A stretch of DNA of 52,333 nt, taken from positions 1-52,333 of the IMG/VR virus record IMGVR_UViG_3300043446_000626; one strand, written 5' to 3'. Shown one piece after another: positions 1 to 52,333 of this stretch. Each line of letters opens with the position of its first letter. Positions within the stretch are counted from its first letter, which is position 1. This DNA comes from a virus. Taxonomy: Duplodnaviria > Caudoviricetes. The position numbers and the translations under genes are program-made. The notes beneath the pieces were generated by a model. The model worked only from the letters and a program-made list of their open reading frames with translations, was not told where the DNA came from and did not search any database.

Positions 1-127
1 GAGCCTGGAAGCCGCGCAAGGGCTTCAATGAAGCGTTGGAAGTGCTCAGGCTTCTGAAGGAGATCAAATGTCCTACTCAGACACCTACGGACAGGTCTTC
101 AATGTCCAGACGCTGATCGACCATGCC
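1..127. repeat. 127-nt terminal overlap identical to 52207-52333 (circular contig)
   Basis: GAGCCTGGAAGCC...GATCGACCATGCC occurs at both ends; ORF 51859-52263 and ORF 68-1150 read through the junction. Confidence 0.97.
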
Positions 128-1150
128 GCCAGAAGGTGCGGAAAACTGGCCGAAGAACTGACTTCTGAGCAAGTTTTGAGTGCTCGGGAGTCGCTTGGCT
201 TCGTTCTGACGAACCTGATCAACATCGGCATCCAGTATTGGGCGATCAAGAAGGAAGTCATTGGCCTGAACGCCAACAAGTACATCTATTCGCTGCCCAT
301 CGGGGCCAATGATGTGCTCAATGCCCTATACCGGCAGATGAATCGGCCCACTCCGAACGCTTTCGGTGGGTATACAACCTCTGCAGGGGGTGTGATCGCC
401 AACGCTTTCGACAACAACATCGACACCTACACCCAACAGACGAGCCCGAACGGCAACATCGGCATCAATTACGGCACGGACAACCCGATCTATGCCGGAT
501 CGATCGGTATCCTGCCCTATGTGGCCGGTGGGGGCAGTGCTTCTTGGACTCTGACGCTCGAATACTCGACCAATGGGTCCACTTGGAGCACTCTGGACAG
601 CCTGGGGACGGTCATCGTGACCGACAACCAGTGGATCTGGACTGATATTGACCCTGGACAGAGCGTTCAATACTACCGGGTGCGTGCTTCGGGCGGTACG
701 ACCCTGGCTTTGCGTGAGTTCTATGTCGGGAACAACTCCCGAGAGATCACAATGAGCCGTTTGAACCGCGACGACTACACAAACCTGCCAAACAAGAACT
801 TTACGGCCAATCAACCGTACCAGTTCTGGTTCAACCGCACGGTTCCGCAGCCGGAAATCTACTTGTGGCCGGTCCCGAGTGATCCTTTCATCCAAATGAC
901 GATCTGGTACTCCAAACAGATCATGGATGTGGGTGATCTGACCGATGAACTGCAGATTCCGCAGCGTTGGTACCTTGCTGTGGTCAATATGCTTGCCCAT
1001 CAGATGTCTCTGGAACTGCCTGCAGTGGACATCGGTCGCGTCCAATACCTGGAGCAGCAGGCAGAAAAATATTTGGCTCTTGCAGAAGCCGAAGAAAGAG
1101 ATAAATCTCCTATATATTTTTCGCCGAATATTTCAGTATATACACGATAA
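68..1150 (+). CDS. Virion structural protein, head-tail adaptor/tail tubular-like, with inserted beta-sandwich domain
   Basis: SD AAGGAG; N-terminal LIDHAARRCG and C-terminal YLWPVP..QIPQRWYLAV pattern typical of podovirus adaptor proteins; lies in the late operon. Confidence 0.6.
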   Translation: MSYSDTYGQVFNVQTLIDHAARRCGKLAEELTSEQVLSARESLGFVLTNLINIGIQYWAIKKEVIGLNANKYIYSLPIGANDVLNALYRQMNRPTPNAFGGYTTSAGGVIANAFDNNIDTYTQQTSPNGNIGINYGTDNPIYAGSIGILPYVAGGGSASWTLTLEYSTNGSTWSTLDSLGTVIVTDNQWIWTDIDPGQSVQYYRVRASGGTTLALREFYVGNNSREITMSRLNRDDYTNLPNKNFTANQPYQFWFNRTVPQPEIYLWPVPSDPFIQMTIWYSKQIMDVGDLTDELQIPQRWYLAVVNMLAHQMSLELPAVDIGRVQYLEQQAEKYLALAEAEERDKSPIYFSPNISVYTR

Positions 1151-1164
1151 TATTTGGAGATTAA

Positions 1165-1506
1165 ATGCCAGTATTTCTCAATACCTTAGGCAACGCATCT
1201 CTTGCAATATTCGTGTGTGATCGCTGCAAGATGAAGCGTCCTATGGACGAGCAGATGTCGGACTTCAACTTCCCTGGGTTAAAGGTCTGTCAGCAGGGCT
1301 GCGCCGACGAGAAAGACCCCTATCGCCTGCCTGCGAGAAAGACTGAGCGGATTAACCTGCGTTTTCCTCGCCCGGATGTGTCTGTGGCTCTAGACCCCAA
1401 CGGACTGGCGGTGGATACTGCGGGATCTGTGATCGTGTCGCTTCAACAGAACAACGATACACCTGAGAATAACGGGAACTTGGACGGCATTGAGGTGCAA
1501 CCGTAA
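1165..1506 (+). CDS. Small Cys-motif phage protein (CDRC...C...C), probably virion-associated
   Basis: SD GGAG; stop overlaps next ATG (TAATG). Confidence 0.6.
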   Translation: MPVFLNTLGNASLAIFVCDRCKMKRPMDEQMSDFNFPGLKVCQQGCADEKDPYRLPARKTERINLRFPRPDVSVALDPNGLAVDTAGSVIVSLQQNNDTPENNGNLDGIEVQP

Positions 1507-4484
1507 TGGCCAATGTATCCATCACCAACCTTCCTGCCGCGCAGCCCCTGACTGGCACCGAATTGGTGCCGGTTGTCCAAGATGGGCTCACTGTCCGGAC
1601 GACTACTTCTGCCATTGCGAACGCACCGGTTCAGACGCAGACCTTCCTGACGGTCAACAACGAGCCGACGCTTCCGAACAGCCGCTACTTCTCAACGGAT
1701 GCGAACTTCATCCTTTCTGATGGTGGGGCGCAGTCCTTCTTTCGCCTGAACCTGACCGGCGCCGCGGCAAGCCTTGCTGCTTCTGGCAATGGCATTCAGG
1801 TCAAGACGAGCAGCACCACCGTTACTGGCAGGACGCTGACTTCTGGAACTACAGGGCTTTCAATCGCCAACGGGGATGGAGTCTCTGGGAATCCGACCTT
1901 CTCTTTGACTGGGAATGTCCTGTCGCTTGCAAATGCCTCAGGAGCGGGTCTATTGGCCCTCTCAGGCCCTTCCGCGGTCACGTTCAGGGCAATCCAAGGT
2001 ACAGCCTCAGAAATCGACGTAGCGAACGGTACGGGCGCTTCTGCTGATCCGACCATTGGGTTGGCGGACAACCCGATCCTCCCTGGAACTGGTTCTACCA
2101 CCCTGCCGAAGGGGACTACGGCGCAGAGGTCTGCAGGCGTGACCGGCATGGTCCGCTATAACACCGATCTGGCGACGTTTGAAGGGTACACGCTGAGTGG
2201 GTGGAATCAGTTCGCCCTGACAGGTGGTGTGACTCTCATCAACACCGGCACTGGTTTGACGGGCGGCCCGATCACCACGACGGGGACGATTTCGATCGCC
2301 AACACGGGTGTGACGGCAGCGACCTATGGTTCGGCCACTGAAGTCGCGCAGATCGCTGTCAATGCACAGGGCCAGATCACCAGTGCGAGTAACGTCGCCA
2401 TCACCGCAAGTGGTATCGGGGCTGTGGCGTCTGTCTCTGGTACGGCCAACGAGATCACCGCGACGGGAACTACGAACGTCACGCTATCTTTGCCGTCGTC
2501 CTTGACCTTCACCGGCAAGACGGTCACCAACGGCACGTTCAACTCCCCGACCCTGGTCACCCCTGCGTTGGGTACCCCCACTTCGGGAACCTTGACCAAC
2601 GCCACGGGCCTTCCGATCTCCTCCGGCGTATCCGGCCTGGGGACGGGAGTTGCATCCGCCCTAGCAGTCAATGTAGGTGCTTCGGGTGCCTTTGTCGTCA
2701 ATGGCGGGGCGCTTGGGACTCCTTCGTCTGGAACTCTGACCAACACGACCGGCCTGCCCATTTCGACGGGTGTCTCTGGTCTGGGAACTGGCGTTGCCTC
2801 TGCTCTGGCTGTCAACGTCGGCACTGGCGGTTCGGTGGTGGTTAACGGAGGAGCCCTTGGAACTCCTTCCTCGGGTACTTTGACAAATGCCACGGGGCTT
2901 CCCATCTCCACAGGTGTGAGTGGTCTGGGAACCGGTATTGCGACCTTCCTGGCAACTCCGTCGAGCGCGAACCTTGCCGCCGCGGTCACGGACGAAACCG
3001 GCTCTGGCGCTCTGGTCTTCGGCACGAGTCCTACGATTGCTACGCCCGCGATCACGGGCGGGACCATCAACAACACGATCATCGGCGGGACGACACCGGC
3101 CGCGGGTACGTTCACTTCGGTGACGATGACCTCGGGCACGATCACCACGGCTCCGGTCAATGGAAACGACATCGTCAACAAGACCTACGCGGATTCGATC
3201 GCCACTGGCATCAACTTCCATCAGGCTTGCCGACTTGCCACCACGACGGCTCTTCCGTCCTGCACCTACAGCAACGGGGCTTCCGGTGTAGGCGCAACCC
3301 TGACAGCAACGGCGAATGGCGCCTTGTCGGTGGACAGCACGCTTGTTGCGGCTACCAACCGAATCCTGGTCAAGAACCAAGCCAGTCAGGCGCAGAACGG
3401 GGTCTACACGGTCACCCAAGCGGGTAACGGAAGCACTCCTTTCATCCTGACCCGCGCAACCGACTTTGATACTCCGGGAACCGGGGTCAATCAAATCGAT
3501 GCCGGTGACTTCTTCCTGATCACCGCAGGATCGACTCTAGCGAATACCTCCTGGGTGCAGCAAACACCGCTGCCGATCACGGTCGGAACCACGGCGATTG
3601 TCTTCTCGCAGTTCGGTGCTCCGCTGACTTATTCAGCCGGAACTGGACTAACTGAGTCTCCGGCCTACACCTTCAACATCGCCAACACTGGGGTGTCTTC
3701 CGGGTCTTACGGAAGTGCTTCTAGCGTTCCGGTGTTCTCGGTCAACGCCCAGGGTCAGATCACTACAGCGGTCAGCACTTCGATTGCGATTGCTGCATCT
3801 CAGGTGACTTCTGGGACGCTTGCAGTAGCCCAAGGTGGTACGAACATTGCCTCCTACGCCGTTGGAGACCTGCTCTACGCCACTGGGACTACGACGCTTT
3901 CCAAGTTGGCGATTGGCACGAACGGGCAGGTTCTGACCTCTTCCGGGACGGCCCCGCAGTATGTGAACCAGTCTAGCCTGTCGGTTGGATCGGCCACGAC
4001 TGCGACGAACCTCGCAGGAGGAACGACGGGCGCGTTGCCGTACCAGACTGGTGCAGGGGCAACGACCTTCCTGAGCCTGGGGACAGCAAACTTCGTCCTG
4101 ACGGCAGGAGCATCCGCGCCCCAATATGTGGCTCAAAGCACCCTTTCAGTGGGCGCTGCAACGAACATTTCAGGTGGCGCAGCAGGCTCATTGCCGTACA
4201 ACACGGGCTCTGGAGCGACAACCTTCCTAAGTCTTGGGACTTCCGGACAAGTATTGACTGCCGGGGCGAGTTCTCCTCAGTATGTCAATCAATCCACTCT
4301 TTCAGTTGGTTCTGCAACTAATGCAACGAACACGGCGATCACTGCGAACTCAACGAACGCCACAAACTATCTGACCTTCGTTTCTGCTACTACTGGAAAT
4401 CTTCCCCAGTTAGTAAACTCATCCATCACCTGTAACCCCAGTACAGGCCAGATTACTGGCGGCATCGCAGGTGGATCGTTCTGA
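1506..4484 (+). CDS. Long tail fibre protein (Gly/Thr/Ser/Ala-rich, internal repeats)
   Basis: 992 aa; N-terminal ITNLPAA..LTGTELVPVVQDG anchor; GTTAQR..GMVRYNTD..FEGY motif; RILVKNQ..QNGVY..LTRATDFD fibre module. Confidence 0.8.
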   Translation: MANVSITNLPAAQPLTGTELVPVVQDGLTVRTTTSAIANAPVQTQTFLTVNNEPTLPNSRYFSTDANFILSDGGAQSFFRLNLTGAAASLAASGNGIQVKTSSTTVTGRTLTSGTTGLSIANGDGVSGNPTFSLTGNVLSLANASGAGLLALSGPSAVTFRAIQGTASEIDVANGTGASADPTIGLADNPILPGTGSTTLPKGTTAQRSAGVTGMVRYNTDLATFEGYTLSGWNQFALTGGVTLINTGTGLTGGPITTTGTISIANTGVTAATYGSATEVAQIAVNAQGQITSASNVAITASGIGAVASVSGTANEITATGTTNVTLSLPSSLTFTGKTVTNGTFNSPTLVTPALGTPTSGTLTNATGLPISSGVSGLGTGVASALAVNVGASGAFVVNGGALGTPSSGTLTNTTGLPISTGVSGLGTGVASALAVNVGTGGSVVVNGGALGTPSSGTLTNATGLPISTGVSGLGTGIATFLATPSSANLAAAVTDETGSGALVFGTSPTIATPAITGGTINNTIIGGTTPAAGTFTSVTMTSGTITTAPVNGNDIVNKTYADSIATGINFHQACRLATTTALPSCTYSNGASGVGATLTATANGALSVDSTLVAATNRILVKNQASQAQNGVYTVTQAGNGSTPFILTRATDFDTPGTGVNQIDAGDFFLITAGSTLANTSWVQQTPLPITVGTTAIVFSQFGAPLTYSAGTGLTESPAYTFNIANTGVSSGSYGSASSVPVFSVNAQGQITTAVSTSIAIAASQVTSGTLAVAQGGTNIASYAVGDLLYATGTTTLSKLAIGTNGQVLTSSGTAPQYVNQSSLSVGSATTATNLAGGTTGALPYQTGAGATTFLSLGTANFVLTAGASAPQYVAQSTLSVGAATNISGGAAGSLPYNTGSGATTFLSLGTSGQVLTAGASSPQYVNQSTLSVGSATNATNTAITANSTNATNYLTFVSATTGNLPQLVNSSITCNPSTGQITGGIAGGSF
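2565..2960 (+). repeat. About three tandem 144-nt (48-aa) repeats in the tail fibre
   Basis: ALGTPSSGTLTNATGLPISTGVSGLGTGVASALAVNVG units begin at 2565, 2709 and 2853. Confidence 0.9.
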
Positions 4485-4487
4485 GCC

Positions 4488-5144
4488 ATGTTCTACACCT
4501 ACGCGCACTTCAAGCCTGACAACTCGGTGTTCTACATCGGGAAGGGTCATGGGCGCCGTGCGTGGTCGACGAAGGGCAGGAACATCCACTGGCGCAGGAT
4601 CGTGGCAAAGTACGGAGACCACCGAGTACAAATTTTGGCTCAGTGGAAGACGGAGCAAGAGGCGTTTGAGCATGAGAAGTTTTTGATTGCTTGCTTTCGG
4701 GATATGGGCTTTGTGTTGGCAAACATCACTCTTGGCGGAGAAGGCGCAACAGGGCTTGTCCATACAGAAGAAGTGAAAAGAAAGATCAGCCTTATAAATA
4801 AGGGCCGCAAGCCAACGCCAGAACAAGTGGAAAAAATTAGGCTAAAGAGCCTAAATAGAAAACACTCTGAGCAAACTAAACAATATCTTTCAAAGATAAA
4901 CAAAGAAAGAGTCTTGACTGCCGATCAAAAACAACGCATTCGGAACGCTCATTTAGGAAAATCTCTTAGCGAAGAGACAAAAAGAAAAATCTCTCTAGCG
5001 CACTTGGGCAAAACCATGTCTGATGAGCACAGAGCGATAATATCTGCCACCCATAAGGGCAAAAAACAGTCTTCCGAGCAAGTCAAGAAAAGAATTGCAG
5101 CAAGACTGGCAACATTAGCCGCAAGAAAATCTGAAAGGAATTGA
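4488..5144 (+). CDS. Free-standing GIY-YIG homing endonuclease with NUMOD3-like repeats
   Basis: FYTYAH..FYIGKG..RAW N-terminus; NITLGGEG; repeated H(T/S)EE(T/V)KRKIS motifs; AT-rich relative to the genome. Confidence 0.85.
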   Translation: MFYTYAHFKPDNSVFYIGKGHGRRAWSTKGRNIHWRRIVAKYGDHRVQILAQWKTEQEAFEHEKFLIACFRDMGFVLANITLGGEGATGLVHTEEVKRKISLINKGRKPTPEQVEKIRLKSLNRKHSEQTKQYLSKINKERVLTADQKQRIRNAHLGKSLSEETKRKISLAHLGKTMSDEHRAIISATHKGKKQSSEQVKKRIAARLATLAARKSERN

Positions 5145-5145
5145 G

Positions 5146-6870
5146 ATGGCCCAAAGTAACTATACTCCCATCCTCATTTATGGTTCTACTACGCCAGGGA
5201 ATGTTCCTTCTGCGGGTAATTTAACAACCAGTTCTTCTGGGGTAGAACTTGCTCTGAATGCGGCCGATGGCAAGTTGTTCTACAAGGACAACGGCGGTGT
5301 GGTGCGCGTCATCGCGCAGACCTCCTCTGTCACCAACGTCGCCTCCATCAGTTTCGGAACTACCGGACTGACCCCAAGCACCGCGACAACTGGAGCAGTA
5401 ACGGTAGCCGGAACGCTCGCCACGACGAACGGCGGTACGGGCCTGACCTCCTTCACGGCCAACCGGGTCTTCTACGCCTCGTCCACGAGCGCCATCGCTC
5501 AGAGCGCGAACCTGACCTTCGACGGCACGACCCTCACGGCCAACAACTTCACGGATTCCTCCCTGACTTCGGGCCGGGTGACTTACGCCACCACGGGTGG
5601 AAACCTGACGGACAGCGCGAACCTGACGTTTGATGGGACTTCGCTGACGCTCGGTGGGAATCCCACCCTCTCCGCAGGCACCGCCAACGGAGTTGCGTAC
5701 CTCAATGGCAGCAAGGTGCTGACCACGGGGAGTGCGCTGACATATGTAGGCGGCGCTCTGCTGAATACCGGAAGTTTCGCGTCAACAGACGGCACGAACA
5801 TTGGCGAAATCAAAATCAACGCGGCAACGCTTGATTTCAATACTTCATCTAGCGTTATCCCGCAGGTGTTCAGACTCGGTTCGTCCGAACAAATGCGCCT
5901 GACCTCTACCGGCCTGGGCATTGGGACGAGTTCGCCTGCAAACAAACTGGTTGTGTCCAACGCAGGGGCGCAGGGGTTTGAATTTGACCCCGCAAACGGG
6001 ATTATTCAAACTTACAACCGCAGCGGCGGTGCTTATACGGATATGCGCCCGTATGCATTAAATATGCGGTTCTTTACTGGGTCAAGCCCTGTAGAAACCA
6101 TGCGCCTCGACGCTGCAGGCAACCTCGGCCTGGGGGTGACGCCGAGTGCTTGGGGTAGTGGCATCCGGTCGGTGCAGGTCGGCAACTACTCCGCGCTGAC
6201 GAACAATCAGGGCGGATTCACTTGGCTGAGTAATAACGCTTTCTACGACACTGCTTGGAAATACCTCACTACGAACCGCGCCCTGTACTACGCACAGGAT
6301 ACTGGAGATGGTGGTCACAAGTGGTTCACCGCCCCCACCGGCACCGCAGGAAACCCGATCTCGTTCACGCAGGCGATGACGCTGACGCAGGGTGGGAATC
6401 TGTTGGTGGGGACTACGAGTGATTCCGGCGCACGCATCAGGTGCGACTATTCGGGTCAGTCCCAAGGTATTCGTGTGGGCACTACGGCAACTACAGGAAC
6501 CGCAATTCAGTTTGTGTATGAGCCGGCAACTCAGGTCGGCACCATCACTACGACAACGACCTCAACGGCTTACAACACATCATCTGACTACCGCCTGAAG
6601 AACATCACTGGCCCGGTTGCCAACAGCGGCGCGTACATCGACGCACTCAAGCCCGTGGAAGGTACTTGGAAGGCTGACGGTTCAACCTTCGTCGGTTTGA
6701 TCGCGCACGAGGCGCAAGAAGTCTCGCGCACCACAGTCGCCACCGGCACCAAGGATGGCGAACAGATGCAGGCAATGGATTACGGCAACTCGGAGTTCAT
6801 CGCAAACATCATCGCCGAACTGCAATCCCTCCGCGCACGCGTGGCGCAACTCGAAACCAAAGGAGCCTAA
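5146..6870 (+). CDS. Tail fibre/receptor-binding protein with C-terminal intramolecular chaperone (peptidase S74-like)
   Basis: N-terminal ELALNAADGKLFYKD domain; C-terminal TSSDYRLK...GLIAHEAQEV...ELQSLRARVAQLE. Confidence 0.85.
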   Translation: MAQSNYTPILIYGSTTPGNVPSAGNLTTSSSGVELALNAADGKLFYKDNGGVVRVIAQTSSVTNVASISFGTTGLTPSTATTGAVTVAGTLATTNGGTGLTSFTANRVFYASSTSAIAQSANLTFDGTTLTANNFTDSSLTSGRVTYATTGGNLTDSANLTFDGTSLTLGGNPTLSAGTANGVAYLNGSKVLTTGSALTYVGGALLNTGSFASTDGTNIGEIKINAATLDFNTSSSVIPQVFRLGSSEQMRLTSTGLGIGTSSPANKLVVSNAGAQGFEFDPANGIIQTYNRSGGAYTDMRPYALNMRFFTGSSPVETMRLDAAGNLGLGVTPSAWGSGIRSVQVGNYSALTNNQGGFTWLSNNAFYDTAWKYLTTNRALYYAQDTGDGGHKWFTAPTGTAGNPISFTQAMTLTQGGNLLVGTTSDSGARIRCDYSGQSQGIRVGTTATTGTAIQFVYEPATQVGTITTTTTSTAYNTSSDYRLKNITGPVANSGAYIDALKPVEGTWKADGSTFVGLIAHEAQEVSRTTVATGTKDGEQMQAMDYGNSEFIANIIAELQSLRARVAQLETKGA

Positions 6871-6872
6871 AC

Positions 6873-7199
6873 ATGGCAATCACCATCACCATTAACCAAC
6901 TTGATCGAAAGATCGACACCGGAACCGTGTATGTCGCCCACTGGAGCGCAAGCAAGACCGTGGACGGCTTTACCGCAGGCTCCTACGGCACGGTGTCGTT
7001 CCCCGAGAAAGCCCCTACGGACCCCGGCTTCATTGCCTACGAAAACCTGACCGCATCCATCGTGGACGGTTGGGTTCGCACCGCATTGGGTGACGAGCAA
7101 CTCGCTGCGATGGAGGCCGCATACGACGCCTCGATTGCCGAGCAGCAAGCCCCCAAGACCGCATCCGGCCTGCCCTGGATGAACACCGCAACCGCCTAA
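6873..7199 (+). CDS. Tail fibre-associated small protein
   Basis: Directly follows the fibre gene; C-terminal SGLPW motif; SD AAGGAG. Confidence 0.6.
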   Translation: MAITITINQLDRKIDTGTVYVAHWSASKTVDGFTAGSYGTVSFPEKAPTDPGFIAYENLTASIVDGWVRTALGDEQLAAMEAAYDASIAEQQAPKTASGLPWMNTATA

Positions 7200-7214
7200 C
7201 CACAGGAACACACC

Positions 7215-7388
7215 ATGCAACCCACCAACGACACCCCCATCAGCCTGACCTTGGGCCTCGTGAACGGCATCCTGCAATACTTGGGCACCCGGCCCTATCA
7301 AGAGGTATTTCAGATCGTCCAAGCCATTCAAGAGCAGGCCACCCCACAGGTGCCGGTGCCCGAAGTGAAGGATGAAACGGTGCAGTGA
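7215..7388 (+). CDS. 57-aa hypothetical protein (absent from ORF track)
   Basis: MQPTNDTPISLTLGLVNGILQYLGTRPYQEVFQIVQAIQEQA...; SD CAGGA; fills the intergenic gap. Confidence 0.7.
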   Translation: MQPTNDTPISLTLGLVNGILQYLGTRPYQEVFQIVQAIQEQATPQVPVPEVKDETVQ

Positions 7389-7585
7389 TGGAAGAAACCG
7401 TTGAAACCAAATTCTTCGTACATGAAGCGGTTTGCGCTCAGCGGTACGAAGCCATTGAAAGACGCCTAGAGGACGGCAGCAAGCGCATGACGCGCATTGA
7501 GCATCTGCTCTATATAACCATTGCTGCTGTCTTTCTCGGTCCCGGCGTGGCGGCACTGTTCCTGAAGAACCTATTGGGAATCTGA
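7388..7585 (+). CDS. Small coiled-coil plus single-TM protein (lysis region)
   Basis: HEAVCAQRYEAIERRL coiled coil then hydrophobic C-terminus; TGATG coupling. Confidence 0.65.
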   Translation: MEETVETKFFVHEAVCAQRYEAIERRLEDGSKRMTRIEHLLYITIAAVFLGPGVAALFLKNLLGI

Positions 7586-8079
7586 TGGAACCGATCACCG
7601 GCATTCTCGCGGCAGTATCAGCGGCGAATGCTGCGTTCGGGGCCGTTAAGAAACTCGTCGCCACGGGCCGCGAGATTCAAGATGTTGCCGGTCAGATTGG
7701 CAAGTGGTATGGGGCGTTTGGGGACTTCAACCGCCTCGCCACCGAGAAGGCCAACAAGAAGCCCTCGGTCTTCAAGCGTCTGCTGCACGACGACAGCATT
7801 GAGAATGAAGCCTTGCAGATCACGATGCACAAGCAGGCGCTGATCAAGCAGGAGTACGAACTCAAGATTCTGATCATCGCTCACTACGGTGAGAGCGTTT
7901 ACAACGAGATGATCATGGAGCGCATCCGGCTGAAGAAGGAGCGCGAGAAAAAGGAGCGCGAGCACCGGCTACGGCAGCAGAACTTCATGCTCAACGCCAA
8001 GTACGGTGCGGGTATTGCCTTCCTTCTTACTGCCCTAATTGGGCTTGCTTACTACCTCATTGATAAGGTGCAGAGATGA
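7585..8079 (+). CDS. Membrane-anchored hypothetical protein
   Basis: 164 aa with C-terminal TM helix; translationally coupled. Confidence 0.7.
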   Translation: MEPITGILAAVSAANAAFGAVKKLVATGREIQDVAGQIGKWYGAFGDFNRLATEKANKKPSVFKRLLHDDSIENEALQITMHKQALIKQEYELKILIIAHYGESVYNEMIMERIRLKKEREKKEREHRLRQQNFMLNAKYGAGIAFLLTALIGLAYYLIDKVQR

Positions 8080-8579
8080 GTTTCAAGAAACCCCCAGAGG
8101 GCGCAAGCCGGTCGGAAAGGGAGGCCCATGTCAAGGCTCTTGCTGCGGTTTCTATTAGCATCCTTGCTCTTCTCCTTGCTGTTACAAATTACTTTGCCGG
8201 ACGGAACTCATCTGCTGTTCTCAACGGAACCATAGCGGCCAACAACCTGTGGACGTGGTACGGCACCAAGAATGTGCGTGCATCCATGTACTCCATCGCG
8301 GCAGAGCAGGGCGGAAAGTCAGCGGACACCTTCGACAAGCAGGCCACCCGGCTCAAGGACGACATGGTGGAGATTGAAGTCATGGCCCGTGAGGCAGAGG
8401 CTGCGCGTGATGCGGCCAAGGCCAAGTCCCCCTACTACTCCTACTCCGGCATGGCGCTGCAACTTGCCATCGTCCTGTCCTCTGCGGCCATCCTGGCTGT
8501 CACCCTGAGCCTGTTCTACGCCTCCATCGGCGTGGGTGCGGTCGGGGTGCTTCTGTTTTTCGTAGCCTTGGGAGTCTGA
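8076..8579 (+). CDS. Membrane protein, DUF4337-like
   Basis: Three TM segments; W.WY..K and ALQLAIVLSSAAIL motifs. Confidence 0.55.
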   Translation: MSFKKPPEGASRSEREAHVKALAAVSISILALLLAVTNYFAGRNSSAVLNGTIAANNLWTWYGTKNVRASMYSIAAEQGGKSADTFDKQATRLKDDMVEIEVMAREAEAARDAAKAKSPYYSYSGMALQLAIVLSSAAILAVTLSLFYASIGVGAVGVLLFFVALGV

Positions 8580-8580
8580 A

Positions 8581-9075
8581 ATGCTTGAACTACTCAGTGG
8601 CGGTATCTTCGGCTCCCTCCTTGGAGGCGTGTTCCGCCTTGCCCCGGAAGTCCTGAAGTTTTTCGACAAGAAGAATGAACGCAGCCATGAACTACTGATG
8701 TTCAACCGCCAGTGCGAACTGGAGCAGATCCGTGGTCAGCAGAAGTTGGCTGAGATTGGGGCCGAGCGGGACAAGGCCATTGACACAGGCGTCATGGATG
8801 CCTTCAACGCCGCCATCAACCAACAGGCTGAGATGGCGAAAGCCGCAGGGGGTTGGGCAGCATCTCTGTCCGCTTCAGTCCGCCCGGTGGTTACCTACTG
8901 GGTTATCCTGCTGTGGTCGTTCATTCACCTATGGTTTGCTTGGAACTCGTGGATGGCAGGCGCTTCGCCCAAGGAAGTCTTCATGACCATGATGACGGCT
9001 GATTTCATGGCTCTGGTGTCCGGAACCATCAATTATTGGTTCCTTGACCGCACTTTGAAGCAGCGTGGCCTATGA
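8581..9075 (+). CDS. Putative holin (GTA 3TM holin-like)
   Basis: SASVRPVVTY and YWFLDR motifs, TM helices, directly upstream of the lysozyme. Confidence 0.65.
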   Translation: MLELLSGGIFGSLLGGVFRLAPEVLKFFDKKNERSHELLMFNRQCELEQIRGQQKLAEIGAERDKAIDTGVMDAFNAAINQQAEMAKAAGGWAASLSASVRPVVTYWVILLWSFIHLWFAWNSWMAGASPKEVFMTMMTADFMALVSGTINYWFLDRTLKQRGL

Positions 9076-9515
9076 ATCTCGACCTCGCAGCAGAACTCTG
9101 CCGCAGGTTTGAGGGGTTTAGGAGCAAACCCTACCTCTGCCCTGCCGGTGTTCCTACCATCGGGTATGGCAGCACCTACTACGCTTCTGGAGCCAAGGTT
9201 ACGCTTAACGACGCTCCTGTAACCAAGGAAGAGGCGAATGCTCTATTGATGACAGAGTTGAGCCACACCTATGCTCTTGGAGTTTTGAGGCTCTGCCCCA
9301 TTTTGGCCGCGCATCCGGCTAGGTTCAATGCGATCGTGGACTTTTGCTACAACCTAGGGGTCGGGAGGCTTCAAACCTCCACCCTTAGGCGCAAGATCAA
9401 CGCTCAGGACTGGGATGGCGCAAAGGAGCAGTTGATGCTATGGACCAAAGCAGGGGGGAAAGTCTTGCCTGGACTGGTCCGTCGTCGTGAAGCCGAAGTC
9501 TCTTTGATGGGGTAA
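9072..9515 (+). CDS. Endolysin, GH24 phage lysozyme
   Basis: FEGFRSKPYLCPAGVPTIGYGST catalytic region; FCYNLG; GLVRRREAE. Confidence 0.93.
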   Translation: MNLDLAAELCRRFEGFRSKPYLCPAGVPTIGYGSTYYASGAKVTLNDAPVTKEEANALLMTELSHTYALGVLRLCPILAAHPARFNAIVDFCYNLGVGRLQTSTLRRKINAQDWDGAKEQLMLWTKAGGKVLPGLVRRREAEVSLMG

Positions 9516-9517
9516 AC

Positions 9518-9910
9518 ATGAGTTCTGCCGTCAAAACCAACCCTGAGAAGTGGAAGCGGATCGTCGCTTCGGTCAAAGCCTCCGATAAGGGCGGAAAGCC
9601 CGGTCAGTGGAGTGCTCGGAAGGCCCAATTGGCCACTCAGAGATACAAAGGCTCTGGAGGGGGTTACAAGGGGCCGAAAAGTGCCGATAATTCGCTCTCA
9701 AAGTGGACTAAAGAGGACTGGGGAACTAGGTCCGGGAAGCCCTCCACTCAAGGCCCTGAGGCGACTGGCGAAAGGTATCTGCCCAAAACTGCTCGGGAGA
9801 AACTATCCCCGGCGGAGTACGCGGCGACAACCCGAGCCAAGCGCGAGGGGATGAAGCAGGGAAAACAGTTCGTTCCTCAGCCCGAATCGATCAAGAAAAA
9901 GGTGTGGTGA
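9518..9910 (+). CDS. Basic hypothetical phage protein
   Basis: Lys-rich, GQWSARKAQL and SLSKWTKEDW motifs; in operon. Confidence 0.7.
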   Translation: MSSAVKTNPEKWKRIVASVKASDKGGKPGQWSARKAQLATQRYKGSGGGYKGPKSADNSLSKWTKEDWGTRSGKPSTQGPEATGERYLPKTAREKLSPAEYAATTRAKREGMKQGKQFVPQPESIKKKVW

Positions 9911-9911
9911 T

Positions 9912-10547
9912 ATGACAGTCGCAGCCGTCATGACCTACGACAGTTTGGTCGAAAACATCCAGTCCTACCTGGAGCGTACCGACCAAGCGACGCTCGACAA
10001 GATTCCTCTGTTCATCATGCTCGCCGAGCAGGTTATTGCTTCCCAGATCAAGTTTCTGGGAAACCTGACGGTCCAAACCAGTGCGATGGTGCAGGGCGCT
10101 AACGTCATCGACAAACCTGCCCGGTGGCACAAAACGGTATCGATGAACATCACCGTTGCAGGCAAGCGCTACCCAGTTCTGCTTCGCAGGTACGAGTACC
10201 TGCGGGAGTATTGGCCTGATCCGGCTCAAGAACTGATCCCGAAGTTCTATTGCGACTACGACTACACCCATTGGATGGTGGCGCCCACGCCGGACTCCGC
10301 CTACAACTTCGAGGTGCTGTACTACGAGCGGATTCAGCCCCTGGACAGCAGCAACCAGACCAACTGGTTCACGATATATGCGCCTCAAGCGTTGCTGTAC
10401 GGTTCTTTGCTGCAGGCGATGCCGTTCCTGAAGAACGACGAGCGGATGCCGATGTGGCAGCAGCAGTACGACGCGATCATGCAGACCTTGATGGCTGAAG
10501 ACAAGTTGCGTGTTGCCGATCGTCAAGCGGTCGCGGTAGACAGTTAA
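9912..10547 (+). CDS. Head-tail adaptor / tail tubular protein A-like
   Basis: TYDSLVENIQSYLER, VAPTPDSAYNFEVLYY, ALLYGSLLQAMPFLKNDER pattern. Confidence 0.7.
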   Translation: MTVAAVMTYDSLVENIQSYLERTDQATLDKIPLFIMLAEQVIASQIKFLGNLTVQTSAMVQGANVIDKPARWHKTVSMNITVAGKRYPVLLRRYEYLREYWPDPAQELIPKFYCDYDYTHWMVAPTPDSAYNFEVLYYERIQPLDSSNQTNWFTIYAPQALLYGSLLQAMPFLKNDERMPMWQQQYDAIMQTLMAEDKLRVADRQAVAVDS

Positions 10548-10556
10548 GGATTGACC

Positions 10557-11285
10557 ATGACTGTTTGGGCCGTCTACATCGTCACGAACAAAGCCAACGG
10601 CAAGCAGTACGTTGGCATTGCCAAGGACTTGAAGCGCCGTTGGCATCAGCACATCTCGGCCAATGGAAGTGCTCCTGCGCTTCATGCTGCGATTAAGAAG
10701 TATGGCAAAGACGGCTTCATCTTCTCTCACATCTGTGATGCGTTTGACTTTGAGGCGGCCTGTGATCTTGAGCGGATGCTCATTCAGCAGCACAACACTA
10801 AGTCTCCGTATGGCTACAACCTGACAGATGGTGGCGATGGAGTTGTAGGACGAGCCCTGACTCAGGAAGAAATTCAGCATCGGCGCGAATTTATGTTGTC
10901 TTACTCTGCCTCCATGACTGCTGAGGAGCGTTCTGCAAAATTTGGTTGGGCAAAGGGACGCAAGTGGACTCCAGAGCAGATTGAGCAGATCAGCGCATCT
11001 AACAAAGGCAAGAACTCGGGCAAAAGGCCATCGGAAGAAGTAAGGGCCAAGATGTCTGTCGCCCACAAGGCTCGTTCTCGTAAGCCTATGAGCGATGAAA
11101 CCAAAGAGAAGATCCGCCAGTCTCTGCTAGGTCGTAAGATGCCAGAAGCCGAGAAACCCAAGCACGCGAGTTTCTTGGGCCGAAAGCATACGGAAGAGAC
11201 TAAGGCCAAGATTCGCGCTTCAAACATTGCAACGAAGGCTCTTCTAAAAGCCAAGAGACTCGCCGAAGAAGAGGTGGATAAATGA
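10557..11285 (+). CDS. Free-standing GIY-YIG homing endonuclease with NUMOD3-like repeats
   Basis: AVYIVTNKANGKQYVG..RRWHQH; GYNLTDGGDG; SEE.RAKMS, SDETKEKIR, HTEETKAKIR repeats; SD AAGGA before ATG 10557. Confidence 0.88.
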   Translation: MTVWAVYIVTNKANGKQYVGIAKDLKRRWHQHISANGSAPALHAAIKKYGKDGFIFSHICDAFDFEAACDLERMLIQQHNTKSPYGYNLTDGGDGVVGRALTQEEIQHRREFMLSYSASMTAEERSAKFGWAKGRKWTPEQIEQISASNKGKNSGKRPSEEVRAKMSVAHKARSRKPMSDETKEKIRQSLLGRKMPEAEKPKHASFLGRKHTEETKAKIRASNIATKALLKAKRLAEEEVDK

Positions 11286-12523
11286 CTAGTTATAACTCGG
11301 TCTTCACGGGCCAAGTCATTCAGCCGACGGATGTTTCCTTCCGGGCCGTTACGCTGTCTGCGAACACTCAACTGCAGTGGCCCATCAACGGCAACGCAAC
11401 GGACGACTTCGCAGCGCGGATCATGAATGTGACGGCCACCACGAGTGGCCTGTCTCTTTATATGCCGCCCGCGAACCAGACTTCGGTCGGCAACGATGCC
11501 TTGATCCGCAACACGGGTTCGAACTCGTTCACGGTCAAAACCTACGGCGGCAACAGCACGATCATCACGATCGCCGCGGGTGAAGCAAAGTACATCTACA
11601 TCACAGCCAACCCGGATGTATACGGAACTTGGGGCAACATCGCATTCGGAACTGGCACTTCTGCCGCTGATGCTGCTTCCCTGGCCGGGTACGGTCTCCT
11701 GGCCACCGGGTCTACTCTGAACCAGAGCCACCCGACTGCCTCATTGATTGCGGCGTACACCTTTGCTGCATCTGATCGGGCTCAGACCTATGTGTGGTCT
11801 GGCGGGACGACTACGGCAACGCTTTCTGCTGCGTCTACTCTTGGCAACAACTGGTTCTTCCTGTTCAAGAACAACGGAACCGGGACGGTCACGATCGGAA
11901 CCACCGGTTCACAACTACTGGATGGGGCCACGAGCAAGGCGTTTGCTCCTGGAGAGTCCGCCTTCATTGTCTGTACTGGTACGGCATTCGTCACGATCGG
12001 CTACGGTGTCAGCACTCAATTCGAGTTCGGCGTACTGACCAAGCCGGTGACCAGTGGGGCTTACTCACTGACGGCTTCAGAAGCCTCAAACGTCATTCAG
12101 TTCTACACCGGCACCCTGTCTGGGAACGTCACGGTCACCTATCCCCCGGTGGTGAACCTCTATGTGGTGTCCAACCAGACTTCCGCAGGCGGATACACCC
12201 TGACCGTCACCACAGGCATCATTGGTGGCGCATCCGCCGTGGTTCCATCTGGTGGACAGGCCACCCTGATCTGCGACGGGACAAACTTCTACAACGCCAA
12301 CACGACTCAAGCGGGCGCAACCTCTCTGAGTTTGATCAACGGCACGGCAGGCTCTCCATCCTTGAACTTTGCTTCTGAGACCAACACGGGCGTGTATCGT
12401 CCTGGAGCGGGCCGATTCGGCGTTTCGATCCTGAGCAACTTGGTTTTGGATGTCAATGCATCAGGCGTCAATGTGACGGGGTCTGGCAACTTCACCACCG
12501 GCATCTCCGGCGGGGCATTCTGA
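11282..12523 (+). CDS. Tail/virion structural protein
   Basis: Thr/Gly-rich beta protein; GTAGSPSLNF..ETNTGVYR motif; ends GISGGAF. Confidence 0.7.
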   Translation: MTSYNSVFTGQVIQPTDVSFRAVTLSANTQLQWPINGNATDDFAARIMNVTATTSGLSLYMPPANQTSVGNDALIRNTGSNSFTVKTYGGNSTIITIAAGEAKYIYITANPDVYGTWGNIAFGTGTSAADAASLAGYGLLATGSTLNQSHPTASLIAAYTFAASDRAQTYVWSGGTTTATLSAASTLGNNWFFLFKNNGTGTVTIGTTGSQLLDGATSKAFAPGESAFIVCTGTAFVTIGYGVSTQFEFGVLTKPVTSGAYSLTASEASNVIQFYTGTLSGNVTVTYPPVVNLYVVSNQTSAGGYTLTVTTGIIGGASAVVPSGGQATLICDGTNFYNANTTQAGATSLSLINGTAGSPSLNFASETNTGVYRPGAGRFGVSILSNLVLDVNASGVNVTGSGNFTTGISGGAF

Positions 12524-14789
12524 TGACGAAGAAGGTCTTCTCGCTCGACACCAAGCCCGGTATTCAGCGGGACGGAACTTACTTTGACAAGGAGTTCTAC
12601 ACCGATGGTCGTTGGGTGAGGTTTCAGCGGGGCCGTCCTCGCAAGATCGGCGGGTACCGGCTGATCACCAACCAGATTGCGGGACCGTCTCGGGGCATCT
12701 ATGTGGTGCCCCGAAACCTATTCAATAACATCTACAACGGCTACTCCGATGGCCTGCAGGTCATCCCTGTGGACGCCAACGGGACTGGATCGGGCATCAC
12801 CGACTACACGTTCGGCGGATCCATCCTGACGACCAATGTCTTGGTGGGTGGGTCTGCATACACCAACGGCACCTATACCGGCGTTCCGCTGTCCTATGTC
12901 ACCACAGGCAAAGGATCGGGTGCTTCGGCCACGATCGTCGTCTCTGGCGGGGCTGTTACGTCCGTGACCATCACCGGGCCCGGATTTGGGTATCTGGTGT
13001 ACGACAAGTTGACAGCCGCGGCATCCCTGATTGGCGGAACTGGTTCAGGTTTTTCTTTCCAGGTAGCCACGACTTCAAGTTGCTTCACGCCGTCGGACGC
13101 CAATATGTGGCAGTTCGACACCTTCACCGACTCGTCTGGAAGCGGCGCCAACCTGCTCTTGGCTCATCCTTCGCAAGACCTGAACAACATCGACAGCGAC
13201 ACGAACTCTCCTGTCCTTTGCGGGCCCTTGGATCAGACGAACCTTCGTCCGATTGGGGTGTTCACTGAAGTTGCGGCAACGATCACCTCGGGATCCGCGA
13301 CGGTGACTCTTGCTGCTGCAAACCTCAACATTGGGGCCGGACAACTTATCACTGGACCTGGGATTCCCGCCGGAACTCGTGTCAGCGCTGTCTCTACGAC
13401 GACCCTGACCTTGAGCCAAAACGCCACGGCAAACGGCTCCAACGTCACCCTGGTCTTTGACAACGAGGTCTCTGTCTCTGGTGGAGTGGTTTCTCTTCAC
13501 CCGTATGTATTCGTCTACGGCAACGACGGGTTTTTGAGGAACTGCGCCGCAGGCAACATCGACGACTGGACTTCTGCTGACGCCAACGAAGTGAACGTGG
13601 CCACGGGCAAGATTGTCCAAGGGCTTCCGGTTCGCGGTGGTTCTAACGCCCCATCAGGACTTTTCTGGTCCCTGGACTCCCTGATTCGGGTTTCCTATGC
13701 CCCGACGAACGTCGTGGTGGGCGGAACGACGATCACCCAATACTGGCGGTATGACGTTGTCACTTCCCAGTCTTCGATCCTGTCTTCTCAGTGCGTGATT
13801 GAGTACGACGGCGTGTACTTCTGGTGCGGCACTGACCGATTCCTGCTGTACAACGGTGTGGTCAAGGAGATCCCCAACTCCATGAACCAGAACTGGTTCT
13901 TTGACAACCTGAACTACACGCAGCGTCAGAAGGTTTGGGTCACGAAGGTTCCTCGTTTTGGGGAGATCTGGTGGTTCTATCCTCGCGGCAATTCTGAGGA
14001 GTGCAACGACGCCATCATCTACAACATCCGCGAGAACACTTGGTACGACCTTGGAGAGGCTCTTGGGGCTCGCAGGTCTGCAGGGTACTTCTCTCAGGTC
14101 TTCCGTTTCCCTGTGAATGCAGGATGGGAGACCAACGCCGTAGGCGGGGTGTTGAACACCTCCATCGCAAATGCGGGATCCTCCTACACCAACGGGACGT
14201 ATTCCTACATCGCACTGACCGGCGGGACTGGAACTGGCGCAAAAGCCGACATTGTGGTGTCTGGCGGGAAAGTGATCTCCATTGTGATCGACGACCGCGG
14301 GACTGGGTATACGGTTGGAGACACCTTGTCTGCCTCCATACCTGCGGGGTCTGGATTTCAGTTGACGGTTGGTTCTACTGTGGACTTTGTGTCCCTGTGG
14401 CAACACGAAGTGGGTACCGATGCGGTGGCCTTCACAAGCGCAGAAGCCATTGAATCATTCTTCGAGACATCTGACCTTGGATGGGTTGCGGGCGGTCCTT
14501 CGCAGCCTGATCCCGTTGGGGAGAACAAGTGGCTGCGGATTGAGCGGGTAGAGCCTGACTTCATCCAAGAAGGCGACATGGATCTCTATGTTGTGGGCCG
14601 TCCGTTCGCTCAAAACGAGGACAAGATCACTGGCCCCTATACCTTCTCTCCAACGACCGGCAAAATTGATATGCGCGAGCAGCGCCGAGAACTTCGGTTT
14701 AAGTTTGTGTCGAACGTGGCCGGGGGAACGTACCAGTTGGGCAGAATCATCGTTAACGCAGACCTGGGCGACTCTCGTCCGTACTCAAC

Positions 14790-14793
<4 letters not shown>
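12523..14793 (+). CDS. Tail nozzle / tail tubular protein B-like
   Basis: 756 aa; KPGIQRD..WVRFQRGRPRKIGG N-terminus, EIWWFYP, RIERVEPDF; position before the ejection genes. Confidence 0.7.
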
Positions 14794-19560
<4,767 letters not shown>

Positions 19561-19570
19561 AGGAGCAACC

Positions 19571-20563
19571 ATGGGACTCTTCGATCCGATCGCCCCGCCA
19601 AATGTAGAAACGTCTCGGACTACTGCGGCGACCGCTCCGTCGTATCTGACCGACTACCTGACGGCTCTTGCCTCTAAGGGGATTGAGCAACTTAACGTCC
19701 CTGGTTCAGAGTTGGTGGCAGGACCATCCTTCCTGCAGCAGACGGCTTTTGATATTGCGCCTGGGGCTCTAACAGCCTTTCAGTCACCTATGGCTTCTGC
19801 ACAGAAGGCAGCAGAAGCAGGTGCTGCGGCCATCACCCCGACTGACATCTCTGCTTTTTACAACCCGTATGAGAAATCGGTTGTGGACGAGATGGCCCGC
19901 CAAAGTGCTCAGAACGTCCAACAGCAGTACCTGCCTCAGTTGCGGGGCGCTTTTGGCGGAACTGGTGCTTTCGGAAGCCGCCGGTATGCCGGGGCTGTAG
20001 GCCAGTCCCTGGCGGATGTTCAGTCCGACCTTCTGGGTCAACAGTCCAAGTACCGTGCAGCAGGCTTCCAAAGCGCTTTGGATGCTGCGCTGAGGCAAAA
20101 GACGGGGCAGACTTCTGCAGCAAATGCACTGTCTGGAATCGGCACGGGTATTCAATCTGCGACCACTACTGGCTTGAAAACTCTGTCAGATTTGGGCGGC
20201 ATTCAGCAGGCGCTTGAGCAGGCAAAGATCGAGGCTCCGACCATTCGGGCTCAGAACATTGCTCAGATCCTTCGTGGATACACCTATCCGACGACGACGG
20301 AAGAAACATATAAGGGGCCCGCGTCTATATACGGTCCTTCTCCGCTTTCGCAGGTTGCCGCTCTTAGTTCATTGATTGGCTCTGGCTTCTCAAGCCCGAG
20401 CGGATGGGGCAACAAGTTGTTGGATTGGTTTGGCAAACAAATTGGAAGCACCGGCCTTAGTTACAACCCTGGAGCAGGATACGGAACGGGCACCACTTCA
20501 ACTGGGTTGAACATCTACGACCCGAACAACTATCCGCCCATTGATCCTGACGTTGGGCCGTAA
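19571..20563 (+). CDS. Putative DNA ejection/pilot protein
   Basis: Gln/Ala/Gly-rich; FYNPYEKSVV and GAFGSRR motifs; SD AAGGAG. Confidence 0.6.
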   Translation: MGLFDPIAPPNVETSRTTAATAPSYLTDYLTALASKGIEQLNVPGSELVAGPSFLQQTAFDIAPGALTAFQSPMASAQKAAEAGAAAITPTDISAFYNPYEKSVVDEMARQSAQNVQQQYLPQLRGAFGGTGAFGSRRYAGAVGQSLADVQSDLLGQQSKYRAAGFQSALDAALRQKTGQTSAANALSGIGTGIQSATTTGLKTLSDLGGIQQALEQAKIEAPTIRAQNIAQILRGYTYPTTTEETYKGPASIYGPSPLSQVAALSSLIGSGFSSPSGWGNKLLDWFGKQIGSTGLSYNPGAGYGTGTTSTGLNIYDPNNYPPIDPDVGP

Positions 20564-20572
20564 GGAAAAACG

Positions 20573-22009
20573 ATGGCAACTGCTCAACGCCCTCCCCTGT
20601 CGATGATGGCTGAGACCCCTGAGGAGCAAGCCGCTCTTGAGAAGGTCACAGCAAGCCGAAAGGCCCTTGAGGATGCTCTAAGGTCTCGGGAGAACCAACT
20701 CTTCGATCCCGTTCTTTTGGCCATGGCTCAGGGCTTCTTGAGCCCCACCAAGAGCGGATCGTTTGGCGAGACTTTGGGTAACGTGGCCGGACTGGTTGGC
20801 TCTGCCCAGTCAGGACAAGAAAAGCAGGCCATGGAAATCGCCCAGATGCGGGCGGAGTTGGCCGCCCAGGAACTGGGCATGGCTCAGGCTACTCGGGGCG
20901 AGCGTGAATTCCAAAGGCTTCTTGGCCCTCGTGCGCCTGAAGGTGCCGCTCCTGCAGGGGCTCCGTCTGCGCTGCCTGAACAAGGCATGAGGCCGTTGAA
21001 TGAGACGGATATTGCTCGTTTGGCTGCCATGCCTGGGATGGAAGGGCGAGCCAAGATCCTTGGCGATATGCTGAAGTCGCAGCGCGATCGGTTTGCCATC
21101 TCCATGCAGGGCATCGTATTCGACCGAGATACTCAGAAGTATCTGAACCTGCCGATCCCTGGGCAGAAGCAAGAAGAGTTCTCTACTCCCTACGGCACAT
21201 TCAAGATGACGCCGTATGAGTACGACCAGTACAAGAACGCCGAAGAAGCCGGTAAAGGCTCGGAGTGGATTGAGTCCTTCCGTCGTCCTGGTGGCGCAGC
21301 CAAGCCTGCACAGGCGGCTCCTGGTGCTGCCGAAGCAGCGCCCGGACGGTTGACCACTTCAGAGTCCGAAGCAAGAGCGGCGGCTTTGAAGAAAGAGGCC
21401 GAGGCCGGAGCGGCATCTCGCGCAGATCAAACCTCTCAGGTCCGTACCGCAGGCAAGGCTGCTCTGGGTCTTTTGCCAATCTATGACCGGATGGAGGTTC
21501 TCCTGAAGGCTCCCGGCATGGATCAGGTCATGGGCGTCTTGGAGCGTGGTGATGTGATCTCTGCTCTCGGTAACCTTGCCGAGGAGGCCATCCGGGTTGG
21601 GACGTTCTCTGTTGGTGTTCCTGCAGTTCGCAAGATCATCGCTCAGACCGGCGCCCCGCAGGATGTGATCGACCGTGCTGCTGAGTTGGGTCAACTCTTG
21701 GCCATCACGCAGTTCGAGCAGCGCAAGGGCCTGGGATCCGGTACTTCTGTGTCGAACTTTGAGCAGACCATGGTCAACGCCATGGGCCCCAACATGACCG
21801 ACACCATGCGGTCGTTCGGTCAGAAGTTGAACTTCTTGCGTGAGAAGGCGAAGTTTGAGAACGAACTGGCTTCTGCCCTGCGTAAGAGCAAGATGCAGTA
21901 CGAGGACTTTGAAGACACTCCGGAGTTCGCCAAGTTGTTTGGCGAGTATCAGCGCCGAGTGACGAACATCGTGTATCCGGGCAAGAAGCCGTTCCAGGTG
22001 ATGAGGTAA
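20573..22009 (+). CDS. Putative internal virion/ejection protein
   Basis: Helical Ala/Glu-rich 478 aa; GTSVSNFEQ motif; operon position. Confidence 0.55.
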   Translation: MATAQRPPLSMMAETPEEQAALEKVTASRKALEDALRSRENQLFDPVLLAMAQGFLSPTKSGSFGETLGNVAGLVGSAQSGQEKQAMEIAQMRAELAAQELGMAQATRGEREFQRLLGPRAPEGAAPAGAPSALPEQGMRPLNETDIARLAAMPGMEGRAKILGDMLKSQRDRFAISMQGIVFDRDTQKYLNLPIPGQKQEEFSTPYGTFKMTPYEYDQYKNAEEAGKGSEWIESFRRPGGAAKPAQAAPGAAEAAPGRLTTSESEARAAALKKEAEAGAASRADQTSQVRTAGKAALGLLPIYDRMEVLLKAPGMDQVMGVLERGDVISALGNLAEEAIRVGTFSVGVPAVRKIIAQTGAPQDVIDRAAELGQLLAITQFEQRKGLGSGTSVSNFEQTMVNAMGPNMTDTMRSFGQKLNFLREKAKFENELASALRKSKMQYEDFEDTPEFAKLFGEYQRRVTNIVYPGKKPFQVMR

Positions 22010-22011
22010 CC

Positions 22012-23022
22012 ATGGCCGAGAAACAGTTCAAGGTCCAGACCCCTGACGGGAAGTTCATCACCGTCACGGCTCCTGAGAACGCCACGGATGCCGAAATTGA
22101 GGCCCTGGCTGCGGCTCAGTTCTACAAGACGCCCACTCGGGAGAAAGTTGATCTGACCCCAGATCCAAACACAATCCGTGTTCTTCAGGCCGAGTATCAA
22201 AGAGAAGTTCAGCGTATTTTGGATGCCAGGGCAAAAGGCGATGCTGATGCTTTGCGAAGGGCTGAGGTCGATCGAGCATCTGTTGCCAGAGAACTGCAAC
22301 GCCTGGGCCCGAATTTGATCCCTGGTGCAGACACGACGCCTGAACCTAGGGCTGCTGCGCCTACCCCGGCTCAGTCTTTGGCCAGTCGTGCTCGTGAAGC
22401 CACTCAAAACATCGACCCCACCAGGGCGTTGATTGATCTCGCCGCGGCAACTACTGGGGCGGGCGGCTCTCAAATGATGCAGGGACTGATGGCCAATGTG
22501 CAGGGCGGCCCGACAACTACTCGCACCGGAACTCCCGTGGAGAAGTGGGCCGGAGCCATGGGCTATGGCAATCGGGGAGGAAGAACCTTCTCCGAGGCTC
22601 ATCAAATGGAACAAGGTCTGCGCAAGGGAGCCAAGATCGGCGGGGTTCAGCCTGAGTTCCGATTTGCCAAGCCTCCGACTGTTGAGCCCGCAATGGCCCA
22701 AAGAGTTGGCCAGAGCATGATGGGAGCGCCCAAGACTGTTGGGGCTCTTGGCGGACTGGGGATGGCCGAATCCGGCATGGAAGCCATGCGTCGGATGGAA
22801 CAAGGCGATCCTATCGGTGCTGCTATTGCCGGTGCGGGAGCCCTTGGTGGTGGCGCGGCGATGGTCCCGACGCCCGCTACTCGATTGGGCGGAACTGCCC
22901 TGGGTATGGCTTCACCACTTTCCCTGTACCTACTGGACAAGATGCGTTCCCGCGGGGTCGCCCTCGAAGAGGCTCAAAGGGCCTTGACAGGCGTTGACCT
23001 CATGGGTAATCCTATGCCCTAA
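22012..23022 (+). CDS. Putative internal virion protein, last gene of the late operon
   Basis: FKVQTPDGKFITVTAPENATDAEI N-terminus; Gly/Ala-rich C-terminus. Confidence 0.55.
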   Translation: MAEKQFKVQTPDGKFITVTAPENATDAEIEALAAAQFYKTPTREKVDLTPDPNTIRVLQAEYQREVQRILDARAKGDADALRRAEVDRASVARELQRLGPNLIPGADTTPEPRAAAPTPAQSLASRAREATQNIDPTRALIDLAAATTGAGGSQMMQGLMANVQGGPTTTRTGTPVEKWAGAMGYGNRGGRTFSEAHQMEQGLRKGAKIGGVQPEFRFAKPPTVEPAMAQRVGQSMMGAPKTVGALGGLGMAESGMEAMRRMEQGDPIGAAIAGAGALGGGAAMVPTPATRLGGTALGMASPLSLYLLDKMRSRGVALEEAQRALTGVDLMGNPMP

Positions 23023-23061
23023 TCTCTCCTCTCTCTCCTTAGACAGTTGCAAAAGAGAGTT

Positions 23062-23086
23062 AAGGCCCCTTCGGGGGCCTTTTTTT
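23062..23086 (+). terminator. Rho-independent terminator between convergent operons
   Basis: AAGGCCCC-TTCG-GGGGCCTT followed by a T run. Confidence 0.9.
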
Positions 23087-23306
23087 ATGCGTGTCCACCT
23101 GTACAAGTGGCAAGGACAAGGAGCCTTCTGTTGTGCTCTTCCATGTCCACGAGGGCCTGTTCGTAACCCTTATCGAAGATCAGCGAGAAGATCTTGCTCA
23201 TGTAAGCATCTTCGGTGTTGGCTCCTTGGTCGAACTCGTCCGCTAGAGCGACGATCTCATCCCAGTTTGCCTCCAACTTTCCATCGCTGATCTTGATGAG
23301 GATCAT
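23085..23306 (-). CDS. Hypothetical protein
   Basis: MILIKISDGK...; coupled to upstream leftward gene. Confidence 0.6.
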   Translation of the reverse strand: MILIKISDGKLEANWDEIVALADEFDQGANTEDAYMSKIFSLIFDKGYEQALVDMEEHNRRLLVLATCTGGHA

Positions 23307-23470
23307 TTCTGGGCCTTCAGCCACTTCTTGAGCACCACGCATTGCTCCATCATTTCTTCCACCAAAGGGATGGCCTCCTGGTGCTGCTTCTCAAGACACA
23401 GGTCATGAATCCTGCGTTCGAGTTGCTCGATCTTGATGAGCATCGGGGCGTAGTCAAACAGGTCCGGCAT
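23303..23470 (-). CDS. Hypothetical protein
   Basis: MPDLFDYAPMLIKIEQ...; overlapping leftward cluster. Confidence 0.55.
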   Translation of the reverse strand: MPDLFDYAPMLIKIEQLERRIHDLCLEKQHQEAIPLVEEMMEQCVVLKKWLKAQK

Positions 23471-23675
23471 ATCGGGCTGCCTCGTCAACCAAGTCATCAA
23501 TTTCACTGAGTTGCTCCCTAGTTGCAACGAACCCTGTGTTTGCAAGAAGATCCCGGATCTCGTGATACCGTTTGGAGTCCCGGTCGAATCCCTTCAGCAC
23601 TTCAAGGAAGATGGGCAGTTGATCGTTCGTCCACCCCTTCCCGAAAAGCGCATCGATGAACTCTTCAGGCGTCAC
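23454..23675 (-). CDS. Hypothetical protein
   Basis: GTG start with AGGAG upstream; TPEEFIDALFGKGW... Confidence 0.55.
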   Translation of the reverse strand: MTPEEFIDALFGKGWTNDQLPIFLEVLKGFDRDSKRYHEIRDLLANTGFVATREQLSEIDDLVDEAARYAGPV

Positions 23676-23883
23676 GGCGCTTCTCCTGCAGGGCGTCTGC
23701 GACCACCCCGTTGAGAGACCGCACGAACTCGACGCACTTTTCTCGCTCTGCTCGGGCGATTTTAGGTGCAGCCGCGGCGATAAAACCATTGGCGAGTTTC
23801 ACTAGGTCTTCTTCAAGGAAGGCGTAGTTCTCCTCCAACCAGATGGTCCGGAAGGCTTCTTTGACCTCTTCGGTTGTCATCAT
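23665..23883 (-). CDS. Hypothetical protein
   Basis: ORF track; AEREKC motif common in small phage proteins. Confidence 0.6.
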   Translation of the reverse strand: MMTTEEVKEAFRTIWLEENYAFLEEDLVKLANGFIAAAAPKIARAEREKCVEFVRSLNGVVADALQEKRRDA

Positions 23884-24146
23884 GAGCGGGCCTTTCGCAC
23901 GATCTTGGTGCTCTTGCGGCCGGGACGGGCCTTCGGGGTTCCATCCTTCTTCAGGCCGTATGGGGCTTCCTTCTTCGACTCACTCCACGGATAGTTGGGC
24001 ATCTCCACCGTAGCGGTTGCGCTTCCATTGGTGACGGTCACCGTCTGAACCTTCGGCTCTAGCACTTGCATCATGTCGTGCGTGTAGGCAGACACGGCTG
24101 CCTTGATGATGTCGTACTGCAGGGGGGTTACTTGCAAAGTGATCAT
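23880..24146 (-). CDS. Hypothetical protein with basic AT-hook-like tail
   Basis: APYGLKKDGTPKARPGRK; SD AAGGAG. Confidence 0.65.
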   Translation of the reverse strand: MITLQVTPLQYDIIKAAVSAYTHDMMQVLEPKVQTVTVTNGSATATVEMPNYPWSESKKEAPYGLKKDGTPKARPGRKSTKIVRKARS

Positions 24147-24155
24147 GTTCTCTCC

Positions 24156-24326
24156 TTAGAAAAAGCCAAACCAAACACCAGTTCCGTGGACACAGCCCAC
24201 AGGAAAGAAGATCGCCCCGACAAGCAGCAGGAGCCACTTGCTCGTGGAAATCGACACGATGACATGGGTCAACCATGCCAAACCGGTCCAAAGCAGGAGC
24301 GCTACGCTCCAGAATGAGTCGTTCAT
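24156..24326 (-). CDS. 56-aa membrane protein (absent from ORF track)
   Basis: MNDSFWSVALLLWTGLAWLTHVIVSISTSKWLLLLVGAIFFPVGCVHGTGVWFGFF. Confidence 0.65.
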   Translation of the reverse strand: MNDSFWSVALLLWTGLAWLTHVIVSISTSKWLLLLVGAIFFPVGCVHGTGVWFGFF

Positions 24327-25094
24327 TTATCTCTCCAATCCACTCTTGGCGTACCAGTAGTTCAGGAGAGACTCAAACATGAGCCATCCCCGCTTCAGGT
24401 CTTCTTGTGACCACTCCCTCACTACGACCAGTCCCGGCTCTGTGACCGAGACAAAGACGTTCGCGCATCGAGCATCAGGCAAATCCAACCCAATGCGGTA
24501 GGAAGCCAGTTGCATGAGGTGCTCGTCGAATCCCTGTGCCTTCTCCATTTGGTCACTTGTGAACTCCTTCGTCTTAAAATCGATCACAACGCCATTCCCG
24601 TCGCGGGAATGAAGGTCTACTTTTCCCCCAAATCCGAGGGGGTGACCAAAAGACTTCTCCGTACACCACTCCAGATCGCCAAAAACCTTGACGATCTGAT
24701 CTTCTGTTCCCAGTACGGCTCCAGAAAACTTCGAGGTGACATGACGGGTCTCGAAGAAGGATTCAAGGGCCGCATGGACCTCTGAACCCCTCTCCGCGGC
24801 CATCTTGGCCTGTTCCTTCGAGTCGGACTGAATACGGCTGATGAAGGACTCTTCCGTCTCCTCAGGGGCCCTGGGAAGGGTCAGTGAGGCCAACATCATC
24901 TGCTGCAGTTTCCAAGCCTCCAGGCCCGGAGAAGCCGCACATTTGATGATGGTGGTCACCGAAGGGATCAGGTTCAACTTCCGCGCATCCCGTAGGGTGG
25001 TTGGTCGCTGATACCCGTCCTTGTTCTCGACTGTGTACTTGGGCTCACCCGCCTTGGTGTACCAGTGCTGACTTTCTGATGCTCTGACGATCAT
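24327..25094 (-). CDS. PD-(D/E)XK exonuclease (recombination)
   Basis: PSVTTII, RGSEVH, FGGKVDL, VIDFKTK, QLASY motifs. Confidence 0.85.
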   Translation of the reverse strand: MIVRASESQHWYTKAGEPKYTVENKDGYQRPTTLRDARKLNLIPSVTTIIKCAASPGLEAWKLQQMMLASLTLPRAPEETEESFISRIQSDSKEQAKMAAERGSEVHAALESFFETRHVTSKFSGAVLGTEDQIVKVFGDLEWCTEKSFGHPLGFGGKVDLHSRDGNGVVIDFKTKEFTSDQMEKAQGFDEHLMQLASYRIGLDLPDARCANVFVSVTEPGLVVVREWSQEDLKRGWLMFESLLNYWYAKSGLER

Positions 25095-25106
25095 ATTAAC
25101 TCCAGA

Positions 25107-25766
25107 TCAAAATGGAAGATCTTCAAGATCGTTGTCCATGGACTCAATGCCCTTCTTACCGTTGCCAGATACTCCGGTATTGGCAAGTGCCTTGTACTCA
25201 GGCGAGGACTCGATCTTGGCCTTGAGGCCCTTGGAGAAGGTCTCGAACAGTTCCCAGTCAGGATCTCCAAGACGGAACATCTGCAGTTCGTTATGACCTT
25301 CAGGGAGACCTTGCTTCTTCAGGAAGCCAGGAACCGGAGAGATGCCTGCGACGTTGGCGAAGATCTTTCCATCCTTGTTTCCAGGGCGGTGAAGGATGTT
25401 CAACATACACCACTGGCCCAGGACGTTCTTCAGGTCAAACCGTGCGGCTTCCTTGTCGGTCCAAGGCTGTCCACGCCATGCCTGAAGATCCTTGCGGAGG
25501 GTCGCGGCTTCATTCCACGACAGGGTGTAGTTCTTGAAGACGGCCATGGGCTTGCCTTCTTCCGTCAGGAGAGGGGTGCCGTCGTCTTCTTCCCCGTGGA
25601 CCTCCCACCCGAACATCACCTTACGCTGCATCTTCACTTCACCACCCTCGAACTGGGACGTTTGGGTTCCCAGATCAACGATGCGGTACAGGCGGGCCAG
25701 ATGTGTGCCCGCGGGGACGGTCTTGAACTCACGACCACCACCAGATGCTTCAACGATAAAACTCAT
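25107..25766 (-). CDS. Putative single-stranded DNA-binding protein
   Basis: PAGTHLARLYRIVDLGTQ; acidic C-terminus DNDLEDLPF; adjacent to the exonuclease. Confidence 0.65.
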   Translation of the reverse strand: MSFIVEASGGGREFKTVPAGTHLARLYRIVDLGTQTSQFEGGEVKMQRKVMFGWEVHGEEDDGTPLLTEEGKPMAVFKNYTLSWNEAATLRKDLQAWRGQPWTDKEAARFDLKNVLGQWCMLNILHRPGNKDGKIFANVAGISPVPGFLKKQGLPEGHNELQMFRLGDPDWELFETFSKGLKAKIESSPEYKALANTGVSGNGKKGIESMDNDLEDLPF

Positions 25767-25921
25767 TTCTGTTGCTCCTTAGAGAAAAATTTCTCAGTTA
25801 CTTTCAACACTTCTTCCACACTCAAACCTGCATTACGCAGGGCTTCCTTCAGGCACCACTCTTGGTACTCCTCTTGGGCCTTGGGATCTTTCAACCACTC
25901 TAGGTATTCTTCGTCAGTCAC
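25763..25921 (-). CDS. 52-aa hypothetical protein (absent from ORF track)
   Basis: GTG start, TDEEYLEWLKDPKAQEEYQEWC...; overlaps both neighbours by 4 nt. Confidence 0.6.
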   Translation of the reverse strand: MTDEEYLEWLKDPKAQEEYQEWCLKEALRNAGLSVEEVLKVTEKFFSKEQQK

Positions 25922-26283
25922 GCCGACTCCTTAATCATCTTGGCAATGAAGCCGTAGTAGTTGTGCCGTTCCTCCTTCTTGTGGAGGTCCATCAACATCT
26001 CGCAGATGCGCTCACGCTCGGCAGCAACCGCTTCTGCGATCAGCCGCTTGTTGATGTCCTGCATCCACTCGCGTTCCTTGGCCGCTGCATGGACAGCAAC
26101 AAGGGCGGCGAAGCGTTCCAGTATTTCCACGATTCGCTTGTCGGCATACTCAAGTTCTTGACGGAAGCGTGGCAGCCGGTCAACCACTTCGTGGTCGGTC
26201 AACCCGTCCCAATGCCCCTCGGAGTCATGTGCGTGGTGGATTCCGGCTTCTCGGGCCATGCGGATGATGTCGTCGCGGGTCAT
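25918..26283 (-). CDS. Hypothetical protein
   Basis: MTRDDIIRMAREAG...LERFAALV...AERERI; SD AAGGAG. Confidence 0.7.
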   Translation of the reverse strand: MTRDDIIRMAREAGIHHAHDSEGHWDGLTDHEVVDRLPRFRQELEYADKRIVEILERFAALVAVHAAAKEREWMQDINKRLIAEAVAAERERICEMLMDLHKKEERHNYYGFIAKMIKESA

Positions 26284-26325
26284 GTGCTCTCCTTCAGTCG
26301 TTCGCGCAGGGCGTTGGGTTGTGTG

Positions 26326-26529
26326 TCAGTCATTCTGTTCCTCCTCCCGCAGGGCGTTGATGCAAGCCACCTTTGCATAGGTGATCACTTCCATGATCTT
26401 GCGCCACTCATCACCCGTGAGGGGACGGTTGGTGACGAACGATAGACGAGCCGCTTCGATAGCAGCATCGGATTCTTGGGCAATCATCCGAACGGATGAG
26501 CCCGACATGGTGACTTTCATGTTTCTCAT
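26326..26529 (-). CDS. Hypothetical protein
   Basis: ATGA overlap with upstream gene. Confidence 0.55.
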   Translation of the reverse strand: MRNMKVTMSGSSVRMIAQESDAAIEAARLSFVTNRPLTGDEWRKIMEVITYAKVACINALREEEQND

Positions 26530-26729
26530 TTCGTCACCCACAGAAGAGCCAGAACAAGAGCAGCGCAGACAGCCGCAAGGCTCAGGCAGTAGCCCGGAGT
26601 GACTTCTCGCTTGGGAGACCCGATCAGGGCCGTTTGAAGGCGTTCAGCATCACGGCTGAACTCAACCTTGGGGGAAGGTTCGTGCCGGCATCCGATGAGG
26701 ACTTTGCCGGTGTTGTATGGGTGTTTCAT
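26526..26729 (-). CDS. First leftward early gene; small protein with C-terminal TM
   Basis: PYNTGKVLIG..DAERLQTALI; SD AAGG. Confidence 0.65.
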   Translation of the reverse strand: MKHPYNTGKVLIGCRHEPSPKVEFSRDAERLQTALIGSPKREVTPGYCLSLAAVCAALVLALLWVTK

Positions 26730-26759
26730 CTCAACCTTTCAGTGACCGCCTCTTTGGCG

Positions 26760-26832
26760 TGAAGACAGTGGACCACAACTCAAACATCGTGTCAACATTG
26801 TGTTGTATAAAAAGTTCAAGTAGACTGGAAGG
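26760..26832. promoter_or_regulatory. Divergent PL/PR promoter region with AAC-N5-GT(T/C) boxes
   Basis: Minus strand TTGACA (26790-26795) N17 TCCACT with TG extension; plus strand TTGTGT N17 TAGACT (26821-26826) ending 7 nt before the cro ATG; boxes at 26783 and 26794. Confidence 0.6.
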
Positions 26833-27036
26833 ATGAACCTCAAACAATACTTTGACGAAGAGCCGATCGGAGCGATCAAGGAGATGGCCGAGTACCTGGG
26901 GGTGACTCAGTCTTGGATGTCTCTTTTGATCCACGAGAAGCGCAAGTGCTCTGCAGCCCTGGCCAAGAGGATCGAGGAGGCCACACAAGGGCTTGTGACA
27001 CGCAGGGACTTGCGTCCGGACTTGTTTGGCGATTAA
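26833..27036 (+). CDS. Cro/YdaS-like HTH transcriptional regulator
   Basis: EMAEYLGVTQSWMS HTH; IEEATQGLVTRRDLRPD motif. Confidence 0.85.
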   Translation: MNLKQYFDEEPIGAIKEMAEYLGVTQSWMSLLIHEKRKCSAALAKRIEEATQGLVTRRDLRPDLFGD

Positions 27037-27047
27037 GATGCTCATCA

Positions 27048-27180
27048 GCGCCGTGGAAAGCGCATAAGGTGGGCTTGCAAGTCAGTGTCCTTGGGCGGAC
27101 GGCTTCAGGCCCGATCAAGACCCGCAATGGGTTGGCCCGCCTCGGAATTTCCACCCTGAGGCTGTCCACCCAAGGACAAC
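27048..27180 (+). ncRNA. C4-antisense-like structured RNA upstream of the replication gene
   Basis: About 23-bp stem 27087-27109/27155-27177 with two G-U pairs and one mismatch; TTTCCAC (27148-27154) complementary to GTGGAAA (27053-27059) in an upstream GCGC hairpin loop. Confidence 0.6.
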
Positions 27181-27182
27181 TG

Positions 27183-27935
27183 ATGCACTACTTTCAGTTC
27201 AACATCAAGGACTATCAGTCCCACACAGGTCATCTCGATGACCTTGAGGATCTGGCCTATCGCCGTCTCCTCGACTGGTGCTACCTCCACGAGCGTCCAT
27301 TGCCGGAAGATCCGGCTGAAGTGGCACGCCTGATCAGGATGCGTTCGCATAGCGATTGCATAGCGGCCGTTCTACGGGAGTTCTTCGTCCGTACAGATTC
27401 GGGATGGATCTCTGAACGAGTGCATCGTGAGTTAACCCGCATCAGCGCCAAGTCCAAGAAGGCTAGTGAGAGTGCCAAGGCTAGATGGAACAAGGGCTTA
27501 GATGCGAACGCATCCGAGTCGCATACCGAAGGCAATGCTACCCATAACCCATTACCCATAACCCAAGACCCAATACCCAGTACCCAAGACACAAAACCCA
27601 AGGTTAGAAATACACGCACATCGACTGTCGTCGAGTGCTTCGATGGTGTTGAACCCCAGGTCTGGGAAGACTGGTTGGCCATCAGGAAAGCCAAGAAGTT
27701 GCCGTTGACCAAGACCGCCATGGCTCAAGTTGAGGCCGAGGTTCTCAAGGCGGGCATCTCGATGCAGGAGGCTTTGAAGGAGTGCTGCCTTCGGGGGTGG
27801 GGTGGATTCAAGGCTAGTTGGCTGACCAGGGAAGGAGGCGTGACCCTGAACAAGCAGGAGGCCCTGGAGCGTCGGAACAAGGAAGTCGGCCTGCGTTGGC
27901 TGCAGAACCAAGGAGCGATGAATGAAAGCGAGTGA
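27183..27935 (+). CDS. Replication initiator, YdaU/DUF1376 family (lambda O-like role)
   Basis: MHYFQFNIKDYQSHTGHL..EDLAYRRLLDWCY; C-terminal WEDWLAIRKAKK..RGWGGF; SD AAGGA before ATG 27183. Confidence 0.8.
   Translation: MHYFQFNIKDYQSHTGHLDDLEDLAYRRLLDWCYLHERPLPEDPAEVARLIRMRSHSDCIAAVLREFFVRTDSGWISERVHRELTRISAKSKKASESAKARWNKGLDANASESHTEGNATHNPLPITQDPIPSTQDTKPKVRNTRTSTVVECFDGVEPQVWEDWLAIRKAKKLPLTKTAMAQVEAEVLKAGISMQEALKECCLRGWGGFKASWLTREGGVTLNKQEALERRNKEVGLRWLQNQGAMNESE
27539..27600 (+). repeat. Heptamer iteron-like array (ACCCAnn x about 8), putative replication origin
   Basis: TACCCATAACCCATTACCCATAACCCAAGACCCAATACCCAGTACCCAAGACACAAAACCCA inside the initiator gene. Confidence 0.7.
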
Positions 27936-28458
27936 CAAGCCCCAGTTCATGGAACTGATCACCGATGTCCTGGCCTTCTACAAGCAGGATGTCTCGGATT
28001 TCGCCATCACCGTCTGGTGGCAGGCTTCCCAAAACTTCGAGTTGGAGCAGGTCCGTAAGGCGTTGACGGCTCATGCCATGGACCCGGAGAAGGGCCAGTT
28101 CCCTCCAAAGCCTGCGGATCTGGTTCGGATGCTGCAGGGTACGCATACGGACAGGGCTCTTCTGGCCTGGAATAAGGCTTACAAGGCGATTTCTCAGGTC
28201 GGGGCATACCAGACCCTTGACCTGGGTGATCCGATCGCCCATGCGGCGATTCAAAGCCTCGGAGGATGGCCAAAGTTCTGCCAGTCTCAGGTTGACGAGT
28301 TGCCGTTTCTGCAGAAGCGGTTCTGCGACTTCTATCGCACCTACACGACCCGAGGGGTGGAGGACGCTCCTGCGCGACTGTCTGGGATTTCTGCCACCGA
28401 AAACGGGGCCCGCGGGTTCATTGAATCCAATGTTCAACCTTTGCTGCTGAGGAACTGA
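27922..28458 (+). CDS. Putative helicase loader-like protein (DUF6475-like)
   Basis: Follows the initiator; GQFPPKPADL, LGGWPKFC, PFLQKRF motifs. Confidence 0.6.
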   Translation: MKASDKPQFMELITDVLAFYKQDVSDFAITVWWQASQNFELEQVRKALTAHAMDPEKGQFPPKPADLVRMLQGTHTDRALLAWNKAYKAISQVGAYQTLDLGDPIAHAAIQSLGGWPKFCQSQVDELPFLQKRFCDFYRTYTTRGVEDAPARLSGISATENGARGFIESNVQPLLLRN

Positions 28459-28459
28459 G

Positions 28460-28810
28460 ATGGAAGACGTAATGCACCTGATGTGTGGCGCCAGGGGTTG
28501 CCCCAACCGTTGGAGCATAGACGCCGGAAACGGCCGCTTGTGCTCTAGGCACGCATGGAAACCCGCCAAGGACTGGCCATCCATCACCGAGGACATCAAG
28601 ACCGCTCCTGCCCAGACGATGTCTGCGGTTGAGTACAGGAAGGTCTCTGACGAGGAGAAGTTGGCCATCCTCCGCAAGGTCGAGGAGATGTTCTCTCACT
28701 CCAACCCCAAGCGATGGGCTCATGCCCTCAAGGAGCGGGAAGCCCGCGGGGAGCGGCTCACTCCGTACCAAAGGTCGGCCTGGAAGGAAGCCTTGGGGGT
28801 GAGGGAATGA
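28460..28810 (+). CDS. Hypothetical protein (Cys/His N-terminus)
   Basis: CGARGCP..LCSRH; PKRWAHAL..GERLT.YQ. Confidence 0.65.
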   Translation: MEDVMHLMCGARGCPNRWSIDAGNGRLCSRHAWKPAKDWPSITEDIKTAPAQTMSAVEYRKVSDEEKLAILRKVEEMFSHSNPKRWAHALKEREARGERLTPYQRSAWKEALGVRE

Positions 28811-28813
28811 CCC

Positions 28814-29104
28814 GTGAAGAAGCCAAGAAAGTCCTCAACCAAACCCGTGAAGGGGTCGGAGCCTGGACTGGGGATCAGATTCGAGACGCTCTTACCGCCA
28901 CCGGAGATCTGGGAGCACATGAGGGATTGCGAAGCGAGGCACTGGTTGAAACGCTACCGGGAGATCGCCTGTACCTCGGGTGGAGCGCGGGCTCGACAGT
29001 GGTGGCAGCAAGTCTGCGCAGACATTGAGAAGCGCCGCGGGACTGAGTCCCTGGCGGATCTGAGACGAAGGATGAACGAGCAAAGAAAGGTAACTGAGAA
29101 ATGA
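28814..29104 (+). CDS. Hypothetical protein (start uncertain)
   Basis: RDCEARHWL..IEKRRG..LRRRMNEQ; stop overlaps next ATG. Confidence 0.5.
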   Translation: MKKPRKSSTKPVKGSEPGLGIRFETLLPPPEIWEHMRDCEARHWLKRYREIACTSGGARARQWWQQVCADIEKRRGTESLADLRRRMNEQRKVTEK

Positions 29105-29628
29105 GTCAATTTGAGATGTTCGACAACGAAGGGGCGTGGCTGAAGAAGTTGCGCGGGAACTGGCAAGAGACGATCAAGCGCGAGTCTGCCGTCTGTCCCT
29201 GCTGTGACAGGGTCGGCAGGATCAACAAGTACCGCCTGACCAAGCCTCTGGTCCTGGCCCTTCGTTGGATGATGGTTCACGGCGCCGGAGACGGATGGGT
29301 CAACGTCCAGTCCAAGGCTCCTCGTTGGATGCTGCGAAGCAAGTCCTACCCAAGCCTGGAGTATTGGGGCTTGGTGGAGAGCAAGTCCAGTAGGTCCGGC
29401 ATCTGGAGAGTCACTCCCAAAGGGGTTTCATTCATCACCGGCGGCATGATGGTTCCGTCCGCCGTGTACATCTATGACGCCAAGGTGATGGCCTGGGACG
29501 CGGAGGAGACATCTTTCCGCGGCTGCTTTGAACATTCATTCGACTTTGACGAGATGATGTCCTACAACTTCGACTGGGCATCCCTGGTCATTGAAACCCG
29601 CCACAAGTCCAAAAGGAGCAAAAAATGA
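29101..29628 (+). CDS. Hypothetical protein, CPCC plus winged-helix-like
   Basis: CPCCDR; LEYWGLVE..SGIWRVTPKG. Confidence 0.65.
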   Translation: MSQFEMFDNEGAWLKKLRGNWQETIKRESAVCPCCDRVGRINKYRLTKPLVLALRWMMVHGAGDGWVNVQSKAPRWMLRSKSYPSLEYWGLVESKSSRSGIWRVTPKGVSFITGGMMVPSAVYIYDAKVMAWDAEETSFRGCFEHSFDFDEMMSYNFDWASLVIETRHKSKRSKK

Positions 29629-29912
29629 CAGACCTGACCGACTTCCAGAAGAACTTCCTGCTTGCCCGAGGGGCGGGACAGACCCTCTACACCGAGAAGG
29701 AGTTCGAGGAGCGCCTAGCCCAAGCCAAGGCCGAAATCATGGCCGTGGCCATCCAAACCTCCAGGCAAGCCGTTCAGATTGAACGCCGAGCCTGCGCAGA
29801 ACTCGTTATGAGGCTCGCAAGCGAGGAGGATGAGGGTGAGGTATCAACCGCGCTAAAAAACGCCGCCATGGCCGTTTTAAGGCGGATTCCGGGGCAGTTT
29901 GATGAGGATTGA
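29625..29912 (+). CDS. Hypothetical protein
   Basis: ATGA overlap; ERRACA motif. Confidence 0.65.
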   Translation: MTDLTDFQKNFLLARGAGQTLYTEKEFEERLAQAKAEIMAVAIQTSRQAVQIERRACAELVMRLASEEDEGEVSTALKNAAMAVLRRIPGQFDED

Positions 29913-30252
29913 ACTGGACTTCCCGCCCGCTGACCTGTTTCCGAACCGGGCAAAGGGCAGGCACTGGGCCTTCCTCCATGCTTCAAAGACTCAGTATCGG
30001 GAGAACTCCGCTTGGTTGGCAAAGCACCAGATCCGGGCCTGGAAGGCGCCGGAAGGGGACATCAAGTTGACCTTGACCTTTCAGATGCCGGACAAGCGGA
30101 TGCGGGATGCGGACAACTGTCTTGCTGCGGCCAAGGCTGCCTTGGATGGTCTGGCGGACGCCCTGCAGGTCAATGACCGAAACTTTCAGCCGATCGTGGT
30201 CTACCGGGCACTAGGGACGAAGCCTGGGAAATTGATCGTGGAATTGGAATGA
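29902..30252 (+). CDS. rusA: RusA-like Holliday junction resolvase
   Basis: PDKRMRDADNCLAAAKAALDGLADALQVNDRNF matches the RusA D-x-D-N..K...D motif. Confidence 0.8.
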   Translation: MRIELDFPPADLFPNRAKGRHWAFLHASKTQYRENSAWLAKHQIRAWKAPEGDIKLTLTFQMPDKRMRDADNCLAAAKAALDGLADALQVNDRNFQPIVVYRALGTKPGKLIVELE

Positions 30253-30434
30253 GATGGGAGAACGACGGTATGGAAGAAGTTGGGCAGGTACTGCTGATTC
30301 TTCTGCTGATCTTTGTCGTCCTGATCCCGGCATTCGTCATTTGGCTGCTGTTCAACAGATGAAGTCCGTCCTTGATGCACTTTGTGCGTTGGCGTTTTTA
30401 CAGCAGTGGGATAGAGAGGTAACTGGAGAGAACT

Positions 30435-30779
30435 ATGAGCGACAAGATCATTGACCCCAACGACGCGATCGACTTCATGATCGCCAACGCGAAGAAGTAC
30501 GCCCAGGCAAAGGCCAATAGGGTCTATGTCGAGGAGTACCGCAAGACCATGAAGGCCGAACTCTGCAAGGAGGCTCTCGCCGCAAAAATCGAGGCCGTCA
30601 ACGCCCAGGAGCGTGAGGCATACAGCCACCCCGAATACAAGCAGCATCTCCTGGCCATCAAAGCGGCCGTAGAGGAGGAGGAGCGCCTTCGGTGGCTCCT
30701 GGTGGCGGCACAAGCCAGGATCGATGTCTGGCGTTCCATGGAGGCATCCAACCGCATGATCGAGAAGGCCGCGATGTGA
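30435..30779 (+). CDS. Coiled-coil hypothetical protein
   Basis: QEREAYSHPEY..RIDVWRSMEASNR; SD GGAG. Confidence 0.7.
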   Translation: MSDKIIDPNDAIDFMIANAKKYAQAKANRVYVEEYRKTMKAELCKEALAAKIEAVNAQEREAYSHPEYKQHLLAIKAAVEEEERLRWLLVAAQARIDVWRSMEASNRMIEKAAM

Positions 30780-31840
30780 AGATCTGCGTGTACGCCATTG
30801 CGAAGGACGAGGAGCGTCATGTTGAGAGGTTTTGCAAGTCGGCCGCGGGTGCTGACTTGATCCTGATTGCGGATACGGGAAGTACAGACAGAACGATCGA
30901 ACTGGCCATCGAGGCCGGGGCGGATGTATGTTCCATCTCTGTCATTCCCTGGCGATACGACTTGGCCAGAAACCTTGCACTTGGGCTGATCCCTGGTGAT
31001 GTGGATGTCTGCGTCGCCATGGACATGGACGAGCACCTGTGCGAAGGATGGAGGCAGGAGATCGAAATCCTGTGGGAGCCTGGGACAACTCAGATGACCT
31101 ACCCTTTCACGGTTGGGGGAGGCACTTTCTGGAACAACAAGATCCACTGCCGTTTCGGATTCGTATGGGAGTGGCCCGTTCACGAGTGTCTGGTGCGGGA
31201 CACGAGGATTGAGGCCAAGGAAGTCCGTTGCGATAAGCCCTTGATCCTTCACGACCCAGTACATGAGGCGCCGTTAGACAAGCACTTTTCTATGCTTGAG
31301 TGGGCCTACAACCAATACCCTGAGTCCGGGCGGATGGCGTTTTACTACGCTAGAGACCTCATCAACCTCAACCGATACGACGAGGCCATCCCGGCCCTTC
31401 GCCGATACCTTGACCAGGACCGCCGCAAAAACGCCCCAGAGCGTGCATGGTGTATGCGGATGATGGGTAGGTGCCTGACAGAGCAAAAAAAGCCTACAGA
31501 GGCCCTTTCCTGGTTCCGCATGGCTGTCGATGAGACCCCCAAGGACCGAGACTCCTGGCTTGCCCTGGGCCATGCGTACTTCGGAATGTCTCAATGGGCA
31601 GAGTCCTACGGGGTTTTCAGGGCCGCAACTGCACTTCCAAAACCCGAAGACGGCTTCCATTCCGATCCAACCGTCACTGATGCCTCTGCCTGGGACTGGG
31701 CCGCCCTGGCTGCGTCAAGAGCCGGACTCACTGAAGAGGCGATCAACTGCTGCAGGCGTGCCCTAGAGATCACGCCCGAAGATCAACGTCTGAAGGACAA
31801 CCTGAAAGCATTCACAGATGACCACCATCGCAGAGCGTAA
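30776..31840 (+). CDS. Glycosyltransferase family 2 with C-terminal TPR repeats
   Basis: KICVYAIAKDEE, DTGSTDRT, ARNLAL, DMDE (DxD); TPR-like helices; GTG start overlapping previous stop. Confidence 0.85.
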   Translation: MKICVYAIAKDEERHVERFCKSAAGADLILIADTGSTDRTIELAIEAGADVCSISVIPWRYDLARNLALGLIPGDVDVCVAMDMDEHLCEGWRQEIEILWEPGTTQMTYPFTVGGGTFWNNKIHCRFGFVWEWPVHECLVRDTRIEAKEVRCDKPLILHDPVHEAPLDKHFSMLEWAYNQYPESGRMAFYYARDLINLNRYDEAIPALRRYLDQDRRKNAPERAWCMRMMGRCLTEQKKPTEALSWFRMAVDETPKDRDSWLALGHAYFGMSQWAESYGVFRAATALPKPEDGFHSDPTVTDASAWDWAALAASRAGLTEEAINCCRRALEITPEDQRLKDNLKAFTDDHHRRA

Positions 31841-32111
31841 GTACATGGGAAAGGTGGCGGAACTCGGCTGCTCCGTCTGCAGGAGGATCGGCTATCCCGG
31901 CACGCCCGCGGAACTGCACCACCCTAGATCCGGTGTCGGCATGGCCAGGAGGGCAAGCCACTTCGATGTCATCCCCCTGTGCCCCGAGCACCACAGAGGC
32001 AAGAAAGGCGTCCACGGCCTGGGCACGAAGGGCTTCCCCAAGCACTGGGGCTTCACAGAGCAGGATCTCCTCGAAGACACGAAGAAACTTCTAAACCCGA
32101 CTGATCCATAG
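31818..32111 (+). CDS. Ref-like (RecA-dependent) HNH nuclease
   Basis: GCSVC..AELHH..VIPLCPEHHRG. Confidence 0.75.
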   Translation: MTTIAERKYMGKVAELGCSVCRRIGYPGTPAELHHPRSGVGMARRASHFDVIPLCPEHHRGKKGVHGLGTKGFPKHWGFTEQDLLEDTKKLLNPTDP

Positions 32112-32200
32112 GGTTTATCAGTAGACCTGTGTTTGAACACCATGTTAAAGTTCACACCACTGCAGCACGGTGTTGCAGGGTAAACGAAAGGTAACTGATC
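32109..32200 (+). promoter_or_regulatory. Promoter cassette copy 1
   Basis: AAC-N5-GTT (32136) overlapping TGnTAAAGT; CACTGCA..GCAG hairpin; GGTAACTGA at the RBS. Confidence 0.7.
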
Positions 32201-32494
32201 ATGGACGCAAACAACATCCCTCTCCTGTACGCTGACGAACTGGGCCTGCTCCTGGCGCAGATCGCCGAACTGACGGCCAAGGCTGAGTCAATCAAGAGCG
32301 CGATGAAGGATGTCGCCACCAACGGCGGCGGGTCGGTGTTCGAGGGCAACTACTTCAAGGCTTCGGTGATCGAGGCCAACCGCAAGGTCACGGACTGGAA
32401 GGCTATCGCCAAGGTCTGCAACATCCCCGAGGATGTGATCGTGGCCAACACCACCGTCACGGCCGTGTTCTCGGTCAAGACCACCACTCGCTGA
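32201..32494 (+). CDS. Hypothetical protein
   Basis: DELGLLLAQIAEL..FEGNYFKASV; preceded by the cassette. Confidence 0.75.
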   Translation: MDANNIPLLYADELGLLLAQIAELTAKAESIKSAMKDVATNGGGSVFEGNYFKASVIEANRKVTDWKAIAKVCNIPEDVIVANTTVTAVFSVKTTTR

Positions 32495-32532
32495 TCAACC
32501 AGGGGCTTCGGCCCCCTCCTCAGGAGACAGCC

Positions 32533-33204
32533 TTGACACCCCTGATCCGAGAGTTCGTCGCCATGAATCCGGCGGGAGCGGTGGAGTACCACTGGTTCGA
32601 CATGACCGGCTCCTACCGCAAGGAGCAGGCCGTCATCAGCGAAATTCTGTCCAGGCCATTGCCATACCCCAAGACGGCATTGGTATGCGCCTATGAGGAC
32701 AAGAAGGCTTTCATGTTCATCTATCAGGCTGACGGGGTTACGGGAGTGGGCGCGTTTCAAATTGAGAACAACAAGTTGCGCGAGGTGACGCCGTTCTTCT
32801 TCACCGTTGATGACAAGGGTATCAAGGTAAAGCACAAGGACGGAACGCCATTCGACTACCGCACCAGTCCTGCGACGGGAGTTTTGGCCTTCATCGCGGC
32901 TTTCATGGAGTCCTTAGAGGTCACGCCTGCCACTGGGTATCAACCTATCAAGCGTGCCAACTGGGAGAAGAAAGTCCGCCAAGGGAAGGCGCCGACCTAT
33001 GACTGGAAGACCGTGGTCATTGAGCCGAGCAAGCCCAGGGGAGCCGATCAAGGTGGAACGCACGCAAGCCCAAGGTGGCATGAGCGCCGCGGGCACTGGC
33101 GCAACACGAAGTCCGGCAAGAAGGTTTGGGTTAAGAACTGCGAGGTGGGCAACAAGGCTCTCGGAGCAGTGTTTAAGGACTACAAAATCAAGGAGATAGT
33201 GTGA
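32533..33204 (+). CDS. Hypothetical protein with HASPRWHERRGHWR motif
   Basis: TTG start with AGGAG SD; basic His/Arg C-terminal motif. Confidence 0.7.
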   Translation: MTPLIREFVAMNPAGAVEYHWFDMTGSYRKEQAVISEILSRPLPYPKTALVCAYEDKKAFMFIYQADGVTGVGAFQIENNKLREVTPFFFTVDDKGIKVKHKDGTPFDYRTSPATGVLAFIAAFMESLEVTPATGYQPIKRANWEKKVRQGKAPTYDWKTVVIEPSKPRGADQGGTHASPRWHERRGHWRNTKSGKKVWVKNCEVGNKALGAVFKDYKIKEIV

Positions 33205-33318
33205 ATGAAGACCGAAGAACGCATCGCCGCGGGCGTGTACCTGCTGATGTGGGTACTCGTTTACCTTTTCGCCATCTCGGTCCTGCTGATGGATCTCCTG
33301 GTCTGGAGACCAGGGTAA
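33205..33318 (+). CDS. 37-aa membrane peptide (absent from ORF track)
   Basis: MKTEERIAAGVYLLMWVLVYLFAISVLLMDLLVWRPG; SD AAGGAG. Confidence 0.6.
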   Translation: MKTEERIAAGVYLLMWVLVYLFAISVLLMDLLVWRPG

Positions 33319-33399
33319 GCACCTAGTTGACCCATCAATCTAACTTCGTGTTAAACTGGCAGCACTGCATGAGCAGGGTAACTGATCAAGGTAACTGAC
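33312..33399 (+). promoter_or_regulatory. Promoter cassette copy 2
   Basis: TTGACC...TAACTTCGTGTTAAACT, CACTGCATGAGCAG, two GGTAACTGA. Confidence 0.75.
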
Positions 33400-33885
33400 A
33401 TGAACGCAATCAACCAAATCTTCTCCTCCCTCGAAGCACTCTTCGCAGAGCAGGACAAGCAGATCGCCGACCGTGACGTTGAGTGGGCTCTGGGCCGCGC
33501 CAAGGCCGTCATTGAGTACCGCAGCAGCCCCGAGTACGCCGAGACGCGCAAGTGTGGCGCTTACGCCGTGTACAACACCCTGTTCGCTATTGCCGGTGGC
33601 AAGACTTGGTACAACCTGTTCAACGGCAACAGCAGCGCCGCGATCGAAGAGTTCATGCGGAAGAACGCCAAGGCCGTGGCCGAGAAGCGTAACGCGAAGA
33701 TCGCTTCCAAGTTGGTTGAGGCCGGTGTGGAGCAGGTTAACAGCGCCAAGGTCGGCTACTGCCCGGATGGCTTCCGCGGCCACTTCGAGATCAACGGCGA
33801 CCGCCATGTCACTATCGAAGTGATCCTGGCAGGCGGCTACAACATCCAACGCCTGCATCAGCGGGTTCTGTGCAAGGTGAAGTGA
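33400..33885 (+). CDS. Hypothetical protein
   Basis: C-terminal ILAGGYNIQRLHQRVL motif. Confidence 0.75.
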   Translation: MNAINQIFSSLEALFAEQDKQIADRDVEWALGRAKAVIEYRSSPEYAETRKCGAYAVYNTLFAIAGGKTWYNLFNGNSSAAIEEFMRKNAKAVAEKRNAKIASKLVEAGVEQVNSAKVGYCPDGFRGHFEINGDRHVTIEVILAGGYNIQRLHQRVLCKVK

Positions 33886-33893
33886 GGGAGGGG

Positions 33894-33984
33894 TAGGGAA
33901 ACTCCCTACTTCCCTCTACCCTTTAACTTGGTGTTAGAATGCAATCACTGCAACAGAGCAGGTAACTAAGAAAGGTAACTGACT
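33894..33984 (+). promoter_or_regulatory. Promoter cassette copy 3
   Basis: TAACTTGGTGTTAGAAT, CACTGCAACAGAGCAG, GGTAACTAA and GGTAACTGA. Confidence 0.75.
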
Positions 33985-34200
33985 ATGAACATCGACCAAC
34001 AACTGAATGCCCGCCAGTCCCGCCGCATGGCTTCTAACGACCGCTACCTTGCCCGCCTGGAGCGCCGCGAGGTTGCCGCCGAGCAAATGATCGGCGAACT
34101 GTCTAGCGGCAAGTGCTATGTGTGGCCCCAAGGCGGCAAGTACCGCGAAGGCACCCGCAGCGAGTTGGTGCAGTTCCTGATCCGCAACAACTACGCTTGA
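33985..34200 (+). CDS. Hypothetical protein
   Basis: ORF track; preceded by the cassette. Confidence 0.7.
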   Translation: MNIDQQLNARQSRRMASNDRYLARLERREVAAEQMIGELSSGKCYVWPQGGKYREGTRSELVQFLIRNNYA

Positions 34201-34212
34201 GGAGGGGAAGAA

Positions 34213-34467
34213 ATGCCGTTCATTCATGCTGTTGGCCGTGAGCACGGCATCAACGCCAAATCAGATGATGCGCTGTTTGATCTCTTGCAAGAGATGGGGA
34301 TAGGCCCCGCAAACTACTCTGCTACCACGATCGAGAGCGCTTTCCATGTTGCTTTTAGGCGAGGCATCTTGACCGCCGCTGAGGCTGATGCAGGGGCAGG
34401 CGAGTGCCTGAGCAAACGCAGGAAGCAACTGGCTAATCTTCGCAAGCAGGAAGATCAAAAGAAGTGA
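34213..34467 (+). CDS. Hypothetical protein
   Basis: SD GGAGG. Confidence 0.6.
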   Translation: MPFIHAVGREHGINAKSDDALFDLLQEMGIGPANYSATTIESAFHVAFRRGILTAAEADAGAGECLSKRRKQLANLRKQEDQKK

Positions 34468-34477
34468 TGGAGGGGGC

Positions 34478-34545
34478 TTGCGCCCCTTTCTAACTTCGTA
34501 TTAAAATGCACTCACTGCACGACGCAGGGTAACTGGAGCAAGAAC
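34478..34545 (+). promoter_or_regulatory. Promoter cassette copy 4
   Basis: TTGCGC N18 TAAAAT, TAACTTCGTATTA, CACTGCACGACGCAG, GGTAACTGG. Confidence 0.75.
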
Positions 34546-34764
34546 ATGAAGCACGCAGCAGACTTCGAGACCACGGTGGCAGGCATCCCCTGCGGGATCG
34601 TGATCACTCACTACCTCATCGATCGCGCCGACGATGGAGACTTCGTGGAGCGAGACTGGTTCGTTGTGGACAGCAAGGGTTACCGGGCTGACTGGCTCAA
34701 TACCAAGATCACCGACAAGGAAGAGCGCCGTATCAACCGCGAGATCGATGAGGTGATGGCATGA
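34546..34764 (+). CDS. Hypothetical protein
   Basis: FETTVAGIPCGI..DSKGYRADWL motif. Confidence 0.7.
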   Translation: MKHAADFETTVAGIPCGIVITHYLIDRADDGDFVERDWFVVDSKGYRADWLNTKITDKEERRINREIDEVMA

Positions 34765-34898
34765 CCCTCGAAGACCTGATCAGCCTGGAAGAGGCCATCG
34801 CTGAAGCCGAAGGGCTTCTATCTGCAGCAGAGTGGTATTGGATCCAGGAGACCGAGTCCGCACTGTCCCGCGAAGCCTACCCTTGGCTTTGCAGTTAA
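34761..34898 (+). CDS. 45-aa acidic hypothetical protein (absent from ORF track)
   Basis: ATGA overlap; MTLEDLISLEEAIAEAEG... Confidence 0.5.
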   Translation: MTLEDLISLEEAIAEAEGLLSAAEWYWIQETESALSREAYPWLCS

Positions 34899-34913
34899 AG
34901 AAAGGTGACTGAA

Positions 34914-35117
34914 ATGGAAATGAACGAGATCAACGACATCCTGATGGGCAAGATCGAAGGATCGCCCCAGGCGATCGACTACGCCCGCGGTGTGGGCAAG
35001 GCCACGGCCGTCATCTGGGGACTGCTGATAGGCATGGCCCCCGAGGACAGGAAGCGGATGGAGAACATCCTCCGCAGGAGCGCGCAGCCCGTTGAAAACA
35101 CAGCGGTTCAGCAGTAA
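34914..35117 (+). CDS. Hypothetical protein
   Basis: ATG 34914 after AAAGGTGACTGA. Confidence 0.6.
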   Translation: MEMNEINDILMGKIEGSPQAIDYARGVGKATAVIWGLLIGMAPEDRKRMENILRRSAQPVENTAVQQ

Positions 35118-35158
35118 AATCAGGGCTCTTCGGGGCCCTCCACTACTAGGAGAAAACC

Positions 35159-35323
35159 ATGTTCAAGAAGATCGCCGCCGTCCTGGCTATTACCACATTC
35201 GCCACCGCGGCCTATGCCTCGTGCCGGTTTTATACGGTTACCGTCAATGGCAAGACCATCAGTTGCACCGAGTGCTGCTACGGAACGGGCGCCGCCCGCA
35301 CCTGCAACACCACTTGCAACTGA
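35159..35323 (+). CDS. Secreted 54-aa cysteine-rich micro-protein (absent from ORF track)
   Basis: SD AGGAG; signal peptide MFKKIAAVLAITTFATAAYA then 34 aa with six Cys. Confidence 0.75.
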   Translation: MFKKIAAVLAITTFATAAYASCRFYTVTVNGKTISCTECCYGTGAARTCNTTCN

Positions 35324-35344
35324 ACCCGCGGCCCCGAGAAGGGG

Positions 35345-35522
35345 CCAACACGCATGGGCATCAGGCAAATTCGGGCGGAGTGCAGACCGCGCCGATGAGC
35401 CGCCTGCACAAGGTGCCCAGTCGTGTTGGTGAATTCGCAGGCTGATGCGAGGTCATGCAGGCGCAGGCCGTGAGGGGTCGCCGCCCCCAGATGCAAGCCG
35501 GAGATCAGCACCGGCCACCAAC
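35345..35522 (+). ncRNA. Structured non-coding RNA: long hairpin overlapping a tRNA-shaped kissing-loop element
   Basis: CCAACACG/CGTGTTGG and TGGGCATC/GGTGCCCA stems; GTTGGTG/CACCAAC, TCGC/GCGA and GCCGG/CCGGC arms; loops GCTGAT and ATCAGC are complementary. Confidence 0.6.
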
Positions 35523-35579
35523 TACCCAAATTCACAACCGCGAGTTAAACTCCCAGGCAAATGTCTCTGAAAGTACGAG

Positions 35580-36143
35580 ATGCCACGGAAAGCCGCCAAA
35601 ACCGAGCCTTCAAAAGCCCCTGACCAAGGGGTAGATACCACCCAGGCCGCGGAAAAGCCCAGAAAGAAGACTGGGCGCCCTACAGACTACGACGAAGAGA
35701 TCGCTTCCGCTATATGCGTCCGTATCGCCAACGGACAGCCTCTAAGGCAAATATGCATGGAAGAAGGGATGCCAGTCCAATCGACGGTGTATGTTTGGTT
35801 GACTCGCTTCCCTGAGTTCGCGGAGATGTACACACGCGCCCGCGAAGATCAGGCCGATACTCTGGCTGACGAGATTCAGGCCATCGCGGACGAAACCCCG
35901 GAGATGAACCCGATCGTGGACAAGAACGGGGAACTGATCCGGATCGAGATGCACTCGGCCTACATCCAATGGCAGAAGAACCGGATCGACGCCCGCAAGT
36001 GGGTTGCGGCCAAACTGAAGCCCCGCAAGTATGGGGACAAGGTCCAGTTGTCCGGGGACGCCGAGAACCCGCTGAAGGTGGAAGCCGATGTGACCATCTT
36101 CGATACCGTCCTGAAGGGCATAGAGCAGTCCCGCCGTGGATGA
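35580..36143 (+). CDS. terS: Terminase small subunit
   Basis: GRPTDYDEEIA..ICVRIANGQPLRQIC HTH; YTRARE; RIDARKWVAAKLKPRKYGDK; upstream of TerL. Confidence 0.9.
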   Translation: MPRKAAKTEPSKAPDQGVDTTQAAEKPRKKTGRPTDYDEEIASAICVRIANGQPLRQICMEEGMPVQSTVYVWLTRFPEFAEMYTRAREDQADTLADEIQAIADETPEMNPIVDKNGELIRIEMHSAYIQWQKNRIDARKWVAAKLKPRKYGDKVQLSGDAENPLKVEADVTIFDTVLKGIEQSRRG

Positions 36144-38469
36144 ACTTGTCGCCGTCCTGAAGGACGAGGAGATCCGGGAGAAGTTCAAGCGCCTCCCGGC
36201 TGACAGACAAGCCGCCTTTGCCTGGAGGGCGGGATGGCTCACCAAGGCTCACAAGCACCAGATCCTGCCCGACGGGGACTGGTGGAGCATCTGGCTCCTC
36301 CTGGCCGGTCGTGGAGCCGGGAAGACCAGGACGGCTGCGGAGCAGATAGGTTGGTGGGCCTGGGAGCAGCCTGGAACCCGGTGGCTCGTTGCTGCTCCGA
36401 CCTCCGCGGACGTTCGGGCTACCTGTTTTGAGGGGGATTCTGGGCTGATTGCCGTGATCCCTCCTATTCTCATCGCCGACTACAACCGGGCGTACCACGA
36501 GATCAAACTCACCAACGGCTCACTTATTAAGGGCATCCCTGCGTCTGAGCCTGAGCGCTTTCGTGGTCCTCAATTCCACGGCGGGTGGCTAGATGAACTT
36601 GCGGCTTGGGACTATCTGCAAGAGGCTTGGGATCAGATCATGTTCGGCGTGCGCCTGGGCAAGCACACCCGCATTCTGGCCACGACGACTCCTAAGCCCA
36701 AGGACTTGATCATCGACCTCATCGGCCGGGATGGTGACGATGTACAGGTCACGACAGCGAGCACTTACTCCAACCTGGACAACCTTGCTCCGTCCTTTCA
36801 GAAGCAGATCCTGCAGTACGAGGGAACGAAACTCGGCCGCCAGGAGATCTACGCTGAGATCATTGATCCTGAGGAGGGGGGTATCGTCTCCCGTGACTGG
36901 TTCCGCCTCTGGCCTGCAGACAAGCCCATCCCTAAACTGGACTTCGTCGTCCAGTCCTACGACTGCGCCTTCACTGAGAAGGCCCAGAACGATCCGACGG
37001 CAGCCATCACCTTCGGGGTCTTCCGCCAGGAGGATGGCCCTGGAAGCGTCCTGATCATCGACTGTTGGCAGGACCGCCTGCAGTATCCCGACCTCCGGCC
37101 GAAGGTCATCGATGAGTACGAGACCGTCTTCGGAGAGGGCAAGGACAAGAAGCGGGTGGATCTGGTCCTGGTCGAGGACAAGGCCGCGGGCATTTCTCTG
37201 ATACAAGACCTGCAGAGAGCACACATCCCTGTCAGGGCCTACAACCCAGGCAGGGCGGACAAGGTCCAACGCCTGTCCATCGTGGCCAACATCATCCGAG
37301 CCGGAAGAGTCTGGGTGCCCGAGAGCAGCGTCAGGAAGGGCTACGTCCGTGACTGGGCGGAAGGGATGGTCTCTCAGGTCTGCTCCTTCCCCAACACCGA
37401 CCACGACGACTTCTGCGTGGCCGAGGGCTCGATGGTGCTGATGGCCAATGGCGATTTGAAACCGATTGAGTCTGTGCGGGTAGGCGACTTTGTCCAGACC
37501 CCTAACGGCGCTCGTCGCGTCACCGCCTTCCACGACAACGGCGTCAAGGAGGTTTGGCAAGTTCAGGCTGACGGTCGCCTGCTACTGGCAACCGGCAACC
37601 ACGAGGTCTTCACGGACAGTGGGTGGATGCGTGTTGATAGTTTGAGACAAGCAGTCCATAATCTTCTGATCATTGATCAGGAGGAAATATGCCGTTCCAA
37701 AAGAAGCCGGGGGTGGTCGTTGAGGTCATTGAGTTCAATGGCCGTAAGTACCGGCGCTATCCTGAAAGCCCAAATCCGGCGCATCGTCGGTACTTTGGTC
37801 GGGCAGGGCATCGGCTGCACCGGGATGTCTGGGAGTTCCATCACGGGCCGATTCCCGATGGGATGCACGTTCACCACATTGATGGCAACACCGCGAACAA
37901 CGACATCAGCAATCTTGAGTGCGTCACTCGTGATGCCCATTGGGACGAACATCGCGCAGAACATTCAAGGCGCGGGAAGGGCAAGGAACAGTTGGAGCAC
38001 TTGGAACATATCCGATCCAAGGCCTCTGAGTGGCACAAGTCAGAAGAAGGCCGAGCGTGGCATCGAGAGCACGCAAAGCGCAGTCTCTCCAAAGTATGGG
38101 GCAAGCCTCGGGAGTTTCCTGAACTCCGCCTTAAATGCGTTTGGTGCGGCGCGGACATGGTTGGCAAGATCGCTAGGAAGAAGTTCTGCGGACCAACCTG
38201 TCAAAACGCTGAGTCCAAGTTTCGCCTCGGCAAGTCTTGTACAGAACACCCATACCACGCGGCGCGTGTTCGACCTGACAGTGGAGGGTGAGCACTGCTA
38301 CTTTGCCAACGGCATCCTGGTCCACAACTGCGATGCCTTGTCTCAAGCGCTCCGATACTTGCGGGACGCAGGTTTCTTGAACATTGATCCAGAACCTGAC
38401 GATGGCCCTGACGAGGATGATTACGCCGACGCGGGGATGAGAAAGCGGGAGAATCCATATGCGTCTTGA
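36136..38469 (+). CDS. terL: Terminase large subunit precursor containing an intein (472 aa after splicing)
   Basis: Walker A AGRGAGKT, Walker B GWLDE, nuclease SYDCA and VEDKAAG; splicing restores HDDF-CDALSQAL. Confidence 0.95.
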   Translation: MDELVAVLKDEEIREKFKRLPADRQAAFAWRAGWLTKAHKHQILPDGDWWSIWLLLAGRGAGKTRTAAEQIGWWAWEQPGTRWLVAAPTSADVRATCFEGDSGLIAVIPPILIADYNRAYHEIKLTNGSLIKGIPASEPERFRGPQFHGGWLDELAAWDYLQEAWDQIMFGVRLGKHTRILATTTPKPKDLIIDLIGRDGDDVQVTTASTYSNLDNLAPSFQKQILQYEGTKLGRQEIYAEIIDPEEGGIVSRDWFRLWPADKPIPKLDFVVQSYDCAFTEKAQNDPTAAITFGVFRQEDGPGSVLIIDCWQDRLQYPDLRPKVIDEYETVFGEGKDKKRVDLVLVEDKAAGISLIQDLQRAHIPVRAYNPGRADKVQRLSIVANIIRAGRVWVPESSVRKGYVRDWAEGMVSQVCSFPNTDHDDFCVAEGSMVLMANGDLKPIESVRVGDFVQTPNGARRVTAFHDNGVKEVWQVQADGRLLLATGNHEVFTDSGWMRVDSLRQAVHNLLIIDQEEICRSKRSRGWSLRSLSSMAVSTGAILKAQIRRIVGTLVGQGIGCTGMSGSSITGRFPMGCTFTTLMATPRTTTSAILSASLVMPIGTNIAQNIQGAGRARNSWSTWNISDPRPLSGTSQKKAERGIESTQSAVSPKYGASLGSFLNSALNAFGAARTWLARSLGRSSADQPVKTLSPSFASASLVQNTHTTRRVFDLTVEGEHCYFANGILVHNCDALSQALRYLRDAGFLNIDPEPDDGPDEDDYADAGMRKRENPYAS
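37634..37688 (+). promoter_or_regulatory. Internal promoter and RBS-sequestering hairpin for the nested HNH gene
   Basis: TTGATA N17 CATAAT; hairpin CTTCTGATC-ATT-GATCAGGAG covering SD AGGAGG. Confidence 0.6.
37689..38291 (+). CDS. HNH homing endonuclease nested out of frame within the intein
   Basis: LHRDVWEFHHGPIPDGMHVHHIDGNTANNDISNLECVT HNH motif; C-terminal CVWC..FCGPTC zinc finger; SD AGGAGG. Confidence 0.9.
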   Translation: MPFQKKPGVVVEVIEFNGRKYRRYPESPNPAHRRYFGRAGHRLHRDVWEFHHGPIPDGMHVHHIDGNTANNDISNLECVTRDAHWDEHRAEHSRRGKGKEQLEHLEHIRSKASEWHKSEEGRAWHREHAKRSLSKVWGKPREFPELRLKCVWCGADMVGKIARKKFCGPTCQNAESKFRLGKSCTEHPYHAARVRPDSGG

Positions 38470-38683
38470 AGTTATGGTCGAGCCTTTGGACTCTAAGGAA
38501 CTCCCGGCTTACGAAGTCACAGTCAAGGTGACCCAGTGCCAGAACAGGTTTGAGATCATCGCCAAGCCTGGGGCAGAGATTGATTCCTGGCAGGTGCAGG
38601 CTTTACTGGCAAACTGGCTGAGATCCCGCGTAGACTCAGAAAAGACTGGTGGGCATAATCCATCATCTTCCGAGCGAGGGTAA
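38459..38683 (+). CDS. Hypothetical protein
   Basis: SD GGAG; fills the gap after terL. Confidence 0.55.
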   Translation: MRLEVMVEPLDSKELPAYEVTVKVTQCQNRFEIIAKPGAEIDSWQVQALLANWLRSRVDSEKTGGHNPSSSERG

Positions 38684-38686
38684 GCC

Positions 38687-41600
38687 ATGGCCGACTTTGG
38701 GCGACAACTGGCAGATTTGTTGTATGGGAACCAACAGCCTCAAGAGCGTCAAAAGATCGCCCGACTCCTAGAGTCTGACCGTTTGCGCCGTTTGGCCGGG
38801 ATTGGCGAGGCTGCTACGACCTTCGGCACCGGACTGGCCGCATCTGTCCCTGCGGGGCTTGCGGGGCTTTCCCAACTGATTCCCACCCGCGGTCGTGCGC
38901 CTGATGTCAACAAGGCCGCCCAGAGGGTTGAGGACGTTCAGGGTGCTCTGACCTACCTTCCCCGCACCGAGACGGGTCAGCGGGTTCTTGAAAAGGTTGC
39001 AGGGCCTCTGGAAATGCTCGGGGCTCCTGCTGAGTTCTTGGGCGAGAAGACGCTGCAGTACACCGGCTCCCCGGCTGCTGCCACTGCCGCAAACGTCCTT
39101 CTGGACCCGGTGAACTTCATCGGGATGCCTGGGAGTGGAAAGGCCGTGAAGGCCGCAGGAAGGGCCGCCATGGCCACTCCTCGTGTCGCTGCTGAGATGG
39201 TCGGTGACATCCTGGCCCCGAAGTCACGCTTTGAAAGCCAACGGGGCGCCATCAAAATGAAGGGCGGCAACTGGTTGGCCGGTGAGGTGGAGAAGTCGAT
39301 TGAGCCTCTTCGTGCCGGTAGCCGAGCAAGACCTCCTGAGCAGCAGTTGGCGGAGATGAGGGCGCAGTACACGCCTGAGGCTCTTGAAACCTTGCCTGAA
39401 GCACTGCGTGGCGGTGTTGATACTGCTTTTGAGGTTCTTGGTGAGCAATCCGCGCTCAATAACTGGATCGACAAGAAACTCACCCGCTACATCAAGAACG
39501 AGATGGCCACGCCGGAAGACCCGGTGCGGAAGTTGGCCGAGCAGGGCATCACGCATATGCAGGGCCTTGACCAGAACGTTGATTACGTCGGCTTCGGTTT
39601 GAAGAGAAGGCGCAGTGAGGCGGGGCTTCCTGAGGGTGGTTTGGGTGAATCTCAACTTGCCAAGAACTGGGAAGTAAAGGCTGACCAAGCAATCAATATC
39701 GAAAAGGCGGGCACCCTTAGCGATCCCAACCAATGGTTTGCTGAATCCGCGCCCGATCTTTCAAGACAACTTGAGACCAACCCTTGGCTTTCAAAACTCC
39801 CGCCAGAGACGCCGGTCTATGAGACTGCGGCGACTGCAGAGTATTTCCCTCGGATGCTTGGCTTCGACCACCTGATCGACGAACTGAGGAACTCCATTGA
39901 TGCCGCGTCCGACCTTCCTGCCCGTCTGCGGTGGAAGCCCGAGGATCTGGAGAAGGTCACGATCGAACAGGCCGTCAAGCGCGTCCACGACATCAACGAG
40001 TACCGCGCAGCGAAGAAGGCGGAGGCAAACGAGGCTCTGGCCCGCAACCCTGCGACGGTGGACTACAAGACCTACGAGACTGTTCCCGGTGGCACTGAGC
40101 CCAACAAGATGGGCTTGGCGTGGAAGGAGATCAAGGCTCCTGGGGAACTTCCAGAAGGTTTGACGGAAACGGTAAGCAAGAAGCACGCACGGAACCGTGC
40201 CGGTGAGTTGGTTGATGATCCTCGCTACAAGTCACTTGAGGACGCTCTCAAGTACGAAGGCGAAGTGATGGGTCACTGCGTCGGCGGCTACTGCAACGAT
40301 GTCCTGTCGGGCGAGACAAAAATCTACTCCCTGCGGGACAAGAAGGGCGAGCCTCATGTCACGATTGAGGTTGCTCCTCCCAAAAAATACTCCTACGAAG
40401 ATGTTTTGGATATGGACAAGGAGTACATATCTTCTCTTCGGCGCAACGGAGGCGAGGACAGCGTTTCTGATTATGTGAATGCGCGTCTAGATGAACTAGA
40501 CAGCGAGCCTTCGCAAATCATCCAGATCAAAGGCAAAGGTAACCGCGCCCCCAAGGAAGAGTATCTGCCGTTCGTGCAGGACTTTGTCCGCAGCGGCAAC
40601 TGGTCACGAGTTGGAGATATTCAGAACACGGGTATGAGGGCTGCTTCATCGGTGTTCAACGAGAACGAACTGAAGAGATTGCGCGATCTTGGAGAGACAA
40701 ACATTCCGGCCATCCTGTCGGGTGCAGATATTCAGCGCCTGCACAACCTCATCACGCCTGAAGGTAAGCGCCTGATATATGACGCTCGTGGCAACATCAT
40801 TGGCGATGAAGCCCGGAGAGGCTACGCAGACGGTGGAGAAGTCACCATCCCTGACATGACGGATGGCGGCAAGGTCATTGATGGCGGGGAGTTCAAGAAG
40901 GGCGGGAAGGTCCGCATCTCCGACAATCCTGACACGATGCGCCTGGAGTTGCAGGCAGGCGGGGCCGTGAAGGCTGCAGCGAAAGCGGCCGCAAAGGTTG
41001 CCAAGGAAGAGAAACTCTCCGTCCCCTACGACATCCCTCGTGCGCCTGCCAAGACGAAGGAAGAGATCCGGCCCATCGCTCAACGCATGGCCGAGCAGAT
41101 GACGGGTGAGTTCGTCCGCCCTGACCCGAAGGTCTCGAAGAACCCTGCAGGCAAGACCTATCAGCAGTTCCTCATGGAGCGTGAACTGGAAGGGCGTCAC
41201 CAGTACCGCCCAACCAAGGAAGTGCAGGAGCCTTCGGTCGCTGACATTGAGAAGCAAAAGGGCATGGTGAAGATGGGCGTCTCTGGCGACACCACCATGG
41301 CCGATGTAGAGTTGCTCCGCGCAGGCCCGTACCAATTGGGAGATCCGGCTCCCCTGCACGGAGGCCCGCGGTTCCCGTTGGGTGGTGAAGGCTCCTGGGC
41401 ATCCAACAACCCGATTGCAGCGAATGTGCAGCGCCGGGTGGGTGAGATATCTCAGTTCTTCGACGCGCCGGTCTTAGGTCAATACATGAGCATGGGTCCG
41501 TCTGGCTCTATGTTCGCGCAGCATCTGGCCGATGCCAACCTGCAGGCCATCGACCTGTCGAAGATGAGCAAGCGGCAGATCGAGCAGTTCAACAAGTTGA

Positions 41601-42415
41601 TCCGCGCCGGAGATGAGAAGTCTGGCCCCCGGCCTACGTTCCCTGGCATTCAGGACAAGGAAGAAGCCTACCTGTGGATGGCGTTCGATCCGAAGTTGCG
41701 GATTCACTTCAACAGCCTGATGCAGAAGCCTACGGTGACCGAGGCGCTGAACCTGCCTGATGGCCGAATCATCCTCGACGCCGTCACCGAGCCGGAGTTG
41801 CGGAACAAGGAGATCATGACCTCTGGTCTGTCTCAGTTCCAGTTCGATCCGAGCATCCGGCCGGAAGATCTCTCGCTTTCGATGCACCCGACCTACACGC
41901 ACCTGATCCCGATGAAGCAGGGCGCTCCGGTCACCCGTACTCGTTACCCGACCCCGGCAGAACTTGAGTTCTCCGATGTGGCCAACTTCATCCGCCAGAA
42001 CTACCCCGCCAAGGAGTTCACCCGCGTAATGCAGACCGGCAGCCCTCGCCAGTTGATCGATCAGCAAGCGATTGATGAGATCAAGATGTTCGAGGAGTTC
42101 ATGAAGCAGTACACCGGCAAGAAGAAGGGCGGGGCGGTGAAGATGCAGGCGGGTGGCGCCATCAAGGCTGCCGCAAAGGCCGTCAAGCCTACTGCCGAGC
42201 AAGCCGCACGTTTGGCTGCTTTGCGCGAGAAGATAGTTCCCCGCGGTGAACTGTCCAAGAAGATCATGGAAGAGAACCTCGACAAGCCTCTGAGCGAGAT
42301 CGAAGAGGGCGGCCTGACCAAGGCCCTGGAGGCTCTGCCCAAGAAAAAGGGCGGCAAGGTGAAGTTCACCGACAACCTCGACGCCATGCGACTGGCTGTC
42401 CAGAAGAGAAAGTAA
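38687..42415 (+). CDS. Large multidomain (polyvalent-like) protein with PcfJ-like domain
   Basis: LKYEGEVMGHCVGGYC..IYSLRD..PHVTIEV..QIKGKGN; modules separated by xxGGxV motifs. Confidence 0.65.
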   Translation: MADFGRQLADLLYGNQQPQERQKIARLLESDRLRRLAGIGEAATTFGTGLAASVPAGLAGLSQLIPTRGRAPDVNKAAQRVEDVQGALTYLPRTETGQRVLEKVAGPLEMLGAPAEFLGEKTLQYTGSPAAATAANVLLDPVNFIGMPGSGKAVKAAGRAAMATPRVAAEMVGDILAPKSRFESQRGAIKMKGGNWLAGEVEKSIEPLRAGSRARPPEQQLAEMRAQYTPEALETLPEALRGGVDTAFEVLGEQSALNNWIDKKLTRYIKNEMATPEDPVRKLAEQGITHMQGLDQNVDYVGFGLKRRRSEAGLPEGGLGESQLAKNWEVKADQAINIEKAGTLSDPNQWFAESAPDLSRQLETNPWLSKLPPETPVYETAATAEYFPRMLGFDHLIDELRNSIDAASDLPARLRWKPEDLEKVTIEQAVKRVHDINEYRAAKKAEANEALARNPATVDYKTYETVPGGTEPNKMGLAWKEIKAPGELPEGLTETVSKKHARNRAGELVDDPRYKSLEDALKYEGEVMGHCVGGYCNDVLSGETKIYSLRDKKGEPHVTIEVAPPKKYSYEDVLDMDKEYISSLRRNGGEDSVSDYVNARLDELDSEPSQIIQIKGKGNRAPKEEYLPFVQDFVRSGNWSRVGDIQNTGMRAASSVFNENELKRLRDLGETNIPAILSGADIQRLHNLITPEGKRLIYDARGNIIGDEARRGYADGGEVTIPDMTDGGKVIDGGEFKKGGKVRISDNPDTMRLELQAGGAVKAAAKAAAKVAKEEKLSVPYDIPRAPAKTKEEIRPIAQRMAEQMTGEFVRPDPKVSKNPAGKTYQQFLMERELEGRHQYRPTKEVQEPSVADIEKQKGMVKMGVSGDTTMADVELLRAGPYQLGDPAPLHGGPRFPLGGEGSWASNNPIAANVQRRVGEISQFFDAPVLGQYMSMGPSGSMFAQHLADANLQAIDLSKMSKRQIEQFNKLIRAGDEKSGPRPTFPGIQDKEEAYLWMAFDPKLRIHFNSLMQKPTVTEALNLPDGRIILDAVTEPELRNKEIMTSGLSQFQFDPSIRPEDLSLSMHPTYTHLIPMKQGAPVTRTRYPTPAELEFSDVANFIRQNYPAKEFTRVMQTGSPRQLIDQQAIDEIKMFEEFMKQYTGKKKGGAVKMQAGGAIKAAAKAVKPTAEQAARLAALREKIVPRGELSKKIMEENLDKPLSEIEEGGLTKALEALPKKKGGKVKFTDNLDAMRLAVQKRK

Positions 42416-42418
42416 ACC

Positions 42419-44932
42419 ATGGCCACTGAATTCCCTATCGAACCCGAGTACGGCCGTTTCATCGAAGGCATGGCCGACGAAGAGCAAGAAGGCATTGAAG
42501 TCGAACTGCCCGAAGACGAGGCGGAGATTGAAGAACTCCCGGACGGGTCTGCCATCGTCAAGATGGACACCAAGGGCCCGGAGGAAGATCAGGACTTCTA
42601 CGCCAACCTTGCTGAGGAACTGGACGAACTCGAACTGTCCACCATCGCTCTGCGGTACATCAAACTTGTCGACATGGACAAGCGTGCCCGTGAGGAGCGC
42701 GACAAGCAGTACGAAGAGGGCCTGAAGCGCACCGGCATGGGCAAGGACGCTCCTGGCGGGGCTACCTTTATGGGCGCTTCCAAGGTGGTTCATCCGGTGA
42801 TGGCCGAGGCTTGCGTGGACTTTGCCTCCCGAGCCATCAAGGAACTGTTCCCGCCTGATGGTCCTGTCCGCACCAAGATCATGGGTGAGGTGGACGAGGA
42901 GAAAGTTCAGAAGGCCGAGCGCAAGCGCGACTACATGAACTGGCAGTTGACGGAGCAAATCGAAGAGTTCCGCGACGAGCAGGAGCAACTCCTGACTCAG
43001 TTGCCTCTCGGCGGGTCTCAGTACCTCAAACTCTGGTACGACGACGACAAGAAGCGCCCCTGCGCTGAGTTTGTCCCGATCGACCGGATGATCGTGCCGT
43101 TTGCCGCGACGAACTTCTATACCGCTCAACGCGCCACCGAGATTCACGAGATCACCGAGTGGGAATTTAAGCGCCGCATCCGTTCGGGGATGTACAAAGA
43201 CATCTCCCTGGTCCGCGCCACGATGGAGCCTGAGGAATCCAAGGCTCAGAAGGCCAACAACAAGATTGAGGGCCGCAAGTGGGATGAGAACGAAGACGGT
43301 CTTCGGAACGTCTATCACATCTACACATGGCTCGAATTGGAAGGCGACAGCCGCTCTAAGGGTGCGATGGCTCCCTACATCCTGATGATCGATGACCTTG
43401 AGAATGAGGTCGTGGGTCTGTACCGTAACTGGGAGGATGGGGACGAGACGATGACAAAACTCGACTGGGTGGTCGAGTTCAAGTTCATCCCCTGGCGCGG
43501 GGCTTACGCGATCGGCCTTCCGCACTTGATCGGTGGTCTGTCCGCAGCACTGACGGGCGCTCTGCGGGCCCTGCTCGATACGGCTCACATCAACAACTCG
43601 GCCACGATGCTGAAGTTGAAGGGCGCGAAGGTCTCTGGCCAGAGTGTTCAGCCCGATGTGACACAGGTGATCGAGATCGAGGCGGCTCCTGGCATTGACG
43701 ACATCAAGAAGATCGCCATGCCCATGCCGTTCAATCCGCCCTCTCCGGTGCTGATGGAACTCCTGGGATGGTTGGATAAAGCCGCCAAGGGCGTGGTGAC
43801 GACCGCGGAAGAGAAGATTGCCGACATCAACAGTAATTCCCCGGTGGGGACGACACAGGCCCTGATCGAGCAGGGTGCTGCGGTCTTCTCGGCCATCCAT
43901 GCACGCCTGCACGACTCTCAGAGCCGGGTGCTGAAGATCCTTGGTCGTCTGAACCGGTGGTATCTGGACGATCAGCGCAAGGGTGAGGTGATCGAAGACC
44001 TGGAGATCGAGCGCACGGACTTCAACCGCAATACTGATGTGGTTCCTGTCTCTGATCCGCACATCTTCTCCGAGACGCAGCGGATGGCCCAGATCCAGGC
44101 TGTCCTGGCTCGGGCCGAGAAGAACCCGGACCTGTACGACCGTCGGGCGGTGGAAGAGCGGTTCCTGAAGCAGTTGAAGATCCCCGGCATCAACGAGATC
44201 CTCAAAGACACCCCGATGCCTGAGGAACTCAACGCCGCGGACGAGAACGTGGCCATGGCCCTGGGTCGGAATGCCTTTGCCTACATTCAGCAGGACCATC
44301 TGGCCCACATTCAGACCCACCTGGACTTCGCCCTGAACCCGGCTTTCGGCAGCAATCCGATCATGGCCTCGTTCTACCTGCCGCGGGCTCTGGAGCACAT
44401 CAAGCAGCACATGGTGCTGTGGTATCTCAACCGCACCAACGCCTATGTGAGCAAGGTTCGGGATGGTGAGCCGGTGACGGAAGCCGAATACGAGAACGTC
44501 CGCCTGACCGCGGAACTGGACAAGGTGTTCTCTGTGGCCACGCAGCACGTTCAGAAGGACTCTGAGAAGGCTTTTGCCAAGATCGTGCCGCTGATTCAGC
44601 AACTCCTGCAGGCCATGCAGCAACTCTCGCCGCAGCCGCCGATGCCTCCAGAGGCTCAGGTGCTCATGCAGACCTCCATGGCCGAGACGCAGCGTCGGGC
44701 GCAGCGTGACCAGGGCGATTTGGCTCTGAATCAGCAGCGCCTGCAGATCGAAGCAGAAGAAAAGGCCGCTCGTCGGCAACTGGATGTTGCACTCAATGCG
44801 TCAGACAACCTGACCAGAGAGCGCATCGAAACGGCGCGTCTGACCCAACGGGATGATGCGCTGCAAGCAGAGCAGTTCGAAACTGCAATCCGCCTCCAAC
44901 AGGAGGCTCAACGTAATCTCGGAGGCATTTGA
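42419..44932 (+). CDS. Portal protein
   Basis: 837 aa; GASKVVHPVMAEAC, YMNWQLTE, LPLGGSQYLK, PVGTTQALIEQG; Gln-rich coiled C-terminus; head module position. Confidence 0.85.
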   Translation: MATEFPIEPEYGRFIEGMADEEQEGIEVELPEDEAEIEELPDGSAIVKMDTKGPEEDQDFYANLAEELDELELSTIALRYIKLVDMDKRAREERDKQYEEGLKRTGMGKDAPGGATFMGASKVVHPVMAEACVDFASRAIKELFPPDGPVRTKIMGEVDEEKVQKAERKRDYMNWQLTEQIEEFRDEQEQLLTQLPLGGSQYLKLWYDDDKKRPCAEFVPIDRMIVPFAATNFYTAQRATEIHEITEWEFKRRIRSGMYKDISLVRATMEPEESKAQKANNKIEGRKWDENEDGLRNVYHIYTWLELEGDSRSKGAMAPYILMIDDLENEVVGLYRNWEDGDETMTKLDWVVEFKFIPWRGAYAIGLPHLIGGLSAALTGALRALLDTAHINNSATMLKLKGAKVSGQSVQPDVTQVIEIEAAPGIDDIKKIAMPMPFNPPSPVLMELLGWLDKAAKGVVTTAEEKIADINSNSPVGTTQALIEQGAAVFSAIHARLHDSQSRVLKILGRLNRWYLDDQRKGEVIEDLEIERTDFNRNTDVVPVSDPHIFSETQRMAQIQAVLARAEKNPDLYDRRAVEERFLKQLKIPGINEILKDTPMPEELNAADENVAMALGRNAFAYIQQDHLAHIQTHLDFALNPAFGSNPIMASFYLPRALEHIKQHMVLWYLNRTNAYVSKVRDGEPVTEAEYENVRLTAELDKVFSVATQHVQKDSEKAFAKIVPLIQQLLQAMQQLSPQPPMPPEAQVLMQTSMAETQRRAQRDQGDLALNQQRLQIEAEEKAARRQLDVALNASDNLTRERIETARLTQRDDALQAEQFETAIRLQQEAQRNLGGI

Positions 44933-45087
44933 TGGCCACTTCTGACAAAGACCAGATGAGCGAGTTCGTTCCGCAGCACAAGCGCATCGCTATGGGTGTG
45001 CCGCTGACGGGCTCTTCCATGCAACCCAAGGGTCAACAGCCCGCCAAACCCCAAGGAGGTGCCCTATCGCAGGCTAAGAAGAAATGA
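44932..45087 (+). CDS. 51-aa hypothetical protein (absent from ORF track)
   Basis: TGATG coupling, SD GGAGG; MATSDKDQMSEFVPQHKRIAMG... Confidence 0.6.
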   Translation: MATSDKDQMSEFVPQHKRIAMGVPLTGSSMQPKGQQPAKPQGGALSQAKKK

Positions 45088-45269
45088 GATACGTCGCCGA
45101 CTACATCCATGCTGTGGAGGCTCGCAAGGCTGAAATACGCCTGTCCCTTGCGGAAGGAAATGCCGCGAACTGGGAGAGTTACCAGAGGATGGTCGGTACT
45201 TATGCAGGACTGTCAGAGTCTCTGCAAATCCTCAACAACCTTCTGAAGGAAGAAGATGAAGATGAATGA
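45084..45269 (+). CDS. Small head-module protein
   Basis: LAEGNAANWESYQRMVG..GL motif; precedes GroES. Confidence 0.7.
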   Translation: MRYVADYIHAVEARKAEIRLSLAEGNAANWESYQRMVGTYAGLSESLQILNNLLKEEDEDE

Positions 45270-45693
45270 GCCGGAAGCGTTTACCGACGCTGACATTGCT
45301 TGGGCTTTCCCGAGTGTAGACCCCGGTGCGAAACCTCTTGGTGGGCGAATTTTGGTTCAACTGCGCCGCGCCAAGAAGAAGACCTCCAACGCAGGAATCA
45401 TCCTGGTCGAAGAGACCAAGGAGACCGAGAAGTGGCAAAACATGGTGGCAAAAGTCATTGCCATCGGGCCACTGGCGTTCCGCAACCGGGATACCAACGA
45501 ACCATGGCCTGAGGGCTCGTGGTGCGAAGTGGGCGATTACATCCGCGTACCCAAGTGGGGTGGCGACCGATGGGAAGTGCCCGTGCCCGGAGAAGACGAA
45601 TCGGAAGAGAAGGCGCTCTTCATGATCCTCAACGACCATGAAGTGATTGCGACCGTCACCTGCAACCCGCTGCTGATGCGGGCATTTATCTAG
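45256..45693 (+). CDS. groES: Co-chaperonin GroES-like protein
   Basis: KPLGGRILVQ, GIILV, VIAIGPLAF, CEVGDYI, ILNDHEVIA. Confidence 0.85.
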   Translation: MKMNEPEAFTDADIAWAFPSVDPGAKPLGGRILVQLRRAKKKTSNAGIILVEETKETEKWQNMVAKVIAIGPLAFRNRDTNEPWPEGSWCEVGDYIRVPKWGGDRWEVPVPGEDESEEKALFMILNDHEVIATVTCNPLLMRAFI

Positions 45694-45701
45694 GAGGCAA
45701 C

Positions 45702-46652
45702 ATGGATCCCAATAAGGATCAAGAACCCCAAATTGAAGTCAAGGAGGCTATGGATGGCTCTGCCGTTGTAGAACTCCCTGATGATCTGGCGGCGCAGGAA
45801 GGCGCCCCAGAGCCCCAGGAAGCCGCTCCTGACTCAAACGACGAAGATGCGGATTCCCCTGGCGATTCAGACGCTCTAAGGGATGCAAAACGCGCCCGCC
45901 GTCGCGCCAAGCGTGAACTGGTCAAAAAGACCAACTCCGAGAAGGACGCCCGCCTGCAGGTTTTGCAGCGCAAGGTGGACGAACTGACTCAGCGCTTGTC
46001 CGTAACCGAGAGCAAGACTCACTCGGCCGATCTGGCCCGCCTGGACAAGACCATCGAGGATTCGGAACTGCGTCTGCAGTACGCCCGGATGAAGATGTCT
46101 GAGGCCACCAGTTCTCAGGACGGGGAAGCCTTCGCCAAGGCCCAGGAGATGTGGTACGACGCCCGCAAGCAGGTTGAAGACCTCAAGCGGTTCCGCGAGA
46201 CGGCCGCCACTCCCCGGCAGCAGGCCAGTATTCCCGACCCCAACCTGCAGCGACTGGCCGCGGACTGGATGGAGCGGAATCGTTGGTACAAACCCGATAA
46301 CAAGGATACCGACAGCAAGATCGCCAAGCAAATTGACGAATCCCTGACGGCCGAAGGTTGGGATCCAACCTCGGAAGAGTATTGGGACGAACTCGATAAT
46401 CGCTTGCAGCGGTATCTCCCCCATCGCTACAATCAACAGGAAGACGAGACTTCATCTCGACGGAGTAGGCCGAGGAATATTGTGACTGGGTCTGGACGCG
46501 AATCATCTCCTGCCGCAGGCGGTAGGAACACCTTCACTCTCACGCCCGAACAGGTGCGTGCGATGAAGGACGCGGGTTTTTGGGATGACCCCCAGAAGCG
46601 CGCCAAGATGATCAAGCGTTATGCCCAAGAAGCCCGGAACTACAGGAGTTAA
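45702..46652 (+). CDS. Putative capsid scaffolding protein
   Basis: Acidic N-terminus, coiled coil, LTPEQVRAMKDAG C-terminus; upstream of the capsid genes. Confidence 0.65.
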   Translation: MDPNKDQEPQIEVKEAMDGSAVVELPDDLAAQEGAPEPQEAAPDSNDEDADSPGDSDALRDAKRARRRAKRELVKKTNSEKDARLQVLQRKVDELTQRLSVTESKTHSADLARLDKTIEDSELRLQYARMKMSEATSSQDGEAFAKAQEMWYDARKQVEDLKRFRETAATPRQQASIPDPNLQRLAADWMERNRWYKPDNKDTDSKIAKQIDESLTAEGWDPTSEEYWDELDNRLQRYLPHRYNQQEDETSSRRSRPRNIVTGSGRESSPAAGGRNTFTLTPEQVRAMKDAGFWDDPQKRAKMIKRYAQEARNYRS

Positions 46653-46656
46653 GAAA

Positions 46657-47205
46657 ATGGAGTCACGCCTCAAAAAATCCCTCAAGTCAGGTGGCCGCCA
46701 AGATCGCGCAAGCGAGGACACGAGCCGTCTGCCTCCGCAGGAAAAGTTCATTTCAGCGCAGGAACGTCGCAAGATGTGGAGCGATGAGTGGACGCAGTCA
46801 GCGTTGCCTAAGACCCCGGAGATTCCGGGATGGCATTTATGTTGGCTTTCAACCACCAACGCATACGACAGCATTGATAAGCGTATACGGCTTGGGTACG
46901 TTCCGGTGATGGCCGAAGAGTTACCTGGGTTTCAGCAATACAAAGTCAAAGCAGGCGAACACGTTGGACAAATCTCGTGCAACGAGATGCTGCTGTTCAA
47001 ACTCCCCATGGATGTCTACCAAGAGATCATGACGGAGTTGCACTACTCCAAGCCCCGCGAGGAAGAGGACAAGATCCGAGTCCAAGTGGAGAACTTGCAG
47101 GGTGCACGCGACAGCAACGGGAAATCCCTTGTGCGGTTGGAGGGCGACGGCCTAGGCTCGTTTGATTCACAGCCAACCAACACTGCCCCCGTATTCGAGG
47201 GCTAA
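46657..47205 (+). CDS. Head-module hypothetical protein
   Basis: PEIPGWHLCWLS..RIRLGYVPV motif; SD AGGAG before ATG 46657. Confidence 0.65.
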   Translation: MESRLKKSLKSGGRQDRASEDTSRLPPQEKFISAQERRKMWSDEWTQSALPKTPEIPGWHLCWLSTTNAYDSIDKRIRLGYVPVMAEELPGFQQYKVKAGEHVGQISCNEMLLFKLPMDVYQEIMTELHYSKPREEEDKIRVQVENLQGARDSNGKSLVRLEGDGLGSFDSQPTNTAPVFEG

Positions 47206-47216
47206 AAGGAGTCATC

Positions 47217-47813
47217 ATGAGTGCAACTTCTGCACCTTTTGGCTTGCGGCCGGCGTTCCACCCCTCTGGTCTGGATCGCGCCCAAGCGCTTGCCAACGGT
47301 ATTGTGTCGGCGTATTCGTCCGACATCCTCAAGGGCCAACCGGTCAAGTATGTGACCTCTGGCACCATTGAACAGGTGACCGGTACGGAAGCCTTTGTTG
47401 GCGCCTTTGATGGCGTCGAGTGGACCGACACGACCGGTCGTCGTCGCGTCTCGAACTACTGGCCTGCCGCTACGGCATACCAGACCGGTTCGTGCGTGGC
47501 CTATTTCTACAACGATCCCAACATCGTTTACGAAATTCAGGCTGACGGTTCGGTTGCTCAGTCGTCCATTGGCGACGAAGCCAACTTCACCAACCTGACT
47601 GCAGGCTCGACCACCACTGGTCTGTCGCAGTGCACGATGAACTCGACTCTTGTCGGCGCCAACAACGCCGGTCAAGTGCGGATCGTCGACCTTGCCCCTT
47701 ATCCGGGCAATGACTGGGGTGATGCTTTCACGATCGTCCGCGTGACGGTTGCCGAGCATCAATTCGCTCAAATCCGCGTCTCGGGTGCTAACTACACCCC
47801 GATCGCTATCTAA
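47217..47813 (+). CDS. Putative capsid decoration/minor head protein
   Basis: APFGLRPA..NDPNIVYEIQAD; directly upstream of the MCP. Confidence 0.6.
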   Translation: MSATSAPFGLRPAFHPSGLDRAQALANGIVSAYSSDILKGQPVKYVTSGTIEQVTGTEAFVGAFDGVEWTDTTGRRRVSNYWPAATAYQTGSCVAYFYNDPNIVYEIQADGSVAQSSIGDEANFTNLTAGSTTTGLSQCTMNSTLVGANNAGQVRIVDLAPYPGNDWGDAFTIVRVTVAEHQFAQIRVSGANYTPIAI

Positions 47814-47828
47814 TAAGGAGGGCGAATC

Positions 47829-48746
47829 ATGGCAGCCCCGATGCGCAGTACAGACTTTCGGTCAATCGTTGAGCCGATCCTCAACGAATGCTTCGATGGT
47901 GTGTACGACCAACGCGCCGACGAATGGTCGCGTGTTTTCCGCGAGCAAGAAGGCATTCCTCGCAACTATCACGAAGAGCCGGTCCTTTATGGATTTGGCG
48001 CAGCGCCCCAACTGCCTGATGGCACTCCGGTGACCTATCAGCAGGGTGGCGTGCTCTTCCTCAAGCGTTATGTGTACCGGGTGTATGGCTTGGCCTTCGC
48101 TCTGACCAAGGTGCTCGTGGAAGACGGCGACCATATCCGTATCGGTCAGGTCTATGCCCGTCACCTCGCACAGTCCCTGGTTGAGACCAAGGAAACCCTG
48201 TGCGCCAACGTGCTGAACAACGCCTTCACGGGCGGCCAGTACGCAGGCGGCGACGGCGTGGCTCTGAACAGCGCTTCGCACCCGATCGTGAACGGCACGT
48301 TCTCCAACCTGCTGACGACTGCAGCCAACCTGTCCCAGACCTCTCTGGAGCAGATGCTGATTCAGATCCGTCAGGCTGTGGACAACAACGGCAAGAAGAT
48401 CCGTCTGGTTCCCCGCCAACTGGTGGTGGCTCCTGGCAACATCTTCCAGGCCGAAGTGCTGCTGAAGTCCGTGCTGCGTGCCGGTAACGCGAACAACGAC
48501 ATCAACCCGGTCAAGTCGATTGGCTTGCTCGACGAGGGTGCCGCTGTTCTGTCGCGTCTGACCTCTCCCACCGCATGGTGGGTGCAGACCGACGCACCGG
48601 AAGGCATGAAGTTGCTGATGCGCCGTCGTTTGGAGAAGACGATGGAAGGGGACTTTGAGACCGACACCATGCGGTACAAGGCCACCGAGCGTTACGACGT
48701 TGGCTTCACCGATCCTCGCGCCCTTTATGGCACTCCTGGGGTTTGA
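47829..48746 (+). CDS. Major capsid protein (Mu gpT-like, HK97 fold)
   Basis: GFGAAPQLPDG, GGDGVAL, PRQLVVAP, DFETDTMRYKATERYDVGFTDPRALYG. Confidence 0.9.
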   Translation: MAAPMRSTDFRSIVEPILNECFDGVYDQRADEWSRVFREQEGIPRNYHEEPVLYGFGAAPQLPDGTPVTYQQGGVLFLKRYVYRVYGLAFALTKVLVEDGDHIRIGQVYARHLAQSLVETKETLCANVLNNAFTGGQYAGGDGVALNSASHPIVNGTFSNLLTTAANLSQTSLEQMLIQIRQAVDNNGKKIRLVPRQLVVAPGNIFQAEVLLKSVLRAGNANNDINPVKSIGLLDEGAAVLSRLTSPTAWWVQTDAPEGMKLLMRRRLEKTMEGDFETDTMRYKATERYDVGFTDPRALYGTPGV

Positions 48747-48754
48747 CACAGGTA

Positions 48755-48817
48755 TTGTGAAATGACTCAAGCATCAGTAAAATTCAAAGGCCACAAGCCG
48801 ATGGAGATTACTGATGC
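48755..48817 (+). promoter_or_regulatory. Promoter and start-codon-sequestering hairpin for the endo VII gene
   Basis: TTGTGA N17 TAAAAT; perfect 10-bp GCATCAGTAA/TTACTGATGC stem that includes the ATG. Confidence 0.55.
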
Positions 48818-49482
48818 CGGAGAAATGTCATGTTCATAACTGCACTCAGCCTGCAATTGCCAAAGGCTTATGCCGCAAGCATTACATGCGGGTGCAGCGT
48901 CACGGAGATGTTGGTGAAAGTCGTCCAGATGATTGGGGGAAGCGCGAAAAGCATCCGGCTTACAAGTCGTGGTGTGGATTGCGTCGATACCATCGCCTGG
49001 ACATGCAAGAGTCTTGGCGGGAAGATTTTTGGGCATTTGTCAAAGATGTTCCAAAGAGGCCCGAAAAAGCAATTGCATGGAGACCTGAGCCAACAAAGCC
49101 TTGGGGCAAAGACAACTTTTATTGGAAAGAAAACAGGGCTTGCTCTGAAGACTACAAAGAGTACATGCGTGAGTGGCATCGTAAATCGCGTGCCGCAAAC
49201 CCGGACTACTATTTGGCGCAAGACCTTCGCAGAAATTACGGCGTCACTCTTGAGTGGTACCGTGAGCAACTTTCCAAGCAAAACAATGTCTGCGCTATCT
49301 GCAAGCAGCCCGAAACGGCTGTCATTCGCGGCAAGGTGATTGCAATGCCAGTCGATCACGATCACACTACAGGCAAGGCAAGAGGATTGCTTTGCACCAA
49401 GTGCAACCGTGGTCTTGGCTTGTTCCGAGACAACACTGACTTTCTCAAAGCGGCCATTTCATACCTGAACTCCACTTTTTAA
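48814..49482 (+). CDS. Endonuclease VII-family (His-Me finger) free-standing homing endonuclease
   Basis: YGVTLEWY..CAICKQ..VDHDHTTGKARGLLCTKCNRGLG; N-terminal C..C..GLCRKHY finger; AT-richer than flanks. Confidence 0.85.
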   Translation: MPEKCHVHNCTQPAIAKGLCRKHYMRVQRHGDVGESRPDDWGKREKHPAYKSWCGLRRYHRLDMQESWREDFWAFVKDVPKRPEKAIAWRPEPTKPWGKDNFYWKENRACSEDYKEYMREWHRKSRAANPDYYLAQDLRRNYGVTLEWYREQLSKQNNVCAICKQPETAVIRGKVIAMPVDHDHTTGKARGLLCTKCNRGLGLFRDNTDFLKAAISYLNSTF

Positions 49483-49493
49483 GGAGAAAGACA

Positions 49494-49943
49494 ATGGCAC
49501 AAACGTATATTGGCTCGACGCTTCGCACCGGCTCCGGCACTCTGACGGATACCGTCGATGGCGGTTTTGTCCTTACGGCGCAGACCACCACGGTGACCAC
49601 GGTCTCCGCGGGAACTGCCGTCACGAGCAGCGTTACCCTTCCGTCCGGCTCGCAGATCATCAACATCTTCATCGATCAAATGGTGGATGAGGTTGTTGGT
49701 GGTGGTTCCGCTACGGCGATCAACGCAACGGTTGGCACCGCGGCGGCAGGCACTCAATATGTGTCTGCTACCAACGTCATTTCCGGTGGCCGCGCTTCTA
49801 TCACCTTCACGACTGCCCAACTTCTGGCCATGAGTGACATTGGCGCCAATACTGGCGTTTATTTCACGATTGCCCCGAACGGCACTATCAGCACCACTCA
49901 GGGTGTGTACCGCTTCACGGTGGTGTACGCCCAGAAGGTCTAA
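49494..49943 (+). CDS. Virion structural protein (post-capsid)
   Basis: Thr-rich beta protein; TLPSGSQII; SD AAGGAG. Confidence 0.65.
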   Translation: MAQTYIGSTLRTGSGTLTDTVDGGFVLTAQTTTVTTVSAGTAVTSSVTLPSGSQIINIFIDQMVDEVVGGGSATAINATVGTAAAGTQYVSATNVISGGRASITFTTAQLLAMSDIGANTGVYFTIAPNGTISTTQGVYRFTVVYAQKV

Positions 49944-49952
49944 GGAGGCATC

Positions 49953-51059
49953 ATGGGCCAATTCAAACCGATGGTCAAAATGATGACCACCGAGCCCTCT
50001 ATTGAGTTGAAACTCAAGAAGGGTGGCGCTGTTTCTCATCCTAAAAAGATGATGAACGGCGGCGTCATGAGTGGTCTGGCTGCGGCTCCGTCTGCAGCAC
50101 CTGCTCGTGGCGGTATGGCGCCCGCTCGTCGTCCTGCCGCTCCGTCTATGGCTGCTCGTCGGGCCGCCATGATGGGTCGTCCGATGATGAAGGAGGGTGG
50201 CGAAACTCCGAAGGAGCACAAGGCTGAGATGAAGGCCCTCAAGGGTCTGAAGTCTGAGTTGAAGTCTCACGAGGGCAAGCCTGCCTCCAAGGCCCACAAG
50301 GGTCTTGCAACGGGCGGCGTGGTCATGGGCCAAGGCGGCTTCAAAAAGGGTGGCAAGGTCAAGATGGCCGAGGGTGGCGTTCCCAAGAGCGGCATCCTGC
50401 CTGTGGCTGAGTCTGAGCGCGGTGGTGGCAAGTATGTCTCCACCAAGATGAACACGGCTGAAGGCGAGCACCACACTCCCAAGAAGACCGGCGAGGTCAA
50501 GATGGGCAATGCCGGTGGCTACAAGAAGGGCGGCAAGGCTTGCTATGCCAAGGGCGGCGGCGTGGAGGGTAATGTCTCCACGACTCCTCCCGGCGTGACC
50601 AACACCACCACTGGTGAGGTTCGCAAAGGCAATGCGGGTGGCTTCAAGAAAGGCGGCTCCGCAAAAAAAGCCTTCGCGGCGGGGGGCAGTGTTAACGACT
50701 CTGGTCGTCCCGTCGCGTACCCGGCCAAGCCCGTCTCTAAGTCGGTGAAGAACAATCTCCAGTCGGGGACGTTCAAGAAGGGCGGCTCGATCAAGATGAA
50801 CAAAGGCGGCATCCCCGCCGAGGCTCAATCTGCGATCAAGCAAGCCGATGCTGAACGCGCCTACCGCGACTACGAGAAGGCCGAGGAAGCCGAGAACAAG
50901 GCAATGCGTGACTCCATCCTTGGAGCCCCAAAGCGGATGTTTGAGGCTGCCAAGGGTCTGTTCTCCGGCAAGGAGGCTCCTTCGGGAAGTGTGACCAAGA
51001 CTGAAAAGTCTGTAACTGTCACCCCTTCCAAGAAGCGGGGCGGATCGGTAAAGTGCTGA
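49953..51059 (+). CDS. Basic low-complexity protein with about 13 xxxGG motif repeats
   Basis: FKKGG, YKKGG, MAEGG, YAKGG, FAAGG etc.; SD AAGGAGG. Confidence 0.75.
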   Translation: MGQFKPMVKMMTTEPSIELKLKKGGAVSHPKKMMNGGVMSGLAAAPSAAPARGGMAPARRPAAPSMAARRAAMMGRPMMKEGGETPKEHKAEMKALKGLKSELKSHEGKPASKAHKGLATGGVVMGQGGFKKGGKVKMAEGGVPKSGILPVAESERGGGKYVSTKMNTAEGEHHTPKKTGEVKMGNAGGYKKGGKACYAKGGGVEGNVSTTPPGVTNTTTGEVRKGNAGGFKKGGSAKKAFAAGGSVNDSGRPVAYPAKPVSKSVKNNLQSGTFKKGGSIKMNKGGIPAEAQSAIKQADAERAYRDYEKAEEAENKAMRDSILGAPKRMFEAAKGLFSGKEAPSGSVTKTEKSVTVTPSKKRGGSVKC

Positions 51060-51063
51060 AAAC

Positions 51064-51092
51064 GAGCGGGGGCTTCGGCCCTCGCTTTCTTT
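51064..51092 (+). terminator. Probable intrinsic terminator
   Basis: GAGCGGGGGC-TTCG-GCCCTCGCTT followed by TCTTT. Confidence 0.65.
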
Positions 51093-51103
51093 GGAGATTT
51101 TGA

Positions 51104-51856
51104 ATGGGAACCTACTCCTCCGCCACTCGGCAGGGCGCTTATGAGCCGTTTGACCTTCAGGTCTCTCGCAATCAAGTTGACGGCCATACCGGCATAGAAA
51201 TTTTTGGTTACACGCCCAACATCGCAAACACTGCTTTTGGTCCTATGTGGGAAGGCCAAACGCAATCGGGCGGTTTGTACACCCCCCCTTCTTCGGCTGC
51301 GCCTTTGGTGTTGGTCAGTAGTTCCGCATCCGACACCACTGCATTGAGTGTGCGGATTGAAGGTTGTGGCGCCGGATTTGCGCCACTGTCTGAGACCATC
51401 GCCCTCAATGGCACGACCAACGTCACCACCACAAATTCGTTTCTTCGCATCAACACAATGTATGTGACCAACGGAACGAATGTTGGCACGATTACGGCGA
51501 AGATCAGTTCGACGACTTATGCACAGATTAACCCCGGTGTTGGTCAGACGCAGATGTCGATTTACACCGTTCCGGCGGGGTACACATTTTACTTGTCGTA
51601 CACCCAATACGATGCCGCCATTGGGTTTACATCTAGCGCATATATGACGGCCCAAGAGTACAACAAGGACAATGTGTCAGGCGCGATCACAGTGACGCAT
51701 CAGACCGTGTTTGTGCAAAAGCAAGAGACTCCGTTCACTGCGCCAATTGCTCACACCGAAAAAACTGACATTCAGTTTTGCGTGAAGTCCAGTTCTGGTG
51801 GCCCATTGACTTGCAGTATGTATGCCGGTGGAATTCTGATCAAAAACCCGGATTGA
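51104..51856 (+). CDS. Putative virion structural protein
   Basis: LVSSSASDT, ETIALNGTT, QTQMSIYTVPAGYT motifs; SD GGAG. Confidence 0.65.
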   Translation: MGTYSSATRQGAYEPFDLQVSRNQVDGHTGIEIFGYTPNIANTAFGPMWEGQTQSGGLYTPPSSAAPLVLVSSSASDTTALSVRIEGCGAGFAPLSETIALNGTTNVTTTNSFLRINTMYVTNGTNVGTITAKISSTTYAQINPGVGQTQMSIYTVPAGYTFYLSYTQYDAAIGFTSSAYMTAQEYNKDNVSGAITVTHQTVFVQKQETPFTAPIAHTEKTDIQFCVKSSSGGPLTCSMYAGGILIKNPD

Positions 51857-51858
51857 TC

Positions 51859-52263
51859 ATGCCTGCCAAGTCAAAAGCCCAGTTCAGGCTAATGAAGGCG
51901 GCGGAGCACAACCCCGAGTTCGCCAAAAAGGTCGGCATTAGCCCGAAAGTTGCTGCTGAGTACACGCAGTCCAACGTGAAAGGACGTTCTTATGGTCACC
52001 TCCCTGTTACAAAGGCTGAAGGCGGCCCTTCTCTCTCTGTGGGAAAAGGTGAAAAACTTCCGGTCTCGCAAGGCGCAGGACTGACTCAGAAGGGTCGGGA
52101 CAAAATAAACCGCGAGACAGGCAGCAATTTGAAGGCTCCGCAGCCCCAAGGAGGACCTCGGAAGGACTCTTTCTGCGCCCGGATGCGTCCGATTGCCGAG
52201 AAAAGTGAGCCTGGAAGCCGCGCAAGGGCTTCAATGAAGCGTTGGAAGTGCTCAGGCTTCTGA
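51859..52263 (+). CDS. Basic hypothetical protein (RKDSFCARM motif)
   Basis: MPAKSKAQFRLMKAAEHNPEFAKKVGI..GLTQKGR..RKDSFCARM; runs into the circular overlap. Confidence 0.7.
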   Translation: MPAKSKAQFRLMKAAEHNPEFAKKVGISPKVAAEYTQSNVKGRSYGHLPVTKAEGGPSLSVGKGEKLPVSQGAGLTQKGRDKINRETGSNLKAPQPQGGPRKDSFCARMRPIAEKSEPGSRARASMKRWKCSGF

Positions 52264-52333
52264 AGGAGATCAAATGTCCTACTCAGACACCTACGGACAG
52301 GTCTTCAATGTCCAGACGCTGATCGACCATGCC

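Follow-up and report, generated by a model that had tools for sequence, protein, structure and literature searches.

Inteins that carry a nuclease gene out of frame have been described before. Gosselin, Arsenault and Gogarten reported inteins of actinophages whose endonuclease VII-like nuclease lies "in reading frame 3 relative to the intein" (bioRxiv 10.1101/2025.01.02.630785). As the main text of that preprint presents them, these inteins carry the nuclease ORF between their splicing blocks, on the intein's own strand and with the frame offset found in the locus described here, the in-frame reading of the nuclease stretch has no recognisable fold, the terminase large subunit is among the hosts, and a free-standing nuclease gene is proposed to have invaded an intein. 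The same text notes that in-frame HNH inteins exist. Arsenault et al. (2025, PMC11855218) described hidden out-of-frame HNH insertions of the ShiLan type in the DNA methylase genes of mycobacteriophages; according to their description, the insertion is stop-free in the host frame, homing was inferred, a ribosome-binding site was not found and the insertion, which lacks a splicing domain, presumably remains part of the host protein as a loop. Dassa et al. (2009, PMC2677866) described fractured genes, in which a free-standing nuclease gene lies between the N and C parts of a split intein and overlaps the downstream part; in their account these nucleases are GIY-YIG or Vsr-like, and a like role for HNH genes was only predicted.

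Our analysis concerns a window that comprises the whole 52,333 nucleotides of a metagenome-assembled virus record (IMG/VR IMGVR_UViG_3300043446_000626). The only large-terminase gene of this phage very probably harbours a composite mobile element, a class-1-type intein whose endonuclease slot is occupied by an HNH homing-endonuclease gene in the -1 frame with its own translation start (Table 1). An out-of-frame nuclease inside an intein is not new, having been in print in 2025 for another nuclease type. The present nuclease differs, however, from that of the actinophage inteins as their main text describes it, being of the HNH_3 type, I-HmuI-like, with zinc ribbons and an EWHKSEEG motif, whereas theirs is endonuclease VII-like (IPR004211); the hosts of the HNH_3 family also reach far beyond actinophages, and frame-specific substitution patterns and stop-avoidance statistics are added here relative to the preprint. 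Neither "TJE1", the name of one of the phages discussed below, nor "Tetrasphaera" occurs in its main text. The HNH_3 nuclease family, its breadth and the stability of its nesting appear to be unreported there; the supplementary tables of the preprint might list a member. Compared with the ShiLan insertions as published, the HNH start is preceded by AGGAGG and the insert is a complete intein, which should remove the junk peptide. In contrast to the fractured genes of Dassa et al., the host frame is one uninterrupted ORF and the intein is contiguous and predicted to splice in cis. Canonical HNH inteins share the Hint domain, an HNH nuclease located where inteins usually have their endonuclease and an I-HmuI-like core, but the nuclease of the window is not part of the intein polypeptide. 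I-HmuI itself (PDB 1U3E) is intron-encoded, unlike the window nuclease.

Table 1. Features of the terL locus, in positions of the window
Feature	Position	Strand	Basis or remark
terL (large terminase subunit), 777-codon precursor including intein	36136..38469	+	single ORF
N-extein, ending ...TDHDDF in a nuclease-domain motif	36136..37413	+	alignment with intein-less TerL breaks off here
Intein, 305 codons, Cys1 to His-Asn, followed by Cys+1	37414..38328	+	Pfam Intein_splicing, Vint, Hom_end_hint
Intein N-terminal splicing region, blocks A and B	37414..37704	+	block B His codon at 37600-37602
Putative promoter-like site, TTGATA-17-CATAAT	37634..37662	+	just upstream of HNH Shine-Dalgarno; 10/12 consensus matches
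Two HNH-frame stops	37659-61 and 37674-76	+	frame-by-frame stop list
Putative translational-control hairpin (10 bp) pairing the Shine-Dalgarno	37662..37684	+	minimum-free-energy fold of 37640-37740
Shine-Dalgarno AGGAGG	37679..37684	+	4 nt ahead of HNH ATG, read from sequence
HNH homing-endonuclease gene, 200 codons plus TGA	37689..38291	+	nested in terL, -1 frame
Intein linker, the TerL-frame read-through of the HNH gene	37705..38208	+	stop-free, without predicted fold
Intein C-terminal splicing region, blocks F and G, ...VFDLTVEGEHCYFANGILVHN	38236..38328	+	conserved across 22 inteins
C-extein CDALSQALRYL..., including stop codon	38329..38469	+	aligns with C-terminus of intein-less TerL

The host ORF matched the Pfam families Terminase_6N (E 4e-24) and Terminase_6C (E 1e-6) as well as the Intein_splicing and Hint models. 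A preliminary description of this DNA had proposed a TerL intein of 305 residues with Cys1, a TxxH motif, block F and a His-Asn/Cys+1 junction; all of these elements are present, the splicing residues being near-invariant among 26 homologous host ORFs, which also have the intein boundaries in common. The first residue is Cys (37414-37416), as in 26/26 host ORFs, and block B contains TGNH, with T486 and H489 of TerL in invariant columns. The intein of the window ends in ...LVHN, followed by Cys+1; a terminal Asn is found in all 26 ORFs, the penultimate position is occupied by His (18), Ser (7) or Ala (1), and the +1 residue is Cys in 25 and Ser in 1. Among 22 aligned inteins C1, T60, H63 and N305 are invariant. 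These conserved residues, together with the existence of viable cultured phages whose only terL carries the insert, point to protein splicing of the TerL precursor. The middle of the intein had been said to have no nuclease motif and to be rich in Ser, Thr and Gly, and this is borne out: the TerL-frame linker consists of 16.6% S, 10.7% A, 10.2% G and 9.6% T, and no nuclease family in Pfam matched the terL-frame translation, which sets the locus apart from inteins with a canonical in-frame endonuclease.

Intein-less alleles of the same site were detected. In environmental contigs from another study (three records), approximately 87% identical to the end of the N-extein, ...DF is joined directly to CDALSQALRYL. 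The closest GenBank relative, MW202545, has an intein-less TerL of 494 aa that is 70% identical over the N-extein. There is, therefore, a presence/absence polymorphism at the exact intein junction.

The codons of the HNH gene begin one base ahead of those of TerL, which places it in the -1 frame (alias +2, or "frame 3"). Its product matched Pfam HNH_3 (PF13392) with an E value of 5.9e-18 and 64.7 bits against a curated cut-off of 24.8, and PHROG 15471 with an E value of 3e-20; no other Pfam family, including Endonuclease_7, was found in it at E values up to 0.1. The claim of a complete HNH endonuclease with a zinc finger and its own AGGAGG in another forward frame therefore holds, and so does the placement of its end inside block F, as the TGA (38289-38291) lies 13 codons short of the intein end. 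Both frames are open across 37677-38291, and the earlier figure of about 600 nt can be replaced by 615 nt. An N-terminal extension of the HNH protein is excluded by the HNH-frame stops at 37659 and 37674. In an alignment of 32 HNH proteins, H63, N71 and N75 are invariant and H62 and H84 are at least 90% conserved; we take these His and Asn residues to have catalytic roles in a beta-beta-alpha-metal motif. No variation was seen among the 32 proteins, which have 33-81% identity to the window protein, in the catalytic and zinc-binding residues or in the EWHKSEEG motif.

With a metagenome-assembled record, it is conceivable that two compensating indels, arising in sequencing or assembly, have displaced an HNH domain that is normally in frame. 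We checked the window against Logan contigs for presence and indels. Two runs yielded contigs, of 29 kb and 3.3 kb, that span 37300-38500 and match it without a difference or a gap, though both probably derive from the window's own source sample and hence are not independent. Identical 151-mers inside the HNH gene occur in runs from two other studies. A contig of depth 2 from run X2 has a 1-nt insertion at 38261 and a 1-nt deletion at 38265 and was treated as a diverged relative or an error. Further evidence comes from a search for the HNH protein across viral sequences: at 72 of the 80 independent IMG/VR loci found, the gene is nested in a long ORF at the same offset and at none is it at another offset, and the same nested layout and offset occur in five GenBank phage records, cultured phages among them (TJE1, Highwayman, LS06-2018-MD07, phiCDHM19 and phiCD119). 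Moreover, HNH-frame stops lie directly upstream of the ATG, the HNH stop falls inside block F, the substitution periodicity switches frame at the overlap borders, and an in-frame form was found nowhere among the listed terminases, longer candidates and best 150 of 49,962 family members that were searched (see below). Compensating frameshift errors are thus excluded for practical purposes, and we regard the chance of an artefact as negligible.

The nested arrangement is, as these counts show, not a one-off. Clustering at 70% HNH identity gave 37 clusters, of which 30 are nested. Nested lineages with HNH identity below 70% hence number at least 30; they are spread over at least five terminase N-extein families and have one frame offset throughout. 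Among the 26 host ORFs, Pfam recognised Intein_splicing in 23, Terminase_6N in 13 and Terminase_3 in 7, and an HNH_3 match in the host frame in none. The hosts include phages of Clostridioides, Acinetobacter, Rhodobacteraceae and Vibrio and viral contigs from freshwater. A tblastn search with the TJE1 copy retrieved 455 phage records, and among the matches listed the ten commonest names contain no actinophage host genus.

Codon-position patterns show which of the two frames is under selection. Between the window and the relative L010, differences at TerL codon positions 1/2/3 number 91/64/232 in the N-extein, 30/20/57 in the N part of the intein and 2/4/9 in its C part, so that TerL position 3 changes most there, whereas in the overlap they number 34/106/46 (p 4e-11). 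The periodicity of substitutions thus changes frame at the borders of the overlap, and within the linker TerL position 2, at which changes are always nonsynonymous, changes most. In comparisons with the relatives L007-L011, the overlap differences concentrate at third positions of HNH codons (16/52/25 and 34/106/46 by TerL position), and summed over six clusters the differences in the HNH core by HNH codon position are 95/60/219 (p 5e-25). The indels observed in the overlap measure 12 nt and 6 nt. Selection in the overlap thus acts on the nuclease, whose third codon positions take up the substitutions, while the intein frame only stays open; this frame-specific test upholds purifying selection on the HNH gene. 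This pattern, together with the complete window ORF, its Shine-Dalgarno sequence and ATG, and the invariance of the catalytic and zinc-binding residues noted above, argues against the nested gene being a dead relic that invaded once and is now a passenger, open by chance, in what would be a de facto mini-intein. Decay does occur, one relative (L023) having a truncated HNH ORF of 102 codons with an intact host frame and another (L075) a broken copy; we nevertheless think it quite unlikely that the copy in the window is such a relic.

That the intein frame has been kept free of stops by selection, as had been supposed, is established by the family rather than by the window. Using synonymous-codon shuffling of the HNH ORF to obtain stop-avoidance probabilities, we found that an open TerL frame is not improbable for the window alone (P = 0.18 in DNA of 57% G+C). 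Its significance comes from the nested lineages, in which the host frame has no stop across the HNH gene in 30/30 representatives, while the same frame contains 3 to 13 stops in each of the 7 free-standing representatives and 14 in the split version of a Vibrio phage. The median shuffle P of the nested lineages is 0.011, falling to approximately 2e-4 to 3.5e-4 in A+T-rich members; for L002, no shuffle out of 3,000 was stop-free and 20,000 shuffles gave a P of 2e-4. Selection in the linker frame is therefore against stops and not on residues.

Predicted structures agree with the HNH frame being the selected one in the overlap, in that a folded HNH model stands against a mini-intein fold with an unconfident linker. 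The HNH model has a mean pLDDT of 88.3. I-HmuI is its best solved relative by profile (E 2.8e-4), and structural comparison by VIA-align gave a Z score of 7.6 with 1u3e (rmsd 2.9 over 73 residues) and 4.9 for the next match; a Foldseek search of the model against the PDB gave no match at an E value of 0.001, I-HmuI being a weak one at 0.07. In the model of the intein frame, block means of pLDDT are 76-96 over residues 1-90 and 92-96 over the last 30, while values lie below 50 over residues 98-118 and 120-265 (approximately 170 unconfident residues). Its confident parts predict a Hint fold, with Foldseek E values of 2e-6 to 5e-6 and target TM scores of 0.7-0.8 against the Ssp DnaB and Mtu RecA mini-inteins.

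From these features we infer splicing, internal initiation, a cleavage specificity and homing, in the following manner. Ribosomes translating terL would read through the HNH DNA in the terL frame and produce approximately 170-190 unstructured, stop-free residues between blocks B and F. The Hint domain would fold around this linker and splice itself out, joining ...HDDF to CDAL... to give a terminase of 472 aa with its motif restored. Initiation at the internal AGGAGG and ATG (37679/37689) would yield an I-HmuI-like HNH enzyme of 200 aa with a C-terminal Cys4 zinc ribbon. In mixed infections this enzyme may cut or nick intein-less terL at or near HDDF/CDAL, and repair would then copy in the intein and the nuclease gene as one unit. 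The pointers to homing are indirect, namely the precise polymorphism at the junction and an HNH clade, strongly supported, that spans two terminase N-extein families.

The signals for separate expression of the nuclease are of unequal strength. The AGGAGG is retained in the relatives L007-L011, and a loose pattern recovered a Shine-Dalgarno-like match in 13 of the 30 nested lineage representatives (most clearly in L005, L022, L057 and L004); it found none ahead of the HNH start in the other 17, in which internal initiation may thus work otherwise. The promoter-like site is suggestive by its position only: in 3.4 kb the scan found 2 such sites where 1.2 would be expected, a non-significant excess, and no terminators, and its hexamers are identical in L007-L011, yet the stretch also encodes intein residues. 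The hairpin, with a non-significant z-score of -0.92, is a lead only; a single change in L007-L009 preserves a G-U pair, and the structure is not conserved in L010 and L011. A programmed -1 frameshift near 37690 could instead fuse the nuclease to the N-terminal part of the intein or to the whole N-extein, a reading suited to an internal AGGAGG upstream of an A-rich run (CCAAAAG, 37697-37703) and to an HNH frame that is -1 in every case. On inspection by eye, however, a canonical X XXY YYZ heptamer was not seen there in the terL frame, and all 29 nested representatives uncut by a contig end have a start codon of their own, ATG or GTG, shortly before the conserved N-terminus, in most cases soon after an HNH-frame stop and at the same place at which free-standing homologues start. 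We consider such a frameshift very unlikely and internal initiation the better reading.

HNH proteins next to terminase genes in cos phages have a role in packaging. The nested gene could, by the same token, encode a non-selfish packaging helper that works with the terminase and is nested for co-expression with terL. Free-standing homologues do adjoin intein-less terminase genes, between terL and portal in one case (L012) and upstream of terS in phage BP10, and in P0239 an HNH homologue is fused to the portal N-terminus. Yet the protein is of the homing type by its HNH_3 and I-HmuI-like assignments, with no other Pfam family detected; decayed copies are tolerated; and its presence is patchy and tied to the intein, no homologue being found in the 57-kb genome of MW202545, the closest intein-less relative, with a query that does recover the gene in the window genome as a positive control. 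A packaging helper is accordingly improbable, if slightly less so than a relic, and we retain the homing element as our interpretation.

The same free-standing homologues bear on the origin of the element. The preliminary description had supposed that a free-standing HNH gene invaded a mini-intein and that the result could be an intermediate in intein-HEG assembly. The homologues beside intein-less terminases make the first part plausible, but the HNH tree gives no direction: only 4 of its 33 inner branches are strongly supported, too few to tell whether change went from free to nested or how many transfers took place. The free and nested states require 4 changes on the tree, no more than 1 of them being forced by branches with strong support. 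The second part found no support. PF13392 was found in 0 of the 120 terminase hits listed; 0 of 208 longer candidate proteins was an in-frame fusion, which is weak evidence; and among the best 150 of 49,962 family members none was of terminase size or had a Hint domain, as judged by length and by Pfam analysis of five (the only two longer than 380 aa, two others among the longest and the top match), in which no Hint or terminase domains were found. With no in-frame form among these, the data do not support a transient intermediate. The only derived state seen is a split intein, not an in-frame fusion: Vibrio phage 1.245.O has an intein N part, the HNH gene and an intein C part, just the layout of the fractured genes of Dassa et al., and in the relative L089 the host gene is broken into two ORFs around the nuclease gene.

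Our results raise the possibility, to which we give a little less than an even chance, that the out-of-frame state is the stable and preferred form of a very large and old family of terminase-targeting mobile elements and not a stepping stone. If so, the nuclease would be timed and dosed apart from the terminase through its own Shine-Dalgarno sequence, and perhaps through an internal promoter and a hairpin masking that sequence, while the intein would clear the junk linker from an essential protein. There would then be a series from a free-standing gene beside an intein-less terL, through a gene nested in a contiguous intein, to a split intein, with which the "gene-breaking" and "splicing-first" models of intein evolution could be put to a direct test. 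Because free-standing, nested and split states coexist, published models for the gain of nucleases and the origin of split inteins could be tested by experiment.

Many phage inteins catalogued as "mini" or "decaying" would, on the same supposition, carry hidden working nucleases. Such overlapping genes escape standard pipelines, and their inteins would be misfiled as mini or decaying; in the GenBank records of TJE1, Highwayman, LS06-2018-MD07 and phiCDHM19, only "terminase large subunit" is annotated over the nuclease gene. The family also provides unusually clean evidence of how two overlapping frames can coexist in the same DNA: constraint on each is confined to the structured parts of its own protein, and in the passenger frame it acts only against stop codons. 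To judge from these sequences, the Hint domain would tolerate approximately 170-190 arbitrary residues at the endonuclease site, and new trans-splicing intein pairs may be obtainable from the split relatives.

The window, which is 52,333 bp long and has direct terminal repeats, is a virus record complete by CheckV (100%), and its large terminase subunit gene (terL) contains an intein within which an HNH endonuclease gene is nested in another reading frame. The preliminary description of this anatomy was accurate in every particular, namely the ORF, the intein residues, the HNH match, the SD and the position of the HNH stop codon within intein block F. Downstream of terL, at the position expected for a portal gene, lies a 1242-codon ORF (38687-42415) whose only matches are to two PHROGs of unknown function (residues 519-636) and which has Lys/Gly/Ala-rich repeated segments (KKGGKV..., AGGA[IV]KAAAKA).

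Features of the terminase locus in the window and of its split counterpart in Vibrio phage 1.245.O
Locus	Feature	Coordinates	Details
Window	Small-terminase gene	35580-36143	PHROG 1482 match; terL ORF lies downstream
Window	terL	36136-38469	Single 777-codon ORF; matches to Terminase_6N, Terminase_6C and several Hint/intein models
Window	Intein	37414-38328	TerL residues 427-731; Cys1, block B TGNH, end ...VFDLTVEGEHCYFANGILVHN, then Cys+1
Window	Nested HNH ORF	37689-38291	200 codons, one base behind the terL frame; Pfam HNH_3 E 5.9e-18; PHROG 15471
Window	AGGAGG (SD) upstream of HNH ORF		Spacer 4 nt
Window	HNH-frame stops upstream of HNH ORF	37659 and 37674
1.245.O	N part of terL and N part of intein		Ends at stop 2535-2537
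1.245.O	HNH ORF	2423-3133	Same +2 offset
1.245.O	C part of intein and C-extein	3060-3389	Separate ORF, original frame

An open terminase frame across the window's HNH gene is unremarkable alone (P = 0.18 by synonymous-codon shuffling, the DNA being 57% G+C), and it is the comparative data, not the window by itself, that settle the question of chance or error. A tblastn search with the HNH protein found matches within genes labelled only 'terminase large subunit' in four phages (Tetrasphaera phage TJE1, Acinetobacter phage Highwayman, Rhodobacteraceae phage LS06-2018-MD07 and Clostridium phage phiCDHM19) and under an ORF labelled 'hypothetical protein' in phi CD119; in every one of these the HNH ORF is at a +2 offset and the host frame is open. 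Our scan of IMG/VR yielded 80 loci, in which the HNH homologue was nested in a long ORF at +2 in 72 and not nested in 8, with no other offset among the 80. Clustering at 70% HNH identity gave 37 clusters (30 nested, 7 free). Host-frame stops across the HNH gene are absent from all 30 nested representatives (median shuffle P 0.011; about 2e-4 and 3.5e-4 for the A+T-rich copies of Highwayman and phiCDHM19), and each of the 7 free-standing representatives has 3-13 stops in the corresponding frame. Indel errors, a concern raised in the preliminary description, were not seen: the contigs of two runs, which probably derive from the source sample, reproduce positions 37300-38500 with zero differences and zero gaps, and identical 151-mers within the HNH gene are present in two other studies. 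A frameshift artefact is therefore excluded by recurrence at a fixed offset, by stop avoidance and by the matching contigs and 151-mers. The 2005 record of phi CD119 (locus L006, AY855346, 778-2595) splits terL into ter2 and then ORF3, pieces that in its close relative phiCDHM19 form a single gene of 800 codons with an intein, and the HNH ORF of phi CD119 is also shorter at the 5' end; sequencing errors or genuine breaks could account for this.

Selection on the two frames was compared by counting differences at terminase codon positions in alignments of the window with the loci most closely related to it, L007-L009 (about 80% HNH identity) and L010-L011 (75%). Between the window and L010, differences at positions 1/2/3 were 91/64/232 in the N-extein, 30/20/57 in the N part of the intein, 34/106/46 in the HNH overlap and 2/4/9 in the C part of the intein. 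Because position 2 of a terminase codon corresponds to position 3 of an HNH codon, the jump over the overlap represents the HNH frame; the periodicity switches to this frame exactly across the overlap (p 4e-11) and switches back at block F. With one pair, the most divergent, taken per cluster in six clusters, differences were 95/60/219 by HNH position in the HNH core (p 5e-25) and 65/41/261 by host codon position in the exteins, and the only indels found in the overlap among the alignments compared were of 12 nt and 6 nt. The HNH protein is therefore under purifying selection, and the terminase-frame middle of the intein has a sole constraint, the avoidance of stops. The frame-specific test of selection suggested in the preliminary description comes out, on these substitution counts, for the HNH frame.

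Structure predictions follow the same division. The HNH-frame model, from a 32-sequence alignment, has a mean pLDDT of 88.3, with values of at least 90 at 145 of 200 residues, and is least confident over the last 18 codons, which overlap block F. Among solved structures it is closest to I-HmuI, a homing enzyme encoded by an intron (profile E 2.8e-4; VIA-align Z 7.6 and rmsd 2.9 Å over 73 residues, next match 4.9), although Foldseek gave an E of only 0.07. Residues H44, H63, N71 and N75 and an EWHxSEEG motif are invariant across the 32 HNH proteins, which also share a Cys-rich zinc ribbon (C150, C153 and C167 invariant). The terminase-frame intein model, from 22 sequences, has block-mean pLDDT values of 76-96 for residues 1-90 and of 92-96 for the final 30 residues, and falls below 50 at residues 98-118 and 120-265; its confident parts match splicing domains of mini-inteins, among them Ssp DnaB and Mtu RecA (E 2e-6 to 5e-6), and the splicing residues are conserved. 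In these models the HNH protein and the intein take turns as the structured product along the shared DNA. Nested HNH proteins at L053, L061, L065 and L066 (and L043) are longer at the N-terminus by about 55 residues, a stretch that bears a CPTCGG-type zinc-ribbon motif; the inteins of this sub-family end ...NGAIVHN, and the terminases that carry them make up an N-extein group of their own.

Three states of the element occur within one family: free-standing, nested (the window and most relatives) and split. One IMG/VR contig (L012, 1366-3567) has an intein-less terL of 532 aa (...KHDDLVDCVVYA...) followed directly by an HNH gene and then by the portal gene; the HNH protein is 48% identical to that of the window, and the frame that stays open in nested copies holds just 3 stops in its gene, a lower number than in most free-standing relatives. 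In BP10 a free-standing copy lies upstream of terS. The split version is found in Vibrio phage 1.245.O (L089, NC_055736, 2000-3400), where the former linker frame, the terL-frame reading of the HNH DNA, has 14 stops and terL has another, earlier intein; this form is a natural control that shows the outcome once the stop-free constraint is lifted. An in-frame nuclease was not found: PF13392 was carried by none of 120 listed terminase matches to the intein, HNH_3 was in the host frame of none of 26 host ORFs, and not one of 208 longer candidate proteins gave a score. Among the best 150 of 49,962 profile matches, 148 are 380 aa or shorter, the others being an HNH repeat protein and an HNH-portal fusion. 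In a 472-aa library protein (P0239) the family HNH domain (residues 27-190) is joined to the N-terminal portion of a portal protein resembling that of P22; it may have arisen by read-through or by miscalling of a free-standing copy that lies between terL and portal.

The intein insertion point is identical in all 26 aligned host ORFs: it falls within the nuclease domain of the terminase, where a D/H-rich motif precedes it and, in most of the ORFs, C-D-A or something close to it follows. These hosts come from different terminase families (13 Terminase_6N, 7 Terminase_3) and fall by BLAST into five N-extein groups, two of which are covered by one strongly supported HNH clade. The element is polymorphic for presence and absence. 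Three contig records from another study's metagenome, matching the N-extein end at about 87% identity, pass without a break into ...DALSQALRYL, and the closest GenBank relative (MW202545; N-extein 70% identical) has a 494-aa terminase without an intein and no HNH homologue detectable in a genome search that recovers the window's own copy. At L023 (2962-3270) the nested HNH ORF is shortened to 102 codons, compared with 195 in its relatives L019-L021, within a host frame still open over 1113 codons, apparently a decaying nuclease within an intact intein.

The architecture, the selection patterns, the conserved splicing residues and the polymorphism for presence and absence are shown by these results, and splicing, internal initiation, target specificity and homing are inferred. 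We consider the following mechanism highly probable. Translation of terL would pass through the HNH DNA, producing a disordered linker, and the Hint domain would splice itself out to restore HDDF-CDAL. The HNH protein would be translated by internal initiation from its own SD and ATG and, during co-infection, would attack intein-less terL alleles as its specific target, with repair copying in the whole unit by homing. Upstream of the nested gene are a promoter-like TTGATA-17-CATAAT site (37634-37662) and a hairpin of 10 bp, a predicted one, in which the HNH SD is paired (within 37634-37684), neither statistically significant and the hairpin absent in L010 and L011; both are possible control elements and are regarded as leads only. 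A transcript beginning after the -10 box would be missing the hairpin's 5' arm. Control by such a hairpin would be similar to that of certain nuclease genes in phage T4.

Related arrangements have been described. A 2025 preprint on non-canonical inteins (10.1101/2025.01.02.630785) proposes, in the text available, that a free-standing nuclease gene can invade an intein, and cautions that such inteins are perhaps much commoner than it reports. The same laboratory, also in 2025, described out-of-frame HNH genes within methylase insertions (PMC11855218); according to the available text these lack splicing domains and a visible ribosome-binding site, whereas the window has intein splicing blocks and AGGAGG. 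The out-of-frame nuclease arrangement is therefore already known in kind. Dassa et al. (2009), in the portion available, reported split inteins whose halves flank GIY-YIG or Vsr-like nuclease genes, and predicted HNH equivalents; the split intein of Vibrio phage 1.245.O carries HNH. The literature text, to which the preprint supplements may add related cases, contains no report of this HNH_3, I-HmuI-like nuclease family (about 1,100 representative clusters at E 1e-30 or better), of its spread over phages of Firmicutes, Proteobacteria and Actinobacteria and freshwater viral contigs, of its link to a split HNH-bearing terminase intein, or of evidence that nesting is long-lived. The nested HNH intein is real and well supported. 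Its proposal as a new intermediate in intein assembly is weakened, because the class appears in the available text of the 2025 preprint and because the arrangement, instead of being transitional, is widespread and stable.
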